Source: Eledone cirrhosa
Taxonomy: Eukaryota
Length of the DNA: 64,000 bases
Reading direction: 5' to 3'
Assembly (NCBI GenBank): GCA_964016885.1
Contig: OZ024765.1
Span: forward strand, 18,042,001 to 18,106,000
This document shows positions 1 through 64,000 of the stretch, in pieces. A program made the position numbers and the translations under genes. Every line of letters begins with the position of its first letter. Position 1 is the stretch's first letter. The notes under the pieces are model-generated. The model saw nothing but the letters and a program-made list of their open reading frames with translations. It had not been told where the DNA came from and did no database searches.

Positions 1-31538: not shown

Positions 31539-31897
31539 ATGCGTGGGGACATAGAAATAATCGAGCTGGATATCCAATCGCGCGGTTAAACCACTGGGAG
31601 TGAAGGACCCCTAGCCTTTGTCATGGCATTCTTCTAGGAGAAGGCAACTCAGGAAACTGGGATAACTCCGATATAAAACCTGCGGCTCAGTACTTACCAA
31701 TGATGCTGATCTTTTCTTCTTTTCGGGTTATAGCTACTGTCTCTCAGAGAGTGGGATTGGCTCAGTGCACAGTCTTTCCTCACTTTAAAAATAATCTTCA
31801 CGCACAAGCATTTCACGATAGAATTAATTAATAATTATTAATAATGTTATATCGTGCAATGGCCATACTCGATAACAAGGGGGCAGCCATCATGCGT
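31539..31897 (+). mobile_element. Second subfamily of the RTE-motif retroposon (3' part)
   Basis: tagcctttgtc..ggc...ctaggagaaggc, gagagtgggattggct, ggccatactcga...ggcagccatc + (TATG)n; paralog at 62581-63115. Confidence 0.8.
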
Positions 31898-31988
31898 GTA
31901 TGTATGTATGTCTTTCTTTCTCTTAATTTCGAGTATATTTTTGATCGGCCACCTTCCCGGTGGCAAGGTTGTAGAAGAAAAGAAATTG

Positions 31989-32427
31989 TCATCCCTTGAA
32001 TCGCAAGAATGTTTTGCAAATTTTGAAGGTGCCAGCTATCGCAGCCATTTGTAGACTATGAATTAGGGAGCTGCGCTTTTTGTCCGCAAATCCAAGTTCA
32101 GTTATACTTTGGTCCAAGTGGGTTGGTATATAACCCGTAGCTCCAATAATACTGGGTATGAAGCTGAAGGTGTATCCTGGATACTGGTTCTGCAAACTCC
32201 TCATCAATGGTCCGTAGATGTCCTCCTTCTGCTGTATTTTTCTGACAACGTTGACATCAAGTGCAGGCCGCTGATCTCAACAACAGAACACGTTTTCAAT
32301 GTGTGGTCCCCAACAACAATATCAGGCCGGTTGTGTTTTAATTTGGTGGCAGTTTTTATTTTCAGATTCCACCAGTTTTCCTTAGTGCCATCTGTCTCTA
32401 TATATTCCTCCTCGTTTGTTGTTAATT
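31989..32427 (-). pseudogene. Restriction-like (REL) endonuclease C-terminus of an R4/Dong/NeSL-type non-LTR retrotransposon, frameshifted
   Basis: WWNLKIKTATKLKHNRPDIVV..C.VVEIS / frameshift / PALDVNVVRKIQQKEDIYGPLMRSLQ..F..IP.IIGATG..LGF..LQMAAI.GT.KI.KTFL*. Confidence 0.85.
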
Positions 32428-32490
32428 TGTATGTATGTATGTATGTATGTATGTATGTATGTATGTATGTATGTATGTATGTATGTATGT

Positions 32491-33075
32491 ATGTATCCCA
32501 GTACAACCTGTCTCATGGTCGGGTCGGGTCGTTGGCGACTAAACTGGCAACCCCACCAAGGTTTCTTGGTGAGGAGGGTGACTTTGGACATCCTGCAGGA
32601 CTAAAAACAAAACCTGTCAAAGGGCAAAGGAGCTCTTAAGAGTCAATGGCCATCCAAAATCACTGGGAGAGATGACGCCTTAGCCTTTGTCAAGGCAGAA
32701 TTCTAGGAGAAGGAAAACTCTGATATAACACCTGCAACCCTGATGGTATCTAATGATGTTGACTTGTTCTTCTTTTTGGTAAATATCATCTTGGTTAAGA
32801 GAGTGGGACTGGCTTTGTGCAGTGCCTTTGCTCACTATAAAAGCTTCACGGCACAGGCATTGCTTTGTATCTGGAGATCTCTCTGCACTTGTCGTCACAT
32901 GGTACCATGGGCCTAGCACTATGTGTCAATAATTGTCACAGGTGTAGTGTTTGTACCAGAGTTTTCAAGTCGCTGGCTGGACTAAAAAGTCACACTCGTT
33001 CAGCGCATCGGTAGGGGTTCTCCTACATGGATATAAAGTAGTGGCCGTACTCGAAAACGAGTTGGCAGCCACCAT
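32491..33075 (+). mobile_element. ~600-bp retroposon copy flanked by (TATG)n on both sides
   Basis: Matches 45252-45830; (atgt)n at 32428-32494 and 33074-33137. Confidence 0.85.
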
Positions 33076-33489
33076 GTATGTATGTATGTATGTATGTATG
33101 TATGTATGTATGTATGTATGTATGTATGTATGTATGTGTGGTTATACCCGTAACACCTGGTAGTGTCGTAGTGATGTACAACGTGCCTTGGACATTTTAA
33201 ACCCGAAAGAGCCATCTCCTTCGTAGGTCTAGACACAACCGATTTTTGTTTTCAGAAATAAATAAAAAGATAGATAGAGCGAGAAAGAGAGAGAGAATTC
33301 TTACGGGTTCGATAAAATATAGTAGACTACGTGTTAAATTGACAGCAACTACTCCGTGTTTGTATCTGAATAGTAATAAAATGTGGAGGGGTTAAGAAGG
33401 GGTTAAAGGCTATCCCACGATTTATGAACCTGAAGTTCCCCCTTTGTTTGAATTCTAGCTCAGGGACTCAAAAACTCCCTCATTAACAC

Positions 33490-33790
33490 AAATGCGATGT
33501 TCCCAAAAGCTGCAGGTAAAACCACTGCCTCCCGAATTGGGAGATCACGTCTCCGGTATTACGGAGATTGTGTCAGACTGTCTCAGGGAAAAACCAGTTG
33601 ACAGGGACCTAGGGGTAGACCCCGAGCAAGATAGCTGGATAACATGCAAGATTTCGGCTGATCACGCTAGGGGATCCAACCAGATCAACTGGAGACCTTT
33701 GTTTCTGACAGCACCCAGCGGAAGGCATGCTTGAGGACTTTTCCCCCACGACCCTCCCAGGAATAAGTGGGCGAAGAAGAAAAAGAAGAG
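33490..33790 (+). pseudogene. RTE (Expander/Rex3-like) LINE 3' fragment with (GAA)n tail
   Basis: Broken frames give RSRLRYYG..RGRPRAR*LDNMQDFG*SR.GIQPDQLETFVSDSTQRKACL..PRPSQE*. Confidence 0.7.
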
Positions 33791-33810
33791 ATATTCTCAG
33801 ACTGCTGATA

Positions 33811-34241
33811 TCTTTAATGGTTTCTGTTTTAGGCACGAAGCCTACAATTTTGTGGAGAGGGTAGAGTCGATTAAATCGACACCACTGCGTTACTGGTACA
33901 CTTTATTTTATCGACTGGACTCCCGTAAGGAAAACAAAGCCCTCAGCGGGATATGTACTCAGAGGGTAAAGGGCCGTAACACTATGCCTCAAAGCATGTT
34001 ATCCGACGCTCCACCGATTCTGCTACCAATCCACCGATAGTAATGGCACAAGATCAAGAGTTTCGGGGTGGGGACAGACGATTAATTACAACCGCAGTGC
34101 GTTACTGGTACGTTACGTAATCGACCCCATAAGCCGGTAGGATTTAAAACCAGAATGTAAAGAGGCGAAACTCTGTGCCAGAATTCTCTTGTCCGACCCG
34201 ACACTCTACTGATTCTCCTTGCGCTCTACCGCCCTCGCTGC
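33811..34241 (-). mobile_element. Two tandem diverged Meta-like SINEs
   Basis: Reverse complement shows cagaatcggtggagcgtcggataacatgc...gtcgataaaataaagtgtaccagtaacgcag and a second copy. Confidence 0.75.
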
Positions 34242-37200
34242 CTGTTACAACAGACGTAATGAAACTGTTGTCCGACCCGATGCTCCACCGCCCTCGCTGC
34301 CTGTTACAAAAGACGTAATGAAACTGTTGTCCGACCCAATGCTCCACCGCCCTCGCTGCCTGTTACAACAGACGTAATGAAACTGTTGTCAGACCCGATG
34401 CTCCACGGCCCTCGCTGCCTGTTACAACAGATTTAATGAAACTGTTGTCCGACCCGATGCTCCACCGCCCTCGCTGCCTGTTACAACAGACGTAATGAAA
34501 CTGTTGTCAGACCCGATGCTCCACGGCCCTCGCTGCCTGTTACAACAGATGTAATGAAACTGTTGTCAGACCCGATGCTCCACCGCCCTCGCTGCCTGTT
34601 ACAACAGATGTAATGAAACTGTTGTCAGACCCGATGCTCCACCGCCCTCGCTGCCTGTTACAACAGATGTAATGAAACTGTTGTCAGACCCAATGCTCCA
34701 CCGCCCTCGCTGCCTGTTACAACAGACTTAATGAAACTGTTGTCCGACCCAATGCTCCACCGCCCTCGCTGCCTGTTACAACAGATGTAATGAAACTGTT
34801 GTCCGACCCGATGCTCCACCGCCCTCGCTGCCTGTTACAACAGATGTAATGAAACTGTTGTCAGACCCGATGCTCCACCGCCCTCGCTGCCTGTTACAAC
34901 AGATGTAATGAAACTGTTGTCAGACCCGATGCTCCACCGCCCTCGCTGCCTGTTACAACAGATGTAATGAAACTGTTGTCAGACCCAATGCTCCACCGCC
35001 CTCGCTGCCTGTTACAACAGATGTAATGAAACTGTTGTCCGACCCGATGCTCCACCGCCCTCGCTGCCTGTTACAACAGATGTAATGAAACTGTTGTCAG
35101 ACCCGATGCTCCACCGCCCTCGCTGCCTGTTACAACAGACTTAATGAAACTGTTGTCCGACCCAATGCTCCACCGCCCTCGCTGCCTGTTACAACAGACG
35201 TAATGAAACTGTTGTCCGACCCGATGCTCCACCGCCCTCGCTGCCTGTTACAACAGACGTAATGAAACTGTTGTCCGACCCGATGCTCCACCGCCCTCGC
35301 TGCCTGTTACAACAGATGTAATGAAACTGTTGTCCGACCCGATGCTCCACCGCCCTCGCTGCCTGTTACAACAGACGTAATGAAACTGTTGTCCCACCCG
35401 ATGCTCCACCGCCCTCGCTGCCTGTTACAACAGACGTAATGAAACTGTTGTCAGACCCGATGCTCCACCACCCTCGCTGCCTGTTACAACAGACGTAATG
35501 AAACTGTTGTCCGACCCGATGCTCCACCGCCCTCGCTGCCTGTTACAACAGATGTAATGAAACTGTTGTCCGACCCGATGCTCCACCGCCCTCGCTGCCT
35601 GTTACAAAAGACGTAATGAAACTGTTGTCCGACCCGATGCTCCACCGCCCTCGCTGCCTGTTACAACAGATGTAATGAAACTGTTGTCCAACCCGATGCT
35701 CCACCGCCCTCGCTGCCTGTTACAAAAGACGTAATGAAACTGTTGTCCGACCCGATGCTCCACCGCCCTCGCTGCCTGTTACAACAGACGTAATGAAACT
35801 GTTGTCCGACCCGATGCTCCACCGCCCTCGCTGCCTGTTACAACAGACGTAATGAAACTGTTGTCCGACCCGATGCTCCACCGCCCTCGCTGCCTGTTAC
35901 AACAGACGTAATGAAACTGTTGTCCGACCCGATGCTCCACCGCCCTCGCTGCCTGTTACAACAGACGTAATGAAACTGTTGTCCGACCCGATGCTCCACC
36001 GCCCTCGCTGCCTGTTACAACAGACGTAAGGAAACTGTTGTCCGACCCAATGCCCCACCGCCCTCGCTGCCTGTTACAACAGACGTAATGAAACTGTTGT
36101 CCGACCCGATGCTCCACCGCCCTCGCTGCCTGTTACAACAGACGTAATGAAACTGTTGTCCGACCCGATGCTCCACCGACCTCGCTGCCTGTTACAACGG
36201 ACGTAATGAAACTGTTGTCCGACCCGATGCTCCACCGCCCTCGCTGCCTGTTACAACAGACGTAATGAAACTGTTGTCCGACCCGATGCTCCACCGCCCT
36301 CGCTGCCTGTTACAACAGACGTAATGAAACTGTTGTCCGACCCGATGCTCCACCGCCCTCTCTGCCTGTTACAACAGACGTATTGAAACTGTTGTCCGAC
36401 CCGATGCTCCACCGCCCTCGCTGCCTGTTACAACAGATGTAATGAAACTGTTGTCCGACCCGATGCTCTACCGCCCACGCTGCCTGTTACAACAGATGTA
36501 ATGAAACTGTTGTCCGACCCGATGCTCCACCGCCCTCGCTGCCTGTTACAACAGATGTAATGAAACTGTTGTCCGACCCGATGCTCCACCGCCCTCGCTG
36601 CCTGTTACAACAGACGTAATGAAACTGTTGTCAGACCCGATGCTCCACCGCCCTCGCTGCCTGTTACAACAGACGTAATGAAACTGTTGTCCGACCCGAT
36701 GCTCCACCGCCCTCTCTGCCTGTTACAACAGATGTAATGAAACTGTTGTCAGACCCAATGCTCCACCGCCCTCGCTGCCTGTTACAACAGACGTAATGAA
36801 ACTGTTGTCCGACCCAATGCTCCACCGCCCTCGCTGCCTGTTACAACAGACGTAATGAAACTGTTGTCCGACCCGATGCTCCACGGCCCTCGCTGCCTGT
36901 TACAACAGATTTAATGAAACTGTTGTCCGACCCGATGCTCCACCGCCCTCGCTGCCTGTTACAACAGATGTAATGAAACTGTTGTCAGACCCGATGCTCC
37001 ACCGCCCTCGCTGCCTGTTACAACAGATGTAATGAAACTGTTGTCAGACCCGATGCTCCACCGCCCTCGCTGCCTGTTACAACAGATGTAATGAAACTGT
37101 TGTCAGACCCAATGCTCCACCGCCCTCGCTGCCTGTTACAACAGATGTAATGAAACTGTTGTCCGACCCGATGCTCCACCGCCCTCGCTGCCTGTTACAA

Positions 37201-39454
37201 CAGATGTAATGAAACTGTTGTCAGACCCGATGCTCCACCGCCCTCGCTGCCTGTTACAACAGACTTAATGAAACTGTTGTCCGACCCAATGCTCCACCGC
37301 CCTCGCTGCCTGTTACAACAGACGTAATGAAACTGTTGTCCGACCCGATGCTCCACCGCCCTCGCTGCCTGTTACAACAGACGTAATGAAACTGTTGTCC
37401 GACCCGATGCTCCACCGCCCTCGCTGCCTGTTACAACAGATGTAATGAAACTGTTGTCCGACCCGATGCTCCACCGCCCTCGCTGCCTGTTACAACAGAC
37501 GTAATGAAACTGTTGTCCCACCCGATGCTCCACCGCCCTCGCTGCCTGTTACAACAGACGTAATGAAACTGTTGTCAGACCCGATGCTCCACCACCCTCG
37601 CTGCCTGTTACAACAGACGTAATGAAACTGTTGTCCGACCCGATGCTCCACCGCCCTCGCTGCCTGTTACAACAGATGTAATGAAACTGTTGTCCGACCC
37701 GATGCTCCACCGCCCTCGCTGCCTGTTACAAAAGACGTAATGAAACTGTTGTCCGACCCGATGCTCCACCGCCCTCGCTGCCTGTTACAACAGATGTAAT
37801 GAAACTGTTGTCCAACCCGATGCTCCACCGCCCTCGCTGCCTGTTACAAAAGACGTAATGAAACTGTTGTCCGACCCGATGCTCCACCGCCCTCGCTGCC
37901 TGTTACAACAGACGTAATGAAACTGTTGTCCGACCCGATGCTCCACCGCCCTCGCTGCCTGTTACAACAGACGTAATGAAACTGTTGTCCGACCCGATGC
38001 TCCACCGCCCTCGCTGCCTGTTACAACAGACGTAATGAAACTGTTGTCCGACCCGATGCTCCACCGCCCTCGCTGCCTGTTACAACAGACGTAATGAAAC
38101 TGTTGTCCGACCCGATGCTCCACCGCCCTCGCTGCCTGTTACAACAGACGTAAGGAAACTGTTGTCCGACCCAATGCTCCACCGCCCTCGCTGCCTGTTA
38201 CAACAGACGTAATGAAACTGTTGTCCGACCCGATGCTCCACCGCCCTCGCTGCCTGTTACAACAGACGTAATGAAACTGTTGTCCGACCCGATGCTCCAC
38301 CGACCTCGCTGCCTGTTACAACGGACGTAATGAAACTGTTGTCCGACCCGATGCTCCACCGCCCTGGCTGCCTGTTACAACAGACGTAATGAAACTGTTG
38401 TCCGACCCGATGCTCCACCGCCCTCGCTGCCTGTTACAACAGACGTAATGAAACTGTTGTCCGACCCGATGCTCCACCGCCCTCTCTGCCTGTTACAACA
38501 GACGTATTGAAACTGTTGTCCGACCCGATGCTCCACCGCCCTCGCTGCCTGTTACAACAGATGTAATGAAACTGTTGTCCGACCCGATGCTCTACCGCCC
38601 TCGCTGCCTGTTACAACAGATGTAATGAAACTGTTGTCCGACCCGATGCTCCACCGCCCTCGCTGCCTGTTACAACAGATGTAATGAAACTGTTGTCCGA
38701 CCCGATGCTCCACCGCCCTCGCTGCCTGTTACAACAGACGTAATGAAACTGTTGTCAGACCCGATGCTCCACCGCCCTCGCTGCCTGTTACAACAGACGT
38801 AATGAAACTGTTGTCCGACCCGATGCTCCACCGCCCTCTCTGCCTGTTACAACAGATGTAATGAAACTGTTGTCAGACCCAATGCTCCACCGCCCTCGCT
38901 GCCTGTTACAACAGACGTAATGAAACTGTTGTCCGACCCAATGCTCCACCGCCCTCGCTGCCTGTTACAACAGACGTAATGAAACTGTTGTCCGACCCGA
39001 TGCTCCACGGCCCTCGCTGCCTGTTACAACAGATTTAATGAAACTGTTGTCCGACCCAATGCTCCACCGCCCTCGCTGCCTGTTACAACAGACGTAATGA
39101 AACTGTTGTCCGACCCGATGCTCCACCGCCCTCGCTGCCTGTTACAACAGATGTAATGAAACTGTTGTCCGACCCAATGCTCCACCGCCCTCGCTGCCTG
39201 TTACAACAGACGTAATGAAACTGTTGTCCGACCCAATGCTCCACCGCCCTCGCTGCCTGTTACAACAGATTTAATGAAACTGTTGTCCGACCCAATGCTC
39301 CACCGCCCTCGCTGCCTGTTACAACAGACGTAAGGAAACTGTTGTCAGACCCGATGCTCCACCGCCCTCGCTGCCTGTTACAACAGATTTAATGAAACTG
39401 TTGTCAGACCCAATGCTCCACCGCCCTCGCTGCCTGTTACAACAGACGTAATGA
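34228..39454. repeat. 59-bp satellite array, ~88 copies, with a 36-mer (2124-bp) duplication
   Basis: Unit gaaactgttgtccgacccgatgctccaccgccctcgctgcctgttacaacagacgtaat; rare variants recur 2124 bp apart. Confidence 0.98.
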
Positions 39455-39790
39455 ACTAACTTAGCATGAATCCATCAAGTTCATTGAACAGAGAAAAGTT
39501 GAGACATCGTTTGATTAATTCACATAAAACAAACATTAAACTCGGATCAATTGTTGAAGAGTCGCGCTATCTCAGCGATTATTTAATGTTTCTTGCTTAG
39601 ATGAACTTGAACTAAGAACATACAATGCACTTGCTGGCATGTGTGTCTATGTATGTTTGTGGGCATATGTATATATGTGTGTGTGTGTGTGTTTGCTTGT
39701 ATGTATGTATGTATGTATGTATGTATGTATGTATTTGTCTATTTACGTACGTACGTTTATGCACAGAACTCTCTCTCTTTCTCTCTCCCT

Positions 39791-39841
<51 letters not shown>

Positions 39842-39890
39842 TAAGTTATTTGTTTTTATATATATATATTTATCTATATATATCTATATG

Positions 39891-39942
<52 letters not shown>

Positions 39943-40005
39943 CTATATATATCTATATGTATGTATATATATATATATATATATTTATCTATATATATCT
40001 ATATG

Positions 40006-40071
<66 letters not shown>

Positions 40072-40343
40072 TATATATATATTTCGTTTCTGAATTTGTT
40101 TAGCAAGATTCTTTATCTGAAAACGTGTGTTGAAACCGATATTGTTATACTTTGGGAGGGTCATGTTGCCAATAAGAAACACACGCACCAGTTACTTTCA
40201 CACCAATTTATTATAAATTAAATTTATAAATTTAAGAATTTATAAATTTCCGGTTGGTTGGTTGGATACTATCCAGGAAGCTCCAGCCGTTAAGGTTGTC
40301 TTTTTTTCCGGGTATGTCAATATTTGTTTATAAAACAAATCTG

Positions 40344-40409
40344 TATTTTATCTGATGAAGGCGCACCATAATTTGCCTTGGTTGCCTTTGAAATATGTAT
40401 AATAAAATA
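40344..40409 (+). ncRNA. Type I hammerhead motif (AT-rich family) in element ~40265-40545
   Basis: tattttat-CTGATGA-aggcgcacc...ggttgccttt-GAAA-tatgt-ATA-ataaaata. Confidence 0.75.
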
Positions 40410-40542
40410 AATATGGTTTTATAAATATAGTTTCCATTTATTAATATATTGTGTATTTACTCCACTAAACTGTTGAGTGCTTTATATCAGTTATAAAAAT
40501 GTTGAAGCTTGTTGAATCCCAACAAATTAAATATAACCTCTG

Positions 40543-40820
<278 letters not shown>

Positions 40821-40899
40821 ATATATAATATATATATTATATATATATAATATATAAATATACATATATATATATAATATATATATACATATATATATA

Positions 40900-40981
<82 letters not shown>

Positions 40982-41066
40982 ATTATATATATATATATAA
41001 TATATATATTATATATATATATATAATATATATATTATATATATATATATAATATATATATTATAT

Positions 41067-41132
<66 letters not shown>

Positions 41133-41436
41133 AAATATAAAACTGTGAAATCTTAGTTTAATACATTTAATTGCTGACATCGTTTCTTCCAGACGAGTAT
41201 ATATATATGTATATGACAAATATATAGATAAATATACGCACATTCGCGATAACTGGCCCTGTCCAGTCAAAAAATGACGGTTAATTGTAATATCTATACA
41301 TAGTATATAAAAGAGATGTTTTTTTGTTTGTTGGCTGGTTTGTTTGTTGGTTAGTTCACGCTCACTCACACGAGTGATATAAACATACAAACACACAGCT
41401 GTGACGAATATTCGAATGCTGGACCTCTATAGTTTC

Positions 41437-42241
41437 TCACCCCTTCTTTCCTAAGTCGACGTCATCACCCCTTCCTTCCTCAGTCGACGTTATTACCCCT
41501 TCCTTGCTCAGTCGACGTTACCACTCCTTCCTTCCTCAGTCGACGTAACCACCTCTTCCTTCCTCAGTCGACGTTATCACCCCTTCCTTCCTCAGTCGAC
41601 GTTATCACCCCTTCCTTCTTCAGTTGACGTAACCACCCCTTCCTTCCTCAGTCGACGTTATAACCCCTTCCTTCCTCAGTCGACGTTATCACCCCTTCCT
41701 TCCTCAGCCGACGTTATCACCCCTTCCTTCCTTAGTCGACGTTATCACCCCTTCCTTCCTCAGTCGACGTTATCACCCCTTCCTTACTTAGTCGACGTTA
41801 TCACCCCTTCCTTTCTCAGTCGACGTCATCACCCCTTCCTTCCTCAGTCGACGTCATCACCCCTTCCTTCCTCAGTCGACGTTACCACCCCTTCCTTCCT
41901 CAGTCGACGTCATCACCCCTTCCTTCCTCAGTCGACGTCATCACCCTTTCCTTCCTCAGTCGACGTTATCACCCCTTCTTCCTCAGTCGACGTCATCACC
42001 CCTTCCTTCCTCAGTCGACGTCATCACCCCTTCCTTGCTCAGTCGACGTTACCACTCCTTCCTTCCTCAGTCGACGTAACCACCTCTTCCTTCCTCAGTC
42101 GACGTTATCACCCCTTCCTTCCTCAGTCGACGTTATCACCCCTTCCTTCTTCAGTTGACGTAACCACCCCTTCCTTCCTCAGTCGACGTTATAACCCCTT
42201 CCTTCCCCAGTCGAGGTAATCACCCCTTCCCTCCTCAGTCA
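41437..42241. repeat. 28-bp minisatellite (accccttccttcctcagtcgacgttatc), ~29 copies
   Basis: Tandem copies, most with GTCGAC; a variant block recurs 531 bp apart. Confidence 0.95.
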
Positions 42242-42297
42242 TCTGTAATGTGTGACGGACAAATACAAAAGGCTATTATAATAGTGGATGACGGTTT

Positions 42298-42725
42298 AAG
42301 TGCGGTGGATTAGCAGTATCGCTAGGGGTTCGGACGACATGCTTTGCAGCATAGAGTTCCGTCCTTTTATGGTCTGAATTCAAACCCGGCCGAGATTACC
42401 TTTGCCTTTCATCATTACGGGGTCGATAAAATAAAGTACCAGTAACGTACTGGGTCGACTTAATCGACTTTCCCTCCCCCCAAATTGTTGGCCTGATGCT
42501 TAAGTCAGAAATAATTATTACATAAACTTGTAGAGCGGTGGATTGGCAGTATCGGTAGAGGGTCGGACAACATGCCTAGCAGCATAGAGTTACTACCCTT
42601 TACGTTCTATGTTCAAATCCTGACGAGGTAACTTTGCCTTTCATCCTTACAGGGTCGATAAAATCAAGTACCAGTAATACACTGGGATAATTGCTGGCCT
42701 TGTACCAAAGTAGAAACAATTATTA
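42298..42725 (+). mobile_element. Two tandem Meta-like SINEs (42298-42520, 42531-42725)
   Basis: Same diagnostic motifs as the 21029 copies. Confidence 0.85.
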
Positions 42726-43151
42726 TCCATATAATACTAAAAGTCTGTGATTGCTTGCTTGTGTGTAACGTAATACAGCCAAAAGGGCGCATAATGGGAA
42801 AATACTTTGAAAGGAAGTTGCCCCTGAAATGGGAATACAAATGGAATAAAACAAGTTTTGCGTAAATCGAAGCACGGGTTCCCGAGATATGGGGTTTTTC
42901 CGGGTGTCTGCATAAACAGAGAGAGAGAAAGATAGAGAGATGGTGGTTGTGAGAGAGTAGAATGAAAGAGAAAAAAACATAGAGAGAGGGAGAGGAGACA
43001 GAGAAGGAGAATGAAAGAGAGAGAGAGAGCTGGTTGTGTTGTTGTGTGTGTGTATATATATATGTGTGTATATGCGTGTGTGTGTCTATGACCAGTGTAT
43101 ATAGATCACAGACACCCACATATATATACACACACACACATATATATATAT

Positions 43152-43440
43152 ATATTAATTCAAAATATTAACAAAAATAGACATTCGTGTGATCAAGTAT
43201 ATTTTATTATACATATTTCAGAGGTACTGAGCTATCTTCAACAGTACGCCCTCATCAGATAAAATAAGATGAGGCATGACATACCCTGATTAAGTAACTT
43301 CGTCAGGGTATGTCATGCATCATCTTATTTTATCTGATGAGGACGTACTGTTGAAGATAGCTCAGTACCTCTGAAATATGTATAATAAAATATACTTGAT
43401 CACACGAATGTCTATTTTTGTTAATATTTTGAATTAATAT
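43152..43440. ncRNA. Near-perfect palindrome with a hammerhead on each strand (43200-43266 -, 43326-43392 +)
   Basis: ~138-bp arms; tattttat-CTGATGA-gg(a/g)cgtactg...cagtacctct-GAAA-tatgt-ATA-ataaaata. Confidence 0.8.
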
Positions 43441-43531
43441 TAATAACTCCGGAAAACCAAAACTGTGGAGTGCTTCTAATCTATTGTAAAACTTTATTCC
43501 TTGATTTATTCATTGAACCTTGTTTAACCTT

Positions 43532-43586
<55 letters not shown>

Positions 43587-44124
43587 ACAAACACACACAT
43601 TTATATATATATACATACACACACGTATATAATGTATATGGGTCTTCCAGTTTGATTTCACATTATATACATGTCTGTGTATATTTTAATTATTTAAAAA
43701 TTATTTTTAAGTGGACATGAATTTTATAAAAATATTTTGAAGTGAACTTAACCCAATGGGCCACGGTTAGTCTAGTTCGAAATAAAACTCACGAATGCAT
43801 TTACATATCAGCTACGTCAGAGCGGACAGAAATATTGTTTTTAGTAAAAGAATTATTCAACTAAAAACTTGGTTTTGTATCATATATATACTACAATTAG
43901 CCGTTATTTTTGACGGCACGGGGTCTGCCAGTCTTTCATAAAACTGAATCTGAACTTTCATTGATTGGGCTTCAGTCATTGGCGGAGCTGTGGTCTTACT
44001 ATGAAAACGTCTTAAAGTATTTTGTGGGGGTGGAGGTAGCGCTGGGGAGGCGTGTGGGGTGGATTATATCGATCTTAGGACTTATTTAAATTTATTAATT
44101 AGCTTAGCGATCTCGATTTACCGA

Positions 44125-44191
44125 ACTACTACTACTACTACTACTGCCACTACTGCTACTACTACTACCACTACCACAACTACTACTACTA

Positions 44192-44231
<40 letters not shown>

Positions 44232-44246
44232 CACTACCACCACCAT

Positions 44247-44288
<42 letters not shown>

Positions 44289-44335
44289 CACTACTACTAC
44301 CACCACCATCACTACTACTATTACTACTACTACTG

Positions 44336-44376
<41 letters not shown>

Positions 44377-44401
44377 TCTACTACTACTACTACCACCACC
44401 T

Positions 44402-44432
<31 letters not shown>

Positions 44433-44433
44433 T
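44125..44433. repeat. (ACT)n/(ACC)n microsatellite
   Basis: Direct reading. Confidence 0.95.
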
Positions 44434-44841
44434 TTACGGGAGAGAAAAACGAGTTTACAGACATATTTACGTGAAATACATACATATACATATATGTATA
44501 TGTTAAACAAATAAACACACATATGTGTACACAAACAACCCGCACACAAACACATACACACATATATGCACATATATAATCATGCACACATATATAAGCA
44601 CACAAACAGCCACACACACATATATATGCACACAAATACACACATACACACACACGCATGTATGCACACAAATACAAATGTATGCACACAAACACATATA
44701 TATGCACACAAATACATATATATATATATATACACACACACATATATTTATACACACATATATATTTATACACACACACACATATATATATAAATACACA
44801 AATACACACATATATATATATATGTATTTATCTGTATATAT

Positions 44842-44898
<57 letters not shown>

Positions 44899-45176
44899 TA
44901 AATACACGCACACAAACACAGACACACGGATACAAATATTCACAAATACACACATATATATACACACATATATATATACATATATATATACATACACAGA
45001 AATACACACGCATACACTCACACACGCTCACACACACACACACACACTAGATTGAGTGAATCCGATATGTTTCAAATAACATTTTTAAGCAGAGGCGCAA
45101 TTATAAGCTTCCAAGAAATTATCCACAAACTGAGTCATATTTTTCCTGAGGAACATCGGATACAGCTACTAGTATT

Positions 45177-45222
<46 letters not shown>

Positions 45223-45223
<1 letters not shown>

Positions 45224-45830
45224 CAGGTCACCATTGGTGCTGCTGGTAGCATGTATCCCAGTACAACCTGTCTCATTGTCGGGTCGTTGGCGGCTAAACT
45301 GGCAACCCCACCAAGGTTTCTTGGTGAGGAGGGTGACTTTGGACATCCTGCAGGACTAAAAACAAAACCTGTCAAAGGGCAAAGGAGCTCTTAAGAGTCA
45401 ATGGCCATCCAAAATCACCGGGAGAGATGAACCCTTAGCCTTTGTCAAGGCAGAATTCTAGGAGAAAGAAAACTCTGATATAACACCTGCAACCCTGATG
45501 GTATCCAATGATGTTGACTTGTTCTTCTTTTTGGTAAATATCATCTTGGTTAAGAGAGTGGGACTGGCTTTGCGCAGTGCCTTTGCTCACCATAAAAGCT
45601 TCACGACACATGCATTGCTTTATATCTGGAGATCTCTCTGCACTTGTCGTCACATGGTGCCATGGGCCCAGCACTATGTGTCAATAATTGTCACAAGTGT
45701 AGTGTTTGTACCAGAGTTTACAAGTCGCTGGCTGGACTAAAATGTCACACTCGTTCAGCGCATCGGTAGGGGTTCTACTACATGGATATAAAGTAGTGGC
45801 CGTACTCGAAAACGAGTTGGCAGCCACCAT
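45223..45830 (+). mobile_element. Full-length ~600-bp non-autonomous retroposon (RTE-type 5'-UTR motifs, ATGT-like tail)
   Basis: Four copies in the window; 3' hairpin actcg aaaa cgagt; no long ORF. Confidence 0.85.
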
Positions 45831-45931
45831 ATGTATATGTACATATATGTATGTATATATCTCTCTATATATATATGCATTTATATATATATATATATGT
45901 ATATTATGTATGTATATATGTATATATCTAT

Positions 45932-46177
45932 CTAGGGCGGGTAAAATTCCCGAGATCCATGGACGAGTTCTCTCCAACAGTCTCTGTCCCTCATTATCGC
46001 TGCCATGTCCTGCGTCTCCAACAGACCAGTGTCTGTCCTCAGGGTATCAACATATGTCAACCTCAGTCTCCCTCTTCCAGTGTTTCCATGTAGGGACGCC
46101 CACGGGAGCACTGAGTGCAGTGTCAACTCTGGATGTCGGTGAACATCTCCAGCTAAACTGAGTCTCCGCTCTGTCAC
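45932..46177 (-). pseudogene. RTE-clade LINE 3' fragment
   Basis: [69 protein letters not shown]. Confidence 0.85.
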
Positions 46178-46251
46178 TTTTGAGCTGTTTATGTATGTAT
46201 GTATGTATATATGTATGTATGCATGTATATATATACATTATATATATATAC

Positions 46252-46313
<62 letters not shown>

Positions 46314-46385
46314 TCTATATATATATATGTCTGTATATATATGTATGTATATATATATAAATGTATGTATGTATAAGTATACATG

Positions 46386-46460
<75 letters not shown>

Positions 46461-46579
46461 GTGTGTGTATGTGTGTGTGTATATCTATATGTATATATGT
46501 ATATATATATATATGATATATATATATATATATGTGTCTGTGTGTATATCTATATGTATATATGTATATATATATGATA

Positions 46580-46671
<92 letters not shown>

Positions 46672-46853
46672 ATTATACATATAGATATATATGTATATAT
46701 ATATATATATATATACATATAGATATATGTATATATGTATGTATACATATATCTGTGCACGCATACATAAATAAATACTGTAAATACACATATGCACATA
46801 TGTACATATACATATGTATGTATGCACGCATATATACGCCAGCGCACACACAG

Positions 46854-46925
<72 letters not shown>

Positions 46926-47503
46926 GTGGGGGGGGGAAGTGCACCATGTCTTCTAAGGTTTCCGTTAATTTGACAATTAACGGTGCATTTGTAACTAAAC
47001 ATTAGTGCATCGCTGTAGTTTTTTTTCTTGCACGTAGCCTAAGTAATCCATATATACACACACCCATATATATATATATATACATGCATACATATATACA
47101 TATATATACATACATATGCATGCATATGCATACATACATATGCATACATACATATGCATACATATGCATACATACATTCATATATATGCATACATACGTT
47201 AATACATATGCATATATATATATTTATATATATAAATATATATATATGCATATATATATATTATATGCATATATATGTATATATGCATATATATGCATAT
47301 ATATAGTGTATATATATATATATATGCATATATATATATATATATATATATGCATATATGTATATATATGATTATATATATATATATATATGCATATATA
47401 TATATATATATGCATATATATATATATATATGCATATATATATATATGGATATATATATATATATGCATATATATATATATATGCATATATATATACATA
47501 TAT

Positions 47504-47567
<64 letters not shown>

Positions 47568-47735
47568 TATATACATAAATATATCCATATGTCTATATAT
47601 ATATTCATATATACATAAATATATACATATATATATATATATATTCATATATACATAAATATATATATATATATACATACATAGATATACATATATATAT
47701 ATACATACATATGCATACAGACATTCATAGATATC

Positions 47736-47793
<58 letters not shown>

Positions 47794-48128
47794 TGCAGAC
47801 AAATATATACATGGATACCTATATACATACATATCGTATATCATAGAAACATACATACCGGGAGGCCCACACACATACACTCACAGCACCCCACACTCGA
47901 AAAATATACACTTGCACTCAAATTGACTTCACACACATACATGCACACATCCGGATACCCACACACAATATATGCATATATACATATCCATATATACATA
48001 TCCATATATACATATCCATATATACATATCCATATATACATATCCATATATACATATTCATATATACATATTCATTTATACATATTCATATATACATATT
48101 CATATATACATTCATATATATAATTACG

Positions 48129-48297
<169 letters not shown>

Positions 48298-48364
48298 TTA
48301 CATACATAGCATTTTTAGCTTGTTAAATCCCAACAAAATAAATATAACCTCTGCATATATAAAT

Positions 48365-48409
<45 letters not shown>

Positions 48410-48412
<3 letters not shown>

Positions 48413-48602
48413 CGAAGGAATTGTGGTAAGGAACCAGGTGGACCATAACGCACCAGAGTACTCAATACTTAGGGTAGTAGAGTGGGTAATAGGAAAATGT
48501 TTGACCCCGACGGCAGAGCTCAAGCCGTTTCGACGGCTATTTCTCGATTCCAGAAATGGCCCCCAAAACGGCTTTAGCTCTGCCGTCGGCGTCATACATT
48601 TT

Positions 48603-48607
<5 letters not shown>
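48410..48607. mobile_element. GC-rich fold-back family copy
   Basis: taggaaaatg...cattttccta arms at 48489-48607; left part shared with 28228-28310. Confidence 0.8.
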
Positions 48608-48671
<64 letters not shown>

Positions 48672-48675
<4 letters not shown>

Positions 48676-48756
48676 TCTACAGGACTAGAACTGTTTCATT
48701 CTTTAGAAATCATGATGATTTCTAAAGAATGAAACAGTTCTAGTCCTGTAGAATCT
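48672..48756. repeat. Perfect palindrome centred in a truncated hammerhead core
   Basis: agattctacaggactagaactgtttcattctttagaaatcat-g-atgatttctaaagaatgaaacagttctagtcctgtagaatct. Confidence 0.9.
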
Positions 48757-48838
48757 CATCTATATTAAAACGTTTATACTCCGCTATGTATTGAGTACCT
48801 TACTTACTGTGGTTACCTCCGATTCAACCCGGAATAAC

Positions 48839-48879
<41 letters not shown>

Positions 48880-49024
48880 AATGTATAATAAACAATACAA
48901 TATAATTACCTCATTACCAGAGGTTTCCCGAATAAGACGAATACAAGAAACGTCCGCATTCGTTCGTCAGACAAGGCAATTTTATATATATGACTTTTTC
49001 AACTTTCAACGGAAACTTCAATAG

Positions 49025-49067
<43 letters not shown>

Positions 49068-49070
<3 letters not shown>

Positions 49071-49419
49071 GATATTAAACAAATGGAAACTACATTTATA
49101 AAACCATATTTATTTCATTATATATATTTCAGGGATATCATATTAAAAATATGGTATGCCCTCTTCAGACAATATACAATATATAAACAGTTTTATAAAT
49201 AAATTTGACATACCTTAAACTTTACAACTTCCATTTAAAAAGTTGTTTTTAAATGGAAGTTGTAAAGTTTAAGGTATGTCAAATTTATTTATAAAACTGT
49301 TTATATATTGTATATTGTCTGAAGAGGGCATACCATATTTTTAATATGATATCCCTGAAATATATATAATGAAATATATATGGTTTTATAAATGTAGTTT
49401 CCATTTGTTTAATATCGTA
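49068..49419. ncRNA. Near-perfect palindrome with a hammerhead on each strand (49111-49176 -, 49311-49376 +)
   Basis: ~174-bp arms, 4-nt loop gttg; CTGAAGA-gggcataccatatt..aatatgatatccct-GAAA-tatat-ATA. Confidence 0.8.
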
Positions 49420-49504
49420 AATATACTCCAAAACTTGTTGAGTGCTTTTATATCAGTTATAAAATATTTACTCGTTGTAACCCAACAATTTTAAATAAAA
49501 CTTT

Positions 49505-49573
<69 letters not shown>

Positions 49574-49840
49574 GTGGAGGTACGTGGCCTAGTGGCAACG
49601 GTGTTGAACTTACGATCACAATGTCGTTATGTTCGATTCCTGGGTTGTGTGTTGTGTTCTTGAGCAAAACACTTCATTTCACGTTGCTCCTGTAAACTCA
49701 GCTGAAAATGAGTACCAGTGGTAGCTGAAGGTTTAACCCTGTGATGGACTGGTGTCCTGTCCAGCGGGAAGTTTTGTACTGACTGTCACTTCACGCCATG
49801 AAACCGGCCAAATGAGCCTTCTGGCTTAAGGCAGACTTTA
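49574..49840 (+). mobile_element. Full-length CORE-type tRNA SINE
   Basis: A box tggcctagtgg, B box gttcgattcc, CORE-like gtgttcttgagcaaaacactt, tail gatggactggtgtcctgtccag...gaaaccgg...agacttta. Confidence 0.75.
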
Positions 49841-49964
49841 TATATATTTATATATATATTACACGTTTTCCACATTCCTTATACTCCGATGATTCCAGAC
49901 TTCCCTCTGGAAGAAACAATTGTCAGCTAATAAATGTTCTAAACTAAAATTTGGACGTTATAAC

Positions 49965-50005
<41 letters not shown>

Positions 50006-50092
50006 GAGGATTCCCTTATGATTTCCTTCGAATGAAACAGTTCTAGTCTTGTATAAACCCTTTTGTATGTTCAACAATCTGTTGTATACCCC

Positions 50093-50146
<54 letters not shown>

Positions 50147-50256
50147 GTGTGTGTGTGTGTGTGAGTGTGTGAGTCCCGGGAGCAATCGGGGGTAACCACA
50201 ATAAGGTTATATATGTATATATATATGTATATATATGTATATATATGTATATGTAT

Positions 50257-50288
<32 letters not shown>

Positions 50289-50352
50289 GTATATCTGTAT
50301 ATATATATGTATCTATATATATGTATATATGTATCTATATATATATATATGC

Positions 50353-50555
50353 AGAAAGTGAAAGATTGAAGAGTAACATGGTCGGCTGTACAGTATTCTG
50401 AGGATTTCATCAGAGGTAAACATTGTATTTAAGGTCGAGTGACGCAACTTCGAGTGATTAGCGGCCTTTAGACTCACCTGATCAATGAAACAATTGTTAA
50501 AACTTGAAATAAAGTCCCTTGTACAGCCGACCATATTACTATTCAATCTTTCACT
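50353..50555 (+). ncRNA. Hammerhead-like motif with a large stem II (50393-50503) enclosed by ~37-bp inverted arms
   Basis: gtatt-CTGAGGA-..atcagaggt...acctgat..-GAAACAATT-GTT-aaaac. Confidence 0.55.
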
Positions 50556-51707
50556 ATTATTACTCCATAGGAATTCTCACAACCTCGCGACCTAACTATG
50601 GAAACATCTTGTCGAGACAAACAAAGCCGTACGTTAAAACTATCCACGGGACAGAATACTCACAACCTCTAACTGGATTTCCTATAACGATAACTTGTTA
50701 TCCCATATACATGCACATATAAATTCATATCATACATTGAGTTATAAACTCAAAATAGTCTTTTACAATTAAATAGCTCAAAGAAAGGAATCCTTCTGAG
50801 CCGTGTAATATAATTGGATATATGAGAGGGTTGAACACAGATACAAGTATACACGTGTTCCGATTGCAAATGAGCAAGTTAGCTAGGTTGAAAAATACTA
50901 ATTTAAAACAATATGGTTTGCCTGTCTCGATTTAAAGTAATAAATCAATAAAAATAACAAACCTATTACAGGCAAATAGCCTTTGATACCCGGACAGACC
51001 AAAATCTGTTCCGTAAAAATTATTAAGTGAAAGCCAGAATTCCTGTGCTCATCTGCGGGTGTCCAGGAAAATTCGTACCTTTCACTTCAAAGGATCTAAG
51101 AAGACTGGACGAAGTGCTGATATAAACGCACGTGTCGCAGCGCCTAGCGCGCCTCATACTCATGCCGCTAAAAATAGCAGCTGGGTTTATGAGACTAAGG
51201 GTAGCTCTACATACGGAGCCGAATATATCATAGATTGAGTTATAAATTCATATATATATATACAGTATATACACATATTCATATATATATATGGTGTGTG
51301 TATGTTTATGCATGTGTGTGCGTGTGAGTATGTATATGCATTCGTCAGCAGGTGTTGCTGCGTGTGTATGTATATGTATTCGTCTACATGTACCTGTATG
51401 TGTGTATGTATATTCAATCGTTTACGTGTGCCTGTGTATATGAGTGTGTGTGTATGTGTATGCATTCGTCTTCATGTACCTATGTGTGTGTACGTATATG
51501 CATTCGTCTATACGTGTATGTATATGTATTCGTCTACATGTACCTGTGTGTGTGTGTATATATGTATTTGTTTATACGTGTATATATATATATATATTTG
51601 TCTATACATGTATGTATATATGTATTTCTCTATACGTGTATATATATATATATATATATTTGTCTATACATGTATGTATATATATATATATACATATACA
51701 TATATAC

Positions 51708-51794
<87 letters not shown>

Positions 51795-51809
51795 TACATA
51801 TATACACAC

Positions 51810-51840
<31 letters not shown>

Positions 51841-51904
51841 TACACGCTATTACTTCGTACATAAATGACTTCATACTTCCGTTTGATATTGTCAGAACTA
51901 TTAT

Positions 51905-53001
51905 CGATATCATTGTCATCATCATCATCATCATTGTCACCACCGTCACCACCAGCAGCATCATCATCATCACCACCAGCACCACTGTCATCATCATTGT
52001 CGTCACCATCTTTGTCATTGTCGTCATCGTTCAGCATCGCCGTCATCGCCGTCATCATTGTCAACATCACCGCTATCACCACCATCATCATCACCAACAC
52101 CATCACCACCAACACCATCACCACCAACATCATCACCATCACCATCATCATCACCATCATCACCATCATCACCATCATCACCATCATCATCACCATCACC
52201 ACCATCATCATCACCATCATCACCATCATCACCATCATCACCATCACCATCACCATCACCACCATCACCATCACCACCATCACCACCACCATCATCATCA
52301 CCATCATCACCACCATCATCACCATCATCACCCCCATCACCCCCATCACCATCATCACCATCATCACCCCCATCACCATCATCACCATCACCATCATCAC
52401 CACCAACGCCATCATCATCATCATCACCAACACCATCACCATCACCACCATCATCACCATCATCACCATCATCACCATAGCCATCACCATCACCATCATC
52501 ACCATCATCACCATCACCAACACCATCACCACCAACATCATCATCATCACCATCATCATCACTACCATCATCATCACCATCATCATCACCACCATCATCA
52601 CCATCACCATCATCACCATCACCAACACCATCACCACCATCATCATCATCATCACCATCATCATCACCATCATCACCATCACCAACATCATCATCACCAT
52701 CACCAACACCAACACCATCACCACCATCATCATCACCAACACCATCACCATCATCACCATCACCAACACCATCACCACCATCATCATCATCATCACCACC
52801 ATCACCAACATCATCATCACCATCACCAACACCAACACCATCACCACCATCATCATCACCAACACCATCACCATCATCACCATCACCAACACCATCACCA
52901 CCATCATCATCATCATCACCATCATCATCACCATCACCACCACCATCATCATCATCACCATCACCATCATCATCACCATCACCATCACCATCATCATCAT
53001 C
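51905..53001. repeat. (CAT)n/(CAC)n degenerate trinucleotide tract
   Basis: Direct reading. Confidence 0.95.
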
Positions 53002-53164
53002 GTGGCCATCATGGGCCCATTCTGAAGGCGCATCTGTAGATTTGAGGACAACCGAGACAGGGCTCTTGCCCTTAAGTTCGTAGTACCCTTGATTTTATAT
53101 GTTTCTATGAGGGGACCACGAACCCTCTTCTCCCTATTGAGGAATTCCCATTATTAAAGTGTTG

Positions 53165-54120
53165 GCGGTTGATTGGCATAATCAGTAGTGCGTCGGACAC
53201 GATACTTCACGGCATAGAGTTATGGCTCTTTACGTTATGTGTTCAAATCCCGCCGAGGTTAGCCCAGCCTCTCATCCATACGGAGTCGATATATCAAGCA
53301 CCAGTAATGCACTGGGGTCCTTTTAATCGACTTTCCCCATCGAATACAGATTGCTGGTCTTGAGCCTAAAGTAGGAACAATTATTAAAGTGAATTGGCAG
53401 TATTGCTAGGGGGTCGGACGCCATGCTTTGCAGCATAGAGTTACGGCCCTTTACGGTCTGAGTTCAAATCCCGCCGAGGTTAACTTTGCCTTTAATCCTT
53501 ACGGGGTCGATAAAATAAAGTACCAGTAATACACTGGGATAATTGCTGGTCTTGAGCCAAAAGTAGGAACAATTATTAAAGTGAATTGGCAGTATTGCTA
53601 GGGGGTCGGACGCCATGCTTTGCAGCATAGAGTTACGGCCCTTTACGGTCTGAGTTCAAATCCCGCCGAGGTTAACTTTGCCTTTAATCCTTACGGGGTC
53701 GATAAAATAAAGTACCAGTAATACACTGGAGTAATTGCTGGTCTTGAGCCAAAAGTAGGAACAATTATTAAAGTGAATTGGCAGTATTGCTAGGGGGTCG
53801 GACGCCATGCTTTGCAGCATAGAGTTACGGCCCTTTACGGTCTGAGTTCAAATCCCGCCGAGGTTAACTTTGCCTTTAATCCTTACGGGGTCGATAAAAT
53901 AAAGTACCAGTAATACACTGGGATAATTGCTGGTCTTGAGCCAAAAGTAGGAACAATTATTAAAGTGAATTGGCAGTATTGCTAGGGGGTCGGACGCCAT
54001 GCTTTGCAGCATAGAGTTACGGCCCTTTACGGTCTGAGTTCAAATCCCGCCGAGGTTAACTTTGCCGTTCATCTTTACGGGGTCGATAAAATCAAGTGCC
54101 AAAAGTAGAAACAATTATTA
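53165..54120 (+). mobile_element. Head-to-tail array of five Meta-like SINEs (192-bp period for the last four)
   Basis: gtgaattggcagtattgc at 53389, 53581, 53773 and 53965. Confidence 0.9.
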
Positions 54121-54182
54121 AAGATTTTTTGTTGATGTTACTTTTATTATTATTAGTGTAAAACCTATTTACACCCCCACTA

Positions 54183-54700
54183 TTAGGGTTAGGGTCTGGG
54201 TTAGGTTAGGGTATGGGTTAGGGTTAGGGTATGGGTTAGGGTTAGGGTATGGGTTAGGGTATGGGTTCGGGTATGGGTTCGAGTATGGGTTAGGGTATGG
54301 GTTCGGGTTAGGGTATGGGTTCGAGTATGGGTTAGGGTATGGGTTCGGGTTAGGGTATGGGTTCGAGTATGGGTTAGGGTCTGGGTTAGGGTTAGGGTAT
54401 GGGTTAGGGTTAGGGTCTGGGTTCGGGTTAGGGTATGGGTTAGGGTTATGGTCTGGGTTAGGGTTAGGGTCTGAGTTAGGGTTAGGGTATGGGTTTGGGT
54501 TCGGGTTAGGGTATGTGTTAGGGTCTGGGTTAGGGTCCTTGTTAGGGTTAGGACCTGGGTTAGGGCATGGGTTAGGGTTAGGATTAGCGTCTGAGTTAGG
54601 GTCTGGGATCGGGTTAGGGTATGGTTTAGGGTTAGGGTTAGAGTCTGGGTTAGGGTGAGGGTCTGGGTCTGGGTTAGGGTTAGTGTTAGGGTCTGGGTCT
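54183..54700 (+). repeat. Interstitial telomere-like (TTAGGG)n with variant hexamers
   Basis: ttaggg interspersed with tatggg, tctggg and ttcggg in strict 6-bp phase. Confidence 0.9.
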
Positions 54701-54769
54701 ACCCCTTGGTCTCCTGTCCGTTGGATTTGCGCGTACAATCTGTCAAACGATTCATTCGTGAGACATCCT

Positions 54770-54918
54770 CACCCCATGTCTGTAGTATTGCAGCTCTTAG
54801 ATGTTTGTTTTGTCCTTCGTGTTTCCAGGGTCGATAAAATACTGTACCAGTAACGTACTGGGGTGATTGATCGACTATCCCCTTCCCCTTTCAAATTGCT
54901 GGCCTTGTGCCAAAAATA
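54770..54918 (+). mobile_element. Diverged Meta-like SINE 3' part
   Basis: gggtcgataaaatactgtaccagtaacgtactggggtgattgatcgact...aattgctggccttgtgccaaaa. Confidence 0.75.
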
Positions 54919-54939
54919 CAAACGGCTCAACAGTCCCAC

Positions 54940-56432
54940 AATCACAACCACCACCACTACCACAACCAACAACAACACCACCACCACCACCATCAACACC
55001 ACCAACACCACCATCAAGACCACCAACACCACCAGCACACCACCACCACCACGACGACCACCTAAAACCAACACCACCAGCACCACCACTACCACCACCA
55101 CAACCAACACCATCATACCACCACCACTATACCACTACACCACCACCACCACCAACACCACCACCTACTCACACCACCATCACCACACAACCACAACACT
55201 GCCGCCACCACTACCACCACCACTACACCACCACCACCACCACTACCATCACCACCACCACCAACACCACCACCACTACTACTACCACCACTACCACCAC
55301 CACTACACCACCACCACCACCACCACCGCTACTATCACCACCACCAAACCAACACAACTACCACTACGACCACCGGCACTACACCACAAACACCAGTACC
55401 ACCACCACCACCACTACCACCACCACCACCACCACTACCACCACAACTACCACCGCTACCACCACCACTACCACCAACCACCACTACCTCCACCACTACA
55501 CCACTACCACCAACCACTACCACCACCACTACCACCAACCACCACTACCTCCAACCACCACTACCTCCACCACCACTACCACTACCACCACTACCACCGC
55601 CACTACACCACCGCTACCATCACCACCACCAAACCACCACAACTACCACTACGACCACCGGCACTACACCACAAACACCAGCACCACCACCACCACCACT
55701 ACCACCACCACCACCACCACTACCACCACCACCACAACTACGACCGCTACCACCACCACTACCACCAACCACCACTACCTCCACCATTACACTACCACCA
55801 ACCACCACTACCACCAACCACCACTACCTCCACCACCACCACCACTACCAGCACCACCAGCACCACCACCACCACCTCCACCACTACCACCACCACCACC
55901 TCCACCACTACCACCACCACCACCACCACCATTACCACCACCACCACTAACCACCACCTCCACCACACCACCACAACCACCACCACCACCACTACCACCA
56001 ACCACCACTACCACCAACCACCACTACCACCACCACTACCACCAACCACCACTACCTCCACCACTACACCACAAACACCAGCACCACCACCACCACCACT
56101 ACCACACCACCACCACCACTACCTCCACCACTACCACCACCACCACCATTACCACCACCACCACCACTACCACCACCTCCACCACTACCACCAACCACCA
56201 CTACCTCCACCACTACACCACAAACACCACCACCACCACTACCACCACCACCACCACCACCACCACCACCACCACTACCACACCACCACCACCACCACCA
56301 CCACTACCACCACCACCACCACCACCACCACTACCACACCACCACCACCACCACCACCACCACCACCACCACCACCACTACCACCACCATTACCACCACT
56401 ACCACACCACCACCACCACCACCACACCACAA
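54940..56432. repeat. C-rich (CAC)n/(TAC)n degenerate tract
   Basis: Direct reading. Confidence 0.95.
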
Positions 56433-56534
56433 CTGACCGTCCGAACATCGTCCAATCCACCAGTAGAAGATGGATGCCTGGATACTGGCTGCTGCTGCTC
56501 TTGCCGCTACTGCTGCTACTGCTGCTGCCTGGGC

Positions 56535-58060
56535 TGCTGGTGCTGGTGGGGGGGGGGGGGGGTTGTAGTGTTGTTGGTGGTTGTGGTGGTGGTTGTGGTG
56601 TTGGCAATGGTAGTGGTTGAGGTGGTGGTTGTGGTTGTGGTGTTTGGTGGTTGTGGTTGTAGTGGTGGTGGTGTGGTGTTGGCAATGGTAGTGGTTGTGG
56701 TGGTGGTTGTGATTGTGGTTGTGGTGTTTGGTGGTTGTGGTGTTGGCAATGGTAGTGGTGTTGGTGGTTGTGTTGGTTGTGGTGGTGGTGCTGGTTGTGG
56801 TTGTGGTGTTGGTTGTGGTTGTGGTGTTGGCAATGGTAGTGGTTGTGATGCTGGTTGTGGTGGTGGTTGTGGTGCTGGTTGTGGTGGTCGTTGTGGTGCT
56901 GGTTGTGGTTGTTGTGGTGTTTGGTGGTCGTGGTGTTGGCAATGGTAGTGGTGTTCGTGGTGGTGTTGGTAGACGTTGTTGTAGTGGTTGTGGTGGTGGT
57001 TGTGGTGCTGGGTGTGGTTGTGGTGCTGGTTGTGGCGGTGGTGTTGGCAATCGTAGTGGTGGTGGTTGTGGTTGTGGTGCTGGTTGTAGTTGTGGTGCTG
57101 GTTGTGTTGGTGGTGGTGGTGTTGGTAGACGTTGTTGTGGTGGTTATGGTGGTGGTTGTGGTTGTGATGGTGGTTGTGGTTGTACTGTGTTGGTGGTGGT
57201 TGTGGTTGTAGTACTGGTTGTGGTGTTGGTGGTGGTTGTGGTGTTGGTTGTAGTTGTGGTGCTGGTTGTGGTTGTGGTGCTGGTTGTGGTGTTGGTGGCA
57301 GTTGTGGTGTTGTTGGTGGTTGAGGTGCTGGTGGTGGTTGTGGTGTTGGTGGCAGTTGTGGTGTTGGTAGTGGTTGTGGTGTTGGTGGTGGTTGTGATGT
57401 TGATGGTGGTTGTGGTGTTGGTGGTGGTTGTGTTGTTTGTTACGGTGTTGGTGGTGGTTGTGGTGTTGGTGATGATTGTGGTGTTGATGGTGGTTGTGGT
57501 GTTGGTGGTGGTTGTGGTGTTGGTGGTGGTTGTGGTGTTGGTGGTGGTTGTGGTGTTGGTGGTGGTTGTGTTGTTTGTTACGGTGTTGGTGGTGGTTGTG
57601 GTGTTGGTGATGATTGTGGTGTTGATGGTGGTTGTGGTGTTGGTGGTGGTTGTGGTGTTGGTGGTGGTTGTGGTGTTGGTGGTGGTTGTTGTGTTGGTGA
57701 TGGTTGTGATGTTGGTGGTTTTGATGTTGGTGGTTTTGATGTTTGTGGTGTTGGTGGTTGTGGTGTTGGTGGTAGTTGTGGTGTTTTTGGTGATTGTGGT
57801 GTTAGTGGTGGGTGTGGTGTTGGTCATAGTTGTAGTGTTGGTGATGGTGTTGGTGTTGGTTATGATGGTGGCTGTGCTGTTGGTGGTGGTGTGGGTGTTG
57901 GTTGTGATGGTGGCTGTGCTGTTGGTGGTGGTGTGGGTGTTGGTTGTGATGGTGTAGGTGGTGTTGGTGGTGATATTTGTAATGGTGGTGGTGGTGTTGG
58001 TGGTGATATTTGGGATGATGGTGGTGGTTGTAGTGATGGTGGTGGTGGTGGTGCTGGTGC
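56535..58060. repeat. G-rich (GGT)n/(TGT)n degenerate tract
   Basis: Direct reading. Confidence 0.95.
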
Positions 58061-58079
58061 TGGTGGTCGTGGTGGTGCT

Positions 58080-59745
58080 GGTGGTGGTGGTGCAACTGTC
58101 TATATATTGGCCGCTGATAGTGATGGTGGTGCTGCTGTAGATATAATGACCGCTGCTGTTGGTGGTGGTGGTGCAACTGTCTATATATTGGCCGCTGATA
58201 GTGATGGTGGTGCTGCTGTAGATATAATGACCGCTGCTGGTGGTGGTGGTGCTGTTGTTGATATAACAACCGCTGATGGTGATGGTGGTGCTGCTGTGGG
58301 TGATATAACAACCGCTGATGGTGATGGTGGTGCTGCTGTGGGTGATATAACAACCGCTGATGGTGATGGTGGTGCTGCTGTGGGTGATATAACGACCGCT
58401 GGTGGTGGTGGTGGTGCCACTGTCTATATATTGGCCGCTGCTGGTGATGGTGGTGCTGCTGTAGATATAACGACCGCTGGTGGTCGTGGTGGTGCTGCTG
58501 TGGGTGATATAACAACTGCTGCTGGTGGTGGTGGTGCTGCTGTTGATATAACGACCGCTGGTGGTGGTGGTGGTGCTGCTGTTGTTATAACGACCGCTGC
58601 TGGTGGTGGTGGTGCTGCTGTTGATATAACAACCGCTGATGGTGATGGTGGTGCTGCTGTTGATTTAACGACCGCTGCTGGTGGTGGTGGTGCTGCTGTT
58701 GATATAACAACCGCTGCTGGTGGTGGTGGTGCTGCTGTTGATATAACAACCGCTGATGGTGATGGTGGTGCTGCTGTGGGTGATATAACGACCGCTGATG
58801 GTGATGGTGGTGCTGCTGTGGGTGATATAACGACCGCTGATGGTGATGGTGGTGCTGCTGTGGGGAATATAACAACCGCTGCTGGTGATGGTGGTGGTGC
58901 AACTGTCTATATATTGGCCGCTGATGGTGATGGTGGTGCTGCTGTGGGGAATATAACGACCGCTGATAGTGATGGTGGTGCTGCTGTTGATATAACGACC
59001 GCTGCGGTGATGGTGGTGCTGCTGTTGCTATAACAACCGCTGATGGTGATGGTGGTGGTGCAACTGTCTATATATTGGCCGCTGTTGGTGATGGTGGTGC
59101 TGCTGTGGGTGATATAACGACCGCTGTTGGTGATGGTGGTGCTGCTGTGGGTGATATAACGACCGCTGTTGGTGATGGTGGTGCTGCTGTGGGTGATATA
59201 ACGACCGCTGTTGGTGATGGTGGTGCTGCTGTGGGTGATATAACGACCGCTGTTGGTGATGGTGGTGCTGCTGTGGGTGATATAACGACCGCTGTTGGTG
59301 ATGGTGGTGCTGCTGTGGGTGATATAACGACCGCTGTTGGTGATGGTGGTGCTGCTGTGGGTGATATAACGACCGCTGTTGGTGATGGTGGTGCTGCTGT
59401 GGGTGATATAACGACCGCTGATGGTGATGGTGGTGCTGCTGTGGGTGATATAACGACCGCTGATGGTGATGGTGGTGCTGCTGTGGGTGATATAACAACT
59501 GCTGATGGTGGTGGTGGTGGTGCAACTGTCTATATATTGGCCGCTGGTGGTGATGGTGATGCTGCTGTTGTTATAATGACTGCTGCTGTTGGTGGTGGTG
59601 CTGTTGTTGATATAATGACTGCTGCTGGTGGTGGTGGTGCTGCTGTTGATATAATGACTGCTGCTGTTGGTATAACGACCGCTGATGGTGATGGTGGTGG
59701 TGCAACTGTCTATATATTGGCCGCTGATGGTGATGGTGGTGGTGG
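58080..59745. repeat. 39-42-bp minisatellite (gatataacgaccgctg.tggtgatggtggtgctgctgtgggt)
   Basis: Perfect 42-bp copies at ~59110-59410; a second unit type contains gcaactgtctatatattggccgctg. Confidence 0.9.
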
Positions 59746-59749
59746 TGGT

Positions 59750-60955
59750 GGGTGTTAGTGGTGGTGGTGGTGGTGTTAGTGGTTTTGGTGGTGGTGGTGG
59801 TGTTAGTGGTGGTGGTGGTGGTGGTGTTGGTGTGGTGGTGGTGATGGTGGTGGTGTTGGTGTGGTAGTGGTGGTGGTGGTGGTGGTGTTAGTGGTTTTGG
59901 TGGTGGTGGTGGTGTTAGTGGTGGTGGTGGTGGTGGTGGTCGTGGTGGTGATGGTGGTGGTGTTGGTGTGGTAGTGGTGGTGGTGGTGGTGTTAGTGGTG
60001 GTGGTGGTGTGGTGGTGGTGATGGTGGTGGTGTTGGTGTAGTAGTGGTGGTGGTGGTGTTAGTGGTGGTGGTGGTGGTGTTAGTGGTTTTGGTGGTGGTG
60101 GTGGTGTTAGTGGTGGTGGTGGTGGTGGTGGTGGTGGTGGTGGTCGTGGTGGTGATGGTGGTGGTGTTGGTGTGGTAGTGGTGGTGGTGGTGTTAGTGGT
60201 GGTGGTGGTGGTGGTGGTGGTGGTGGTGGTCGTGGTGGTGATGGTGGTGGTGTTGGTGTGGTAGTGGTGGTGGTGGTGTTAGTGGTGGTGGTGGTGGTGG
60301 TGGTGGTGTTAGTGGTTTTGGTGGTGGTGGTTGGGTGGTGATGACGGTGCTACTGGTGGTGGTGGTGTTTGTCGTGGTGGTGGTTGCGGTGTTGCCGCTG
60401 GTGGTGGTCTTTATGGTGATGATGATGATGGTGTTGATGGTAACAACGATGATGATGATGATGATGATGATATTACTGTTGATAGTAATAGCTGCTGCTG
60501 CTGTTAATTTTACTGCTGATGGTGAAGGTGGTGATGTGACTGCTGCTGCTGCTGCTGCCGATTTTACTGCCGATGATGATGATGATGGTGTTACGGTTGT
60601 GGCTGATGATGATGATGATGATGATGATATTGCTGCTGCTGCTCTGCTGCTGCTGTTGTTGACTTTGCTGGTGGTGGTGGTGGTGGTGATGATGGTGATG
60701 GTGATGGTGATGGTGATGATGATGTTGGTGGTGATGGTGATGGTGGTGGTGATGGTGGTGGTGATGGTGGTGATGTTGGTGGTGATGATGATGTTGGTGG
60801 TGATGGTGATGGTGGTGGTGATGATGTTGATGGTGATGGTGATGGTGATGGTGATGATGGTGATGATGATGATGATGATGATGGTGATGGTGGTCGTGGT
60901 GATGAGGATGTTGGTGGTGATGGTGATGGTGATGGTGATGATGGTGATTATGTTG
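59750..60955. repeat. (GGT)n/(GAT)n degenerate tract
   Basis: Direct reading. Confidence 0.9.
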
Positions 60956-61091
60956 ACGGGGCTGCTGATGGTGGTGATGGTGATGGTTGTGTTGCTGCTG
61001 TTGCATGGATTGATGAGTCATACCGGAATGTCTATTAATGAACGCTGGACTGGACACTGGTTGATGGGGCAGAGAAATACCCGGATGTTCA

Positions 61092-61117
61092 CTACTGCAG
61101 CCGCAACAACAACAACA

Positions 61118-61150
<33 letters not shown>

Positions 61151-62075
61151 GCTGCTGCCGCTGCTGCAACTACTACTACTGCAACTACTACTACTACTAC
61201 AGCCGCAACTACTACTACTACTACTACTACTACTACAGCCGCAACTACTACTACTACTACTGCAGCCACAACAACTACTACTACTACTACTACTGCAGCC
61301 ACAACAACTACTACTACTACTACTGCAGCCAAAACAACTACTACTACTACTACTGCAGCCACAACAACTACTACTACTACTGCAGCCACAACAACAACAA
61401 ATACTACTACTACTACTGCAACAACAACAGCTACAGCAACAGTAACAACAACAGTAACAACAACAACAACAGCAGTAACAACAACAACAACAGTAACAAC
61501 AACAACAACAACAGTAACAACAACAACAGTAGCAACAACAACAACAACAACAACAGTAGCAACAACAACAACAGTAACAACAACAGTAGCAACAACAACA
61601 ACAACAGTAACAACAACAACAGTAACAACAACAACAGTAACAACAACAATAACAACAACAACAGTAACAACAACAACAGTAGCAACAACAATAACAACAA
61701 CAACAGTAACAACAACAACAGTAGCAACAACAATAACAACAACAACAGTAGCAACAACAATGACAACAACAACAGTAACAACAACAACAACAACAAAAGT
61801 AACAACAACAACAACAACAGTAACAACAACAACAACAACAGTAGCAACAACAGTAACAATAACAGTAATAACAACAACAACAGTAACAACAACAACAACA
61901 GTAGCAACAACAGTAACAATAACAGTAATAACAACAACAACAGTAACAACAACAACAACAACAGTAGCAACAACAGTAACAATAACAGTAATAACAACAA
62001 CAACAGTAACAACAACAACAACAACAGTAGCAACAACAGTAACAACAACAACAGTAACAACAACAACAACTGCAA
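61092..62075. repeat. (ACT)n then (AAC)n/(AGT) compound tract
   Basis: Direct reading. Confidence 0.95.
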
Positions 62076-62195
62076 CGATATGTCATGCATGCGTATAAAT
62101 ATGTGTGTAGGTATACATGCATCAATGCATGTATGAGTGTGTGTATGAATGTGTGTATGTGTGCATGTGTGTGTGTTATGTATGCCCGTCTGTTT

Positions 62196-63115
62196 GTCCC
62201 CTCGTCAGGACACTCTTGAGTGCTACTGGTAACATGTAACCCAGTACAACCTGTCGCATGGTCGGGTCGTCGGCCATTAAACCGGCAACCCCACCAAGTT
62301 TACTTGGTGAGGAGGGGGTGATTTTGGACACTCTGCAGGACAGAAAAACAAAACCTGACAAAGGGCGGTAGAACTCATAAGAGTCAGCGGACATCCGAAA
62401 GTGTGTAAATATGTATATAGACATGTACATATGTATGTATATGTACATGTATATGTACATGTGTATATGTACATGTGCAGCATCAACATAATCATCATCA
62501 CCATCACCATCATCAGCCTCATCATCACCATCACCATCATCATCATCATCATCCTCAACAGTCTCAGCCCCATCATCATGATGCGTGGGGGACATAGAAA
62601 TAATCGAGCTGGATATCCGATCGCACGGTTAAACGACTGGGAGTGAAGGACCCCTAGCCTTTGTCAGGGCATTCTTCTAGGAGAAGGCAAGTCAGGAAAC
62701 TGGGATAACTCCGATATAAAACCTGCGGCTCAGTAGTTACCGATGATGTTGATCTTTTCTTCTTTTCGGGTTATAGCTACTGTCGCTCAGAGAGTGGGAT
62801 TGGCTCAGTGCACAGTCTTTCCTCACTTTAAACAATATCTTCATGCACAGCCATTGCACGATAGAATTAATTAATTGTTTCTACTTTAGGCACAAGGCCA
62901 GCAATTAACCAGTACATTACTGGTACTTTATTTTATCGACCCCGTAAGGATGAAAGGCAAAGTTAACCTCGGCGGGATTTGAACTCAGAATGATAAGGGC
63001 CGTAACTCAATGCGTCAAAGAATGGCGTCCGACCTTCTAATTAATTAATAATTATTAATAATCGTATATCGTGCAATGGCCATACTCGATAACGAGGGGG
63101 AAGCCATCATGTGTG
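62196..63115 (+). mobile_element. Subfamily-2 RTE-motif retroposon interrupted by a microsatellite (62400-62580) and a SINE (62876-63038)
   Basis: 5' part matches the 45223 family head; 3' part matches 31539-31897. Confidence 0.8.
62876..63038 (-). mobile_element. 5'-truncated Meta-like SINE with apparent TSD aattaattaat
   Basis: Reverse complement of the SINE consensus; the paralog at ~31823 lacks it. Confidence 0.85.
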
Positions 63116-63292
63116 TATGTATGTATTATGTATGTCCGTCTGTTTGTCCCCTTATCTGTATTCACGTATGTCTATATGTATGTCTGTCCGTCCGTCTATA
63201 GACTATACACACACATATATATATATAACACATATACATACATATGTATATATATATATAACACATATACATACATATATATATATATATAC

Positions 63293-63363
<71 letters not shown>

Positions 63364-63434
63364 CAAATAGTTATTTAATTTGTTTGATACTCAACAAATT
63401 TTAATATAACAGATTCGAAGCACCCTACAATATT

Positions 63435-63489
<55 letters not shown>

Positions 63490-63530
63490 GATATATTAAT
63501 AAATGGAAACTATATTTATAAAACCCAAAT

Positions 63531-63596
63531 TATTTTATTATATATATTTCAAGGGCAACCAAGGAAAATTATGGTGCGCTTTCATCAGATAAAATA
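63531..63596 (-). ncRNA. Type I hammerhead motif (AT-rich family) in element ~63488-63822
   Basis: Minus: tattttat-CTGATGA-aagcgcacc...ggttgccctt-GAAA-tatat-ATA-ataaaata. Confidence 0.75.
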
Positions 63597-64000
63597 CAGA
63601 TTTGTTTTATAAATAAATATTGACATACCCGGAAAAAAAAAACAACCTTAACGGTTGGAGCTTCCTGGATAGTGGAGATAATATTTTATTGAGGTTTATA
63701 AATATAGTTTCCATTTATTAATATATTGAATATACACACTCCACCTCGCTGTTGAGTGCTTTATATCAGTTATAACAATTTCTAAGCTTGTTGAATCCCA
63801 ACAAATTAAATATAACCTCTGCATATATATATATATATATATATATATAACATACATAATATATATATATATATATATATATATGAAAATGTTCAAGACC
63901 CCGACGGCAGAGCTCAAGCTTTTGTTCTGCATCTCAGTCTTTTCGCAAACAGGTCGACATTTTGCGTGAACAATCGAAGGTAATGTTTTCTCGGTGCGAC

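Follow-up and report, generated by a model that had tools for sequence, protein, structure and literature searches.

A young head-to-head insertion of a Penelope-like element in Eledone cirrhosa and the pairing of two fixed 3′ ends across its family

Results

The window, a 64,000-nt stretch of the Eledone cirrhosa genome (contig OZ024765.1, positions 18,042,001 to 18,106,000), contains at 43152 to 43440 an inverted repeat that, paired inward from its two outermost bases, comprises 144 base pairs symmetric around base 43296 and includes four mismatches (43249/43343, 43273/43319, 43290/43302, and 43291/43301). A repeat finder returned the same palindrome with arms of 149 nt that are 96% complementary and 1 nt apart. 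The original prediction had described arms of about 138 bp around a 13-nt centre; an inverted repeat with few differences is indeed present, but its arms are 144 bp long and its centre is the single base 43296, the supposed 13-nt centre being paired sequence with two mismatches. The palindrome folds at −222.8 kcal/mol (z = −37.7), and none of 200 shuffled sequences was as stable.

Positions within the pLTR are numbered from the A of a TCACT motif (+1), which lies 31 nt below the TATA box (TATAAA); on this scale the hammerhead core is at +65, the scissile bond at +115/116, and the two 3′ ends of the family at about +171 (short) and about +266 (long). The insertion is asymmetric and larger than first noted, with the forward arm continuing through a family tail of about 95 nt to 43535. 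The inverted arm (43152 to 43295, minus strand) covers pLTR +28 to +171 and terminates at the short 3′ end, base 43296 is both the centre of symmetry and the head-to-head junction (pLTR +27 of the minus strand), the mirrored portion of the forward arm (43297 to 43440, plus strand) again covers +28 to +171, and the unmirrored tail (43441 to 43535, plus strand) covers +172 to about +266 and terminates at the long 3′ end. The left flank (43128 to 43151; (CA)n followed by a (TA)n microsatellite) and the right flank (43536 to 43578; a (TA)n microsatellite) are likely target sequence and do not mirror one another, and within (TA)n flanks no target-site duplication could be delimited around 43152 to 43535. 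The insert includes neither the TATA box nor the start site of the pLTR, and no ORF. What lies at 43152 to 43535 is a short, promoterless, 5′-truncated head-to-head insertion of a Penelope-like pLTR in (TA)n, as the original prediction had it in proposing the inverted pLTR end of a Penelope-like element (PLE) insertion; the family and its near-full element, described below, show such ends.

The surrounding window also carries tandem arrays at 38000 to 39480 and 41330 to 42240 with units of 59 bp and 28 bp, the 59-bp array beginning before the scanned region, and at 42299 to 42686 a dispersed SINE-like repeat, which recurs in many of the family loci examined, is present twice in direct orientation, the copies being diverged and separated by 233 bp.

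A motif scan found one type I hammerhead (CUGAUGA...GAAA...UA) per strand, both outward-facing. The plus-strand motif (43326 to 43392) has CUGAUGA at 43334 to 43340, GAAA at 43373 to 43376, and its scissile bond after 43384; the mirror motif on the minus strand (43200 to 43266) has its core at 43258, its scissile bond at 43208, and one private change in stem II. The full core, an 8-bp stem I, and a long stem II are intact in both, and to that extent one complete canonical hammerhead per strand was correctly foreseen; stem III fell short, having only 2 bp with a palindromic 4-nt loop and a predicted pairing probability of 0.00, which is not a stable stem. Rfam returned 12 matches at E ≤ 10 with no hammerhead family among them, and a separate listing of its hits showed repeat-driven ones only. 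Metazoan type I PLE hammerheads share the short palindromic helix III predicted here from sequence, and for their helix III of 1–2 bp with a palindromic loop inefficient monomer cleavage is described and a dimer or other help expected (PMC4209133). A catalytic dimer of the window hammerhead was considered and set aside, as the ViennaRNA homodimer exchanged stem II and did not adopt the catalytic dimer fold.

Whichever strand is transcribed, the antisense arm comes before the sense ribozyme. To force the catalytic fold on the full palindrome transcript costs 103.7 (plus) or 107.4 (minus) kcal/mol, and in a lone arm that fold is still disfavoured by 11.4 kcal/mol; the ribozyme of this copy is predicted by the folding model to be buried in the 144-bp hairpin. 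Across 116 family segments, divergence is 1.4% in the core and 1.8% in stem I, against 7.1% in loop II and 4.9–6.0% in the flanks, which shows that the source lineage conserves the ribozyme.

A further five type I hammerhead motifs occur in the window, at 18086 (+), 19828 (−), 40352 (+), about 49317 (+), and 63588 (−). They share the stem I of the palindrome and its palindromic type of stem III but differ from it in stem II, and they are likely pLTR stumps of other Penelope-like families. At G000:C1:63697641-63697897, an inverted pair is followed by a hammerhead word tandemly repeated every 65 bp, a possibly retrozyme-like array that could allow dimer cleavage.

A 21-mer spanning the ribozyme core has 6,343 exact matches in the 3.0-Gb genome (its reversed control has 0), a count that may include close sister families. 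A genome pattern search for two outward-facing cores 48–78 nt apart returned at least 149 loci, each counted on both strands, and among the 50 of these that were listed the junctions vary from locus to locus. The near-full element (L033 and L164) reads, in order, (TA)n, an inverted pLTR with tail, a pLTR, a frame encoding a reverse transcriptase (RT) with a C-terminal GIY-YIG endonuclease, a 3′ UTR, a pLTR with the short end, and (TA)n. Its frames (L033, 6231 to 8571) directly follow the pLTR and contain YRDD and a GIY-YIG-like motif, although the frame is interrupted. The family thereby shows traits of EN+ PLEs, namely an RT and GIY-YIG ORF linked to the repeat (L033), partial tandem and inverted pLTRs (L033 and L164; 85 outward pairs), and a hammerhead within the pLTR. 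On the tail the comparison is equivocal: it is one-sided in 36 of 37 pairs, as in published PLEs, but about 95 nt long rather than 30–40 nt.

Pfam assigned 0 families to the L033 ORF, and PDB gave nothing meaningful. The Hydra clade is defined by DKT, a CxCX5C linker, CxxC and CxH remnants, and the lack of CCHH (PMC8557442). L033 contains DKT, CNCRNRPDC (CxCX5C), and CLH (CxH); the CxxC remnant reads YNLC there and CNLC in L028, and the RWK position reads RWR in L033 and L026 and RWK in a related element of L027. CCHH is absent from L033, where by eye a single C lies between the GIY-like and YIG motifs, the endonuclease is C-terminal, and the 3′ ends of the family lead into TA repeats, the (TA)n preference of the Hydra clade. 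The family is a Penelope-like element whose motifs match those of the Hydra clade, to which it is provisionally assigned by motif, neither Pfam nor PDB having recognised the ORF; Neptune was dropped as the clade label, as the Hydra motifs fit. Further Penelope-like ORFs, some of them differing in linker motifs, are found a few kb or less from family copies at L025:3938-4990 (−), L027:6498-8649 (−), L030, L031, and L034, and L032:2-2194 (−) presumably holds Helitron-like Rep/helicase fragments, judged by eye on known motifs.

To examine the 3′ ends, we searched for a 23-mer situated downstream of the scissile bond; of its 1,511 matches the first 100, which all come from contig C1, were used and gave 85 loci, 6 of them dropped as duplicates or partners, with later duplicates removed by junction signature. 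Both main 3′ ends carry 4–6 nt of TA microhomology and lie upstream of the first ATG; a minor third end about 3 nt beyond the short one was seen in 13 rows compared with 67. Outward pairs in this sample combine one long and one short end in 36 of 37 cases, with no long and long pair, no short and short pair, and one pair with another end, while unpaired arms are divided between 23 short and 20 long (p = 1.5e-11 for the pairing). When four samples were pooled, 74 of 85 pairs were long and short, 8 had an unclassified end, and 3 were apparent exceptions. Two of the exceptions proved on inspection to be long and short as well, one involving the internal pLTR of a full element and the other a long arm split by a later insertion; the third, a short and short pair (L179:1340-1640), lies inside mirrored unique flanks, which mark it as an inverted duplication at the DNA level with a family copy in its middle. 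A literature search, with most subscription journals outside its scope, found no publication stating such a per-insertion pairing of two PLE 3′ ends.

The short arm carries 5′ sequence absent from the long arm in 44 of 64 close pairs and is nested within it in 20. In the 44 non-nested pairs neither arm can have been copied from the other, because the short arm has the extra 5′ sequence and the long arm has the tail. The long arm consists of the tail only in 20 of the 74 long and short pairs and shares little or no sequence with the short arm. The arms also agree in pLTR class, with both arms within the leader in 27 pairs, both upstream of +1 in 7, and mixed in 3 (Fisher p = 2.6e-5), in a table from which tail-only arms were excluded, as was the sample chosen for its leader junction, and which could be biased by distant partners beyond the fetched flanks. 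That both arms come from one pLTR class fits one RNA serving both primers.

The 5′ ends of the arms fall at +1 to +6 in 18 of 119 cases and at −4 to +12 in 22 of 119, compared with 15 across the 296 nt from −300 to −5. Genome-wide, 275 of 1,236 copies of the +1 to +23 word have their junction exactly at +1, as judged by non-family bases at −1 and −12; a similar control design at +28 gave 7 copies, a bare count with no denominator. We take the spacing of TCACT and TATAAA to mark a transcription start, and the sense RNA of the element would start at +1. A TATA box with a TCACT Inr-like motif is described in the pLTR of Adineta vaga PLEs (PMC3846280). In the 100 listed of the 275 junctions at +1, the base at −1, read by eye, was G 43 times, T 48 times, and A 9 times. 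Other retroelements are known to carry a G derived from the cap at their 5′ junctions, and the excess of G would fit such an origin; as microhomology with the partner arm explains many of these cases, we regard it as a lead.

The core is disturbed upstream of +116 in 74 genome matches, which by eye include about 19 internal indels or duplications, joins at +116 in 10 loci, about 32 joins at +112 to +116 (5 of them with ambiguous TA flanks), and 19 at +105 to +111. Among arm ends between +13 and +140 in the first 100 of the 1,511 matches, 2 of 30 fall at +116/117. Given so few junctions at the scissile bond, in a count made without a downstream control, cleaved RNA would be at most a minor route, and an uncleaved RNA template would be in line with the in vitro result of PMC11167929.

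The description of the locus as a young insertion was upheld, the forward arm being identical from +33 to +171 to another genomic copy. Gene conversion, offered originally as the other source of high arm identity, is not required, because a young insertion suffices. The two alleles that the arms of 43152 to 43440 have in common against the family majority are widespread in a subfamily, being carried by 80 of 190 and by 92 of 218 segments.

Discussion

We consider it likely that insertions of this family arise when both cut ends of a (TA)n target prime reverse transcription. From two fixed 3′ ends, one of each per insertion, arms that are mostly non-nested, and the boundary at +1, we infer the following priming and joining steps. 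A sense RNA would start at +1, and the endonuclease would cut both strands of (TA)n; of the two DNA ends, one would then prime at the long internal site and its counterpart at the short one, the resulting cDNAs would both extend toward the 5′ end of the RNA, stopping at +27/+28 in the copy at 43152 to 43535, and the cDNA 3′ ends would be joined head to head. Because the ribozyme lies between +1 and both priming sites, the two outward-facing hammerheads would be a by-product.

A biochemical parallel is PAc, a Poseidon element of the green anole, whose protein cuts and extends both strands of an AT-rich target from two internal start sites bounding the tail, using uncleaved RNA (PMC11167929). 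PAc belongs to another clade, and its start sites, located within the ORF, show no homology to the target; the Eledone sites, by contrast, lie upstream of the first ATG and have TA microhomology. Start-site use did not differ between the two strands in that study, and the strict pairing of long and short ends is therefore not predicted by it alone (PMC11167929). The tail-only inversions of the Eledone family also resemble the products of a second known process, and the comparison is with L1 elements. In L1 twin priming, both target ends prime on the element RNA and leave an inverted 5′ part with small gaps or overlaps at the join; in the Eledone family, by contrast, inner priming occurs at a fixed site and palindromes often result from overlap between the arms. 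Such overlapping arms need strand displacement or two RNAs in a twin-priming model.

Fold-back self-priming, in which a single cDNA or antisense template turns back on its own end to copy itself and the resulting hairpin is cut at the short site and integrated, is the alternative that survives best, though we think it unlikely. The copy at 43152 to 43440, with its 1-nt centre and a short arm nested in the long one, is what this process would leave, and as twin priming would leave the same, this copy alone cannot discriminate between the two. Fold-back is also suggested by the 20 nested pairs and by short fold-back fillers at several +1 junctions, and on an antisense template it has been proposed for rotifer PLEs (PMC3846280). 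Self-priming of that kind cannot, however, yield the majority of pairs, whose arms are non-nested; as a general route fold-back is contradicted by these pairs, and the tail-only long arms with little or no overlap and the accumulation of 5′ ends at the sense-strand TATA/Inr position argue against it further.

A functional RNA switch at the palindrome, which would either self-cleave or serve as an ADAR or Dicer substrate, is highly improbable. Both cores are intact, the ribozyme is conserved across the family, and the hairpin is very stable and would be a dsRNA substrate if transcribed. The folding switch of the original prediction is nevertheless not supported in the folding model, because the antisense arm is made first on both strands, the ribozyme can be forced only at a cost of 104–107 kcal/mol when the transcript is complete and of 11.4 kcal/mol when it comprises one arm, and no promoter is present, the insert having neither TATA box nor start site. 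The conservation, moreover, reflects the source element and offers no evidence on function in this copy, the at least 149 comparable loci have variable junctions, and the A-to-I editing suggested for the arms, sought in retrocopies, left no A>G excess there (49 A>G versus 84 T>C, p = 0.067).

An assembly or library fold-back artefact is scarcely credible. Bases 43270 to 43299 are uncovered at 99% likeness in four public runs (X1, X2, X3, and X22), but a hole of this kind proves nothing, and the arms differ at four sites, end at two distinct family-specific 3′ ends, and have unmirrored flanks, unlike the DNA-level fold-back at L179; in X1 and X3, moreover, contigs have joints bypassing the centre, which shorter palindromes of the family would also produce, and one such joint recurs in both runs. 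Just as hard to credit is an old insertion whose symmetry gene conversion has maintained, or a palindromic element (MITE-like or retrozyme-like) that is self-contained and transposes as a unit, for despite the high arm identity and 6 rare variants shared between arms across 22 other palindromes, those palindromes hold 87 unshared changes with a median arm-to-arm difference of 2.7%, the forward arm here equals another dispersed copy, and junctions vary in the 50 listed palindromic loci.

The architecture at 43152 to 43440 is already known, since Penelope-13_HM, of the Hydra clade, has a 5′-truncated inverted copy with a hammerhead on each strand (PMC8557442, supplement), and inverted pLTRs are published. 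The same supplement records a Hydra-clade element, Hydra-1_Obim, in an octopus. With these elements the Eledone family shares DKT, CxCX5C, CxxC/CxH, the absence of CCHH, (TA)n, and a hammerhead near the 3′ end; it differs from the clade in having RWR rather than RWK in L033, a unit of about 4.5 kb rather than under about 3 kb, and the tail of about 95 nt, and its hammerhead sequence differs from that of Hydra-1_Obim (PMC8557442). Pen2a_Av and other Adineta vaga PLEs have the same head-to-head inverted pLTR, junction palindrome, tail at one end, and TATA and TCACT motifs, but a tail of 31 bp and visible target duplications (PMC3846280). Their authors infer antisense self-priming, against which the non-nested arms and the sense +1 boundary of the Eledone family argue (PMC3846280). 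A non-LTR retrozyme consists of head-to-tail tandem monomers with a hammerhead in each (10.64898/2026.07.22.740005), and this candidate was rejected for 43152 to 43440, where there is a head-to-head pair only. The family is a new one of a known clade in a known insertion architecture.

A more specific form of priming from both target ends, which we put forward tentatively and hold to be nearly an even prospect, is that a dimer of the PLE protein uses a single sense RNA, capped and uncleaved, to prime both target strands, each at a different one of the two fixed internal sites, and that the inner cDNA is displaced by the outer enzyme. If true, this model would explain why the tail is one-sided, why pLTRs stand head to head, and how the mini-palindromes arise; it would also locate the start site to the base, with a cap-derived G, and would retire the antisense self-priming model.

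Conclusions

The locus at 43152 to 43535 is real, young, and ordinary in kind, an inert by-product, and the value lies in its family. Both PMC8557442 and PMC3846280 call the origin of inverted pLTRs and one-sided tails in PLEs open, and the thousands of young copies in this genome place countable constraints on this partly open mechanism: long and short ends pair strictly, arms are non-nested, the two arms derive from the same pLTR class, and the 5′ boundary is precise to the base. These constraints yield direct predictions for the published in vitro system. The palindromic stumps also scatter many perfect hairpins across the genome, which would be relevant to RNA editing or silencing only where they are transcribed.
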